A model generated the notes under the pieces. That model did not search any database and was not told where the DNA came from. It saw nothing but the letters and a program-made list of their open reading frames with translations. Shown one piece after another: positions 1 through 64,000 of a stretch of DNA of 64,000 nt. Each line of letters starts with the position of its first letter. The stretch's first letter is position 1. The stretch covers positions 224,001 through 288,000 of the forward strand of contig CAVYTU010000014.1 in NCBI GenBank assembly GCA_963771465.1. Reading direction: 5' to 3'. The stretch comes from an uncultured delta proteobacterium. Its GTDB lineage: Bacteria; Desulfobacterota; Binatia; UBA9968. The translations under genes were made by a program, and so were the position numbers.

Positions 1-468
1 GAGAGTTAAAGCGGTAAAAACCATGACCGGTCCTACCAAGACCACACTCAGATAAGCCGTAATCCTTTGGCCCCACGTGCGCGACCGCGGTAAGCGCCAG
101 ATCCGGTTAAGCGCGTCCTCGATCTTGGCCACCAGCGTGACCACGGTATAAAACAACATGGCCATGCCCGCTGCACCCAAGATGCCGACGCGGAGATTGT
201 CAACAAAGCCCATGATCTTGATGGTCACCGCTGATGCTTCTGCACCAAGCGGTTGCAGCAGCTGCGCGAGAAAGGGCTCCAGACCATTCTGCACTCCGAA
301 GGACTTTAGCACCGAGAACATCACGGCAAGGAAGGGAACTAACGATAGCAACGTGGAGTAGGTCAAACTCATTGCCTGGAGACTGAGCACATCGTCGCGG
401 TATCTCGAGTTGACGATGACAGTCGCCCGGTAAAGCGACCCTTGAACCTTGGCGAGAATCGCACTCAT
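1..468 (-). CDS. YihY/virulence factor BrkB family membrane protein (3' end outside window)
   Basis: Manual translation from ATG 468: ...LSLQAMSLTYSTLLSLVPFLAVMFSVLKSFG...IEDALNRIW...RTWGQRITAY, typical YihY motifs; absent from ORF track because it has no stop in the window. Confidence 0.8.
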   Translation of the reverse strand, partial: MSAILAKVQGSLYRATVIVNSRYRDDVLSLQAMSLTYSTLLSLVPFLAVMFSVLKSFGVQNGLEPFLAQLLQPLGAEASAVTIKIMGFVDNLRVGILGAAGMAMLFYTVVTLVAKIEDALNRIWRLPRSRTWGQRITAYLSVVLVGPVMVFTALTL

Positions 469-598
469 AAGTCAACCTCGCTTCCAGCTGCTAGTTTAGT
501 TCTTTATATGACGAACTCTAGTGGGAGGGACCAAATGAATTTGGGCGAAATTTTGCACTGAGTGCACGAAAGCCCAAATCGGCCTGCTCTCGGTCGTC

Positions 599-1314
599 CT
601 ACTTGGCGTCGTGGAAAATAATTCCCAGTGTGTAGCGCTCGCCCGAGTGAACGGTGCTGACACCGTGACGAAGGTTGGCTCGGTAGTAGCCGCGCGCGCC
701 GCGCACGGGTCGATGATGAACTGCAAAGATGACCGCATCGCCCTGCTCTGGCGTGAGCACTTCAACGCGAGATTGCCGGCGTGGCTGTTGCTCGGCGAGG
801 ACGAATTCGCCGCCATCAAAATCCTTGGCGTGCTGACTCAAGAAACAGGTGACTTGAAACGGAAACACGATTCGCCGTATAAATCCTGATGCAGGCAGTT
901 AAAATCACCGGCGCCATATTTGAGCAGCAAGGGCGTTGCGCGCTTTTGGCCGGCGCGATGACATCGCTCAAGGAAGTCCGTAAGCTTTTCGGGAAAGCGG
1001 GGCGTTTTACCGCCTAGCCGTTCGCTCCATTGATTGGCAAGCGGCGCCAGCTGCGGATAGATCGAGGCTCTCAGCTGTTGCACGATCTCGGGCAACGGAT
1101 GAGTGAAATACTTATACTCGCCACGACCGAACGAATAGCGCGCCATCTCGATGCGCGAGCGGAAGCGATGATCCTCGGCGTAATAGCCGGCTATCTCATT
1201 GCAGACATTCTTCGTGAGCACGCCAGGGATCAAGACAAATCCGCGTTCGTCGAGCTGGGACCGCGAATGTTCCCAATCGATGTCGCGCTCACCGATTGTC
1301 GATGGAATTCTCAT
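599..1314 (-). CDS. 2OG-Fe(II) oxygenase (DUF2086/prolyl-4-hydroxylase-like), one frameshift near 860
   Basis: ORFs 838-1314 (GRGEYKYF, TPLLLKY, NCLHQDLYGE) and 599-868 (FPFQV, GGEFVLAEQ, RHGVSTVHSGERYTLGIIFHDA) are two halves of one protein. Confidence 0.8.
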
Positions 1315-1326
1315 CGAAAGTTTCTC

Positions 1327-1827
1327 TCAGCTATTCATCGGCAGGGTGGCACGGGTTTCGAGAGCCAGCAGCGCGGCTTTCGTCGCGATCCCGCCGGCGA
1401 AGCCGGTAAGCGATCCGTCCGCGCCGACGACCCGATGACATGGCACGATGATGGACAAAGGATTCTTGCCGTTGGCCGCGCCAACGGCGCGAGCAGCCTT
1501 GGATGAGCCAAGCGCTTTTGCCAGCTCGAGATAGCTCCTGGTTTGACCGAACGGTATCTCTCTCAAGGCCTGCCAGACTTTCTTCTGAAACTCGCTACCG
1601 TCGGGCTGAAGCGGAAGATCGAACTCGGTTCTTGCGCCGGAGAAATATTCCGTAAGTTGGCGCTCGGTCTCCAGCAAAATTGGCTGCTGAGGATACAACC
1701 TCGCAGTATCAAGCTTTACTCGGTTCGGCGGCTCGCGTTCCCAGAGCACCGCGACCAAAGCGTCGGCGTTTGCGACCAGTTTAAGCTTGCCGACGGGGGA
1801 TTCGATCTCTTTGTAAAATAGCGTCAT
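1327..1827 (-). CDS. ogt: Methylated-DNA--protein-cysteine methyltransferase
   Basis: FQKKVWQAL, ARAVGAANGKNP, active-site PCHRV. Confidence 0.92.
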   Translation of the reverse strand: MTLFYKEIESPVGKLKLVANADALVAVLWEREPPNRVKLDTARLYPQQPILLETERQLTEYFSGARTEFDLPLQPDGSEFQKKVWQALREIPFGQTRSYLELAKALGSSKAARAVGAANGKNPLSIIVPCHRVVGADGSLTGFAGGIATKAALLALETRATLPMNS

Positions 1828-2755
1828 CGTTATTTTCCTTTTTGCGTTTGGACAGACTTTGAGTGAATTCCTTCCACAGGTAAGTCGCCGCGTAGGATCG
1901 CCAAGGCTTGATCAGTTCCAGATCCAAATCAGGATGAAGCAATAGAGCGCGCTTAAGAATCAAATCCGTCTTGGGAAACGCATCCGTGTCACCGATGGCT
2001 CGAAGGCTGATATACTCGGCCGACCAGGGGCCGAGACCTTTTGTTTCGAGCAGCGCCTTGCGAAACGCTGCGCGATCTTGACCTTCGAAAAGAGAGATAG
2101 CGCCGCTCAGCACGCGCCGGCTGAAGTCGCGTATCGCCTCCCGGCGCGCGATCGTGGTTCTAACCGCGCTCAGATCGGCCTGCGCCAAAACCTCGGCTTC
2201 GGGAAACAGCCGCGTGTTTTCTCCCGACGATGGATGCGCGATTTCCAATCCATAGTTGTGCACGAGTTGGCCGACAAGATTGGCCCTTTGCTGGGCTGAA
2301 ACCAATTGCCCGAGGATCGAACAGATTGCCGTTTCGAACGGATCCCATCCCCGCGCCAGTCGTAAACCGGGATAGCGGTGGCAAAGAGATGCGAGCAGAG
2401 GAATTCGCCTAAAGCTTTTCTCAACCAACATGGGATCACAGTCCAAATCGAACATTTTTCTTATTCGCCTCAATACCTCTAATCTTATCTCGGCGACGTC
2501 AGGTGCGATCCGAACTTTGAGCTGCGGCACGCCGACCATGGTTTCTATTCGAACAATTCCCGTTTTGCCGTCGATGTGAAACACGCGCTCGAATGAATTT
2601 GTTGTGACCCGTTCCAGCCCGGGAATCGGATGGGTCTGGTAAAATCCAATGATCGTCGGCCAGTCGTAAGGTGATTTGAACGGCAGAGTGATCTCGATGC
2701 CACCCGAGTCACCTGTCTTGGAACGCTTCACTCTTCCTGCGCGTTGCAGTCTCAA
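1781..2755 (-). CDS. alkA: DNA-3-methyladenine glycosylase II (AlkA N-terminal + HhH-GPD), no Ada/AraC domain
   Basis: LPFKSPYDW, DPFETAICSILGQLVS, KGLGPWSAEYI, DAFPKTD, PWRSYA; start uncertain. Confidence 0.88.
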   Translation of the reverse strand: MRLQRAGRVKRSKTGDSGGIEITLPFKSPYDWPTIIGFYQTHPIPGLERVTTNSFERVFHIDGKTGIVRIETMVGVPQLKVRIAPDVAEIRLEVLRRIRKMFDLDCDPMLVEKSFRRIPLLASLCHRYPGLRLARGWDPFETAICSILGQLVSAQQRANLVGQLVHNYGLEIAHPSSGENTRLFPEAEVLAQADLSAVRTTIARREAIRDFSRRVLSGAISLFEGQDRAAFRKALLETKGLGPWSAEYISLRAIGDTDAFPKTDLILKRALLLHPDLDLELIKPWRSYAATYLWKEFTQSLSKRKKENNDDAILQRDRIPRRQA

Positions 2756-2764
2756 AGGTAATCT

Positions 2765-3580
2765 CTAATCCGGCAGACAAATTTTGCACGGGCGCATGCC
2801 TGCTTGCCTCGCCTCTCTAGCATCGGCGAAAAACAAGATGCGCGCCCCGTCCACGCGGGCGGCGGTCCGGCAAGTGCCTCGACAATAAATTTTGGTGCCC
2901 TTGTGCCCCCAAATGACGTTGTCGGGAAGGCGCACGGCCGCATCCGCCAGGGCAAATCCTTCACTCCGCAGCAGTTGCAACTTACGCGGGATGCCGCCGC
3001 CATAACCACCGATCCTGCCGCCCGAGGCGATCACCCGGTGACAGGGAACATAGATTGGCACCGGATTGTTGTGCATGGCATTGCCGACGGCCCGCGCTCC
3101 TTTGGGCGCTCCGGCTGCGACGCCCAAAGCTTGGTAGCTGACCACAGCGCCGCGCGGGACTTCCTGGAGCTTATGCAAAACTCTCTTTTGGAACTCAGTG
3201 GACACCAGGGTGAAATCGACTTTCTGACGCAGCGCTTTTGCCTCTCCGGCCAGATAACGGCGGATCTCCTCGCTGACTTCGTTGATCGTCCGCCGATCGT
3301 CGACGAGATCCAGTTCCAATCGAAGTTTTGCAATGGTAACCGCGAGGTCGTCACCGTCAAGCAAGTAATGATTGAGCACGATGCCACGGCCGGTCATGGC
3401 CACGAGCAAGTCACCCAACGGTGATTTTAAAACGCCCACCGCCGCGTCCGGGCGCCGAACGTGTTTTAGCGCATGATCGACCCGACTGCGGGAACGACGC
3501 AACAAGGCGTCGATGCCATGTTCTTCGAATTCGCTGCCAATTGACCCGATAAGTTTTTCGATTTTCATAAACATCACCAC
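2765..3580 (-). CDS. O6-alkylguanine methyltransferase fused to C-terminal Ada-type Zn-binding domain, with N-terminal extension
   Basis: PCHRVI active site; C-terminal IYCRGTC...AGMRPCKIC matches the four-Cys Ada metal-binding pattern. Confidence 0.85.
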   Translation of the reverse strand: MVMFMKIEKLIGSIGSEFEEHGIDALLRRSRSRVDHALKHVRRPDAAVGVLKSPLGDLLVAMTGRGIVLNHYLLDGDDLAVTIAKLRLELDLVDDRRTINEVSEEIRRYLAGEAKALRQKVDFTLVSTEFQKRVLHKLQEVPRGAVVSYQALGVAAGAPKGARAVGNAMHNNPVPIYVPCHRVIASGGRIGGYGGGIPRKLQLLRSEGFALADAAVRLPDNVIWGHKGTKIYCRGTCRTAARVDGARILFFADAREARQAGMRPCKICLPD

Positions 3581-4092
3581 ATTGATTTAATTTTTCTTAT
3601 CGCCTGGGAAACATTAGCCCGCGCGCCTTGTTCCGAGCAGTCCATCGCGGCCGCTATTCCCGCGTAGTCCAGACCGGCGAAGCAGCGCAGATACAGCGCT
3701 TCGCGTTGTTTCGGCGGGAGCGCAGCGATCAGCTCGCGAATGCGCACAGCCGCGTAACCATCATTTTCACTAAATCCACGATGAGCTTTGCCGATCCTAT
3801 CCGGTTCCGAATTTTTCTTCTCAACGGCGACGATCACGCGCCCTCGGCGCGCGCCGTCACGCGCCCGATTACGACATAGGTTGACGGCGATCGTGTACAA
3901 CCAAGGCCTGATTTGGCTTTCCGGCTCAAGGCGCGGATAGGCGCGATACGCGCGCAGCCAGGTTTCCTGAAACAAGTCCGCGGCGTCGGCGCCATTGCCC
4001 GACACACGCAGCAGGTAGCGCAGAATCTCCCGTTCGTGGCGTTGCATGATCTGCTCGAAGGGAAGCGGTATTGGTAACTTCTTGGACGCCAT
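3574..4092 (-). CDS. ECF RNA polymerase sigma factor
   Basis: AADLFQETWLRAY, WLYTIAVNLCRN, LPPKQREALYL...IAAAM sigma regions 2 and 4. Confidence 0.9.
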   Translation of the reverse strand: MASKKLPIPLPFEQIMQRHEREILRYLLRVSGNGADAADLFQETWLRAYRAYPRLEPESQIRPWLYTIAVNLCRNRARDGARRGRVIVAVEKKNSEPDRIGKAHRGFSENDGYAAVRIRELIAALPPKQREALYLRCFAGLDYAGIAAAMDCSEQGARANVSQAIRKIKSMW

Positions 4093-4099
4093 ATGTCTG

Positions 4100-4127
4100 T
4101 TAAAACCCCGCCGGCGGGCGATTGTGA
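4100..4127 (-). promoter_or_regulatory. Candidate autoregulatory ECF promoter TCACA-N16-GTTTTA, possibly leaderless
   Basis: Motif ends 8 nt before the sigma ATG; no RBS; mirror copy on + strand at 4172-4197. Confidence 0.45.
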
Positions 4128-4268
4128 AAAATCGGCGTTTAAATATTAAACATTAGCGCGCCGGTGCGATTTCACAAACCACGGCCGTTTGGTTTTAGCA
4201 AAAGATCGATTCAAACTGATGCTACAACCGGGCAGAAGAAGAAAGAACCGTGGTGCAGCAATTGAACT

Positions 4269-4544
4269 TTAACTGAGCATCCCCTGCATCTCGTGGACAT
4301 AGCACCAGATCCAAGCCGCGGGTGGGACAGCGCGCATGACGGGATGGTGCGTCTCATGGAAATGTTTGGTCGCGTGCTTGCCCGTCGAGGAATCGCAGCA
4401 ACCAACGTGACCACAGGATTGGCACTCGCGAAGCGCGACCCAAAAAGTCCCCTCCGTCAGGCACTCGGCACATGCGCCGGGAGTCTTCGGTGAGGGAAAG
4501 TCGGCTGCGCTCAAGCCCGTCAAATGTTCACAAGACCCGGCCAT
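4269..4544 (-). CDS. UBP-type zinc finger protein
   Basis: CEH...CAEC...LRECQSCGHVGCCDSS..KHATKHF..THHPVM..W.WCY. Confidence 0.9.
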   Translation of the reverse strand: MAGSCEHLTGLSAADFPSPKTPGACAECLTEGTFWVALRECQSCGHVGCCDSSTGKHATKHFHETHHPVMRAVPPAAWIWCYVHEMQGMLS

Positions 4545-4671
4545 ATCATCCCCTTATCGCAAACTCACAAGTGAAAGAGTTTTCGTCTACCGAAGAGTCC
4601 TGCATTTTCGGCCCTCGATCGATTGATGGGTCAATGGGTTGTTAGAAGATGCCATGCTTTTCCAACTTGGT

Positions 4672-6051
4672 TCATTCCAACGGTTTCAACTCGCCGAGCA
4701 TGGTCGGTATCAACTCTGTGACGGTGGGATGAATATGCATGGCGCGCTGGATCACCGTATAGGGCGCTTTGGCGTACATCACATCCAGGATCGAATGGAT
4801 CGCCTCATCGCACTCGATACCCAAGAGCGATGCTCCCAAGATCTCTTTGGTTTCGGCATCCACCAGGACTTTCATGAATCCTTGTGTCTCGCCCTTCTCC
4901 ACTGCGCGGCCAACCCGCGCCATGGGGCGTTTGCCAAGCAATGCTTTGCGCCCGGATTTTCGCACTTCCGCCTCGGTCATGCCGGCTCGCCCCAAAGGCG
5001 GATCGATGTAAAGCGCGTAGGCCGTGATGCGGTCGCTCACCCGGCGCGGGTCGCCATCCAGGAGATTGGCAGCGACGATCTCGTAGTCGTTGTAGGCCGT
5101 GTGAGTGAAAGCGCCTCGCCCATTGCAATCGCCCAGAGCGTAGATGCCGGCCACATCGGTGCTCAGTTGATCATCCACCTGGATGTAGCCACGCTGATCG
5201 ACGGTGACGCCGGCGTTTTTCAGGCCGAGGTCATCGGTGTTCGGCATGCGGCCCATGGCGAGAAGTAAATGCGAGCCAACCACAGTCTTGTCGCCGCCGC
5301 TGCAATCAACATTGACGGCCACCTTCTCGCCGCGTTTTTCCAAAGCGATGCATTGGGCGCTCAGGCGGATGTTGATGCCTTCGGCTTCGAGGATTGTGCC
5401 GATCGCTTGGGAAACATCCTCGTCTTCGCGCTGAATCAGGCGCGGCGCCATTTCGACGATGGTCACCGCGCTGCCAAAGCGGCGATACATCTGCGCAAAC
5501 TCCAAACCAATATAGCTGCCGCCGATGACGATCAGATGCTCGGGCACAAAGTCCACTTCCATCATGGTCGAGTTGTTGAAATAGCTCACCTGATCGTGGC
5601 CGGGCAGCGCCGGAGTGGCGGCGCGCCCGCCGACGTTGATAAAGATCTTCTCGGCTTCGAGGATGTCAGCTCCGACACGTACCTGATGCGCCGCTTCAAA
5701 GCGCGCGTGGCCTTGATAGATCGTCAGATTCTCCGTCCCCTTCAACCACTGCTCGACGCCTTCGTTGGAGCGGCGTACCACAGCGTCTTTGCGCGCTTTA
5801 ACTTGTTTCATGTCGACGGTGATCGAACCCCCGATCGTCACGCCATATTCGCCGGCGTGGCGCGCGACATGCGCCGCCCGCGCGCTGGCGATCAGCGTCT
5901 TGGTCGGGATGCAGCCGTTGTTGACGCAGGTGCCGCCGAAGCGCTTGCGCTCGATGATCGCCACTTTCATTTTTGCGCTGGCTAACCGGACCGCCAGCGC
6001 CGGCCCAGCCTGGCCGGTACCGATGATGATCGCGTCATAGTGAGTTGCCAT
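4672..6051 (-). CDS. FAD-dependent pyridine nucleotide-disulfide oxidoreductase (MerA/RclA/Lpd-like)
   Basis: GTGQAG, GGTCVNNGCIPTK, GGSYIGLE, HIHPTVTE; lacks the C-terminal CC pair of MerA. Confidence 0.9.
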   Translation of the reverse strand: MATHYDAIIIGTGQAGPALAVRLASAKMKVAIIERKRFGGTCVNNGCIPTKTLIASARAAHVARHAGEYGVTIGGSITVDMKQVKARKDAVVRRSNEGVEQWLKGTENLTIYQGHARFEAAHQVRVGADILEAEKIFINVGGRAATPALPGHDQVSYFNNSTMMEVDFVPEHLIVIGGSYIGLEFAQMYRRFGSAVTIVEMAPRLIQREDEDVSQAIGTILEAEGINIRLSAQCIALEKRGEKVAVNVDCSGGDKTVVGSHLLLAMGRMPNTDDLGLKNAGVTVDQRGYIQVDDQLSTDVAGIYALGDCNGRGAFTHTAYNDYEIVAANLLDGDPRRVSDRITAYALYIDPPLGRAGMTEAEVRKSGRKALLGKRPMARVGRAVEKGETQGFMKVLVDAETKEILGASLLGIECDEAIHSILDVMYAKAPYTVIQRAMHIHPTVTELIPTMLGELKPLE

Positions 6052-6091
6052 AAGATTTTCTCCCTATTCCTCGATACGGAATCAATTATCT

Positions 6092-7066
6092 TTACGAAAC
6101 ACCAGCGAAGCTAATCGCCGCTTCATTGACCGGATCTGTGCTCACCACGGGGAATTTGTGCGCCAGCCAGCCATCGATTCCGCCGGCAAGCGGCCGCACT
6201 CGGGTAATACCCTTTTTCTGCAACAACAGCGCCACCCGGGCGCTGCTCGCTTCATTGGGTCACGAACAGTAAAGTACGACGTCGCGGTCGCGGGGAATTT
6301 CCTGGTGACGCATTTCAAGCTCTTCGATCGCCATGCGAACGGCTCCCGGTATCGTCTGTGGCAACGCCGCGACGTCGAGCGGCTGGCGCAGGTCGACGAT
6401 CAACACCTCGGTTCCGGCATTGAGCGTTTCCATCAGTTCTTGTGGCGTGATTCGAGCTGTGCGCAGTCGATGGAGGAAACGGCGGCGTTGGATGTATTTC
6501 CAGGAAATGTAGGCCGCCAGACTCGCAGCAAGGACGACGCCCAACCAGCCGCCCCAGCGCAGCAAATAAGTCGCGATCCGCTCGAGTTGATCGCTGAAAG
6601 TGAACCCCAGGCCGATGAAGGTCGCGGCCCACAACAATGCGCCCAAACCATCGAACACGATAAACCGCGGCACGGACATGCGGAAGATTCCGGCAAGCGC
6701 CGGCGCCGCCGTGTTCAGACCAGGGACAAACTTCGCGATGAGCAACGCTTGAGCCCCGTGTCGCACGAAGACGCTTTCCGTGCGCCGAACACAGGAGTCG
6801 GGTTCGAGAGAAATCCGGCAGAGCAGTTTTAACACTCGGCTGCCGCGTTGGCGGCCGAGGTAATACCAAACCAGATCACCCGCGAGGGCGGCGATGATCG
6901 CTAAACCCAGAGCGAGGGTCAAATCCATCCTACCCGTGCCCGCCAGCGCGCCGGCTGCGAGCAGCAACGGGAGAGCCGGTAGCGGCAAGCCGATTTGCTC
7001 AGCCAAAACCCAGACGAAGAGCAGAACATACCCATGCTGAATCAAGAAGTGAATCGTGTCGTTCAA
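6092..7066 (-). CDS. DedA/VTT-rhodanese fusion, predicted selenoprotein (Sec at TGA 6260-6262), 324 aa
   Basis: DedA motifs (AEQIGLPLP, AKFVPG); reading through TGA gives VVLYCS-U-PNEASSARVALLLQKKGITRVRPLAGGIDGW, completing the rhodanese domain to TAA 6092. Confidence 0.85.
6220..6250 (-). promoter_or_regulatory. Candidate bacterial SECIS element
   Basis: mRNA GCGAGCAGCGCC-CGGGU-GGCGCUGUUGUUGC hairpin; apical loop 21 nt after UGA, G at loop position 2. Confidence 0.7.
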
Positions 7067-7429
7067 AATCGGCTCCTGGGATTTTTCTCCTCTAATCGGG
7101 CCAATTATTCAAGTCGGTAAGACAAAGACAAGCGTCGGTGATCATCGCATCCCGAGATGCTAGCGAATTTATCGCTGCCTGAACCGTATTAGCGAGCGCG
7201 CTTCGTCAGCTCACGGCTCGGATATGAGCGCGCACGACGGCGGAAAATAACAGAGGCAAGCGGCCTTCTCAGGAGCCGGCGTGCGGCGGCTAGTTTGATA
7301 TCGGCTGCAAACTGCGATGCTGACAGCATCACGGCGTCGTTAGGCGACGTGGGATATGACGCAAACGATTATGTGTCGTAGCATCAAGACGCTTTTCAAT
7401 GCCCAGTTGCCGGGGGAACGGCCCAAGAG

Positions 7430-8536
7430 TTGAAGCGGGAGCAGGCGTGGACTTTTCTTTCGTGTTGGAGTAATCCGGCTCTTATGGCGATGCGAAAACA
7501 GAGCACCAGATTAGGATTTCATTTTGAGCCGGCGCAATGGCGCGCCGCAAACGCTGGAATCCGCGTCATTGTTATCGCGCTGATTTTTCTCGCCTCCGCT
7601 GGGGCCGCACGTGGCGCCGACCAGGTGATGACGACCTATCAATCCGTAACGATCGGCAGCTCCACCCCGCTGTGGATCGCCAAGGACGCGGGGTTTTTTG
7701 AGCGCCAAGGACTCGACGTGAAGATCGTGTTTGTCGAGGGAAGCCCTCGCACCATGCAGACGCTCATCGCGGGAGAAGCGCAGATCGTCGAATCCACAGG
7801 TCCGGCAGTGCTCAACGCCCGCGCGGCCGGGTCCGCCGTGGTCATCGTCGCCGGTTATATCAATGTGATGCCGTACTATCTGATCGCCGATAACTCGATT
7901 AACTCTCCGGCGGATCTGAAAGGCAAAGTGGGCGCCAATCATATGCCCGGAACCGCGGCCGACACCGTGATTCGCATCGGCCTGAAAGCACTCGGGCTGG
8001 ATCCGGATCGCGACGTGTCGCTCCGCGCTATCGGCAACACACCCATGCGTTTGCAGGCGATGTCGGCGGGTGTCGCTCATTTTATGGTCGCGCAGGATCT
8101 CGAGCTTCAGCAGGCCAAGCGTCTCGGTTACAAGGTTCTCGTGGATTACGTCGCCACCAAAACCGCCTTTCCGATGGGCGGTGCCGTGACCACTGAGCGC
8201 TACGTGAAGGAGAAACGTGACACCGTGCTGCGCTACGTAAAAGCGATGGCTCAGGCCCTACACTATTTGAAAACCAACAGAGAAGGCTCACTGGCGATTA
8301 TCTCCCGCTACGCGCGTTTCCAGAATCGCGAGGTGATGGGAGCCGCTTTCGATGCCGCCCGGCGTCTGTACAGCGAGATCCCTATGCCGCCCACCGAAGG
8401 CTTCGATCTCGTTGCCAAGGAACTTGCCCAGCGCAATCCCAAGCTGCGCGATATCGATACGAGATCTGTGGTGGACTTGCAGTTTGTCAGAGAGCTCGAG
8501 CAAAGCGGCTTTCTGAAAAGCCTAAAGGGGAATTAA
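7430..8536 (+). CDS. ABC substrate-binding protein, NMT1/THI5/SsuA-like
   Basis: PLWIAKDAGFFERQGLDV, DLKGK.G, GLDPDRDV; true start probably further downstream. Confidence 0.85.
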   Translation: MKREQAWTFLSCWSNPALMAMRKQSTRLGFHFEPAQWRAANAGIRVIVIALIFLASAGAARGADQVMTTYQSVTIGSSTPLWIAKDAGFFERQGLDVKIVFVEGSPRTMQTLIAGEAQIVESTGPAVLNARAAGSAVVIVAGYINVMPYYLIADNSINSPADLKGKVGANHMPGTAADTVIRIGLKALGLDPDRDVSLRAIGNTPMRLQAMSAGVAHFMVAQDLELQQAKRLGYKVLVDYVATKTAFPMGGAVTTERYVKEKRDTVLRYVKAMAQALHYLKTNREGSLAIISRYARFQNREVMGAAFDAARRLYSEIPMPPTEGFDLVAKELAQRNPKLRDIDTRSVVDLQFVRELEQSGFLKSLKGN

Positions 8537-8625
8537 TCCGGCGACCAGAGGTGGCTTTCCTCTTCCTCTAAATTCCCAGCATCAGGCTCGAACTGGTGTC
8601 CCCCCGCTCTCGCCGCACGGCTCGA

Positions 8626-9837
8626 CTACGGCCGAGACTTCTGTGTGCGGACAACGCCGGCCTTTTCCAATGCGCCGATTTCGTTCTCGTTATAGCCAAT
8701 GCTTTGCAGCACTTCGACGCTGTGTTCGCCCAGCGCGGGCGCAAAGCGGCGAAAGGTCGGCGGCGTGTCGGACAAACGGAAGGGCGATGCCAGCTGGCGC
8801 ACCTTTCCTTCCAGCGGATGATCGAGCTCCAGCACCATGCCGCGCTCCTTGGCGTACGGCCCTTCGAGCACTTCGTCGAACTCGAGCATCGGCACCACTG
8901 AAATTTCTTTGGGTATAATCGCGAGCCAGTCGTCGCGTGTCTTGGTCAGCATGTGCGTTTTCACTTTGCGAATCATTTCCGCATTACCCGCCGGAACCGT
9001 GTCGCGCATTTCCGGCAACCCGACGGCGTCGCAGAATGGCGCCCAGAAATGCGCCTGCGCGAATGCCGCGCTGCTCAAGTACTTGCCGTCTTTGCAGCGC
9101 AGGTTGCCGATGCTGGGGAAGCCGCGCCGGCGCACTTTCTTATTGCGGAAGTAGTCGGGCACGTTGGCATTCACGAACGCCGTGCCGCCTTCCACGAGAG
9201 CAATGTCGACCTGCTGTCCGCGCCCGGTTTGCTCGCGTGCAAAAAGCGCCGATTGAATCGCGATCACGGCCAACGCCGCCGAATAGCTGTCCACCGGCTG
9301 GCAGAGCATATCCGCCGGCTCACCGTCGTGCCCCGTCATGAGCGCGCTCACCCCGGACATCCCTTGCGCATTGCGCTCGTTGCCGGGCCATTCCGTAAAG
9401 CTGTTGCCGAAGCCGTAGCCGCTAATCGTCGCGTAGATCAAGCGCGGGTTGATCTTGCTCAACCTCTCGTAGTCCGCGCCCAGGCGCCGGTAAACGCCGA
9501 GACGAAACGAGCCGAAAAAGACATCCGCGTCTTTGACCAGCTGGTGAAAGATCGCCTGGCCTTCCGGCTTTTGCAGATTGATGGCAATGCTGCGCTTGTT
9601 CCGGTGCGTATGATCCCAAGCATTCGCCCGCACCTCTTTTTCGCGCGCCTCCTGATTAGCGGTGAAATTTTCTCTCGACCGACGCGCCGCCTGCTGATCG
9701 CGGTAGGCGCTCCGATCAGCGACGTCTTCAATCTTCAGCACATCCATTCCAAGGTCGGCCAGCATCCAAGTCGCCATCGGCCCCGGCACTAACCGGGTCA
9801 GATCGAGCATGCGAAAACGTTCCAAAGGCAGCGTCAT
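8626..9837 (-). CDS. CaiB/BaiF family III CoA-transferase
   Basis: LDLTRLVPGPMATWMLADLG, RNKRSIAINL, NPRLIYATISGYG, APALGEHS; RBS GGAGG before ATG 9837. Confidence 0.9.
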   Translation of the reverse strand: MTLPLERFRMLDLTRLVPGPMATWMLADLGMDVLKIEDVADRSAYRDQQAARRSRENFTANQEAREKEVRANAWDHTHRNKRSIAINLQKPEGQAIFHQLVKDADVFFGSFRLGVYRRLGADYERLSKINPRLIYATISGYGFGNSFTEWPGNERNAQGMSGVSALMTGHDGEPADMLCQPVDSYSAALAVIAIQSALFAREQTGRGQQVDIALVEGGTAFVNANVPDYFRNKKVRRRGFPSIGNLRCKDGKYLSSAAFAQAHFWAPFCDAVGLPEMRDTVPAGNAEMIRKVKTHMLTKTRDDWLAIIPKEISVVPMLEFDEVLEGPYAKERGMVLELDHPLEGKVRQLASPFRLSDTPPTFRRFAPALGEHSVEVLQSIGYNENEIGALEKAGVVRTQKSRP

Positions 9838-9968
9838 TTCATTGCCTCCTTCTATTTCATCATCGGTACCACAACACACGGTCCCGATGCACGAGAAACC
9901 GCCAACGCACAGAAGACCGCCGTTGAACATATCTTGCAGCTGAGCTATCTAGGCAAAAGCAATGTCGC

Positions 9969-11141
9969 ATGGCGTTGTCACCAATCGCCACGCGGAAATC
10001 TATTGTTTCTGTGAGGCTCACGGTCTTCTGCGTGCACTCGTTTGACCTGGCCAAAGAGAACCCAGTCGTGAATGCAGGGAAACGCAAAGTGAGTATCAAC
10101 GCTGGCGCAGTCATGTGCGTATCGGCGTTCTTCCTCTTATGCCAGCCGCACCCGGTTTTGCCGCAGGCGCTCTTTTATCAAGGTAAGACCATCACGGTGG
10201 TCGCTGGCCAGGAGCCGGGAGGGTTGGGAGATTTGCGGCTGAAGTCGATATTACCGTATTTGAAAAAGCATATTCCTGGACAGCCGAATATTGTGACGGA
10301 ATACATGCCTGGCGGCGGCGGCCGAAAGGCCGCGAACTACATCTATCGAACCGCTCGTCCCGACGGCCTGACGCTCGGGTATCCACCGGGCGGCTTCGTC
10401 CGCGCAGCAGCCCTCAATGAAACTGGAGTGGATTACGAGCTCGACAAATTGAATTTTTACGGTACTGCCGAATCCGAGGACCACTATGTGTTTCTCACCA
10501 GACGGGAGTCCAATCTAGGCACATTGGATCGTCTCCGCGCCAGCCCGGGAATACGCATCGGTGCGCAATCGGTGGGCCATGTGATCCATACGCTCGCCCG
10601 ATTGTTCGCGTATATTCTGCGCCTGAACGAGCCTAAATTCATCACCGGATACTCGGGACCCGAGATGGATCAAGCGCTCTTGCGCGGGGAGCTCGACGCC
10701 AGAGTGAACGTCGTCCCTTCGTTGCTGCGGCGCAATCCCGAATGGATCGAAAAAAAACTGGTTGACGTTCACGTCATCTTGCAGATTCCCAAAGCCAGCA
10801 CGCATCCGCGCTTCGCTCATCTGCCCGAGCTCGAATCTTTTGCCAGGACCGATAAGGAACGGCGGTTGCTGGAGATCTATCGGTCCTTCAGTATCGCCGG
10901 CGCGACCTTTATCACTCCGCCGCGCACCCCGCCGGAGCGGGTTCGGATACTGCGCGATGCCATCAGCGCAGCCTATAAGGACCCCGAGTTTTTCAACGAT
11001 TATAAGAAGCTCACCGGCGAGGCGCCTTCCCCGCTCACGCCGGATGAATTCGATGAAGTCCTAAAGAAGCTTCCTCGCGATCCGCAAGATGTGGATCTTT
11101 TCAAAAAAGTCGCGGGCACGGGCCCGCTGCCGCCCCGCTAG
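9969..11141 (+). CDS. Bug/TctC tripartite tricarboxylate transporter substrate-binding protein
   Basis: FYQGKTITV, HIPGQPNIV..MPGGGG, PDGLTL, GYSG...ALLRGELD; start uncertain. Confidence 0.85.
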   Translation: MALSPIATRKSIVSVRLTVFCVHSFDLAKENPVVNAGKRKVSINAGAVMCVSAFFLLCQPHPVLPQALFYQGKTITVVAGQEPGGLGDLRLKSILPYLKKHIPGQPNIVTEYMPGGGGRKAANYIYRTARPDGLTLGYPPGGFVRAAALNETGVDYELDKLNFYGTAESEDHYVFLTRRESNLGTLDRLRASPGIRIGAQSVGHVIHTLARLFAYILRLNEPKFITGYSGPEMDQALLRGELDARVNVVPSLLRRNPEWIEKKLVDVHVILQIPKASTHPRFAHLPELESFARTDKERRLLEIYRSFSIAGATFITPPRTPPERVRILRDAISAAYKDPEFFNDYKKLTGEAPSPLTPDEFDEVLKKLPRDPQDVDLFKKVAGTGPLPPR

Positions 11142-11326
11142 ATTTGTCGAAACACGCGTGGCAGATTCGATTGTAGTTGGGGAAAAGGGGTCGGGAGTCT
11201 TCTCACGCATAGCGTGACGCCGCGAGATCGCATCGGCGATGAGCAATAAGTCAATAACTCAGGTACGACCCCGGAACCGACCTCGTGGCACAGAACGATT
11301 TTGTTGACTCAAAGGAGCGCGCGGCA

Positions 11327-11986
11327 ATGAAAGTATTGTCCCTCGTATATCCCGGCATGACCCTTTTGGACTTGGTCGGTCCCATGCAGGCGTGGAGTGT
11401 CTTGGCAGGCTTCGAAGTTCAGTACGCCTGGCACCATTCCGGCTCGGTGCCCACGGACTGCGGCCTCAGCGTGCAAGCGACCCACCGTTTCGAGGATACC
11501 TGGACCGATCCAGACGTCCTCTTTGTCGGCGGCGGCGCGAAGCCGACGTTGGACCTGTTGAGTGATTCCGCCACAATCGCCTTTCTAGCGGATCGCGGAT
11601 CCCGCGCCCGCTGGGTGTGCAGTGTCTGCACCGGCTCGCTGCTGCTCGGGGCGGCTGGACTGTTGCGGGGCTACCGTGCCGCCGTGCACTGGGGTGCCCG
11701 GGAAGCCCTCAGCCAATTTGGCGCCGAGCCCAGCAGCGAACGTGTCTGCGTCGACCGCAATCGACTCACCGGAGGCGGCGTCACAGCGGGCATCGACTTC
11801 GGCATCGCAATGGCCGGGCGATGGGCCGGCCAGAGCATGGGACGAGTCGTCGAGCTGCTCCTGGAATACGCGCCCCAACCGCCGTATGGGACGGGACGTC
11901 CCGAGCTGGCCGATCCGCAAACTTTAGCGGCTGCGCGCACGGCGCTGGAGCAAGCGATGACCGGTGTTTCCGCACAGAGTAAATAG
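11327..11986 (+). CDS. DJ-1/PfpI family protein (isonitrile hydratase-like)
   Basis: LDLVGP, SVCTGSLLLGAAGLL, GGGVTAGIDF, EYAPQPP. Confidence 0.88.
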   Translation: MKVLSLVYPGMTLLDLVGPMQAWSVLAGFEVQYAWHHSGSVPTDCGLSVQATHRFEDTWTDPDVLFVGGGAKPTLDLLSDSATIAFLADRGSRARWVCSVCTGSLLLGAAGLLRGYRAAVHWGAREALSQFGAEPSSERVCVDRNRLTGGGVTAGIDFGIAMAGRWAGQSMGRVVELLLEYAPQPPYGTGRPELADPQTLAAARTALEQAMTGVSAQSK

Positions 11987-12589
11987 CGGCGACCGTAATT
12001 GAAAAAATCCAATCGATAAAGACACCCCAGTTGTTGAGTACAATCCTCCCTTCCCAAAAGAGAAGAAGATGTAATCGGCAACGGCTTCCGCACCGCTGGG
12101 CGTGCTCAACTCCTCCGAACGGCCAGCAGAACAACTTGACTGTGCATCAAACGTCGCATTCTACGGCTCGGGTTGTGCAGGTGGCATTTGCCGATATTAA
12201 TATCCGCAAAAAGCTAGTCAGCGTGATTTTACGCCTTCAACCGATTTCCGTCTCACGCCTATGGACCCCAGCTTTTTCATCCTTGAGGAGCTAGAACCGG
12301 GAGACACAGAAAACGAACTTGATTTTAGATCAAGCGGCCATTGCATGATGGAACTAAAGTTTTTCCTGACGCCTTAAGAACATCGCGAAGAAGCTTGGCA
12401 GATTCGATTGGCCCTAAAGCCGTCCGGTTGGCGAAAGATTCAACCGTACGGAAAGTATCTCGGCCGAATGGCATGAATTCGGTCAGGTGAGCGGCCTCGC
12501 AATAAACAGGGAGGATGTCTTAAATTCTCCACTATCCATTCTCAATTATGCATTCTCCGTTAGTCCATTATTCGTACCCGACGATCGAA

Positions 12590-13033
12590 TTATCCATTAT
12601 TCGTTAACGGGTGCGGTCGCGCCGCCATCGTGCCGCCGCTGCCGTAGGGTCGCGTGATCGCTTCGAGAATATGACCGTTGGGATCTTCGAAGTAGACGCC
12701 GCGGCCACCATCCCACTGGTTGATCTGGTCGCGCTGGCTGCGACTGGGATCGGCCCAATAGGGCAAGTGCCGTTCTCGAATGCGCGCAAAGATCTCGTCG
12801 AATTCGGCCTCAGTTACCAGGAAGGCGTAATGCTCAGAAACGATCTCGCCATCGGCGCCTCGGTACTCTTTAACATTCATATAATCCAGCGAGGTGTCGC
12901 CTACCGTTACGATCGCAAACGGCCCTAACCGCAGCGGAGGCGGCAGACCGAGTATCTCGGCTAAGAATTTGCTCGACGCTTCATGGTCATGCGCGGCGAC
13001 AATTGTGTGATTCAGACGAACGGCCATGATCAC
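12590..13033 (-). CDS. VOC/glyoxalase family protein
   Basis: LNHTIV, HYAFLV, YWADP, GGRGVYFEDPNGHILE. Confidence 0.88.
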   Translation of the reverse strand: MIMAVRLNHTIVAAHDHEASSKFLAEILGLPPPLRLGPFAIVTVGDTSLDYMNVKEYRGADGEIVSEHYAFLVTEAEFDEIFARIRERHLPYWADPSRSQRDQINQWDGGRGVYFEDPNGHILEAITRPYGSGGTMAARPHPLTNNG

Positions 13034-13256
13034 GCTCCTTTCTTGGCATTGGGGTTCGTTGTGAAGACTTGTTCAAGCGATCGGCGAAATCGCAATCAAG
13101 CTCGCCCTGGCGCAGAGCGCGCACAGGTGCGAATATTTCCACCGATCGCGCAGTTCGGTCCAATCCTGCGCAGTTTTTTGGTTCGTTTGGCTGAGTACCG
13201 AAAGAAATATATCCCGCGCCGGCCTCTCTCCCAGCGCGGGATATAACCCGGCTTCT

Positions 13257-13475
13257 TCAATGCATTTCCTTTGCCGTTTGCTCGGCTTGCGCGCGCATCC
13301 GCTCCTCTTGCGCTCTTAGCTCCGGTGTAAACTCAGCGCCGAAATCTTCAGCTTCGAAAATTTGGCGAATCTCCACTTCACCTTCCTGGAAAGGTTTGCG
13401 TTTCGCCCATGCGGTCGCCTCTTCCCACGACTCGCACTTCCACAACCAGTAACCGGCAATCAAATCCTTTGGCGC
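13257..13475 (-). pseudogene. C-terminal fragment of YciI/DGPF family protein
   Basis: KDLIAGYWLW...EVEIRQIFEAEDFG..FTPELRAQEER; N-terminal half missing. Confidence 0.75.
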
Positions 13476-13739
13476 GCGCAATCTCTTCACGACAGAAGCA
13501 ACACTGCGGCGCGTAACAAAGCACGTCAAAGAGTAGCGAATCAGCTACTGATGCGTGAACGCAAATTTGATTGCCACAACCAGCGAGTAAATGACGGTTG
13601 GAGTTCGGATCGTTCTTTTAGAGGCGGCTTTCCAGCGTCAAAAGTGGCCTTCTAAGCGCTTTTACGAAGCCTTTTCTGCTAGTTTAGATTTCTAAATCAA
13701 GAAGTTGCCGCGGTCCGACCCCCAGCCCGTTAGACTCAA

Positions 13740-14386
13740 CTAACCTGCCTCCACGTTCTTATAATAGCGATCGATCGTGTGCTGCCAAGCCGGACGCGCC
13801 AGACACCGATCACGATAGTTCCTAAGATTGCTGTATGGCTGGAGCAGACTGTCGTCCTTGATTCCAGCGAGTACGTGCGACATCAAAATGTCAGCTACGG
13901 TGAAGCTATCCGTAGCAACGTACTGGCGGCGATCAAGCCACCGCTCCAGGTTAGAAAGGTGACGGGTAGCCCAACCGACCAAAAACTCCCGGTGCTTGCG
14001 GCATCCATCATCCTTGGTCCAGTCAATCATCAAAATGCTCATCAGTGGAATTTCAACCGAATTCATAGCGGCGAAACACCAACGTATTACTTGCGATTCT
14101 CCAACGAAGTCGCTCGGGATCAGTTTCCCCGTCTTCTTTGCGAGATAAATCAAAATGGCGGCCGATTCAGACAGTACCACACCATCATCATCGATAACTG
14201 GGATTTGCTCGAAAGGACTGTCCTGCGGTACGCGTCAGTGTTCAGGTCATGCGCCGGATGATCCATTCCCACTAGTTCGAACGGGATCTGTATTTCCTCG
14301 AGCGCCCACAGAATCCGGAGATCGCGGGAGTTGCCCCGGGCTACCGCGTTGACCTTCTTAAAACCATAGAGCTTCAGCATAGTCAT
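13740..14386 (-). CDS. Glutathione S-transferase family protein, frameshift near 14215
   Basis: N half (SRDLRILWALEE) in 14150-14386; C half (LSESAAILIYLA, FTVADI, ARPAW) in 13740-14180. Confidence 0.8.
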
Positions 14387-14496
14387 ACCTCAATTGAGTT
14401 GAACGGTATTCTTCTGGCCTGCCGCCGCCGCCGTGTCGGGACGGCGCGCCAGCTGAACGTGGGAAGCGCTGCGAGTGCGCGATGCTGAGCTTTGCG

Positions 14497-14537
14497 GCCT
14501 AACCATTGAGTATACGGACCAGTATATTACGGATTCC
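14497..14537 (-). other. attI-like recombination junction (core GTTAGGC on - strand)
   Basis: gcctAACCATTGAGTatacggaccagtatattacggattcc aligns with 16841-16881. Confidence 0.45.
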
Positions 14538-14566
14538 AAAAATCACTGTAGCCCGACTTTTATCAA

Positions 14567-14893
14567 TGACTGAAAGATATTAGTCTAAATTTTACGAAAA
14601 CCCGATAAATTTTTTTGCTTCTGGCAAAGTAATGGCAAAGTAGACGGCGAAAATGGACTTCCGCAACGAGAGCAAAATCTAACTGGTTGGATTTAAAGAA
14701 GTAAAAAATGTGGCCAGGGACGGGATTGAACCGCCGACACGAGGATTTTCAGTCCTCTGATAGTACCGGGACTATATGTCACCATCGGTCGCTATATGCA
14801 TGAATCCAAGCGTTTGACGCACGTCTAGCATGCTCGATTTTACCGATTCGAACACATAGAGACATATAGTTCTGGCAAAGTTGTGACAAAGTG
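14567..14893. repeat. Composite att site: arm A + 49-bp tRNA-Phe 3' core (14711-14759) + arm B
   Basis: 14567-14759 near-identical to 40810-40999; 14734-14893 similar to 25873-26034. Confidence 0.9.
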
Positions 14894-14947
14894 GCCGGTT
14901 GGCACGGCTACCAGCTTGCTTATGCTGCCTGGTCCATCAAAGTTGCT

Positions 14948-15575
14948 TCAGAATACTGGAGCAGCACTTTCTGCGGGTTCCCAATCGTGAATCAGCACTG
15001 CTATTGCTCTGCCATGAAAGGTATTTAGAAATTGTTTGCGATGCGTTTCGGTCAGCCCGGTCTGCGCTATCAACGTCTCGCGTAGCGGGTGGTGGCTGTC
15101 GATCAGAAACTCATTACGGGTGTGGAGGCGCTCAAGAAGCCGAATGTTTGGTACCCTAGCGGATTTTCCATCAATTCCCCGGTTACAGCGTCGACACGCC
15201 AACACTAGATTCCACACCCCGTCAATTGGTTCGGCTGCGAATCCGACAGCCTTCAGGATATGAGGAAAAAAATGGTCCACATCGGGCGCTATCAAGCTGA
15301 TAAGCGAAATTGTATCGAAGCATTAAAAACAATGGCCTTTTTGATAGCCACTGAGAGCACTACGTGCGCCTGTGATTGCTTTTCGCCTTAGTGATCGGTC
15401 AAAGACAAACAAGCTCTCAGTTGTTGGATCATGTCCTACCGTCACTAAAGCTCGTGAGACACCAAGTTCCCATGCCGTTTCCACCAGCCGCCACCGGGAT
15501 TCAGTCTCGTCGGGGAGATTCACAGCCTGGTGATTCTCCAACAGCTTCCAGAACGCGTCCGTTATCCGAATTCCC
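14948..15575 (-). pseudogene. HNH endonuclease domain protein, 5'-truncated, in-frame TAA at 15323
   Basis: SRWRLVETAWELG...GYQKGHCF*CF...DVDHFFPH...WNLVLACRRCN; the two ORFs are in the same frame. Confidence 0.8.
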
Positions 15576-15660
15576 CAGCGGTCATGCTGTTTTGCCGCAG
15601 GCGGACGCCGTGCGGAACGTCTGATATTCAGTCAGCGGAGAAGTTCGCATTCGATATCCG

Positions 15661-15748
15661 CCAGCGGACGAAGGGGCCGGCCTGAGTGACCTGTGAACTC
15701 CCAGAAGCCGCAATGGCTGGCCCGGTCGGCTGCAGCAGCTTGTTCGGC
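15661..15748 (-). repeat. Degenerate attC-like imperfect palindrome
   Basis: - strand GCCGAACAAGCTGCTGCAGCCGACCGGGCCAGCC...CAGGCCGGCCCC; distal GTT end missing. Confidence 0.45.
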
Positions 15749-15821
15749 CTGCCTTATCCCCGTGGCATAGGTTGGAGTTGACTCACCGGGACCTTTTCAT
15801 CCTCCAACATGACGCCCTTGA

Positions 15822-16700
15822 TCATGCGCGGGTCAATACGAAGTCGTAGTCCATCGTGTGGAACGGGCGATCCATCTGGCGGCCGTCAGGCGCCTTACCG
15901 GGCTGATGCCGCGGAAAGTCTGCGATCAGCCCGTCCCGTACCGAAAAGGCAGCGTCCCGGTCGAGGTACTCACTGCCGCGCACGCAGATTTGCGTCACCA
16001 GGGTGTCGTGGCCATCGGCCTCGATCATGAAGTGAACGTGCGCCGGCCGCCAGCCCCCGTTCGAGGTATACTTGACCAGGTCGCCCATCCCCCCGTCATT
16101 CGGGACTGGATAGCCGATGGGGACGACCGTCCAGAACGAATAGCGACCGTCCGGCTCGCTCTTCAATTGCCCCCGCGTCCGCGTTCCGTCCTTGGCCAGG
16201 TCACCCTGCACGTCGTACAGTCCCCGCCCGTCCGATTGCCAGACGTTGATGGTCGCGTTTGGAACAGGCCGACGATCGATCGCGAGAATACACCCCGAGA
16301 CGTAGAGAGGCTCGCCCGCGACGTCTTCGGCGATGTCGGCGCCGTTCGCGAAAGAGGGTGCGTTCGGAAGGAAGAACGGTCCGAGCACGCCCGGCAGCGT
16401 CGCGCCTTCCGGCTTCGGCTGCGATATCTGGATCACCAGGGTTTCGAGCCCGAGCATCTCGGCGAGCGCGAGGAATTCCTGCCTGCCGCCCTTGCAGTAC
16501 CCGCCCAGCTGGACCAGATAGTTCATCGCGAAGAGGTACTCGTCGCCGGTCAGCCGCACGTCGCGCGCAAAGCCATGCAGATGCTTGATCAGGCTCAAGA
16601 TGATCTCGCGCAGGCGGGGGCCCGTCGTAGCTTGGTAGCGGGTTAGCGCTTCCTTCGTGATCGCCTCTTCGGCAGCGGCATTTTTCCCTTCCGTAGTCAT
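15822..16700 (-). CDS. Intradiol ring-cleavage dioxygenase (hydroxyquinol 1,2-dioxygenase-like)
   Basis: HLHGFARDV, GPF, VWQSDGRGLYDVQ, YPVPNDG, RPAHVHF. Confidence 0.9.
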   Translation of the reverse strand: MTTEGKNAAAEEAITKEALTRYQATTGPRLREIILSLIKHLHGFARDVRLTGDEYLFAMNYLVQLGGYCKGGRQEFLALAEMLGLETLVIQISQPKPEGATLPGVLGPFFLPNAPSFANGADIAEDVAGEPLYVSGCILAIDRRPVPNATINVWQSDGRGLYDVQGDLAKDGTRTRGQLKSEPDGRYSFWTVVPIGYPVPNDGGMGDLVKYTSNGGWRPAHVHFMIEADGHDTLVTQICVRGSEYLDRDAAFSVRDGLIADFPRHQPGKAPDGRQMDRPFHTMDYDFVLTRA

Positions 16701-16840
16701 GAACGTGTCCTCCGATTGTTGGTGACGGTTTTCAGGGCCGCTTCCACCTCACTCAACTCCTCGCCGTAAAAGTGGTTCTCAACGGCCGCCTAGTTCGGCA
16801 TCTGGTTGTCTCCATACTTGCTTTCCGTGGCAGGGTTTCG

Positions 16841-16881
16841 GGCGAACCATTGAGTGAACAGATCTCGTATATCGGGTATCC
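16841..16881 (-). other. attI-like recombination junction (core GTTCGCC on - strand)
   Basis: ggcgAACCATTGAGTgaacagatctcgtatatcgggtatcc, homologous to 14497-14537. Confidence 0.45.
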
Positions 16882-17027
16882 GACAATGATCAATACAAAA
16901 TTTACCCTCGAAATCAAAGGTTTGTCAATTATTACTTCCGCTTATGTATCCAATATCACTGGTCTCGTATATTCAATATACGAGCACGAGCAACACTTAA
17001 TTTGCGCAGAATTTAATTGATCGAGTG

Positions 17028-17516
17028 CTAGCGAGAAATGAAGCTGCCTATTCTTCGGCTCAGTATCGCCGCATTAGCAAGATCTTCGGGGTCGTACATC
17101 GGAAACTGCAAACACTGCGCTATACTCGGATTCAACAGTGCCGGATTACAGGCTTCTCTGAAAATAACGGTAAGCTCTTCCAAAGGGCGGTTCTGCACCC
17201 ACCAGTCAACCTCGTATTTGACCCACTGAGAACGAGTGGCCGCCCGTGACGCGACCAAGAAGAGCGCTTGCGATTCGCCCAGGAGCCGCTCGATGTCACG
17301 CGCATAGGCATTCGCAAAGACATGAGCGTTCGAACCGTCAGCCTTGTGGCCACGGCCGAAATTCTCATAGTCCATGAAGACGTACTGATTAAACCCACGA
17401 TCGACCACCGCCTCGATAGCGGGCAGGATCAACTGGCGGCAGTAACCCGCGTCGACAAGAGGATGGCTAACGAAGAACCCTGCAAATGCTAGTTCTTGTC
17501 CTTGAGGCGCGGCCAT
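17028..17516 (-). CDS. Stand-alone TIR-domain protein
   Basis: FFVSH, VFMD, IERLLGESQALFLVASRAATRSQWVKYEVDWW with the conserved Glu. Confidence 0.7.
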   Translation of the reverse strand: MAAPQGQELAFAGFFVSHPLVDAGYCRQLILPAIEAVVDRGFNQYVFMDYENFGRGHKADGSNAHVFANAYARDIERLLGESQALFLVASRAATRSQWVKYEVDWWVQNRPLEELTVIFREACNPALLNPSIAQCLQFPMYDPEDLANAAILSRRIGSFISR

Positions 17517-17572
17517 AGTTTTTCTAACTTTTAACCTCGCATAGGGATCGGCAAGCTAGAGCCATGCGGGGA

Positions 17573-18412
17573 TCACGGCCGCTGCAGCGTGAACTCGAAC
17601 TCCTGGCGCCGCGCTTTGGCGTTGGCTTCTCTGAATTGTTCCTGCGACTTGTAGGCGATGTGAGGGAGCAGTTTGCCTCTGACACTGACTCGCAGCGGCG
17701 ATTGATCGAACGGATAGGGCTCGACCACGACGGTTTTGGGATCCACGGCGCGCAGATTGATTTCCGTGTCTTCGGCGCCGGGGCGAACCGGAGTCGGTTT
17801 GACCGACGGGCCGTAGTAGCCCTTACCTGCGGTATGGGCGCCGGTGGCGGGCACGGTCGTGATATCGAAATTGGCGCAGAAAAAGAGCGACAACCGGTCG
17901 AATACCTGCATCATGAGATAGTTGAACCAAATCTGCTCCTGGCTATCCACGCCGGCGTACTGTTCGCTCTTCCTGATTTTTTCGATCAGCACTTGGTGAG
18001 TAGGTTCGCGCTCGGCTATAAAGCGATGAGAGAACTCGTCCTGGCGGTCCGCCATGGACGGCATCGTCCCATAGCGCTTTTGCGGCAGACCGACTCCGTG
18101 CATGCTCACCATCAAACCCGCGTAGAGATCCCGGCCAATGACGTTGTCGATGCCTCTTCCGTAGAAGCCCGATCTAATTTCGCGGGGAGTTCGGGTGAAA
18201 GGCAGCGGCACGCCTTGTTCGTCCACCGACGGGTAAACGTCCCAATCCCACCAGCCGTTGTCGTGGGCTTCGGCCGCCAGCACCATGGACTGGTAGGGCT
18301 TCAACGGGGCGAATTCCTGGTTCCCCTAGTGAGCGGCAAACTGCCCGGCGAGATCGCCGTGATCATTCTGCGTAATCATCCGATAGTGCTCGTTACTTTC
18401 GGCAATAATCAT
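17573..18412 (-). pseudogene. DUF3891 family protein with in-frame TAG at 18326-18328
   Basis: MII...ITQNDHGDLAGQFAAH*GN...AEAHDNGW..WD...DLYAGLMVSMH...FDRLSLFFC; RBS GGAGG before ATG 18412. Confidence 0.75.
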
Positions 18413-18441
18413 GACAGCTCCTCCTGCGCCCTCGCGCATCT

Positions 18442-18963
18442 TTGAATGCCGAGCTTAACTTTAGTTCCAGCACCCTAGCTCTGCTTGCGTTTTTCGGGTG
18501 TGGCGGTGATAGCTCGTCGAAGCTCCCCCTGGTAGGATTGAAGCTTGAGTTTGGCAAGCATAATATTCCCACTGAAATGGTAGCGGGTCAAACTGTATTA
18601 GCCAATATCACTATCAAGAATGCGAGTTCTAAGACTTGGCCGAGTAAGCCCGACCCAAGGGGAAGGAACGCTGTGAATCTTTCCTACCATTGGCTAGATC
18701 GTAAGCGGCAGATAGTGGTTTTTGACGGATTGAGAACCCCATTGCCGAGCGACCTCAATCCCGGCGAATCGCTTACGCTCAGAGCAGCGATCCATGCGCC
18801 TGGGAAGCCGGGGAAATATGTACTCCACGTGACATTGGTTCAGGAAGGGGTCGCGTGGTTTTCAGAAAAAGATGGGGGTCAACTTTTAATTCCGGTGTCA
18901 GTCGCGGCGGCATCCGCCCCGCACCCGCAAGGCTCAAGCTATAATGGCCGGCAGGTAGGATGA
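18442..18963 (+). CDS. Putative lipoprotein with NBR1/Ig-like domain
   Basis: LAFFGC lipobox-like segment; LSYHWLD...DGLRTPLP..L.PGES...PGKYVL..LVQEGVAWF; start uncertain. Confidence 0.55.
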   Translation: MNAELNFSSSTLALLAFFGCGGDSSSKLPLVGLKLEFGKHNIPTEMVAGQTVLANITIKNASSKTWPSKPDPRGRNAVNLSYHWLDRKRQIVVFDGLRTPLPSDLNPGESLTLRAAIHAPGKPGKYVLHVTLVQEGVAWFSEKDGGQLLIPVSVAAASAPHPQGSSYNGRQVG

Positions 18964-19082
18964 TAGTGTCGCCCCAGGGAGGGTTAATCTCCTGAACGGC
19001 TGCCCGCGGGTGCAAACACCATGTCCAGTTGCTGTCTCGCAGACACCATCACTCGGATTCGTTCCCATACTGTTTTTCATTT

Positions 19083-21227
19083 CTATTTGATTTCTAAGAT
19101 CGCCCTGTATCCAGTATCGTAGTATCCCCGCCTGTCTGCTGCTATGACCTTGAGCGACAAAGTATGACGGCCTTTCTCCAGCGCCGATGCAGCAAAAAAC
19201 ACAGAAAACCCGGACGATCTGTACCGCTCATTGCGAAAATGTACAGCTACGTCTGGACGGTCCAAACCATACCGCGCTGGGACAACAAGCTGCTTATCGA
19301 CGTTGACAAAAACTCCCCCGGCCTCCCTTTGTGCCTGTTCATCAACAGCCCAGCCGGCAATGTAGACTGCGTCTCCATGCTTTACCTCTATGACCACGTT
19401 CTGTGGCGATACCTGATTGTTTATCACGTCGACGGAAAACAACGTAGTGCCGGCAAGGGAGAGCTTCGGTAAGGGAAGCGGCCACACGACATGGCTGCCC
19501 ATCAATTTGAAGGCCTTCCCCGATTCAGTGTCAAAGGCCCAGGCCTCGACGTGGGTCGCGTCGGTGGGCATGTCCGTCTGAGCGAACGAGTGATGCCAGC
19601 GGGTCCGGTTATGGGCAGGCTGGCGCAGGGCTGGGACGAAACCAGCCGGTACGCCTGTCATCGTTGCGATCGCAAAGACGCTGGACCCTCGGGTGCCGTC
19701 CCGATAGGTGAGGAGCACGGCATGGGCCGGTTCTCGTCCCTCTGGCATCACCGCCCATCCGGACGCGATGAAGCGGCCGTCCGGCGTCTTATAAAGGGTC
19801 CCAAACTCTCCGGCCGGACGCGCGTCCTGACTGCTCATCGCGATCTCCTCCGCACTTTTCCCGTCGATCAAGCTGGGTCGCAGGTAGCCGAGGCGATTCA
19901 GTGCGTTCGCGAGCGCTATCAGGTTCCCCTGGCTCAAGGTCGCTGGCGCGGGACAGCGCAGAACATTGACGAACAGCAGGCACGCTTTGACGTAGCGGAG
20001 ATGGGCGCGGAACCCGTAAGCTTGGAGCATGCCCTGCGTCGCTGTGAGCGCATGGACGAGCAGTAAGGCTGCCACCACAGCAGAGGCCGGTGGAGCCATC
20101 CGCACCCGACTCGGTAGATACCCGTTCGCTCTGGCGTGCTCAAGCACAATCGGTACGAGGTAGATCAGGGAGACGAGAAGGTACAGCGAGAAGGTCGAGT
20201 AACGCGGAGACAGCGCCTGCGGGATGCCAAACCCCAACCGAGCTAGCATCACCATGAGCCCTGTCCCGAGCGAGTACGCCCCGATCATGACGAAGACGAT
20301 CATTCGCCTGCGCAACGATCGGTCCCCAAACCCCACCCAGAGGTACGCACAGGCGCCTGCGAAGAGGATAGACGCGAGGGTTCCGATGAGCGTCGCCGCC
20401 GCGAGCCGCGGGGCCCCACTATCTGGCGCCAGGGGAGCACCCAGAAACGCCGCGAGATAGGCGAGGGCGCGAGCCGGATGGCCCAGGGATTCGGTCAGGC
20501 TCGGGTGCCCCTCTGACGTTCCATAGCCGTACAGGTAGAAGCTCACGCACAGCAGGCACAACGCCATCCAACCGGCGATCAGAAACGGGACGAAGGGTCG
20601 CCGCCAGTCGCACACGACCAGAAGCACCGGAAGTACCAGCACCCAGCACAGGACCCCGTTCGCCGAGGAGAACGTGCTGACGATTGACAAGAGCGCGCCG
20701 ATCGCAAGCTTGGCCCTAAAGTTCAGATCGGAATAGGTGACGCTCAAGCAAGTTGTCAGGCACGCGATCGGTGCGAAGTAGACGACCTGAATGCCCAAAA
20801 GCCACGTTTCGTACTGGACTGGCGAGAAGATGAGGAGATTGGTTCCGACCAGCAGCCAGAGTCGCTTTTCGGTGCCGGTAATCGTGACCCGACTGATCCG
20901 GTAGATATTGAAGGACACCAGGCAGGCGAGCAAGAGGCTCACCAGCATCTCGTAGCGCACGTTCCAGCGCGTGATTGTGCCAAGGGCGAGGAAGAGCAGG
21001 TGCGGAAAGAACTGCCGAAACTCGTTGTCCTGCTCAAAGAGGTGGGTGAACGAGAGTGAACCCTCCGCCAGGTACACGAATAGCCGAGCGGTGTTCCACT
21101 GATCGTAGTACGGCACATCGACGCTGTACGTCGCGATGAAGAGGGCGGCGAAGCCGACGGGAAGCATGACGAGCCCGACAACGAGCGCCCGGATGGGTGT
21201 CGGCAGGCGGTGGGCCACGGGTGTCAC
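19083..21227 (-). CDS. Polytopic membrane protein (putative GT-C-type glycosyltransferase) with C-terminal Ig-like domains
   Basis: VDVPYYDQW, QDNEFR, FSPVQYE, many TM helices, SPRY; C-terminal IAGWAVD..YGLDRPDVA..SGF. Confidence 0.6.
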   Translation of the reverse strand: MTPVAHRLPTPIRALVVGLVMLPVGFAALFIATYSVDVPYYDQWNTARLFVYLAEGSLSFTHLFEQDNEFRQFFPHLLFLALGTITRWNVRYEMLVSLLLACLVSFNIYRISRVTITGTEKRLWLLVGTNLLIFSPVQYETWLLGIQVVYFAPIACLTTCLSVTYSDLNFRAKLAIGALLSIVSTFSSANGVLCWVLVLPVLLVVCDWRRPFVPFLIAGWMALCLLCVSFYLYGYGTSEGHPSLTESLGHPARALAYLAAFLGAPLAPDSGAPRLAAATLIGTLASILFAGACAYLWVGFGDRSLRRRMIVFVMIGAYSLGTGLMVMLARLGFGIPQALSPRYSTFSLYLLVSLIYLVPIVLEHARANGYLPSRVRMAPPASAVVAALLLVHALTATQGMLQAYGFRAHLRYVKACLLFVNVLRCPAPATLSQGNLIALANALNRLGYLRPSLIDGKSAEEIAMSSQDARPAGEFGTLYKTPDGRFIASGWAVMPEGREPAHAVLLTYRDGTRGSSVFAIATMTGVPAGFVPALRQPAHNRTRWHHSFAQTDMPTDATHVEAWAFDTESGKAFKLMGSHVVWPLPLPKLSLAGTTLFSVDVINNQVSPQNVVIEVKHGDAVYIAGWAVDEQAQREAGGVFVNVDKQLVVPARYGLDRPDVAVHFRNERYRSSGFSVFFAASALEKGRHTLSLKVIAADRRGYYDTGYRAILEIK

Positions 21228-21245
21228 GGGCGAGGCACCGGGACC

Positions 21246-21995
21246 TCAGGGTGCTTTTGTGACAGCGGCTTCTGCGCGACGCAGAAGATCGGACACCCCG
21301 AAAGGCAAGCTCACCTGCCGCGCCACATAGTTTTCGAAGGTAAGTAGGAAGAAGAGACCCCGATCTAGGAAACGCGGCAGCACAACGAGGTCGCTCCTCG
21401 TTGCAGTGTTCGCCCGCGCTCGTCGCAGGAGCTTGACCAGGACGGCCAACGGTGACAGCAGGGTATTCCGATAGGTGATCCGGACCATGTCGAAACCGGC
21501 GCGTTTCACCTTCTCGGCCAGCTCGTCGCGCGTATACCGGTGGCGCGTAAGGGTGGCCACGTCGTGAGCGGACCAGAGGGCGCGGTAGGCCGCGACCTGG
21601 AGCAAGGCGAACCCGCCAGGGACAAGGACACGATGGATCTCGCGAAGTGCGCTCACGTCATCCGGCACCCATTGGTGGACGAGTACGTCGATGGACAGGA
21701 CCACGTCGAAGCTGTTAGGCCGAAACGGAAGCTCGGTGACGGAGGCCTGAAGGATGTTATCAAGTCCACGCTGTTGGCAGAACCGTATGCCTTCGCTGGC
21801 AATCTCGACGCCCCAGGCCTTCCTATGCGCGAGACGCCGGAGAAGACCGCCGGTGCCGCATCCCGCATCCAGGACCCGCCCTGTCTTTCCCGTCGGAATG
21901 TCGCCGAACTCCGACAAAATAAAGCGCATCGAGCCCTCGAACCACCAGTAACTATCCTCCAGTTGGAACATCGCATCGTATTCAGTCGGCCGCAC
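21246..21995 (-). CDS. Class I SAM-dependent methyltransferase
   Basis: EDSYWWF, VLDAGCGTG, LWSAHD...HRY. Confidence 0.88.
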   Translation of the reverse strand: MRPTEYDAMFQLEDSYWWFEGSMRFILSEFGDIPTGKTGRVLDAGCGTGGLLRRLAHRKAWGVEIASEGIRFCQQRGLDNILQASVTELPFRPNSFDVVLSIDVLVHQWVPDDVSALREIHRVLVPGGFALLQVAAYRALWSAHDVATLTRHRYTRDELAEKVKRAGFDMVRITYRNTLLSPLAVLVKLLRRARANTATRSDLVVLPRFLDRGLFFLLTFENYVARQVSLPFGVSDLLRRAEAAVTKAP

Positions 21996-22010
21996 GCGAG
22001 TTCCTCCAGG

Positions 22011-23117
22011 CTAGGTGGCAAACGCGCGGATCGCGTCACAGACGGCCTCGATCGCAGACTCGTCAAGCTCGGGGAAGATTGGAAGAGACAAGATCTCCGA
22101 CGCCGCCTGCTCAGCCACGGGGAAGCTTCCCAACCCCGCGCCGAGATCCCGGTAAGCGGGCTGGAGGTGAATCGGCAATGGGTATTGAACGCGGGCGTCG
22201 ATGCCGTAGTCGGCGAGCCATTCCCGCAGGCGATTCCGCGACGGATGCCGGATGACATAAGAGCAGTAGACGTGCATTGTGTCTGGCCGCTCGATCGGAA
22301 CTTTCGCTCCGGTCCCCTTGAGGCCTCTATCGTAGCAGCGGGCGAGGTGGCGCCGCTGCGCGTTCCAAGCATCGAGATGCCGAAGCTTGACACGCAGGAC
22401 GGCTGCCTGCAGTTCGTCCATACGGCAGTTGAAGCCCCGAAGATGGTGCTCGAAGCGCCCTCGCTCTCCATAGTTCCGCAGCAGACGAAGATGCTCCGCG
22501 AGATCGGCTGAGCCGGTGACGACCATGCCGCCGTCACCGTAGCCGCCGAGGTTCTTCGTAGGGTAGAAGCTGAAGCAGCCGAACAGGCCAAAACCCCCTA
22601 CTTTCCTGCCCTGGTACGTTGCCCCATGAGCCTGGCAAGCATCCTCGACGATTTCGAGCCCTCGGGAGGCCGCAATTGAGAGCAAAGGCTCGATATCGGC
22701 GGGGTGCCCGTAGAGGTGGACGGGCACGATCGCTTTGGTTCGAGGTGTCAGCCGGCTCTTCACCTGGCAGGCATCCAATGTATAGGTCTCCGAATCGATG
22801 TCGGCGAGGATCACCCGGGCACCGGCGCTCTCAATGGCGACCACGGTCGCCACGGCGGTCAGGGCGCTCGTGATGACCTCATCCCCGGGGCCGATGCCCG
22901 CGCCGAGCAGCGCTAGGCGCAACGCGTCGGTACCGGAACTCACCCCCACCGCGTAGGGGACGCCAAGATACGCTGCGAACTCCTTTTCGAAGGCAGCGAC
23001 CTGGCCTCCGAAGACGAAGACGCCGCAATCGAGGACGCTCTGGATCGCCCGGTCGATCTCGGCCTTGACCTGGTGATACTGGGTGCACAGCTCTAGAAAC
23101 GGAACCGGCCGTCTCAC
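22011..23117 (-). CDS. DegT/DnrJ/EryC1/StrS aminotransferase
   Basis: SSGTDAL, PVHLYG, EDACQAHG, SFYPTKNLG. Confidence 0.93.
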   Translation of the reverse strand: MRRPVPFLELCTQYHQVKAEIDRAIQSVLDCGVFVFGGQVAAFEKEFAAYLGVPYAVGVSSGTDALRLALLGAGIGPGDEVITSALTAVATVVAIESAGARVILADIDSETYTLDACQVKSRLTPRTKAIVPVHLYGHPADIEPLLSIAASRGLEIVEDACQAHGATYQGRKVGGFGLFGCFSFYPTKNLGGYGDGGMVVTGSADLAEHLRLLRNYGERGRFEHHLRGFNCRMDELQAAVLRVKLRHLDAWNAQRRHLARCYDRGLKGTGAKVPIERPDTMHVYCSYVIRHPSRNRLREWLADYGIDARVQYPLPIHLQPAYRDLGAGLGSFPVAEQAASEILSLPIFPELDESAIEAVCDAIRAFAT

Positions 23118-24106
23118 CAGTAGTGGTTCCTATAACGTCGGTAGTACTCGACGGTCCGTCGCAGGCCTTCGGTCAGCGGCACCGCCGGCTGCCAGTCCAG
23201 TACACTCTTGATCTTCGAAAAATCGGCGTAGTAGCTCCCAATGTCGATTCGACGCCGGTCTTCGGGAAACGGGGTGCATGCGTAGGATCCTCCGCCCACG
23301 ACACCCAGGAGGATGTCGACGAACTCGTGGATCGAGTAGGGTCGCTCACCGCCGAGGTTGAAGACCTCGCCGTCTGATTCACGCCGGCAAGCGGCGGCAA
23401 GCAACGCCTCGACCACGTCGTCGACATACGTGAAGTCTCGCATCTGCTGACCGTCACCGAAGATCTGGAGCTGCTGGCCATCGATCGCGAGGCGGATCAA
23501 CCAGGGCACGAACGCGTGCCGGCCATTGCGCATGAGCTGACCGGGCCCGTACGTGTTAGTGAGCCGAAGCGACGTCACGTGGAGGCCATAGAGCCGTCCG
23601 TAGAGCAGGTGATAGGCCTCGGCAGCGACCTTGTGAATTCCGTTAATGTCGATCGGGCGCAGTGGGTGGCCCTCATCGACCGGCAGGTATTCTGGCCGCC
23701 CGTACTGCTGGCGCGTTGCCGTGAAGACGATCTTCGCGCCTGGCGCATGCTTGCGGCAGGCTTCGAGAAGCCCCAGCTGGGCATGACAGTTCATCGTCAG
23801 GTCCGCGTACGGATCGCACATGCTGTAGACGTGGCTGACCTGCCCAGCCAGATTGAAGACGAGCGTCCGGCCTCGCATCAGCTCTCGCATTGCCTCCTCG
23901 TCGACCATGTTGACTACATGCACGGTGATAAGCCCCTCGAGGTCCGAGAGGTTGAAGCGGTTGGCGCCGGTGTTCGGCACCAAAGCGTCCACGACCGTTA
24001 CCCGTGCCCCGAGCCTCACCAACCGCCGGACAAGGTTGCTGCCGATGAACCCGTAGCCACCAGCAACAAGAACGGGTGCACCCTCGAAGGCCTCCTCTAA
24101 GAGCAT
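23114..24106 (-). CDS. NAD-dependent epimerase/dehydratase
   Basis: GGYGFIGSNL, NLAGQVSH, NTYGP, GDGQQMRDFTYVDD; ATG overlaps upstream TGA. Confidence 0.9.
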   Translation of the reverse strand: MLLEEAFEGAPVLVAGGYGFIGSNLVRRLVRLGARVTVVDALVPNTGANRFNLSDLEGLITVHVVNMVDEEAMRELMRGRTLVFNLAGQVSHVYSMCDPYADLTMNCHAQLGLLEACRKHAPGAKIVFTATRQQYGRPEYLPVDEGHPLRPIDINGIHKVAAEAYHLLYGRLYGLHVTSLRLTNTYGPGQLMRNGRHAFVPWLIRLAIDGQQLQIFGDGQQMRDFTYVDDVVEALLAAACRRESDGEVFNLGGERPYSIHEFVDILLGVVGGGSYACTPFPEDRRRIDIGSYYADFSKIKSVLDWQPAVPLTEGLRRTVEYYRRYRNHYW

Positions 24107-24831
24107 CAACGCCTCCCCAAGGCCCCCTGGCAAACCACAAGCTGCCACCACAAGCGCGCCATGTCGATACCGACCTCCGCGATGCGCCGCGGAGTGAAGA
24201 ACTGGGAGCGTCCGTACGATCGGCGATAGTGATGGACAGGGACCTCTACGAACCGGGCACCGATATCCTGCAGCTTCCGCACGAGCTCCAGACACACGAT
24301 GCCCGAGTTATGCTCGATCTCGATCTTCTGCAGTAAGGAGCGTCGAAGGAGACGAAAATCACAGTCCACATCGCGTATCTTCAAGGAAAACAGGATGCAT
24401 GCCACTCTTCGGTAGGCGGCCCCAATCAGTATCCTATGCCACGGATCCTGGCGCTTGAGCTTGTATCCCTGCACAACATCGACGCCATCGTCGACGAGCG
24501 CCAACAGCTTCCGTAGCTCCGCCACGTCGTACTGTGCATCGCCGTCCGTATAGAAGACCCAGTCTTTGGTGGCCTCTGCGAAGCCGGTCCGGAGCGCTCC
24601 CCCGTAACCCCGATTCCGCGGATGGCGCACAAGGCGTAAAGGCACAGAACTGGAGCTCAAAAGTGCCTCCAGAACGTCGACGCTCTGATCTGTACTACCA
24701 TCATCGACCACGATGATTTCGTAATCGTCCACGAGATCCTGTAGCGTTTTATTGGCGAGAATGACGACGCGGGCGATTGTCCCGCCGTCGTTATAACATG
24801 GAAAGAAAGCACTCACCGACAAGAACGACAT
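24106..24831 (-). CDS. GT2 glycosyltransferase (polyprenol-phosphate sugar synthase-like)
   Basis: FFPCYND, VDDGSTD, NRGYGGAL, YTDGDAQY, DVDCDFRL. Confidence 0.9.
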   Translation of the reverse strand: MSFLSVSAFFPCYNDGGTIARVVILANKTLQDLVDDYEIIVVDDGSTDQSVDVLEALLSSSSVPLRLVRHPRNRGYGGALRTGFAEATKDWVFYTDGDAQYDVAELRKLLALVDDGVDVVQGYKLKRQDPWHRILIGAAYRRVACILFSLKIRDVDCDFRLLRRSLLQKIEIEHNSGIVCLELVRKLQDIGARFVEVPVHHYRRSYGRSQFFTPRRIAEVGIDMARLWWQLVVCQGALGRR

Positions 24832-24983
24832 CACTCGTGACGAGATCCACTCACGATAGCGACTCAGCCAGCACAGGGTCGGAGGCGCCCAGGGCGCGAT
24901 GGCGGCGAACCGCAGGAAAGCAAGACGCATGCGATCATAGATGCCACTCCCCACGTGTTGGTCCTACTTTATTCGAAAAGTTT

Positions 24984-25100
24984 ATGCTTATTTGTCCCAA
25001 GTGTGACGGGGAAACACGGATTATCAGTTTCATTGACGAGCCGCACGTCATTAAAAGAATCTTCAAACTTAGGTCTCTGAGAAAAGTCCCACGTCCCGCC
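24984..25100 (+). pseudogene. C-terminal remnant of IS91-like transposase
   Basis: LICPKCDGETRIISFIDEPHVIKRI resembles the CPxCGGxMRIIxFI..VIxKIL tail. Confidence 0.55.
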
Positions 25101-25872
25101 AGAAGATTTGTCGGATAAAACTGATTACCTTCGATCCATCCTGCAGCCAGCGCGACAAAAGACTTACCCCAGTTATTGGCAGCTGTCCAGACCTGCTCTC
25201 CAAGAGTCTGCTACATATAGTACATAAGAATCTTATGTCAAACTTTATACTAAACGGGCAACAGAATTGTTGAGTGATCTGAATCTAATTTGTATCGATG
25301 AGAAGCGCGGTTCAAAGAAACTCGGATACGGCACCAATTATTGACGACTGAGGACCGGGCCAAGGTTGCGTTTTCCACGTACCGGAGGGTGTCTCGATAC
25401 TGGTAAGGCTTTCTTTCTGTCTCGGTCCTGCCAACGGTTTGAGCTGCTTGCGAGCCATCGGCTCGAAGTGGCTTAGCAGTTCGTTAAATAATGATCAGAC
25501 TTCTATATCTTTACTATTTGTTCTTGGCCAACTTTAAGGCTCTCTCGTGACATGCAGAGCGTGACTGTTCGCCGCAGATTTTCCTTGTCATGGCGTTATC
25601 CGCGCCAACCAAAAAGGAAATGCCGTTCTTCGTGAGGCGGATCGTATCGAGCGTGTCTAAAGCGGCTCGCGCGGTATAGTAAGAATCATAACAACTATTT
25701 CGGTAGCTTTTTTAGTGCTCCTCATTCTTCTCTTGCCATCCGTTCGACGTCGGCGATGGTCAGTTTGTCCATACGAAAGGCGCGGTGCGGGTTCCATTCG
25801 AGGACTTCCATGGTGCGAATGCCGAGAGGAATTTGCTTTTCAAATGTGGCATTGCACTGACAATGATCCCAC

Positions 25873-26044
25873 CCGACACGAGGATTTTCAGTTCTCTTGC
25901 TGTACCGGGACTATGTGACACTATCGGTCGCTATATGTATCTATTCAAGCGTTTAACTGTGGTCTAAGCCGGCCTATTTTACCGATTCGAACACATAGTG
26001 ACATATAGTTCGGGCAAAGTTGTGGGCAAAGTGGCGGCAAAGTG
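25873..26044. repeat. att remnant: 20-bp tRNA-Phe core + arm B
   Basis: CCGACACGAGGATTTTCAGT then gtaccgggacta...atcggtcgctatatg...ttttaccgattcgaacacatag..acatatagtt..GGCAAAGT x3. Confidence 0.85.
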
Positions 26045-26456
26045 AACGTCCAAGGACCACCGCACCCGCCGATGCACCCCGCGTGGATCGACTCATAAGG
26101 CGGTCACGCTGTCTGATTCACGCAACGAATTGTTGGAGCCGGTGCATCGAACGGCGATTAAACCGGTTCCGACGGGAGAACGGCTGTTTGCCCGAAATGT
26201 CTGTAGCATCGGCAGCGGCTCCAGCCGAGCGCTGAGTCTGCTGAGATTGGCGGGTGGGACCACCATTCAGTTAATCTGATCATTTCAACCCCAATCCGCC
26301 ACGGCTCATTCTGGCTCCTGCATAAACGTGGCGACAGTTTCGCCGAGCTAGTAAGTCGATAGCGCTGACCCAAGACATGCCAGTTCGACCGCGTATTGGC
26401 GCGTACCGACGAACAGCTCCACGGGCACAACGATCATCAAGCGCCGGCTCGCCCGG

Positions 26457-26835
26457 TCAAGAAAGGTAGGACCGTCTCTGGAGTCTTTCCGCAATGGCGC
26501 GCGCGAGCGGATGAGACAGAAGCTTTTCAAGTGACTCTGGCAAAGACAACGACCAGGAATTATCCGGTGCACCCGGAAGATTGGGCCGTTTTTGAGTTGC
26601 CAGTGAGTCCTCCCGAGTGGCCGCAATGATCGCGGAGGGAGCCTGGGCAAGCAGCTCGTAAGCGCGCTTGATGATATCCTCGACAGGAGCAGCGTCATTA
26701 AGGCCGGTCATCGAGCGCAGGCGCTCGCGAATCTCAAGCGTACTTCTTTCATTTGGGTTAAGCCCAAGCTGACGTTGCTCTTCAAGGTCGGCGCCGGTCC
26801 ACAGACCTGCAATGGTCGGCAGGTCGTGCCTCGCG
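26457..26835 (-). pseudogene. C-terminal fragment of 4-alpha-glucanotransferase (MalQ)
   Basis: HDLPTIAGLWTG...LAQAPS...ED....RPNLPG..NSWSL.LP. Confidence 0.7.
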
Positions 26836-27056
26836 CAAAATAGAGGGCCAGCCATACATTAGACGTGACCAGCACCCGGTTTGGTGCGGATGTTGACGGC
26901 GTCACGGCTGAACACCGCTGGGACAGGATTATTGATACGCTAATGGGCTGGTTGACAAGCGCTCTTTCGATGGCTTAGTGTCGAGCCACGAGCGATAGGA
27001 AGTGTGACGGCGCTACCTGGGACAGACTAAGTCCAATCATTACAAGTGCAAAAAGC

Positions 27057-27365
27057 ATGAGCGATCTCGAAATCACAGTGGAGCAGTTGGAGACCGCAGT
27101 GGTCGTGCACGCCGCAGGTTCGGTGAACACCAATACGGCTCCACAATTGCTGGAACCGTTGCTGCGTACTGCGGAAAACGGCCCCGTGCAGCTCGATCTT
27201 GCCAAGGTTCCCTACATGAGCAGCGCTGGTTTGCGCGTATTGGTTATGGCCGCTAAAGCACTGCAAAAGCGCGGCGAACGCTTGCGCGTCATCAATGTCG
27301 CACCGCAAATATACAACGTTTTGAACATAGCGGGGTTTACTTCGTTTATGGACATTAGTTCGTAA
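27057..27365 (+). CDS. STAS anti-sigma factor antagonist
   Basis: LDLAKVPYMSSAGLRVL with phospho-acceptor Ser. Confidence 0.9.
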   Translation: MSDLEITVEQLETAVVVHAAGSVNTNTAPQLLEPLLRTAENGPVQLDLAKVPYMSSAGLRVLVMAAKALQKRGERLRVINVAPQIYNVLNIAGFTSFMDISS

Positions 27366-27398
27366 TGGCATCAGACGAGCACGCTGCTTGAGAGCGGC

Positions 27399-29120
27399 AT
27401 GAAGATCGAAGCCAACGAATGGCAGAAAGTTCCAGGCACGAGCGCCGTCGAATTTTTCCCCATTATCACAAAACCCAGCATCGTCTCCTCAAATTGCTAT
27501 ATTTTTGCCGGGCCGAACGCCATTGTGATCATTGATCCCGGCGCGAGCAGCGAACAGACAAAACAGATCAGCCAGATTGTCAGTAAATCCTTGGCGGCTT
27601 CGTGGCGTCCGGTTTGGGTGTTTCTTACTCATTGTCATCAAGACCATTCCCAAGAAGCCGCCCGGTTCGAGCTGCCGGCGAACACTGAAATCAAGCGCTT
27701 TGCCCATTATGCAGGCGCTGATGCCATCGAGCGCGGCGATCGTAACCTGACCGTAGCGTATCTCTATCCGTGGCTGCCCGAGGTTTGCCGCGCGCGATTT
27801 GACTGCAAACTATTCAGCTCGGCGCAAAATTTGCCGCCCGCGCCGGCGAGCAAAGACTTGATAGAGCTTCATACCGAGCCGGTGATCATGCCAGACGGAA
27901 GCAAATGGGATCGGCAATGGCTGTCACTCGGCGCTAATGAGCGGATTGATATTTTTCACACTCCCGGTCATTCCGCGTGCAGCATTTCGTTGCAAGTAGG
28001 ATCCTTGCTGGTCGTCGGCGACCTGCCCTTTGCCGCCAACCCCGGATTGTGCGGTCTCGACGGTTGGAATCACAGCGATCTGATGGAAACCTTGTGCAGA
28101 GTTGAGTGGTTGCTGACTTCCGCCGGTATCACAGACTGTTGTCCGGGCCACGGCTATTGTATGCCCGGCGAAACCATGCGGGAAAAGCTCCAAGTGATGT
28201 CCGACGAAACGCGTGGGCTCGCTACGGTCGATTTGTTGAATGCTGATCGCATCGGCGATCTGAAAACCTATGTGGATGAGCTTCTCGATGAAACCGCGGC
28301 CTTGCTCATGATTTTGTCCGGCCGATTGTACACGGTCTCTTTCTACCTATCGCTGTTGGACGAAGAGGCGGCAGCCGCGCGCATCGTCACAGCGGTCAAT
28401 ATTGAGCAAATCGATCGCACGCTCTCTGAGTTTCGCCGGTTTGTTGAAGCATTCAATGAGAGTTCAGCGCCGGAGTTGACCGCAGTATTGAAAGGTGTCC
28501 AGGTCGCCCGCGCATTACAGCAAATTCTTGCCGACGAGCAGGTCACCCGGCTTTTAGGCTTGTCGCTGGTACGTCGCGCGCAGCGCCGCCTGGACGACTT
28601 CTTGAGCGCCGTGCGTGGTTTGCAGTTTCTCAACGCTGAAACGGCGGGCGACGTAAACGAGCTGATTGCCGGAATTGTACGACGCGAACAGTCTGTTCTA
28701 GAAGCGACAGGAGCAGATTTGTTCGCCGCGCTGGACGAAGAAGAATTGTTTATCGACACGCTCACCCGCCGGTTGGCGGCGCATTCGCCCGCGCGGGACA
28801 TTATCTTTGACTTCGTTCCGACCAGCGGCTCAACGCTTGCCAATATTGGGAGCGACCGCCTGGACGATATCATGACCGGCCTCATCGAAGGCATCGCGGG
28901 AATCGGCGTAAAAACCATTCAGATTGTGACCGACGTGATCACGAACCACGTAGTCATCCGCCTGTCGAGCCGTCAAGCAATCACTGCCGCGGACTTGGGA
29001 AGGCGCCGCCTCAATCTTTACAACAGAACGCTCGGCTGGCTCGGCGGCAAACTCGAGCGGCGCGAGCATGACGGCAACACGGAATTCATCATTCGGCTCC
29101 CGCTGCTAAACTTTGCCTAA
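27399..29120 (+). CDS. Metallo-beta-lactamase-fold hydrolase with helical and degenerate HATPase-like C-terminal region
   Basis: IDPG, THCHQDH, HTPGHS, GD, CPGHG; C-terminus ...GGKLE...TEFIIRLP. Confidence 0.75.
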   Translation: MKIEANEWQKVPGTSAVEFFPIITKPSIVSSNCYIFAGPNAIVIIDPGASSEQTKQISQIVSKSLAASWRPVWVFLTHCHQDHSQEAARFELPANTEIKRFAHYAGADAIERGDRNLTVAYLYPWLPEVCRARFDCKLFSSAQNLPPAPASKDLIELHTEPVIMPDGSKWDRQWLSLGANERIDIFHTPGHSACSISLQVGSLLVVGDLPFAANPGLCGLDGWNHSDLMETLCRVEWLLTSAGITDCCPGHGYCMPGETMREKLQVMSDETRGLATVDLLNADRIGDLKTYVDELLDETAALLMILSGRLYTVSFYLSLLDEEAAAARIVTAVNIEQIDRTLSEFRRFVEAFNESSAPELTAVLKGVQVARALQQILADEQVTRLLGLSLVRRAQRRLDDFLSAVRGLQFLNAETAGDVNELIAGIVRREQSVLEATGADLFAALDEEELFIDTLTRRLAAHSPARDIIFDFVPTSGSTLANIGSDRLDDIMTGLIEGIAGIGVKTIQIVTDVITNHVVIRLSSRQAITAADLGRRRLNLYNRTLGWLGGKLERREHDGNTEFIIRLPLLNFA

Positions 29121-29391
29121 CGATCGTGCGACATGAGCCGGCTCACCGGCGCCTGATAACTGCGCGCTGGAGGTAGTGGCGTCGATTTTGAAGAATTTAT
29201 TTGCTGGAGCCTTTTGCTTTTTTTGCTTGTTAAGGAAATCGTCATCGGCATTTCGGCGGTATTCACCGGACCGTCCGATAGTTTTGGGGCGATTTCTGAC
29301 TGAAGAAAAAAAGACCTGGATTGTATCGGTCTAGCGTGGACGGTCGCTCTCGCGCCGAGTTGCATTTTTGATCATTGAGAGCCAATAGGAA

Positions 29392-31827
29392 TTGTCGATG
29401 GGAAGAATTCGAACTTTAAAGTCAAAGATCCTGCTCTTGGTTCTGCTTGTCCTGTTAACTGCCACCGTTTTTTTTATTGCCGTTTCCAAGTGGGAGTTTG
29501 AAGGCGCGCTTTACCAGCGCGAGCAAGAAGCTGCTAAAAATGACCTTCAGCTAGTCCTACAGGCAATTGAGGATCAGTATCAGGATCTCGTTTATCACAA
29601 CCGTACAGTCTTAGAGATGCGCAAAGAGGCCATGAAAGATATCTCCGGAGTCGTAATCTCAGCCATTGACGGCTTCTACGAGCGCTTTAGCAAAGGATTG
29701 TTATCTGAACATGAGGCAAAACAGCAGGCGTTGGAACGAGTGAGAACATTTCGCTATGGGCGCAATGATTATTTCTTCGTTTATGATAAAGACTACACTG
29801 CCATCTCCCATCCAGATCCAGTCTTTATGGGCAAAAAACTCAAGGGCTACAGAGACGCCAAAGGTCTCTTGGTCGTTCAGGAACTAATGAAGGCTTCACG
29901 AAAGCAAGGCGGTGGGTTTGTCCCTTATTCGTGGAAAAGGTTAAGGAACGAGGAACCAAGCACCAAGCTCGGGTATGCCATCTTTTATCCGAGATGGCAG
30001 TGGATGATTGGCACGGGACTTTATATCGACGATCTTGACGTGGAATATCAAAAAAAACTCAACGCAATCGCCGCGCAATTGAAAAGCAGCTTTTCGAAAA
30101 TCAAGGCGCAAAATGGTGCTTCTCTGTTTCTCTTTAACGGAAACAAAGAGCTGCTCATTCCTCCCATCGAGTCCGGTGATCACATACCTGATTTAGATGA
30201 GTTCATGGAGGCCTCCAGACGCCCCAATCAGCCCTTTCGCTATCGGCTGCAGTCGGCAGAAACAAGCCCCAATGAGGTCTGGAGTCAAGCCTACGTCGTT
30301 TATTTTGCGCCATTTGATTGGTACGTCGTAGGGGCGTTTGATGAAGCTAAGTTGGAGAAACCAGGCAAGATCCTGATGCAAAAGGCGATGGTGTTTACGG
30401 CAGTCGCTTTAATAATAGACCTTGCGCTTGCCTACATGATCGCGGTGAAAGTTTCCCGTCCACTTAGCCAACTGGCTGGCTATGCCAAAAATCTGCCCTC
30501 GCGGGAGTTCAGGTCAGCACCCGACCCCGCAGTCGAGGAACTCTCGAGAGGAGGTGACGAGATTGGGAGGTTGGCAGAGGCGTTTTTATTTATGCAGAAG
30601 ATGCTTCAGGAGTATCTTGATCACCTCAAAAAGACCACGGCAGCCAAAGAACGAATCGAGAGTGAGTTAAAGATTGCCCATGATATCCAAATGAGCATGG
30701 TGCCGAAAATCTTTCCCCCTTTCCCTGATCGGGACGAATTTGATCTCTATGCGACTCTGGTTCCGGCAAGAGAAGTTGGCGGGGATTTCTACGATTTTTT
30801 CTTTCTCGACAAAGATCGTTTGTGCCTGGCGATCGGCGATGTCTCCGGCAAGGGAGTGCCGGCCTCGCTTTTCATGGCCGTAGCGAAGACATTGTTCAAA
30901 GCGACGACCACCGCCAGCAACGATCATCCGGATAAGATCCTCAGTCGCTTGAACGACGAATTGTGCAAGGACAATACGACGTGCATGTTTGTCACTCTGT
31001 TCGGCGCGATCTTAGATATCCGCACAGGGCAGATGGAATATAGCAATGGCGGACACAACCTGCCTTACAAGCTATCGAACGGGCAATCTAAGCAGCTTGA
31101 AAACACCAAAGGGACTGTGGTGGGCGTTATGGAAGACGCGAGATTCGAAAAAAATGTGATCGCTGTCGAGCCGGGGGATTGGATTATATTTTACACTGAC
31201 GGGGTAACCGAGGCGATGAATAATCATGAAGAACTTTTTTCAGAGAGCCGTTTGGAGCAGTTTTTGTCATCGCTCGACCCCAGCATTTCCGCTCAGGAGC
31301 TTACCCAGCGATTGGTCAGTGAGGTAAGACAATTCTCTAGCACAATGGAACAGTCGGACGATATAACTATTGTTGCCATGCGATATCGGGGTATAGGAAA
31401 TCATGCCCAAAGCAAAGTGACTTTAGATCTGAAGAACGAACGATCAGAGCTTGCCAAGCTAAATAATACATTGACTGAGTTTGGCCAGAACCACCAACTT
31501 CCCGACGCAGTTTTGTTTGCTATAAAACTCGCCCTCGAAGAGATCGTCACGAATGCGATCTCCCACGGTTTCAAGGACCGACGGGAACACCGCATTACTG
31601 TCCGTCTCTCTTTGGAACAAAGCGCTCTACTTTCTGAGGTGGAAGACGACGGGCCGGCTTTCAACCCCCTCGAAATGCTTGCGCCCGATACCAAGCAGCC
31701 ATTAGAAGAAAGACCGGTTGGAGGTTTGGGCATCCATTTGGTGCGCACCCTCATGGATGAGGTCAGATATCGACGGCAAGATGGTAGGAACGTGCTCGTG
31801 CTAAAGAAAAAGATCACAGAACTCTAG
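29392..31827 (+). CDS. Cache-HAMP-SpoIIE (PP2C) phosphatase fused to RsbW-like anti-sigma kinase
   Basis: YFFVYD..HP...WMIGTG Cache; DEIGRLA HAMP; VGGDFYD, GDVSGKG, YTDGVTEA, DDIT; EEIVTNAISHG, DDG, GGLGIHLV. Confidence 0.92.
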   Translation: MSMGRIRTLKSKILLLVLLVLLTATVFFIAVSKWEFEGALYQREQEAAKNDLQLVLQAIEDQYQDLVYHNRTVLEMRKEAMKDISGVVISAIDGFYERFSKGLLSEHEAKQQALERVRTFRYGRNDYFFVYDKDYTAISHPDPVFMGKKLKGYRDAKGLLVVQELMKASRKQGGGFVPYSWKRLRNEEPSTKLGYAIFYPRWQWMIGTGLYIDDLDVEYQKKLNAIAAQLKSSFSKIKAQNGASLFLFNGNKELLIPPIESGDHIPDLDEFMEASRRPNQPFRYRLQSAETSPNEVWSQAYVVYFAPFDWYVVGAFDEAKLEKPGKILMQKAMVFTAVALIIDLALAYMIAVKVSRPLSQLAGYAKNLPSREFRSAPDPAVEELSRGGDEIGRLAEAFLFMQKMLQEYLDHLKKTTAAKERIESELKIAHDIQMSMVPKIFPPFPDRDEFDLYATLVPAREVGGDFYDFFFLDKDRLCLAIGDVSGKGVPASLFMAVAKTLFKATTTASNDHPDKILSRLNDELCKDNTTCMFVTLFGAILDIRTGQMEYSNGGHNLPYKLSNGQSKQLENTKGTVVGVMEDARFEKNVIAVEPGDWIIFYTDGVTEAMNNHEELFSESRLEQFLSSLDPSISAQELTQRLVSEVRQFSSTMEQSDDITIVAMRYRGIGNHAQSKVTLDLKNERSELAKLNNTLTEFGQNHQLPDAVLFAIKLALEEIVTNAISHGFKDRREHRITVRLSLEQSALLSEVEDDGPAFNPLEMLAPDTKQPLEERPVGGLGIHLVRTLMDEVRYRRQDGRNVLVLKKKITEL

Positions 31828-31935
31828 CAGCTAAATCGGGCGCTCTGAAAGGGATAGCTATGCAAGGTCGAACAGACAACATCGGGAGTCTTCAGACCGT
31901 AAATTCGGAACGCACTTTTCCAGCTCTGCTCTGCC

Positions 31936-32557
31936 TTACCCCGCAGCGTTTAGCTTGGAATAGTTTTCAAGCAACCGATTTATCACCAGCTTGAGCAAAT
32001 AGAAACCGAACGACGGGTTTTGATAATAAAGCTGCACGACCCTTTCATGCGCAATCACTCCGAGGTCACTATCCGCTTCACAGATGGCTGTATCCATTCG
32101 CCGACCGTCAGGCGAAAATATTCCAATCTCCTAACACACTTCCCGGCCCAAGTGTAACACCGACACCAGTCAGGCGGATTGATCCGCTGAGCAGCAGGTA
32201 CATCTCTGTCGCAAGGTCGCCTTTCTCGAAGAGAACAGCGTTTTTTTTCATCGCCTTCCGAGTCATAAAAGGAATCAACGATTCCGTCGGGGGTTCCCCG
32301 TGAGACGCTTCGTGGACCTTACTGATCAGTGCTCGCATCTGGCGCAGGCGGATAACATTTAGAGGCAGCAAAATCGTGTGAAGAATCAGCACCGGATAGA
32401 GACGGCTCCCCACCGCATAAATGATGAACGCGACGTTACTCAGAATGGCGACGAACCTCAGGGGGATCATCATTTTCATGTAGAATGCGACAAAGACGAG
32501 GACCGAAGCAAAGTAACCACTGAGCTCGACCCAACCCACGTTCGCTAGTAGCCCCAT
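31936..32557 (-). CDS. Membrane-anchored cyclic-nucleotide-binding domain protein, frameshift near 32130
   Basis: MIPLR..AILSN..FI.Y, LPLN..RL, LFEKGD; continues in another frame as ...QLYYQNPSFGFYLLKLVINRLL to TAA 31936. Confidence 0.75.
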
Positions 32558-32941
32558 ATCTCCTCCTAGGCGGATGTCAGCGGCTGACTAGATAGGACGA
32601 GACATCTGTCCGAAGTGCCAGAGCCTGAACAGGGTTTTCGCAGCCGCGCATGTTGCCAGTGCAGCATTGGCCAAGTGCTGACCTTGCAAGGGAGTTCACC
32701 TCGGCGATAAGTTAGATTTGCTCGCCACGGAAAAATGGCCGTTCAACGAGTCGCTTTGCACTGAACATTGGTGACGACGAAGTCCACCCATGGGTCGATG
32801 AACGTAGGCAAATGTAGGAAGCAAACGGGTCATAACCGGCATCGAGCGAAGCATCGTAAACGACTGGCGCAAAGGGGCGTCCGCTCGGTTTTGCTTGCCA
32901 AGGCAGCACGTTTGTATAATACGTATGCCACAGGACGCACG

Positions 32942-33874
32942 ATGGTTTCACCAAAGCTACCATACCGGTTCGCCGTGGTGTCTGCGCTTCTCCTCTTCTG
33001 CAGCATTCTGAGCACCGGGACGATGGGTCAAACGCGGCCGCCATCCGATACAATTACTTTGGGAGTGGTTGCCGAGGCAAACGAGAACGCGGTGGAGAAG
33101 CATTTTCAGGAGTTTGTCGGGTACCTGGCGAAAAAACTTTCCTCCGATGGAAAGACGCAAGGCAGGGTCGTTGTAGTTGCCACGCAGTCTCGCCTGGCCA
33201 AGCTTCTCAGCGAGAGAAGGGCCGATTTTTATATGGAGAGTCCCCATCCGACGTATATCATCAACAGCGTATACGGAGCCGGCAAATTACTTCTCCGACG
33301 TTGGAAAGGCGGTATGGCCGATTACCATGCCCTAATTTTTACGCGCAACAACGGAGCAACCAAACGTTTGGAAGATCTGCAAGGAAAGATGATTGCGTTC
33401 GAAGATCCCGAATCGACCTCCGGTTACTTCTTGCCGAAGATGTTACTTTCGAAAAAGGGATTCAAGCTCGTGCAGATGAATCGAATCGAGCCCAAAGTCT
33501 CTCGCGGCGAACTCGGTTATGTTTTCGCCTCCACGCAGGACAAACTCGTGGATTGGGTTCTCAATGAACGAGTTGCCGCTGGCGCGTTTAGCAATGACGA
33601 TTATGCGGCGCTTCCGGACAGGAAAAAAACTGACATAACAATCCTAGCCGAGACTGCTAGTTTGCCGCGCCATCTTGTCTCGATTCGAAAGGATTTAGCT
33701 CCTGTGGTGGCGAATACTTTGAAAAAGATTCTGCTGTCGATGCATGAAGATCCCGAAGGGCAACGTATATTGCGACAAACCGACGGAACAACAAAGTTCG
33801 ACGCACTCCCAGGCGGCGAACTAGCAATAAGCCAACGGCTGCTCGATACCTTCTACGCTCCCGAAAAAAAGTAG
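32942..33874 (+). CDS. Phosphate/phosphite/phosphonate ABC substrate-binding protein (PhnD-like)
   Basis: DLQGKMIAFEDPESTSGYFLP, LPRHLV. Confidence 0.85.
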   Translation: MVSPKLPYRFAVVSALLLFCSILSTGTMGQTRPPSDTITLGVVAEANENAVEKHFQEFVGYLAKKLSSDGKTQGRVVVVATQSRLAKLLSERRADFYMESPHPTYIINSVYGAGKLLLRRWKGGMADYHALIFTRNNGATKRLEDLQGKMIAFEDPESTSGYFLPKMLLSKKGFKLVQMNRIEPKVSRGELGYVFASTQDKLVDWVLNERVAAGAFSNDDYAALPDRKKTDITILAETASLPRHLVSIRKDLAPVVANTLKKILLSMHEDPEGQRILRQTDGTTKFDALPGGELAISQRLLDTFYAPEKK

Positions 33875-34274
33875 CCCTAATGGTGGATACCGCGCGTAAA
33901 ATCCATCCACGTCTGACCAGATCGAACCCCCGCACCCACCCGATGAAAGCACCGCGGATTATGAGTGATGCTGATGATGCTTGCGGTTAATCCGGAATGG
34001 TGCACGATGCAGCGCACATCATATTGTTCGCCCAGCCAATGCTGCGTTGATTCTCATTTCTGATATTCGAGAGTTCCATTTCCGTCAGTTTTTGAGTTAG
34101 CGCCACAACATTCATGATAACTCATTTTTAGTTTTTCATACTCGCGACAGCACCTGCAATCGCGCAGCGATCCCGACACAGAAACTTGAGTCGTGCGGTT
34201 AACGGCGCAAAGTCGATGCCAAAAACTCATAGCGTGCAAAACTCTGGCGTCGGTTTCACGGTAAAAATGGCTCA

Positions 34275-35231
34275 TCACTCCCGCACCGCCGTCCAGCTTG
34301 AATCGGGATTGTACTCTTTGATGACCTTGGCAAGCGCCGCGGTATTGGGGCCAAGGTTTTTCTGAAAAACGCTGCCGTCATGATTGCCGATGAAAGTCAT
34401 CACCCCGGAGTTGCCATACTCTGCCGGGTAAGCCACCACGGCAAAGCCGCCAATCATTTTTCCTCTCCACATATAACTGTAAGCACCGCCTCCGGCGTTC
34501 TTTCCCTGCGCCGTCAACAATTTGTAAAAGTAACCATGGTAAGGCACCGGGGTTGAGGAAGTTTTTCCATGGTACCCTTCGCTCTTCGCCCGCGTCATGA
34601 TCGGACCGAGGGGGCTCTGCGGCTCGCCTTGCTTTGACTCCCAATATAACCCGTTCTTTTTCCCTGGATCGCTCAGGATCTTCTGAGCGTACTCGAGGAG
34701 TCCGTCGCGGTTGCGGTCTTTGATCGCATACTCGCGCTCCGCGTCGACGATGGCGAGCAGCACTTGTATCGCGCTCAGCTCGTTCTCGCCGATGCGGCGA
34801 TTCAAAATTTCTTCCTTGCCTTGAGCTGTGTCGAAAACCCAGGCGTTGCCCTTTTTTACCAGCGGAATGGGAAAGGGCCACTCCTGCCTACCGACGATCA
34901 AGATCATGCCTTGCTTTTGGGTCGCCAGTCGATTTTTTTCGTCGTAGGCCGCAACGAATCGTCCGCGCCTCTCTTTGTCGGCAACCGCGTCGCCCGAGAT
35001 CAATATTTCTTTGGCTTGAGCTCCGAAAATCGCCAGCAGTTCTTTGTCGTTATCACTGCGCGCTGCTGCTATCGCAGCTTTGACCGCCTCCTCCGCTGAC
35101 GAAAAGCTTTTTTGCTGCGCCGTCGCTGCGAAGGACAGGCTGAACGCCATCAGGACCGTGGCGACAACCAGGAGAGGTGTAATCAGCCACATAAAGCCGT
35201 CTGGTTTTGTCTCTACTCTCGCAAACTTCAT
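34275..35231 (-). CDS. DUF2950 family protein
   Basis: WPFPIPLVK, RRIGENEL, GLYW, PYHGY, PAEYGNSGVMTF. Confidence 0.9.
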   Translation of the reverse strand: MKFARVETKPDGFMWLITPLLVVATVLMAFSLSFAATAQQKSFSSAEEAVKAAIAAARSDNDKELLAIFGAQAKEILISGDAVADKERRGRFVAAYDEKNRLATQKQGMILIVGRQEWPFPIPLVKKGNAWVFDTAQGKEEILNRRIGENELSAIQVLLAIVDAEREYAIKDRNRDGLLEYAQKILSDPGKKNGLYWESKQGEPQSPLGPIMTRAKSEGYHGKTSSTPVPYHGYFYKLLTAQGKNAGGGAYSYMWRGKMIGGFAVVAYPAEYGNSGVMTFIGNHDGSVFQKNLGPNTAALAKVIKEYNPDSSWTAVRE

Positions 35232-35311
35232 TTTCCCCTCCATCCGAGCTTGTCGTAATCGTGCGCGTGGCTCGTGTTCATTGATGATCGCGAACATGTT
35301 CAACGTCGTAA

Positions 35312-36568
35312 TTACCGGCGTCGTCCCCCGCCACCACCTCCTCCTCCACGACCGCCACCACCACCCCCTCGGCCACCCCCACCGCCGCTAAAGCTTCCCC
35401 GGCTAGCGCTGCCGCGCTGGCTCGCGCGGCTTGCGGCGCTGCCGCCGCGATCGACGCCGCTGAAAGCGCCGCCGCGGCTTCCTGATCCGCCGCCGAAGTT
35501 GCTCGCGCCGCCGGGGCTACCTGCTCCGCCGCGGTCACCCAGTCCACCCTGTCCTCCGCGATCGCTAATATTCGCGCGATCGCTTACGCCGCCGCGCCCA
35601 AGATCCTGCCTTCCCTGTTCCGCGCGTCCACGAAACTGCTCTCGCGACCTAATCGCATCATTGGTGCTCGCACGGTTAAATTTCTGCGACGTTCCTTGGT
35701 CACGATAACTCACACCTTTGCGATTTTCGGGATTATGCTGCCATTTGCCCTGACCCCTTTGATTGACCTGCCCCCTATCCTGTAACTTCTGCTTGGCTTG
35801 GTCTCGGTTGATATTGCGATTGATATCGGTGTTGCGATTGACATCGATGTCGACATCCCCGCCATTCCAATTGCAATTGCCCCACGCATAGCCCCACGCC
35901 GCGCCCATGGCCATGCCTGCACCAAACCACATCATCGAGGAAGCGACGTAACCGGGTGGATAATAGTAGTACGGCGGATACGCTGGATACGGCCAAGCGC
36001 CGTATACAACTGTGGGGTTATACGTCGGCACGTAAACGACTTGGGGATTCGCGGGTTCTATCTTGATGATATTTTCCTCAACAATGACCGTTTGCTCTTT
36101 TGTGGTTTGGAGATTGCCGGATGCTTGAGCCTTGGCTCGCAAGCTCTGAATCGTATCCAGAACCTTTTTTTGATCTGCCAAAAAGGCGTCGCCCAGCTTC
36201 TGCGTCCAATCGAGCTTTTCGCTCATCATCGACAGCACCGGTGGAAAATTCACCAGGGATTTGACGCTGGCATCCCAGTCTTTCGCTTCGAGCGTCTTGG
36301 TCAACGCGTCGCCCTTAAGACTGGCGTTTTGTTTTGCCCAGCGTTCGGCCTGCACAACCTCGAGCGGATAGGTCGAGGCCATCAAGATCTGCGAAATCAG
36401 TGAGTCCGGGTAAAGCGCAATGGGTGCCAATATCTGCTCTAATTCTTCCGGTTTGAAGACGGCGCCATTGTTGGACTGCTGAGCGACAATTTCAGGTGGT
36501 ACCGCCAGTAGCATGATCAACAACCATGCCCATGAACGCATATACAGTTGTCTAGTTTCCATAGTCAA
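35312..36568 (-). CDS. DUF3300 family protein with Gly/Arg-rich tail
   Basis: LAPIALYPDSL..ASTYP, WDASVKSL, WTQKLGDAF, YVPTYNP.VVYG. Confidence 0.9.
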   Translation of the reverse strand: MTMETRQLYMRSWAWLLIMLLAVPPEIVAQQSNNGAVFKPEELEQILAPIALYPDSLISQILMASTYPLEVVQAERWAKQNASLKGDALTKTLEAKDWDASVKSLVNFPPVLSMMSEKLDWTQKLGDAFLADQKKVLDTIQSLRAKAQASGNLQTTKEQTVIVEENIIKIEPANPQVVYVPTYNPTVVYGAWPYPAYPPYYYYPPGYVASSMMWFGAGMAMGAAWGYAWGNCNWNGGDVDIDVNRNTDINRNINRDQAKQKLQDRGQVNQRGQGKWQHNPENRKGVSYRDQGTSQKFNRASTNDAIRSREQFRGRAEQGRQDLGRGGVSDRANISDRGGQGGLGDRGGAGSPGGASNFGGGSGSRGGAFSGVDRGGSAASRASQRGSASRGSFSGGGGGRGGGGGGRGGGGGGGGRRR

Positions 36569-36650
36569 TTTCTTTCCTTGACGCGATCATCCTCGTTTGA
36601 CATATCCCTCTAGCTTGGGTGATTTCAGGCAAGCCAATTTCTTTGCTACT

Positions 36651-36908
36651 TCACCCTGATGCGCCCAAAGTGAGCTGGGTGCCGCTTTGTTCGGGAGGCG
36701 TTGTCTTAAAAATCTCCGTGGTTAACCTCGTTGTACTAATCGCCGTCATCGCAATGCTGGCGCCCCCTGGCACAGCAGCCAGCGCCGCCGAGACCGTAAG
36801 TCCTCCCGCCCACGCAACCCGCGAGATCTGATTGAGCCGATCTTGGAGAACATCATTTCTGGAGTAGACGTCGACTCCGAGATCGTAAGCATACCGGGAT
36901 TGCGTCTG
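36651..36908 (-). pseudogene. Startless fragment of a hypothetical protein
   Basis: Manual translation RYAYDLGVDVYSRNDVLQDRLNQISRVAWAGGLTV; no start codon. Confidence 0.4.
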
Positions 36909-36953
36909 TTACGCGTGATCGCCGAATGCCGGGACCGCCTATGCGAGTCGTAC

Positions 36954-37778
36954 CTAACCTTTATTACTTGCCGAACCTTTTTCTTGTTGAGATAGAGCCA
37001 TAGTGCCGCGCTCTCCCAAGACTCGATGGTAGCAGTCTAGGGCCAATTTTTTTCGGCCCGCAGAATTATCTTCATACCGGGAGCACTCGATCTTCGGCCG
37101 AACCGTCACCACAGCCTCGATGCTACGAAGCGATAACAACTTCCAAAAGTGAGGCAGAAAATCCATTTCATCATAGCAATAGATCAAATCTCGATTCGCC
37201 TTCGAGACCGCTTTATCGTCAACAGACTTGTATACGAGAGTTACCGGTAGGATGATCGAGCGATTGCGTAACGGCGCCGCTAGCGGTGCGGTTTGAAAGG
37301 GCAACATCCGTTCGCTATTGGTGGCGTGTCCTTCAGGGAACAGCAGGATACTCGCTCCTTCTTTTAGTTTTTTGCTCATTTCCGCAACCAGCAAGGCCAC
37401 TTGGTCCTTCTTCTGGCGGTTGACGAAAATCGTGCCGCATAAGGTTGTCCACAGACCGATCACCGGCCATTTTTTGACTTCCCGCTTGGATACGAACACC
37501 ACCGGAAAGATGCTGCCCAAAACAAACCCGTCGATATAGCCCAGATGGTTGCTGATGATGACGTGATCGCCTGCCTCGAGTTGTCCAGCATCGCCGACGA
37601 CCGTCACTCTGATATTAAGGATCGCGCTCAGGAGAAACGTAAGGCTGCGCGTCAGGCGGCTGATAATTACCCAGCGATTAGGCAGTCGCAGCACGCTGAT
37701 CCACAGATGCACGAGGACCAAGAAGCAGGAAAAAAATGTCCACAGGGAAACAATCGCAGCTAATTTAGCCCATCGCAT
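36954..37778 (-). CDS. Lysophospholipid acyltransferase (PlsC-like)
   Basis: SNHLGYID, FVSKREV..WP, LFPEG. Confidence 0.88.
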   Translation of the reverse strand: MRWAKLAAIVSLWTFFSCFLVLVHLWISVLRLPNRWVIISRLTRSLTFLLSAILNIRVTVVGDAGQLEAGDHVIISNHLGYIDGFVLGSIFPVVFVSKREVKKWPVIGLWTTLCGTIFVNRQKKDQVALLVAEMSKKLKEGASILLFPEGHATNSERMLPFQTAPLAAPLRNRSIILPVTLVYKSVDDKAVSKANRDLIYCYDEMDFLPHFWKLLSLRSIEAVVTVRPKIECSRYEDNSAGRKKLALDCYHRVLGERGTMALSQQEKGSASNKG

Positions 37779-38152
37779 AGTTGAACCTTCGCAGCATACA
37801 CACAGGATCAAAAATTTCTGGGTAGTGTCTCAAAGTTGCCGTCCTCGAGTGTTTCTCTTCCTATAACTGATTGCAGACTTACCATGAAGATGTCGGACTG
37901 CTCCAGCAGGCCGCTGCGGGGCATCCAAGGAGAAAAGGCGATGAGATCAAATCCTAGAAACAAAGCCCAGCGCGTCGTCGGGATGACCATCCGGCCACAC
38001 AACTCTAGCACGATGTTTCCTTTTCCGCCAAACACGTTGACAAAGGACTTATTGCGTGACACACAAATTCATCATCGACTATCGCAATAGCCGTCAGCGC
38101 CGGTGATCATGGGGCGCGGAATGGTTGTCTGCAATACACCGGCACTGCAGGA

Positions 38153-39087
38153 TTGGTGGGACGGCAAGCCGAGATGATCGTCAACGACTACAAAGCCAAC
38201 GGTCGCCGGTCACTGGCTCGCCTTGAGGATGCCCTCGAACATTTACGAGAATTCTTCACTGACTACCGTGCGGTCGAGATCACCGGCGATAAAGTGACAG
38301 CGTATGTCACATCCCGCCAGGATGAAAAAGCTGCCGCCTCCACAATCAACACCGAGCTGGCCGCATTGTCGCGGATGTTCACCCTCGGCATTAGGTCGAA
38401 CAAGGTTGCGACCAAGCCGTACATCGGAAAGCTGGCGGTCAGCAACACCAGAAAAGGATTTTTCGAATGGGAGCAGTTTTCTCCCGTTCTCAAAAATTTG
38501 CCTGAAGACCTGCAACCCGCCATCGAGACAGCCTACATTACGGGCTGGCGCATTCACGACGAAATTCTTAGCCGCCAAAAACATCATGCTGACCCGAAGG
38601 GGAGCGGCTGGTTGCGGCTTGATCCGAGTGAAACCAAGAACGGGGAAGGCCGTAACTTTCCTTTCACGGCCCGGCTTGCGTGAAATCATCGAGCAGACAA
38701 CTGGAACATACCAAAGCGCTGGAAAAAGCGACGGGCCGCATCATCCCTTGGTTGTTTCATCGCGACGGTAAACCAATCAAGACTTTCCGGCGCTCCTGGC
38801 TCACAGCCTGCGTGAAGGCCGGGCTTGGAACAGAAATCAGAGTCAGCGGACGGCAAGCTGATCAAGAAAATCGGTAACTCGGGTTCCCCATGATTTTCGG
38901 CAGAACCGCCGTCCGCAATCTTGAACGCGCCGGTGTTTCCCGCAGCGACGCGATGAAAATGGTTGGCCACAAAACCGAATCGATTTATCGCCGCTACGCA
39001 ATATCCGATGAACGTTCCATGAGAGAATCCGCCGGCAAGCTCGACAAGTTTCACGCTGCTGATCAACGACAACAAAACTCAAAGTAA
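38153..39087 (+). pseudogene. Tyrosine recombinase/integrase, 5'-truncated and frameshifted
   Basis: TINTELAAL, TGWR..EI, TKNG; HDF/RTAVRNLERAGV...VGHKT..IYRRY catalytic tail split over three ORFs. Confidence 0.85.
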
Positions 39088-39163
39088 CTTGAAAGTGAAG
39101 TCAAGCTATATAATCGACATGGGATTGAACCGAACGACGCCTCAATAGATTCAGGTTGCGGCT

Positions 39164-39328
39164 CTAGCCGTCTCCGTTACCATTTGGTTCGTCACTCTCA
39201 AGAATATCATGTCCGCATTTCGAGCATTTTGGGACGCTACTCCCTTTTGGAACCAGGACCTCATGGTTGCATTTTTGGCAGCGGAGCTGTTTTTCTTCAG
39301 TCACCTCTTCACCCGCGAGAAAAAGCAT
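39164..39328 (-). CDS. Small zinc-ribbon protein
   Basis: AGE...CQKC...PKCSKCG; GGAGG RBS. Confidence 0.6.
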   Translation of the reverse strand: MLFLAGEEVTEEKQLRCQKCNHEVLVPKGSSVPKCSKCGHDILESDEPNGNGDG

Positions 39329-39607
39329 AGGCACCTCCTGGTTTTCCAAAAATGTAAAGTCTGAACAGACCACATTGGCATTTGGTAGCCACCCCAATGG
39401 AGCCAATCGTTGTGTGAGCTTGATACCAGAGCGTGATTAAGAGTCAAACTCGAAATCGATTTCTGGCGCAGAGGCCAAAGATCGCCTCGGTTTTGATAAT
39501 CGACGCAACGGACAAATGTCACAGATTGAGTCGTAGGAGAATTTAGTTCAATCCTAGCTGCTAGCCCCGAAAAACTGATCTGAAAAATTGCCTTGCTCAA
39601 AACGAAT

Positions 39608-40594
39608 TTACTTGACCACCTTCGTCACCCGCATGAGCACGATCGGTGGAATCGTCAGGCCAAGCGCCTTGGCGGTTTTAAAATTGATCACTAGGTCAAA
39701 CTTCGTCGGCTGCTCGACGGGTAAGTCGGCTGGCTTGGCGCCTTTTAGAATTCTGTCAACGAAGTAAGCGGCGCGCCTGTAGTTTTCGTTCCGGTCAGGT
39801 CCGTAGGACATCAACCCGCCACTCGCGACAAAATCTTCTCGAGGATAAATCGCTGGCAAGTGAAATGTCGCTGCTATGTCCGCAATCTGTTTCTGGCTTT
39901 GAACAGCGAAGGTACTCGACGCCACGGCGAGAGCGGCGCTGCGCGCCTTGATCGCTTCTTTGAACGCGCTCTCGAGTTTGGCGGCGCTGCTTACTTCCAT
40001 GGAATGCAGTTGCAGACCCAGTTCGCGTGCCGGCAGTTGGCTTTCTTTCCATTGTTGTTGCCCAGAAGGACTTTGCGTATTCCATAGAACCGCAACGCGG
40101 GCGAGCTTGGGAATGGTATCCTTGAGGAGCTCAAGTCGCTTGCCGGCCAACACCGGCGCAATGCTGGTGAACCCCGTGATATTTCCCCCGGGCCGAGCCA
40201 AGCTGTCAACCAACCCTGCCTCAACAGGATCGGACACGTTGTAGAAGACGATGGGGATAGTCCGAGTAGCGTTCTTGAGAGCTAGGACTCCCTCCGTATT
40301 GGGCGTGAGGAGCACATCAACCCCCAGACGGACTAGTTCGTCAGCCATGGCGGCAAGACGGTCTTGATTACCCTCCCCATAGCGAACCTCAAATGTTATG
40401 TTCTTTCCTTCAGTGTAACCACGTGCACGGATCTCTCGCCTGAACAATTCGCGTCCATGTCCGAAGGTTGACGGGGAACCAGATGCGAGCCAGCCAAGCT
40501 TAGCTGCCTTCGCCTGCTGCTGCGCCTCGGCCATGACCGCAACAGTAAACAGTGCCACCGCAACCAGAATTGTTGGCACCTCAACTCTTTTCAC
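39608..40594 (-). CDS. ABC transporter substrate-binding protein (ABC_sub_bind family)
   Basis: GYTEGKNI, DPVEAGLVDSLARPGGNITG, GGLMSYG, KGAKPADLPVEQPTKF. Confidence 0.92.
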   Translation of the reverse strand: MKRVEVPTILVAVALFTVAVMAEAQQQAKAAKLGWLASGSPSTFGHGRELFRREIRARGYTEGKNITFEVRYGEGNQDRLAAMADELVRLGVDVLLTPNTEGVLALKNATRTIPIVFYNVSDPVEAGLVDSLARPGGNITGFTSIAPVLAGKRLELLKDTIPKLARVAVLWNTQSPSGQQQWKESQLPARELGLQLHSMEVSSAAKLESAFKEAIKARSAALAVASSTFAVQSQKQIADIAATFHLPAIYPREDFVASGGLMSYGPDRNENYRRAAYFVDRILKGAKPADLPVEQPTKFDLVINFKTAKALGLTIPPIVLMRVTKVVK

Positions 40595-40809
40595 TGCGCA
40601 CCTCAGTTCGAGCGTTATTTATCACGCTCGTGGAAATAAAGAAAAGTGTAATTTACGACGGAAAGCGCCGACGTTTCTTCGAGGAAAACAAAGAAATTTT
40701 GGCGTAGGACTGAACTGAACGACGTTACAGTTCCATTACATACAAAATGTAAAGCAGCAGACGCCCGGTTCGCTTCGGTCTAATTTCAGCGAATGCACCG
40801 CGCATCATT

Positions 40810-40950
40810 TGACTGAAAGATATTAGTCTAAATTTTGAAAACCCGATGAATTTTTTACTTCTGGCAAAGTAATGGCAAAGTAGACGGCGAAAATGCACTT
40901 CCGCAACGAGAGCAAAAATCTAACTGGTTGGATTTAAAGAAGTAAAAATG
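40810..40950. repeat. att arm A adjoining the intact tRNA-Phe
   Basis: Near-identical to 14567-14710; contains TGGCAAAGTAA-TGGCAAAGTAG. Confidence 0.88.
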
Positions 40951-41023
<73 letters not shown>

Positions 41024-41078
41024 AAAATAAAGCGAACTTGGAATATTGCTTAAAAGCTGAGGGGAGTCAAGATTTCGC

Positions 41079-42041
41079 CTAAATTCCGGAGAGATTTTCC
41101 ACTTGTCGTTCGACGAAGTCGATCACCTGACGCTCTAAACTGACGCCGTTTAACGCATTGATCTCTTGGATACCGGTGGGACTGGTCACGTTGACTTCGG
41201 TCAAGAAACTGCCGATCACGTCCAAGCCGACAAAATGCAAACCATCGGCGCGCAAAAGCGGCGCTAGCGCGGCGCAAATTTCTTGGTCGCGTGCCGTCAC
41301 CTCGGTCTTTACGCAGCTGCCGCCGACATGAATGTTGCCGCGCGTTTCAGACTCAAGCGGCACGCGCAGAACCGCGCCGAGCGGTTCACCATTTAAGACA
41401 ACGATTCGTTTATCCCCCTGGCGAATTTCCGGCAAATAACGCTGACCCATGACCAGCCGTCGGCCATTGTCGGTGGCCGCTTCCAAGATGGCGTTGGTAT
41501 TGCGGTCTTGCTCGTTTAAATAAAAAACCCCGCTGCCGCCGCAGCCGTCGAGCGGTTTGACAATCATCTCGCCGCCCAACTCGGTCATGAAAGTTCTCAA
41601 CTGTTCCATGTTGCCGCTCACCATGGTTTGGGGAATCTGCTCGGGAAAGCGCAAGGCGTAAAGTTTTTCATTCGCCTCGCGTAGCCCTTTTGGATTGTTC
41701 AAGACAAAACATTTGCGCTGATCGATCAAACTGAGCAAATGGGTGGCGAAAAAAAACTTCATGTCAAAGGGTGGATCTTTGCGCATCCACACGCTGGCGA
41801 AATCCTCCAGCGCGCCGGTGACCCATTCACCGAGTTGGTAGTGCGGCGTCGCCCGTGCCAGAGTCAGCCGGCGATAGCGGCCATGCACCGTGCCGGCGCG
41901 GATGAACATGTCGTCGAGCTCCATGAAATAAATTTCATGGCCGCGCCGCTGCGCTTCGAGCATCAATACGAATGTCGTATCCTTGTCGATGTTGATCTTG
42001 TCGACCGGATCCATCACGACGCCGATTTTTAGCTTTGCCAT
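41079..42041 (-). CDS. gshB: Glutathione synthetase
   Basis: VMDP, MRKDPPFD, NEKL, KPLDG.GG, GDKRI, EVNVTSPTG. Confidence 0.96.
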   Translation of the reverse strand: MAKLKIGVVMDPVDKINIDKDTTFVLMLEAQRRGHEIYFMELDDMFIRAGTVHGRYRRLTLARATPHYQLGEWVTGALEDFASVWMRKDPPFDMKFFFATHLLSLIDQRKCFVLNNPKGLREANEKLYALRFPEQIPQTMVSGNMEQLRTFMTELGGEMIVKPLDGCGGSGVFYLNEQDRNTNAILEAATDNGRRLVMGQRYLPEIRQGDKRIVVLNGEPLGAVLRVPLESETRGNIHVGGSCVKTEVTARDQEICAALAPLLRADGLHFVGLDVIGSFLTEVNVTSPTGIQEINALNGVSLERQVIDFVERQVENLSGI

Positions 42042-42062
42042 AAGGTTACCCGTCCGCAGGGT

Positions 42063-42764
42063 TTAATCTCTAACCACCCAGGTGCGCGCTAAGTAGTCAT
42101 GCCAGCCGCGCTTTTCGCCGCTCCAGATAATCCACAAGCAACTCAAACCGAAAGTCGCGCAGCCGAAACCGATCAAGCCGATGCAGCGCAAAAGAGCGCG
42201 GCGATAGGTGATCGCCATCTGCGCCGAATCAACAACGCGCAAACCGAGCAGCCATTTGCCGACGGTTTTGCCGTCTGAGCCATGAAACACGACAAAGTAA
42301 GCGGTCGCGAGAAAAATCCAGGCAAAGGTCAGAATCCCAAATAGCGGCGTAAGGTTATCCAATGAAACAAATCGTCCGTGCGCGGCCAAGCCAACTTTGT
42401 AGCCGACGTAGGCCATAACTCCCATCAGCGCCGAAAGCAAAACGATCGTGACTAAGTCGATAACGAAAGCCAGCATGCGGCGGAAAAAACCGCCGTAGGT
42501 AAATTCCGGCGCTGCTTCACTCGGTGCAAACACTGACGGCGCGAGCTCGGCGGCGTCTTTCCGCTCCGGGATACGCCAGTCAGCTTTTTCCACCGGCTCG
42601 ACAATTTCGCTTGGCTCCTCCAAAGTCAGCTTGAAATCCTCCGGGCGCGACGCGCCGAAAACGATCCGGCGATGCAATAATTTAGCGCCGCATCGTTCAC
42701 AGCGTTCGGCATCATCGGGCACCGGGGATTCGCAATTTTGGCAGTTCATAGCTCGATTAACCAA
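42063..42764 (-). CDS. RDD family protein with N-terminal zinc ribbon
   Basis: CQNC..CERC; GFFRR.LAF.ID; G.TVGK.LLGLRVV; HDYLA.T.V. Confidence 0.88.
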   Translation of the reverse strand: MVNRAMNCQNCESPVPDDAERCERCGAKLLHRRIVFGASRPEDFKLTLEEPSEIVEPVEKADWRIPERKDAAELAPSVFAPSEAAPEFTYGGFFRRMLAFVIDLVTIVLLSALMGVMAYVGYKVGLAAHGRFVSLDNLTPLFGILTFAWIFLATAYFVVFHGSDGKTVGKWLLGLRVVDSAQMAITYRRALLRCIGLIGFGCATFGLSCLWIIWSGEKRGWHDYLARTWVVRD

Positions 42765-42812
42765 TATTGACAGAAGTCATGCTAGAGAAAGCGCGCGGGC
42801 GACGCAAGCGGG

Positions 42813-43553
42813 TTAACTCAGATCACCCCAAAGAAATTGCACCAACGAGAGCGTCGTTAGGGCGGCAGTCTCAGCGCGAAGAATCCGGCGTCCCAATTGA
42901 ACCAATGCAAAGCCATGCGCCTGCGCCAATTCGGCTTCCGCCGCGCTAAAGCCGCCTTCGGGACCGATCACGAGTGTTACCGCGGCAGCTTTCCGATGGC
43001 TTTCGTACACGGCAGCTAACGATCGCTCGGTTTCCTTCTCCCAAAATAATAGTTTGACGGCTTCGTCCGATGGCCGCTTGACTACTTCTTGAAAGGTGCA
43101 AAGCGGCAAGACTTCCGGCACTATCGTGCGCCCGCATTGCTTGGCCGCGCTGAGCGCGATCTTGCGCCAGCGTTCGGTGCGTGTAGCAATCCGTCGCTCA
43201 TCGAGTTTCGGTACCGCGTAAGTCGACGTGAACGGAAGGATCGTTTGGGCGCCGAGCTCCGTCGCTTTCTCCACGACAAAATCGAACTTATCTCCCTTGG
43301 TCAATCCAGCCGCGAGAGTAATTTGCAGAGGCGACTCGCGACGGGCCTGGGAAGAACTGAGAATTTCGATTTCACCTTGCGCCGTGGCGAGCGAACGGAT
43401 CACCGCTTCATGCTCCCAACCGGTGTCGTCGAAAACCGTGATGGGATCGCCAGGCTTCAGACGCAAGACTTTGCGCAGATGCTCCAACTCTTGACCGTCA
43501 ATCGTGCCGCGCTTATCGCGAATCTGTTTGCTCGGTAGAAAAAAACGCGCCAT
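42813..43553 (-). CDS. rsmE: 16S rRNA m3U1498 methyltransferase
   Basis: HLRKVLRL, KATELG, IGPEGGFS, LGRRILRAETA. Confidence 0.95.
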   Translation of the reverse strand: MARFFLPSKQIRDKRGTIDGQELEHLRKVLRLKPGDPITVFDDTGWEHEAVIRSLATAQGEIEILSSSQARRESPLQITLAAGLTKGDKFDFVVEKATELGAQTILPFTSTYAVPKLDERRIATRTERWRKIALSAAKQCGRTIVPEVLPLCTFQEVVKRPSDEAVKLLFWEKETERSLAAVYESHRKAAAVTLVIGPEGGFSAAEAELAQAHGFALVQLGRRILRAETAALTTLSLVQFLWGDLS

Positions 43554-43558
43554 GGCTG

Positions 43559-44423
43559 CTATTTTCTTTGCAGCAGTAAGGTCGTCCACTCGCGACCGCG
43601 CTTTTGCCGGACGACTCGGAACTTCGTCCGAAAACAGCGGCGAATCAATTCGGCCTTTTGTGACACAATTCCCGAAAGAATGAGAAAGCCTTTCGCTTCA
43701 ACTCTTTTTTCCATCGTGATGGCAAGCTCGACGATCGTCTCGGCGGTCAAGTTGGCGACCACTACGGGAAAACCTTCTCCTGATGCTCCCCAGCTTAACA
43801 CCTGATAAATGAACTTTGTCCACCGTACCGTTGGCCCGCAAGTTTTCCCGCGCAACTTCGAGGGCCACCGGATCGTTGTCGATGGCCCAAACCGGCTTGG
43901 CGCCCAATTTGACTAGCACGATGGCGAGAATGCCGGCGCCGGTGCCGACATCGAGCGCCGTGAAGCGACGACCGCTAAGCGAATCGGCGACTTGCTCGAT
44001 AAATTCCATGCAGCCGCGCGTCGTCGCGTGGGTGCCGGTGCCAAAAGCCAAGCCGGGTTCGATGGTGATGACTTGGCGCGAGCGAAATTTTGGCGGCGTC
44101 AGCCACGGTGGTGTCACCCAAAAAGATTGGCCAACGCGGCGCGGTTTGATGAAGCGGCGCCAGGAGTCATGCCAGTTTTCACCAACGATGACTCGCCACT
44201 TAAGCGATCTGGCGCCCCGGGGATTAAGAATTTCACCGTCGTTCAAAAATCGAACGACTCTCTGCTTGAGCGCGGTATCGCCACGCGAACGGGGAAAGTA
44301 CGCTTCCAATCCGTGCCGCTTCAGGACGACGCCGGGCGCACCCTGCTCCATGAGAAAATTCGCCACGGCGTCAAGTTTCGCCGCGCCGATTTCGAGCGAT
44401 AGATGAAGCCAAGATTCTTGCAC
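43559..44423 (-). CDS. prmA: Ribosomal protein L11 methyltransferase, frameshift near 43770
   Basis: IEPGLAFGTGTHATT, DVGTGAGILA; VANL...LILSGI...EW in second frame. Confidence 0.88.
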
Positions 44424-44541
44424 AAGGTTTTATGCCACAGCCATACCAAGTGATCAATTGTGTCGGTGATTTTGCCCCGCCGTCTTGTCAAAATCGCCGC
44501 TTCCAGATATTGAAAATGAACGCAGATAAAAGGAGTCATGC

Positions 44542-45414
44542 ATGAAACTCGCCACCACGAAATCCGACGGCGTCGCGATTGTGAACAATGACCTGCTGAT
44601 CCCCATCGGCGACATCATGCCGAAGGGTTCGACGATGATCGATCTGATCGAGCAATACGACGGTGTTAAAGATCGATTGAAGGCTCTCGCCGCGACCGGC
44701 AAGGGCATAAAGCTCGACGCCAAGCTGCTCAAGCCGCCGGTGGAGCGGCCGTCGAAGATCTACGCCGCCGCCGGCAATTACCAACGTGGTACCGGCGGCC
44801 TAGACGCCGGTCGTGGCCGTGGCAGCGCTTCGACGGTCTCCCCGGACGAGTTATTGGAGAACATTTTCTTGAAACCACCGTCGGCGATCGCCGGACCGGA
44901 AGATAATATCGTCATTCCTAGGAACGCCGAGTCGATCTTTCCCGAGCTCGAGCTTTGCGTGGTCATCGGCAAAAAGGCGCGCCACTTGAGTAAAGCCCAA
45001 GCCATGGACGTGGTATTTGGCTACACCATCATGCAAGACGTTACGGCGCGCGGCTTCGGCAAGAGCAAGAACATGGGCGGCACCCGCAGTGTGCGCAAGG
45101 GCTTTGAAACCTTCGCCCCCATTGGACCCTGGATCACCACCGCCGATGAGATTCGTGAGCCGCATAACCTTTGGATGAAACTGTGGATCAACGGCGAGCT
45201 GGCGCAATCGGCCAAGACCGATGCCATGATCAACGACATTCCGACGCAGATCAGCTTCCTATCCTCCGTGACAACGCTCTACCCGGGCGACCTGCTCACC
45301 ACCGGCAATCCCGATTCGCCCGAGTTCCAGGCCAAACTCAAACCCGGCGACGTGCTCAAATCCGAGATCGAAGGTATTGGCGCCATGAACCAAGGTGTGG
45401 CCAAAGAAAGCTAA
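44542..45414 (+). CDS. Fumarylacetoacetate hydrolase family protein
   Basis: FLKP, ELELCVVIGK, DVTAR, KGFETFAPIGP, TLYPGDLLTTG. Confidence 0.9.
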   Translation: MKLATTKSDGVAIVNNDLLIPIGDIMPKGSTMIDLIEQYDGVKDRLKALAATGKGIKLDAKLLKPPVERPSKIYAAAGNYQRGTGGLDAGRGRGSASTVSPDELLENIFLKPPSAIAGPEDNIVIPRNAESIFPELELCVVIGKKARHLSKAQAMDVVFGYTIMQDVTARGFGKSKNMGGTRSVRKGFETFAPIGPWITTADEIREPHNLWMKLWINGELAQSAKTDAMINDIPTQISFLSSVTTLYPGDLLTTGNPDSPEFQAKLKPGDVLKSEIEGIGAMNQGVAKES

Positions 45415-45424
45415 TTGAAAAATC

Positions 45425-46753
45425 ATGATACGCATCGCGCCCTTTCGCGGGATTTTTTACAATCAGAAAAAGTTTCGCGACTTGAGCAAAGTCATCGCGC
45501 CGCCCTACGATGTCATCTCGAAAGACGAACAGGAAAAGCTGTATAAAAAATCGCCGCATAATTTCGTCCGCTTGGATCTGAGCCAGGAGCCGGATTCTTA
45601 TTCCGCCGTCGCCGCATTGCTCGATGAATGGCAAAGCCAGGGTATTTTGGAACGCGATGAAAGGCCGGCGCTTTACTTTTTGTCACACCGGTTCAAGCTC
45701 AAATCCGGCGAGCAGAAGCTGCGCAATGGTTTTTTCGCCCTCGTCGAACTGCAAGATCCGGCCACCGGCGACATCCGGCCCCATGAGAAAACCCTCGACG
45801 CGCCCAAAGAAGACCGTTTGAAACTGATGCTCGCTTGCCACGCCCAGCTGAGCCCCATCTTCGCGCTCTACGCTGATCCGAAGCAAAGCATCAACCGCAT
45901 GCTCGCCGTCGCCCTCGAAGGCGTGGCGCCGTTTGTCGAGGTCCAGCTGGATAGCGATGACGAATGCAAGCTTTGGCGTATCACCGACCCGGCAGTGATC
46001 GAAAAAGTGCAGCGGGAGATGAGAGAACAAACCTTGCTCATCGCCGACGGCCATCACCGCTATGAAGCGACGCTAAGATACCGCGATCAGTTGCGCAGCG
46101 AGCGCGGTCAGTTTACCGGCAGCGAAGCGTTTAACTACATCATGACCTACTGCGCCAACATGAACGATGACAACGTGGTGATCTTGCCGACGCACCGTCT
46201 GGTGCGTGGCTTCACCCACAAGCCGTTCTTAGAGTTAGAAGAAGCGCTGCAAACCTACTTTTACGTTGAGCAACATCCCAAGACGCCGGAAGGCAAGGTG
46301 TCATTCTTAAAAGCACTCAAAACCGCCGCCAAGAAACATCGGGTCATCGGCGCCAGCTTCAAGCGCGACCCGCGCTATCTGATCCTGCGGCTGAAAAACA
46401 AGCGCAGCATGCAGCGCTTAGCCAAAGACTTGAGCGCGCCGCTCAGAGAACTCGACGTCAGCACGCTGCATTTGCTGATACTGGAACATATTCTCGCCAT
46501 GTCGCCCGAGCAGCAAGTCAGCGGCGAAACCATCCGCTACTCCCAAGACGAAGAGGCCGTGCTGCAATCTTTAGAAAAAGAAGATTTTCAAGCCGCCTTT
46601 ATTCTGGCGGCGACCAAGAAGGAAGAGATTCAGACCATCGTCGCCGCCGGCGAGAAGATGCCGCAAAAGTCGACCTACTTCTATCCCAAGCTAAGCTCAG
46701 GACTGATCGTCAACAAGATCGATCCGGATGAACAGATAGAGTCTAACCGATAG
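45425..46753 (+). CDS. DUF1015 family protein
   Basis: APPYDVIS, PHEKT, IADGHHRY, MPQKSTYFYPK. Confidence 0.92.
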   Translation: MIRIAPFRGIFYNQKKFRDLSKVIAPPYDVISKDEQEKLYKKSPHNFVRLDLSQEPDSYSAVAALLDEWQSQGILERDERPALYFLSHRFKLKSGEQKLRNGFFALVELQDPATGDIRPHEKTLDAPKEDRLKLMLACHAQLSPIFALYADPKQSINRMLAVALEGVAPFVEVQLDSDDECKLWRITDPAVIEKVQREMREQTLLIADGHHRYEATLRYRDQLRSERGQFTGSEAFNYIMTYCANMNDDNVVILPTHRLVRGFTHKPFLELEEALQTYFYVEQHPKTPEGKVSFLKALKTAAKKHRVIGASFKRDPRYLILRLKNKRSMQRLAKDLSAPLRELDVSTLHLLILEHILAMSPEQQVSGETIRYSQDEEAVLQSLEKEDFQAAFILAATKKEEIQTIVAAGEKMPQKSTYFYPKLSSGLIVNKIDPDEQIESNR

Positions 46754-46843
46754 TAAAGAGCGCTCGGTGAGAAATTGATTTGAAAGAGAGCGAAGCTCGT
46801 CACAAACGACGAACTGCTTCCTAATGGCAATCTCAACTCGAAT

Positions 46844-48226
46844 TTATCCCAGCGGTTTCACCAACTGTCCGTCCCCTGGCTTGCCGACGATCTTGCCGTC
46901 TTGCATCACCGTCTTGCCGCGAAGGATTGTGCGGATCGGCACGCCTTTGACCTTGCGGCCGTTGTACGGCGTCCAGCCGACTTTGGTGTAAGTCGTCTCG
47001 TTGGAAATTATCTCTTCCTTGTTCATGTCGACGATCACCATGTCGGCATCCGAGCCCGGCAGAATCACACCTTTCTTCGGATAGATGTTAAAAACTTTGG
47101 CCGGGTTGTACGAGGAAATTCGCACCAAGCGGTCGAGCGACAGCTTGCCTTCGTTCACCGCGTCGAGAAAAAGACTCAAATAGTCTTGAATCTGCGGCTC
47201 GCCGCCGGGACAACTCCACATATCGGCCCAGCCGCGATCTTTCTCTTCTTTCGTATGCGGCGCGTGATCGGTGCCGATCATATCGATGGTGCCGTCGTTG
47301 ATCGCTTCCCAGAGTCCGTTGACATGCGCCGGCGGCACCCAAAAGCCCAAGCAATAGGGTCCCAGCTTCTCGACATTTTCCCATGTTCCCAAAAACATCG
47401 CCCAGGGATTGACCTCGCAGCTGCACGGCCGCCCTTCATCCTTGGCGCGGCGCAGCATTGCGATACCTTCCGGCGTCGTCATGTGGAGAATATGCAGTCG
47501 GGCGCCGAGCGCTTTTTGCATGCGAAACAGTGTCGCCATCGCGGTGTCCCAGATGATGCCATCATAGTCGCGATAGGCTTTGGCGTAAGCTTGCGGGCTG
47601 CGGTCTTCGCGTTTCCAATAGCGCCCTTCGATCTCGTCCATCAAATCTTGATCGTGCGGATGAACCATCAAAGGCAGGCCGGTGCTGCCCACGGTCTCAA
47701 AACATTTGAACAACTCGCCGTTATTGTTGATGCCGATGCCGGGCATATGCGGATAATCGCGACCGGTGTCTTTAACCATGAAGATCTTGAATGCCAACGG
47801 CCCTTCTTTAGCCAGCCCAGGAATTTCTTCCGGCACCGTGCCGGATGGATTGTGATTGAAGTCGACGATGGCGTTCTTGCTGTGATGTTCGATGAGCGCG
47901 CGATAACGCTCCACCGTTGTCGTCGGCGGATTGACGTTGGGCATGCCGATGGAAGTCGTTACACCGCCGGCCGCCGCGGCCATGGTCGCCGTCGTAATAT
48001 CCTCTTTGTAAGTGAAGCCGGGATCGCGGTGATGGGTGTGGGTATCGATCAGGCCGGGAATAATTTTTTTGCCCTTCGCGTCGATGACCGTATCGGCGCT
48101 CTCCGGCAGCACCGGCGGCTTACCGAGCGCGACAATCTTGCCATCGCTTACCGCGATATCGGCGTCGATGAATCCTCCAGGCGTCCAAACCTCACCGTTT
48201 TTCACCACCAGATCGATCTTGGCCAT
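46844..48226 (-). CDS. Dihydroorotase/allantoinase-family cyclic amidohydrolase
   Basis: PGLIDTHTHHRDPG, AAAAGGVT, GTDHAPH, GSDAD. Confidence 0.88.
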   Translation of the reverse strand: MAKIDLVVKNGEVWTPGGFIDADIAVSDGKIVALGKPPVLPESADTVIDAKGKKIIPGLIDTHTHHRDPGFTYKEDITTATMAAAAGGVTTSIGMPNVNPPTTTVERYRALIEHHSKNAIVDFNHNPSGTVPEEIPGLAKEGPLAFKIFMVKDTGRDYPHMPGIGINNNGELFKCFETVGSTGLPLMVHPHDQDLMDEIEGRYWKREDRSPQAYAKAYRDYDGIIWDTAMATLFRMQKALGARLHILHMTTPEGIAMLRRAKDEGRPCSCEVNPWAMFLGTWENVEKLGPYCLGFWVPPAHVNGLWEAINDGTIDMIGTDHAPHTKEEKDRGWADMWSCPGGEPQIQDYLSLFLDAVNEGKLSLDRLVRISSYNPAKVFNIYPKKGVILPGSDADMVIVDMNKEEIISNETTYTKVGWTPYNGRKVKGVPIRTILRGKTVMQDGKIVGKPGDGQLVKPLG

Positions 48227-48413
48227 GAGTTCACCCTCTTCCTGCACAAATAATGAAAATCTTTTATATGATCCGTGCTTATAAGAGTCAAATCAGCTCT
48301 CGGAAGTGCGCCGTATCGACGTCAAACTTAGCTTGACTCACCAGATGAAATCTGAAAACATCGCTCCGCTCCAGCCCACGACCGAATCAACAGACCCGAG
48401 GAGAACGCCGCAA

Positions 48414-49421
48414 ATGCTTAGCAAAACTGCTCTGTGTCTAACGTTCATAGTGTGTCTGTCCAATGCCAGCGCGCTCTACGCGCAAAGCGCGCAGCTCATC
48501 GAAGCGGCAAAGAAGGAAGGCAAAGCGGTCATCTACGGTTCGCTCGAATCCGATACCATGGACGCCATCCTCCAAGGCTTTAGGAAAAAGACCGGCATCG
48601 AAGCCGAGTACTGGCGCGCGTCGGCAACCAAAGTAATGGACCGCGCCATGACCGAGTTTCGCGCCGGCAAAACCGGCGCCGATGCCGTTGTCGCCGCCGA
48701 TAACGTCATGCGCTTGATGCAGACGGACGGCTACTTTCAGAAATACAATTCACCGACCAACAGCGATTTCCCCAAGGACGTCCTCGATCCAAACCTCGGG
48801 CCGCGCTACCGCAACGTCGTTGTCGGCGTGGTCTATAATAAATCGGCGCTGAAGCAGAACGAATATCCCAAATCGTTGGAAGATCTCGCCAAACCGCAGT
48901 ACAAAGGCAAAATCGTCATGCCCGACCCGACTCAACACACGACCACGACTCAGTGGTTGGCGAGTCTGTATAAGATCATGGGCAAGGAAAAGAGCGAAAA
49001 ATTCATGCGCGACCTCGCCGCCAACAAACCGACCTGGGTCGAGTCGCTTTTGCCCGCCGCGGAAAGAGTCGCCAGCGGCGAATTACCGATCGCCATCACT
49101 TACGTAAAGTATGCTTATATTCACGGCCAGAAAGGCGCGCCGGTGGATTATGTCAGAGACGCAAAATTGATCGGTGATGCCAGCTACATCACGCTGGCCA
49201 ATAAAGCGCCCCGCGTCAACGCCGGTAAAGCCTTCATCGACTACTTTCTCGACAACGAGAGCATGAACATGATGGCCAAACTGGGCGAGTTCGTGAATCG
49301 CAAAGGCATACTGCCGCCTTTGGCCGGCGCCGACAAGATCGGCTTTGTCGAGATGGACGATTTGAGCACCAAAGACTTCGCCGAGAAGAAAAAAGAATAC
49401 ACGCAGATATTCTTGCGCTAG
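48414..49421 (+). CDS. ABC substrate-binding protein (Fe3+/thiamine-type, SBP_bac_6-like)
   Basis: LIEAAKKEGK..IY, YNK, KGKIVM.DP, NAGKAFIDY. Confidence 0.85.
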   Translation: MLSKTALCLTFIVCLSNASALYAQSAQLIEAAKKEGKAVIYGSLESDTMDAILQGFRKKTGIEAEYWRASATKVMDRAMTEFRAGKTGADAVVAADNVMRLMQTDGYFQKYNSPTNSDFPKDVLDPNLGPRYRNVVVGVVYNKSALKQNEYPKSLEDLAKPQYKGKIVMPDPTQHTTTTQWLASLYKIMGKEKSEKFMRDLAANKPTWVESLLPAAERVASGELPIAITYVKYAYIHGQKGAPVDYVRDAKLIGDASYITLANKAPRVNAGKAFIDYFLDNESMNMMAKLGEFVNRKGILPPLAGADKIGFVEMDDLSTKDFAEKKKEYTQIFLR

Positions 49422-49433
49422 CGGGATCGACTG

Positions 49434-51191
49434 GTGTCCACGCGCGAAACTACGCTAACCGTTCAGCCGCCGCTGATTTCGGCGTGGAGCCGCTCGCGGA
49501 TCGGCGCGTTCTTGAGCCAGCCCATCAGTTGGGTATTTTTAGTCGTCGGCAGCATCATCGCTTTTCTCAGCCTCTATCCAACCTATTTTCTTTTTTATGG
49601 CAGCCTGACCGACGCGCCGCTCGGCGTGCCGGGAAAGTTTACCCTCGATAATTATGTCAAAGCGTACAGCGATCCCGAAGCCTACTCGCTGATGCTGAAT
49701 TCGTTCATCTTCGGCATCGGCGCCTCCGGTCTCTCGGTATTCTTTGCCCTGGCGCTCGCTTGGATTACCATCCGCACCGACGCGCCGTTTCGCCGGCTGT
49801 TCGAGCTAACCGCGATCATACCCAATATATTGCCACCGATATTGGTGTCGATCTCCTGGGTGATGCTGCTCAATCCGAGCAACGGATTGATCAATGGGCT
49901 GTTCGTGAAACTGTTCGGCATGGAAAAAGGACCGTTCAATATTTACTCGATGGCCGGTCTGATTTTCGTCGAAGCGCTGATCCTAACGCCGCTGGCGTTT
50001 TTGATCGTCGCCGCGGCGCTAAAAAGCATGGACCCATCCCTCGAAGAATCGGCCAAGACGCTCGGCTCGGGGGAATTTGGCGTCATGCGCCGCATCACGT
50101 TTCCCCTAATTCGGCCGGCGATCCTCGCTGCCGGGACTTTGAATTTCGTCCGCGCCGTGGAGAGCTTCGATACGCCGGCAATCATCGCCTTACCCGCGCG
50201 CATCGAAGTCTTCACTACCAAAATTTGGCGCGAAGCCTTGGGCTCCTTCCCAACCAATCACAATCTCGCCGCCGCCTACGGCGTCGGCATCCTCGCAGTC
50301 GCGTTGGTTTTCGTTTACCTCTATCGTCGTTTCACCTCTCAGGTGGAGATGTTTTCCACAGTCACGGGCAAGGGATTTCGGCCGCACCAAATCGAGCTCG
50401 GTCCATGGCGCTACGCCGCTTCGGGGGCGGCATTTTTTTTACTGATTCTGTTGGTCGTGTTACCCATCCTAGTGCTCTCCTTGGTGGCGATACTTCCCTA
50501 TTACCACGTGCCCACTTGGCAAACCTGGCAGAACTTAACCACCTCGCATTTCCAGTATGTCTGGGCCACGCCGCGGGTGCACAAAGCATTTATCAATAGT
50601 CTGATTCTCGCTCTCGTCGGCGCTACCGCTTGCATGACGCTGGCGTCACTAGCGTCGTACATTACGGTCAGAACCAAGCTCGCCGGTCGCGGCATCATCG
50701 AAGGGCTCGTGTTCATCCCATGGGCGTTTCCCGGCACCGCGATGGCGCTCGGACTCCTGTGGGCCTACGTTGATTTTCCGATTCCCGTGTACGCCACGAT
50801 CTGGATTATACTCATCGCCTACGTCACGCGATTTTTACCCTATGGTTTGCGCGCGGTCAGCAGCACGATCATTCAAGTGCACAAAGAGCTGGAAGAAGCC
50901 TCGATCGTCTGCGGCGCCGGCTTTGTGTCAACCTTTCGCCGCGTGTTGATTCCGATGATGCGTCCCGGTGTGATGGCGGGCTGGATTATTCTCGTGACCA
51001 TATTCATGCGCGAGTTCAGCGCGACATTGTTTCTGTACAGCCCCGGCGCCGAGCCGCTCGGCCCGCTGCTCTATTTTCTCTATCTCGACGGCATGCGCGG
51101 CCGGGTCGCCGCCATCGGCTTGGTCATATCGCTGATCTCGGTTATTTTAATCGCCATCGCGCAACGCTACTCGCGGTGGGATACCAAGTAA
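49434..51191 (+). CDS. ABC permease (FbpB-like, two EAA modules)
   Basis: MDPSLEESAKTLG and HKELEEASIVCGA. Confidence 0.9.
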   Translation: MSTRETTLTVQPPLISAWSRSRIGAFLSQPISWVFLVVGSIIAFLSLYPTYFLFYGSLTDAPLGVPGKFTLDNYVKAYSDPEAYSLMLNSFIFGIGASGLSVFFALALAWITIRTDAPFRRLFELTAIIPNILPPILVSISWVMLLNPSNGLINGLFVKLFGMEKGPFNIYSMAGLIFVEALILTPLAFLIVAAALKSMDPSLEESAKTLGSGEFGVMRRITFPLIRPAILAAGTLNFVRAVESFDTPAIIALPARIEVFTTKIWREALGSFPTNHNLAAAYGVGILAVALVFVYLYRRFTSQVEMFSTVTGKGFRPHQIELGPWRYAASGAAFFLLILLVVLPILVLSLVAILPYYHVPTWQTWQNLTTSHFQYVWATPRVHKAFINSLILALVGATACMTLASLASYITVRTKLAGRGIIEGLVFIPWAFPGTAMALGLLWAYVDFPIPVYATIWIILIAYVTRFLPYGLRAVSSTIIQVHKELEEASIVCGAGFVSTFRRVLIPMMRPGVMAGWIILVTIFMREFSATLFLYSPGAEPLGPLLYFLYLDGMRGRVAAIGLVISLISVILIAIAQRYSRWDTK

Positions 51192-51283
51192 ATTGAAAAT
51201 GGAGAATTGAAAATTGAGGATCGAATCGATGCTCAATCCTCGATCTTCTATCATCGACCTGAAGTAGAAAGGGAGGAATGTAA

Positions 51284-52276
51284 GTGGAAAAATTGTTTTT
51301 AACCGTCGCCTGCGGCGACTACGACCGAACCAAGCCTTTACAGGACGGCACGGTGGAGCCGGAAGGCATCAAACTAAACTACCTTGCGCTCCAATCAGAA
51401 GAAATATTTTGGCGCATGGGGCATTACCGAGAATTCGATGTGTCGGAAATGTCTCTTTCCAACCACATCACCATGCTCGGTCGAGGCGACTCCCACTTTG
51501 TCGGTATCCCGATATTCCCGTCGCGTTTCTTTCGCCATTCCTCCGTCTACTACAACGTCGATTCGGGAATCAAAAAACCCGAAGACTTCAAAGGAAAAAA
51601 AATCGGCACTCCGGAGTTTGCCATGACCGCGGCCGTGTGGATTCGCGGGTTTTTTAACGATGACTACGGCGTGAGAGCCCAGGATATGAAGTGGTTCCTC
51701 GGCGGACAGGAAGAGCCGGGGCGAAAAGAACGAGTCAAACTGGAACTGCCGCCGGAAATCAGCATTCAATCGATACCCGATGACCGGACACTCAACAGCA
51801 TGCTGGAGAGCGGCGAGATCGACGCGCTCATTTCGGCCCGCAGTCCCTCCTGTCTGGCCAACGGTTCGGGGAAAGTGCAACGCCTTTTTCCCAACTACAA
51901 GCAAGTGGAAATCGAGTATTACCAGCGCACCAAGATTTTTCCCATCATGCACATCCTAGTGATTCGCAAGGACGTCTATGAACGCCACCCCTGGATTGCC
52001 CGGAGTCTCTACAAGGCCTTTTGTGACGCCAAGAAGCGCGCCATCGATACCATGCATATTTCCAATGCCCACGCCTGCACTCTGCCGTGGCTGTCTTGGG
52101 AAAGAGAGCAACTCAGGGAAATCTTCGGTGCTGATTGGTGGCCCTATGGCATCGAGCCCAACCGCCATGTGCTCGAATCTTTAATCCGTTACATGGCAGA
52201 GCAAGGACTTTTGAAAAGGTCGCTCAAGGTTGAAGACGTATTTGCGCCGAGCTCCCTGGGAGAGTTTAAGCTCTAG
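51284..52276 (+). CDS. 4,5-dihydroxyphthalate decarboxylase-like / SBP-fold protein
   Basis: ACGDYDRT, FDVSEMSLS, FPSRFFRHS, FPIMH, WPYGIEPN. Confidence 0.82.
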   Translation: MEKLFLTVACGDYDRTKPLQDGTVEPEGIKLNYLALQSEEIFWRMGHYREFDVSEMSLSNHITMLGRGDSHFVGIPIFPSRFFRHSSVYYNVDSGIKKPEDFKGKKIGTPEFAMTAAVWIRGFFNDDYGVRAQDMKWFLGGQEEPGRKERVKLELPPEISIQSIPDDRTLNSMLESGEIDALISARSPSCLANGSGKVQRLFPNYKQVEIEYYQRTKIFPIMHILVIRKDVYERHPWIARSLYKAFCDAKKRAIDTMHISNAHACTLPWLSWEREQLREIFGADWWPYGIEPNRHVLESLIRYMAEQGLLKRSLKVEDVFAPSSLGEFKL

Positions 52277-52370
52277 CCGACGATTGAGGATGGAAGATCG
52301 AGATACCAAGATTTCATTCCCGATTCGATCGTCCACATTCTATCCTCGATCCTCCATCCTCGGTTCTCGC

Positions 52371-52793
52371 ATGCGCCTCACGCCTCATGCCGCTCGGCTA
52401 ATCCGTTCCGCTCGCGTCGCTCACCTGGCGAGCGCGGACAAGTCCGGCCAGCCGCACGTCATCCCGATCTGCTTCGTCTGCGACGGTAAGTATTTCTTCT
52501 CGCCCATCGACGAGAAACCGAAACGCGCCGCGCCGACCAAACTTAAACGACTGCAAAATATCCGCGAGAATCCGCAAGTCGCCCTCATCATCGATCGCTA
52601 CGACGAAGATTGGCGCAAGCTCGCCTATGTCCTTATATTCGGCAAAGCGCGGATTTTACAAAGCGGTGAAAAATACCGCCAAGCGGTAAAATTGCTGCGG
52701 CGAAAATATCCCCAGTATCGACGCATGGCCATCGATGCCCGTCCGATGATCGTCATCATGCCGAAGCGAGTAACAAACTGGGGCGCGCGGTGA
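52371..52793 (+). CDS. PPOX-class probable F420-dependent oxidoreductase (Rv0121-like)
   Basis: ARVAHLA, PHVIPICF, IDEKPK, RLQNIRENP, DRYDEDW. Confidence 0.82.
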   Translation: MRLTPHAARLIRSARVAHLASADKSGQPHVIPICFVCDGKYFFSPIDEKPKRAAPTKLKRLQNIRENPQVALIIDRYDEDWRKLAYVLIFGKARILQSGEKYRQAVKLLRRKYPQYRRMAIDARPMIVIMPKRVTNWGAR

Positions 52794-52809
52794 TCCCCGC
52801 CGAACAGGA

Positions 52810-54174
52810 CTAACGGATTCCGAGGGTTTTAATCATGCGCAGAAAATATTTCTCATGCAGTCCCAGCGCCTTCGCGGCTGCGGCGCGGTTGCCGTTAGTC
52901 TGCGCCAACGCCTGCGCGACCAACGCGCGTCGCGTCGACTCCATCGCCTCGCGGTAGGTACGGTTATCATTCTGATCCACCGGCGCGGCGGCGACGATGC
53001 GGCTCGGCAGATCGTTGACGGTCAGCGTCGAGCCGCCGCTCAAGACCACCGCACGCTCGATAACATTGGCGAGCTCACGGACATTTCCCGGCCAGTGAAA
53101 GGCGGAGAGCTTTGCCAACGCGTCCTCGGCCACCTCGGTAAACTGTTTTTTCGACTCGGCAGCGTAGCGGCGCAGGAAGTATTCAGCCAAGGGGGCGACA
53201 TCCGCTTTTCTCTCACGCAGCGGCGGCAGGATAACCGGGATCACATTGAGCCGATGATAGAGATCTTCGCGGAAGCGGTTTTCTTTGACGGCGGCTTCCA
53301 AGTCCCGATTGGTCGCGGCAACGATTCTCACATTGACGCGGATCGGATCGCGCCCGCCGACTCGGTCGAATTCGCGCTCCTGAAGAAAGCGCAAGAGCTT
53401 GGTCTGCAGCTCCGCCGACATATCGCCGATCTCATCGAGGAAAACGGTGCCGCCGTTGGCCAGCTCCATCTTGCCTTTCTTGAGTTGGTCGGCGCCGGTG
53501 AACGCGCCCTTCTCGTGGCCGAACAGTTCGCTTTCCAATAATTCCTTCGACAAGCCGACGCAATTGATCGCCACGAAGGGTTGGCTTCTTCGCTCACTCC
53601 AGTTGTGAATCGCGCGGGCCAATATTTCTTTGCCCGTGCCGCTTTCTCCCAAGAGCAGCACGGTGGCATTGCTCATGGCAGCCTTGCGCGCCGTATCGAC
53701 GGCGTCGGCCATCTGTTTACTCTGACCGATGATCAGCCGATGACGATTGTCGGTTTCTTCCGCGAGCAGTTCCCAGCGCCGTTTCAGTGTCTCTCTTTCC
53801 AGCGCTTTGCGCACGACGATGTCGAAGTGATTGGCGTCGAGAGGCTTGGTGATGAAGTCATAGGCTCCTTCTCTCATCGCCTCCACTGCGCTTTCGATGG
53901 ACCCATGGGCGGTGATCACGACGACGGGAAATACTGTGCCTGTGCTACGCAAGCGGCGCAGGACTTCGATGCCGCCCATTTTAGGCATCTGCAAATCCAG
54001 CAACATCAAAGCCGGCTCATGCTTTTTGATCTCCACCATCGCTTCCTGGCCATCACCGGCCATGGCGACCTCGCATCCCAAAGCGCGCAAACGTACGTGT
54101 AAGAGCCGGCGTGCCGGCGCATCGTCATCGACGATCAACACGCGCGCCCCAGCCGTCATCCCAATGGGTTCCAC
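52810..54174 (-). CDS. Sigma-54-dependent response regulator (NtrC family)
   Basis: REC domain; GESGTGKE, ESELFGHEKGAFTGA, WPGNVREL, C-terminal HTH. Confidence 0.95.
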   Translation of the reverse strand: MEPIGMTAGARVLIVDDDAPARRLLHVRLRALGCEVAMAGDGQEAMVEIKKHEPALMLLDLQMPKMGGIEVLRRLRSTGTVFPVVVITAHGSIESAVEAMREGAYDFITKPLDANHFDIVVRKALERETLKRRWELLAEETDNRHRLIIGQSKQMADAVDTARKAAMSNATVLLLGESGTGKEILARAIHNWSERRSQPFVAINCVGLSKELLESELFGHEKGAFTGADQLKKGKMELANGGTVFLDEIGDMSAELQTKLLRFLQEREFDRVGGRDPIRVNVRIVAATNRDLEAAVKENRFREDLYHRLNVIPVILPPLRERKADVAPLAEYFLRRYAAESKKQFTEVAEDALAKLSAFHWPGNVRELANVIERAVVLSGGSTLTVNDLPSRIVAAAPVDQNDNRTYREAMESTRRALVAQALAQTNGNRAAAAKALGLHEKYFLRMIKTLGIR

Positions 54175-54187
54175 GAAGGGTTTCCTC

Positions 54188-54556
54188 TCACTTTAAATGA
54201 CGGCTGATTTCCGCGAGAAATATCGTCTTGTCGATGGGCTTGGTGACATAGCCACTGCAACCCGCCGCCAGCGCTTTTTCCCGGTCTCCCGCCATCGCGT
54301 ACGAGGTTACGGCGATGACGGGAATATTCTCTGTCGCCGGTTCGGCCTTGAGCTTGGTCGTGGCCGCGAGTCCATCCATTCCCGGCAGCTGGATGTCCAT
54401 CACGATGAGATCCATCGGCTCAGTCTTAAGTATCTCGAAGGCCTCCTGCGCGCTGGTTGCCTCGCGCACCTGATAGCCTTGCGAATGAAGCAGAAACATC
54501 GCCAGACGCCGATTCACCGGATTATCTTCAACCAGTAATAATTTTTTTCCATCCAT
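54188..54556 (-). CDS. Single-domain response regulator (DivK-like)
   Basis: LLVEDN, MDIQLPGMDG, TSYAM.GD, KPI. Confidence 0.9.
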   Translation of the reverse strand: MDGKKLLLVEDNPVNRRLAMFLLHSQGYQVREATSAQEAFEILKTEPMDLIVMDIQLPGMDGLAATTKLKAEPATENIPVIAVTSYAMAGDREKALAAGCSGYVTKPIDKTIFLAEISRHLK

Positions 54557-54599
54557 AAAGATTTTATCGCGCCAAGACGCCAAGCACGCAAATCCAAAA

Positions 54600-64000
<9,401 letters not shown>

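Follow-up and report, generated by a model that had tools for sequence, protein, structure and literature searches.

The gene at positions 6092-7066 on the minus strand is very likely a genuine DedA-rhodanese selenoprotein gene, in which an in-frame UGA is recoded with the help of a hairpin lying inside the coding sequence. It sits in a 64,000-nucleotide stretch of DNA, which we call the window. On the evidence of sequence comparison, the UGA at codon 269 would be translated as selenocysteine (Sec). Because this codon is almost certainly read in that way, the real product would be a selenoprotein of 324 residues, not a protein of 268. Comparative data establish the recoding signal, the pairing of Cys and Sec codons at one column, the coding constraint beyond the UGA, and the Sec machinery. 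What the protein does is a matter for more tentative proposals, which we discuss after the evidence for recoding.

The read-through frame and its active site

The read-through frame opens at a TTG preceded by a Shine-Dalgarno-like AGGAG, and the homologues in our alignment begin at the same residue (MNE...) as the product of this gene. The frame reaches ...DVVLYCS, meets the TGA, and then runs for 55 more codons, PNEASSARVALLL...AGVS, to a TAA. The features of this part of the window are:

6092..7066, minus strand: predicted DedA-rhodanese selenoprotein coding sequence, 324 codons plus TAA at 6092-6094, translated with TGA as U
7064-7066, minus strand: start codon TTG, where the read-through frame opens
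7073..7077, minus strand: Shine-Dalgarno-like AGGAG, 6 nt upstream of the TTG, read from the sequence
6260..6262, minus strand: in-frame TGA, predicted Sec codon 269, where the rhodanese loop would have its catalytic Cys
6266..6268, minus strand: codon of Cys267, the Cys of the CxU motif and candidate resolving residue
6161..6448, minus strand: Rhodanese domain, residues 207-302 (PF00581, 47.6 bits, E 2.4e-12, profile positions 1-101 of 102)

The 324-residue read-through product contains a VTT/DedA domain and a complete Rhodanese domain in Pfam. Since the product matches the full Rhodanese profile, with a match that spans codon 269, the TGA lies mid-domain, as the initial annotation had claimed when it described an open reading frame broken off at LYCS-TGA. 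Its count of further open codons finishing the rhodanese fold was likewise exact at 55. The claim that standard annotation truncates the protein was also borne out: of the 120 best database relatives, 104 end at the TGA and span no more than 81-83% of the read-through protein.

The active-site motif of the product is LYC-S-U-PNE, and the pattern [YF]C[SAT][UC] is present in 88 of 88 loci. Cys267 is invariant, with TGC or TGT two codons before the Sec position in all 70 Sec forms and all 18 Cys forms. In the predicted structure, a strand (262-266) leads into C-S-U and then into a helix (270-284), and the best Foldseek matches are single-domain rhodaneses such as 6mxv and 3gk5 (probability 1.00). 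A gapless alignment to 6mxv sets U269 on the active-site Cys of that rhodanese, while two of the three PDB alignments displayed introduce a two-residue gap that brings C267 and not U269 onto the catalytic Cys.

Decoding of UGA269 and the downstream hairpin

In the mechanism that we propose, Sec-tRNA(Sec), brought by SelB, would read the UGA at codon 269, and SelB would be recruited by a short G+C-rich hairpin inside the coding sequence that starts 18 nt after the UGA. The check for Sec machinery was passed, with selA, selB, selD, and tRNA-Sec all found in the genome. In a genome profile search, selA (614 bits), selB (359 bits), and selD (376 bits) all score above their curated cut-offs and follow one another at C14:197319-201637, some 28 kb away from the DedA-rhodanese gene; selD carries an in-frame TGA of its own (...AAGUAAK). 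The tRNA-Sec scores 76.7 bits, likewise above its cut-off, has the anticodon UCA, and is called SeC(tca) by ARAGORN. Weaker matches to the tRNA-Sec model (L002-L008) were considered as UGA decoders and ruled out as ordinary tRNA-Ser and tRNA-Leu genes. Elsewhere in the genome TGA keeps its usual role as a stop, closing 669 of 1688 long stop-to-stop frames.

Alignment of homologous loci revealed the exchange of Cys and TGA codons that would be expected of a selenoprotein: the codon 269 column is TGA in 70 of 88 loci and TGC or TGT in the other 18. One statement of the initial annotation, that this family usually reads YCxCPNE, was contradicted here: among the 80 nearest species-level genomes, TGA is found in 62 and a Cys codon in only 18. 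The Sec/Cys state switches at least five to six times on a tree of 87 rows, and the carriers include genome bins labelled Binatia, Acidobacteriota, and Methylomirabilota/Rokubacteria, among others. In a search of its own genome the gene finds itself at 99-100% identity with one TGA, and a second DedA-rhodanese paralogue of the same genome also carries TGA. The full-length Cys forms (313-320 aa, motif YCACPNE) can be aligned over their whole length, with about 60-63% identity. Among the 18 Cys-form genomes, whose completeness is not given, selD is above the cut-off in 6 and not in the other 12, so in principle the protein can do without selenium.

The hairpin comprises the following features:

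6220..6250, minus strand: SECIS hairpin, from fold, covariation, and codon-level constraint
6227-6245, minus strand: conserved hairpin core of the TGA forms, AGCGCC/GGCGCU plus one outer pair
6234-6238, minus strand: apical loop CGGGU, with 21 nt between the UGA and the loop

Its minimum free energy (MFE) structure has eight contiguous pairs, a 2-nt bulge, and four more pairs. The CGGGU loop and the 21-nt spacing described earlier are retained, and the 9-bp stem described with them becomes one of 8 bp in the MFE structure, a ninth pair being possible by eye if an A-U is added. Published constraints on bacterial SECIS elements, as given in PMC13188914, call for a loop of 3-9 nt, a stem of 4-16 bp, a G in loop position 1-2, a spacing of 16-37 nt, and an MFE of at most -7.5. 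The hairpin falls within all of these limits (loop 5 nt, stem 8 bp, spacing 21 nt, MFE -18.1 kcal/mol), in agreement with the G-loop element just 3' of the UGA that the initial annotation had recognized, and synonymous sites here are constrained only in the TGA forms. Folded as a single sequence, the region exceeds chance by only a modest margin (-24 kcal/mol; z -2.26, with 5 of 200 shuffles folding as well); the strong evidence for the hairpin is comparative and does not come from this fold.

From 18 nt after the TGA, the TGA forms share a nearly invariant AGCGCC-CGKGY-GGCGCU, and most Cys forms are without the hairpin. This constraint is visible codon by codon: positions +6 to +10 of the 70 TGA forms are AGC (67), GCC (70), CGG or CGT (69), GTG or GCG (69), and GCG (69), while flanking four-fold codons vary freely, Pro+1, for example, being CCC in 36, CCA in 19, CCG in 11, and CCT in 4. 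At third positions, identity reaches 0.87 within the hairpin codons versus about 0.4 in the flanks. Furthermore, the MFE of the hairpin window averages -14.7 +/- 2.1 in Sec forms (n=70) versus -9.3 +/- 2.9 in Cys forms (n=18; Mann-Whitney p 1e-8), and an upstream control window does not differ between the two (p 0.12). In the covariation analysis, 96% of cells are paired, only two of seven pairs show compensatory changes, and none of 500 shuffles reaches the score; the outermost pair fails to form in 17 of 64 distinct rows. Because the hairpin overlaps the conserved residues S-A-R-V-A-L, its nucleotide conservation is partly protein-driven. The 6.9-Mb genome has just two copies of the 17-nt hairpin motif, both of which follow the TGA of a DedA-rhodanese gene at a distance of 18 nt. 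The hairpin does not resemble the E. coli fdh elements in sequence, and an Rfam search over 5900-7300 matched no family save for a chance miRNA match at E 1.6.

These results bear on three other accounts of the TGA. Were it a true stop, translation would yield a DedA protein of 268 residues ending in a truncated rhodanese stub, and the next 55 codons would be an untranslated remnant. Gene callers agree on this ending, the truncated database relatives share it, and TGA is the commonest stop of the genome. However, in all 70 TGA-form genomes, drawn from several phyla, the frame continues without a stop for another 40-69 codons, as a remnant would not, and its substitutions keep a coding pattern: after the TGA, identity to the window is 0.70/0.68/0.38 at the first, second, and third codon positions (hairpin codons excluded), and before it 0.71/0.83/0.42. 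A stop would also cut the rhodanese fold at its active-site loop, and the Cys forms are full length, so we consider this account very improbable. Scarcely less improbable is a read-through in which near-cognate decoding, or a Sec-like machinery charged with Cys, inserts Cys, Trp, or another residue at UGA269. It would fit with Cys being functional at this position in 18 of 88 relatives and with the 12 Cys-form genomes lacking selD above the cut-off, but the anticodon UCA belongs to just 1 of 44 tRNAs, tRNA-Sec itself, and tRNA-Trp has CCA. The presence of selA, selB, and selD, and a hairpin that fits the SelB-dependent model and is absent from most Cys forms, also argue against it.

An error of sequencing or assembly, or the recent decay of a Cys-type gene into a pseudogene, is hardly credible. 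The source assembly is of metagenome type, with 19 contigs and 6.29% contamination, and might be thought prone to such faults, but the TGA recurs in 70 loci of different assemblies and in the second paralogue. In the read check, contigs of three DNA runs from three studies span 6260-6262 with no difference listed there, which bears out the TGA. The interpretation of this UGA as Sec in a membrane-anchored product is thus supported, with nothing in the machinery, pairing, hairpin, or read checks against it. One RNA-library run holds 45% of the sampled words. Its contigs that touch the gene are short, and the contig across the TGA shows 6 differences in 60 nt and so may derive from a relative. 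These short RNA contigs do not prove transcription in this strain or translation past the UGA.

The membrane domain and possible functions

The product would be an inner-membrane protein of 324 residues, in which the DedA/VTT domain and one more transmembrane helix anchor the rhodanese domain. The relevant features are:

6605..6982, minus strand: DedA/VTT domain, residues 29-154 (PF09335, 63.7 bits versus a cut-off of 33.9, E 3e-17)
6776..6823, minus strand: motif LCRISLEPDSCVRRTE, residues 82-97, family-specific, with invariant Cys83 and Cys92
6467..6550, minus strand: last transmembrane helix, residues 173-200, a helix in the AlphaFold2 model

The DedA part is all-helical in the AlphaFold2 model, with pLDDT mostly 84-96; a Foldseek search of the PDB matched no solved structure to it, the matches covering the rhodanese domain only. 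A basic stretch, KYIQRRRFLHRLRTAR, read from the translation, joins the last helix to the rhodanese domain, which by the positive-inside rule is probably cytoplasmic. Cys83 and Cys92 are kept in all 44 aligned Sec and Cys forms, and E. coli YqjA has no Cys at either column and is three residues shorter in that region.

The DedA proteins of the YqjA/YghB type in E. coli are putative undecaprenyl-phosphate flippases that share PF09335 and the equivalent of E39 with our protein, and YqjA is 28% identical to it over the membrane domain. Four residues are reported as essential in YghB/YqjA, E39, D51, R130, and R136 (PMC10127716). In a MAFFT alignment whose exact columns are somewhat uncertain at 22-30% identity, E39 is kept as E23, D51 becomes L32, R130 becomes K112, and R136 becomes N118. 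Thus, the full set is absent: the equivalents of D51 and R136 are lost and R130 is replaced by Lys, while the LCRISLEPDSCVRRTE motif with its two invariant Cys, a transmembrane helix, and a rhodanese domain are added.

Taken together, the Sec residue, the lost flippase residues, and the extra Cys pair favor redox or chalcogen chemistry over simple lipid flipping. In the scheme that we propose, Sec would occupy the rhodanese catalytic position with the invariant Cys two residues before it (C-x-U). U269 would act as the nucleophile, taking up sulfur, selenium, or another chalcogen atom or attacking a disulfide, and C267 would resolve the adduct as a selenenylsulfide. This chemistry may be linked to what the atypical DedA domain transports or binds at the membrane, possibly via Cys83 and Cys92 on the same face. 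We put forward, tentatively, an enzyme of chalcogen transfer or thiol-selenol redox chemistry that is coupled to DedA-mediated transport, as against a lipid-flippase regulator or something else. Alternatively, the DedA part could be an ordinary undecaprenyl-phosphate flippase and the Sec-rhodanese only its redox-sensing regulator. The best DedA-type NCBIfam matches are indeed to DedA PRK10847 and UptA flippases, but these fall far below their cut-offs (67 vs 236, 62.9 vs 300, and 58.5 vs 250); with only E39 retained among the essential residues, and with an invariant Cys pair proper to the DedA-rhodanese family, such a regulator seems rather unlikely.

We judge it improbable, but the protein could also couple transport to reduction, as a transporter-reductase for chalcogen oxyanions or sulfane species. 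Here the DedA domain, which has lost the phosphate-binding Arg of the undecaprenyl-phosphate flippases, would deliver a compound of selenium or sulfur to the cytoplasmic face, where C83/C92 and C267-x-U269 would capture and reduce it as a selenotrisulfide/selenenylsulfide relay. If true, the protein would be a candidate for a dedicated step of selenium (or sulfane-sulfur) uptake and trafficking; a 2026 review describes the dedicated selenium step as not yet identified in prokaryotes. A role in selenium supply is weakened, though not eliminated, because Cys-form genomes should then keep selD and only 6 of 18 do.

Known relatives, annotation, and gene neighborhood

The CxU rhodanese selenoprotein type is already known (NF041203), and neither the recoding mechanism nor the domain type is new. 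NF041203 (rhodanese_LYCAU, "rhodanese-related (seleno)protein", the rhodanese-like selenoprotein "form 3") is the best NCBIfam match of the product, at residues 202-307, with 80.9 bits, below the cut-off of 115. The two have in common the domain, the Sec position, the LYC-x-U motif, and the Cys/Sec pairing. However, NF041203 describes a stand-alone protein of 126 positions, whereas the product of our gene is fused behind a DedA membrane part of about 200 residues, and its loop reads S-U-PNE where NF041203 has A-U. Two reviews treat CxU rhodanese as a predicted prokaryotic selenoprotein family. A Sec rhodanese fused to an integral membrane domain also has a precedent in TsoB (NF045694, "rhodanese form 5"), listed in a review; TsoB has a DsbD-like membrane partner, a UxxxxU motif, and two Sec, and our product scores 14.9 against its cut-off of 805.

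Cys-type DedA-rhodanese fusions (COG0586 plus PF00581) have the same two-domain architecture and size, as in P. aeruginosa PA1209 (311 aa), compared here by its description, but they have Cys, with no Sec and no SECIS. This architecture is mentioned in PMC10127716 and PMC12893004, which call the rhodanese link "unclear" and report no function. A DedA fusion of a CxU rhodanese selenoprotein was not found in the literature searched, and the supplementary tables of surveys cited in PMC13188914 could list one. Our findings thus add a membrane-anchored architecture to the CxU rhodanese selenoproteins. They also reveal a widespread family whose active site, along with a third of its catalytic domain, is missing from annotations. 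Of the 120 nearest database clusters, 104 break off at the TGA, and such truncation biases both selenoproteome counts and domain statistics for soil bacteria. Given the uniformity of the SECIS (AGCGCC-CGKGY-GGCGCU, 18 nt after the UGA), a simple pattern search could serve to correct the annotation of the entire family.

One neighboring gene was considered as a possible partner:

4672..6051, minus strand: FAD-containing pyridine-nucleotide-disulfide oxidoreductase (NF004992, 799.7 bits versus a cut-off of 629)

It starts 40 nt downstream of the DedA-rhodanese gene on the same strand. As a conserved redox operon partner it was ruled out, being downstream in 1 of 88 loci, that of the window itself. 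Clustering of the open reading frames flanking the 88 loci gave no neighbor common to the whole family. Many of the flank clusters are shadow frames of G+C-rich DNA; the largest real ones are SDR-like and nitroreductase-like genes, which lie upstream in about 28-29 loci.

The DedA-rhodanese gene and its decoding machinery

The minus-strand DedA-rhodanese gene is well supported as a real selenoprotein gene. The initial annotation had proposed that the frame stays open beyond a mid-domain TGA and there completes a rhodanese domain, and this reading holds: 55 open codons lie between the TGA and the terminal TAA, the read-through product has 324 residues, and the rhodanese profile is matched over positions 1-101 of 102. 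Because that match spans residues 207-302, the TGA falls within the rhodanese domain, at its active-site loop.

Features of the gene (window positions) and its product
7066 to 6092, minus strand: DedA-rhodanese selenoprotein gene, translated with the TGA read through
7064-7066, minus strand: start codon TTG, with AGGAG 6 nt upstream
6260-6262, minus strand: in-frame TGA, codon 269, preceded by ...PRDRDVVLYCS
6092-6094, minus strand: terminal TAA
Residues 29-154: Pfam VTT/DedA domain (E 3e-17)
Residues 207-302: complete Pfam rhodanese domain (E 2.4e-12)

The selenocysteine (Sec) machinery on which such a reading depends was all found in the source genome (6.9 Mb, 19 contigs), with selA, selB and selD in one row on contig C14 and a tRNA-Sec on C13. 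The window itself occupies C14:224001-288000. The selD gene carries an in-frame TGA, so that selenophosphate synthetase is itself a selenoprotein in this organism. TGA is not reassigned: it terminates 669 of 1688 long stop-to-stop frames. The tRNA-Sec has the sole UCA anticodon among the 44 tRNAs that ARAGORN finds in the whole genome, and the tRNA-Trp anticodon is CCA.

Selenocysteine machinery in the source genome
C14:197319-201637: selA, selB and selD together (614, 359 and 376 bits, all above curated cut-offs)
C14:200711-201637: selD, roughly 22 kb ahead of the window, with an in-frame TGA (...VKAAGUAAKLGP...)
C13:400992-401082: tRNA-Sec (76.7 bits, cut-off 47; called SeC, anticodon tca, by ARAGORN)

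Contigs from DNA runs of three different studies cover 6260-6262 with zero listed differences there. One of these runs is possibly that of the source sample, and the listing excludes 24 lesser differences. One contig, from run X2, represents a divergent strain with 38 differences in about 800 nt. Of its listed differences, which exclude 24 lesser ones, nearly all fall in the C-terminal tail of the protein, in the spacer behind the gene and in the first part of the following gene (window 5977-6144), with almost none around the TGA and hairpin (6145-6428).

Codon 269 and the hairpin across homologues

Of the 8000 entries scored in a protein database search, 7201 qualified as relatives at E <= 0.001. 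Among the best 120 of these, 104 span just 81-83% of the read-through query, most of them being exactly 268 aa long and named 'VTT domain-containing protein' or 'DedA', and the remaining 16 span 95-96%. In an aligned sample, five truncated entries stop at ...YCS and six full-length entries have YCACPNE. Standard annotation thus truncates the protein, as had been suspected, and this selenoprotein is systematically mis-annotated.

The pairing of Sec with Cys was examined in 88 loci, comprising 8 from the same genus (the window's included, and one locus, L023, from the unpublished genome G005 excluded) and 80 from one-genome-per-species contigs. Codon 269 is TGA in 70 and TGC or TGT in 18, the exchange that the initial annotation had anticipated. 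The frame stays open for 40-69 codons past the TGA in all 70 TGA forms. The region after the TGA has the substitution pattern of coding DNA: its identity to the window, taken separately for codon positions 1/2/3, is 0.70/0.68/0.38, compared with 0.71/0.83/0.42 upstream of the TGA. A maximum-likelihood tree was built from 87 rows, with the partial locus L029 left out and the Sec/Cys column masked. On it the state switches at least 6 times, at least 5 of them forced by well-supported branches, and the Cys forms make up small groups scattered among the Sec forms, chiefly one Nitrospirota group.

The RNA 3' of the UGA folds into a hairpin that had been described accurately, with a CGGGU loop 21 nt after the UGA; its stem has 8 uninterrupted pairs, which a bulge separates from 4 further ones. 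As a single sequence the fold is moderately unusual (z -2.26; 5 of 200 shuffles fold equally well). Across the 70 TGA forms, five stem and loop codons are almost fixed at the nucleotide level:

Hairpin codons, counted downstream from the TGA
+6: AGC in 67/70
+7: GCC in 70/70
+8: CGG or CGT in 69/70
+9: GTG or GCG in 69/70
+10: GCG in 69/70

Nearby four-fold codons vary freely in the same 70 forms, both at Pro+1 (CCC 36, CCA 19, CCG 11, CCT 4) and at Gly+17 (GGA 27, GGC 27, GGG 12, GGT 4), and at third positions the hairpin codons have an identity of 0.87 to the window, the flanks one of about 0.4. At the hairpin positions, the 18 Cys forms have mixed codons and partly different residues (R-M-A, Q-M-A, Q-L-A). 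From +10 to +51, the 70 Sec forms have a folding energy of -14.7 +/- 2.1 and the 18 Cys forms one of -9.3 +/- 2.9, with a Mann-Whitney p of 1e-8 that overstates independence because the loci are related; an upstream control window shows no difference between the two (p 0.12). In the 7-bp core, 96% of cells are paired. Compensatory changes, in 11 cells, affect two of the pairs; examples are AGU...GCA in locus L058 and, at the outer pair, a switch from C-G to G-C. This outer pair is itself unpaired in 17 of 64 distinct rows. None of 500 shuffles reached the covariation score. The hairpin agrees with all four constraints of the published bacterial SECIS model as quoted in PMC13188914, and its 17-nt motif occurs twice in the whole genome, each time 18 nt past the TGA of a DedA-rhodanese gene. 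By these comparisons the hairpin is a conserved recoding signal.

Several loci call for separate comment. The L060 copy (VBKE01000122.1) has an internal non-TGA stop at codon ~162 in an otherwise intact Sec-type gene and is possibly a pseudogene or an assembly error. Loci L059, L061, L106, L096 and L122, which carry Verrucomicrobiia, Chloroflexota, Vulcanimicrobiota or Dormiibacterota labels, hardly differ from Binatia or Acidobacteriota copies (the L061 protein equals that of L026); they look like mis-binned contigs or very recent transfers, so phylum counts for the family need care.

Structure and possible function of the product

The comparison argues firmly that UGA269 is decoded by SelB with the help of a SECIS inside the frame, and that the product is a rhodanese anchored in the membrane, whose Sec occupies or adjoins the catalytic position. 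In an AlphaFold2 model from a 44-sequence alignment (mean pLDDT 83.9, pTM 0.71), residues 1-200 are entirely helical; the last helix (173-200) is followed by KYIQRRRFLHRLRTAR and then by a rhodanese alpha/beta domain, in which strand 262-266 leads through C267-S268-U269 into helix 270-284. By the positive-inside rule, this domain and the basic loop 71-104 would face the cytoplasm. Foldseek matches in the PDB were all rhodaneses (6mxv, 3gk5, 3tp9, persulfide dioxygenase-rhodanese fusions, CoADR-RHD, YgaP), and the DedA part had no PDB match. The best-scoring, gapless sequence alignment (6mxv) places U269 on the catalytic Cys; two other alignments open a 2-residue gap and place C267 there. The U-P-N-E-A-S loop has six residues, a length typical of sulfurtransferase-type rhodaneses. 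C267 is invariant in 88/88 loci and E272 in 44/44 aligned forms. U269 may be the nucleophile, with C267, two residues before it, resolving the adduct as a selenenylsulfide. Together they would form a CxU centre for redox chemistry or chalcogen transfer on the cytoplasmic side of the membrane, and this centre may cooperate with C83/C92 on whatever substrate the altered DedA domain handles.

The DedA part is atypical. According to PMC10127716, a paper on DedA subfamilies, E39, D51, R130 and R136 are essential in E. coli YghB, and its two arginines are proposed to bind the phosphate of undecaprenyl phosphate. Our comparison used E. coli YqjA (NC_000913.3), with columns that are approximate because identity is only 22-30%:

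Residues of YqjA and their counterparts here
E39: E23 (kept)
D51: L32
R130: K112, invariant in the DedA-rhodanese family
R136: N118; Ser in other DedA-rhodanese members

Unlike YqjA, the family has the motif LCRISLEPDSCVRRTE, whose Cys83 and Cys92 are invariant in 44/44 Sec and Cys forms, and scores against the NCBIfam DedA and UptA models fall far short of the cut-offs. Given the changed residues, the added Cys motif and these scores, we do not file the protein as an UndP flippase.

Genomic context offers no guidance. An FAD oxidoreductase gene (NF004992, 799.7 bits) begins 40 nt downstream, but it was rejected as a conserved neighbour, being present there in just 1/88 loci, and the flanks of the 88 loci have no other neighbour gene common to the whole family. 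Because selD is above cut-off in only 6 of the 18 Cys-form genomes, among those searched and of unstated completeness, the protein's job is probably not selenium-specific, with Sec as a catalytic upgrade. Further downstream on the minus strand, translations read by eye suggest a DNA-alkylation repair-like cluster (1327-1827, 1781-2755, 2765-3580, 3574-4092), with one glycosylase-like and one ECF-sigma-like ORF and two with a PCHRV motif, which we take to be that of methylated-DNA-protein-cysteine methyltransferases.

Known relatives and other in-frame TGA genes

The DedA-rhodanese is a new architectural form of an already known kind of selenoprotein. The closest curated family is the CxU rhodanese family NF041203 (rhodanese_LYCAU, 'rhodanese-related (seleno)protein'), matched at 80.9 bits against a cut-off of 115. 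TsoB, given as a rhodanese/DsbD fusion selenoprotein in a review, is a precedent for a membrane-fused Sec-rhodanese. PMC10127716 and PMC12893004 mention DedA-rhodanese fusions of the Cys type, P. aeruginosa PA1209 among them, and report no function for these. We found no published description of a Sec-containing form, which the supplementary tables of selenoproteome surveys could list. Literature searches found no co-occurrence of 'selenoprotein' with 'rhodanese' and 'DedA', or with 'VTT domain', and no relevant title among the matches listed for 'DedA' with 'selenocysteine' or with 'rhodanese'; 'DedA', 'VTT', 'SNARE' and 'PF09335' are absent from two reviews that list selenoprotein families.

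The source genome holds further candidates:

C19:34180-35103: second DedA-rhodanese paralogue (69% identity), TGA at C19:34318-34320, hairpin motif as in the window's copy
C14:13177-14205, minus strand: translation-GTPase-like selB-model match (85.7 bits, below cut-off) with one in-frame TGA

The C19 paralogue sits in the clade that holds most same-genus copies, and the window's copy instead groups with loci L051 and L055. The selB-model match may represent a further recoded gene or a pair of neighbouring genes. Rhodanese matches with exactly one in-frame TGA occur at C3:14497-14811, C19:118167-118493, C15:1030862-1031194 and C19:19311-19448, as well as in many relatives, and rhodanese genes cluster at C19:118-135 kb; the number of rhodanese selenoproteins in this lineage may be unusually high.
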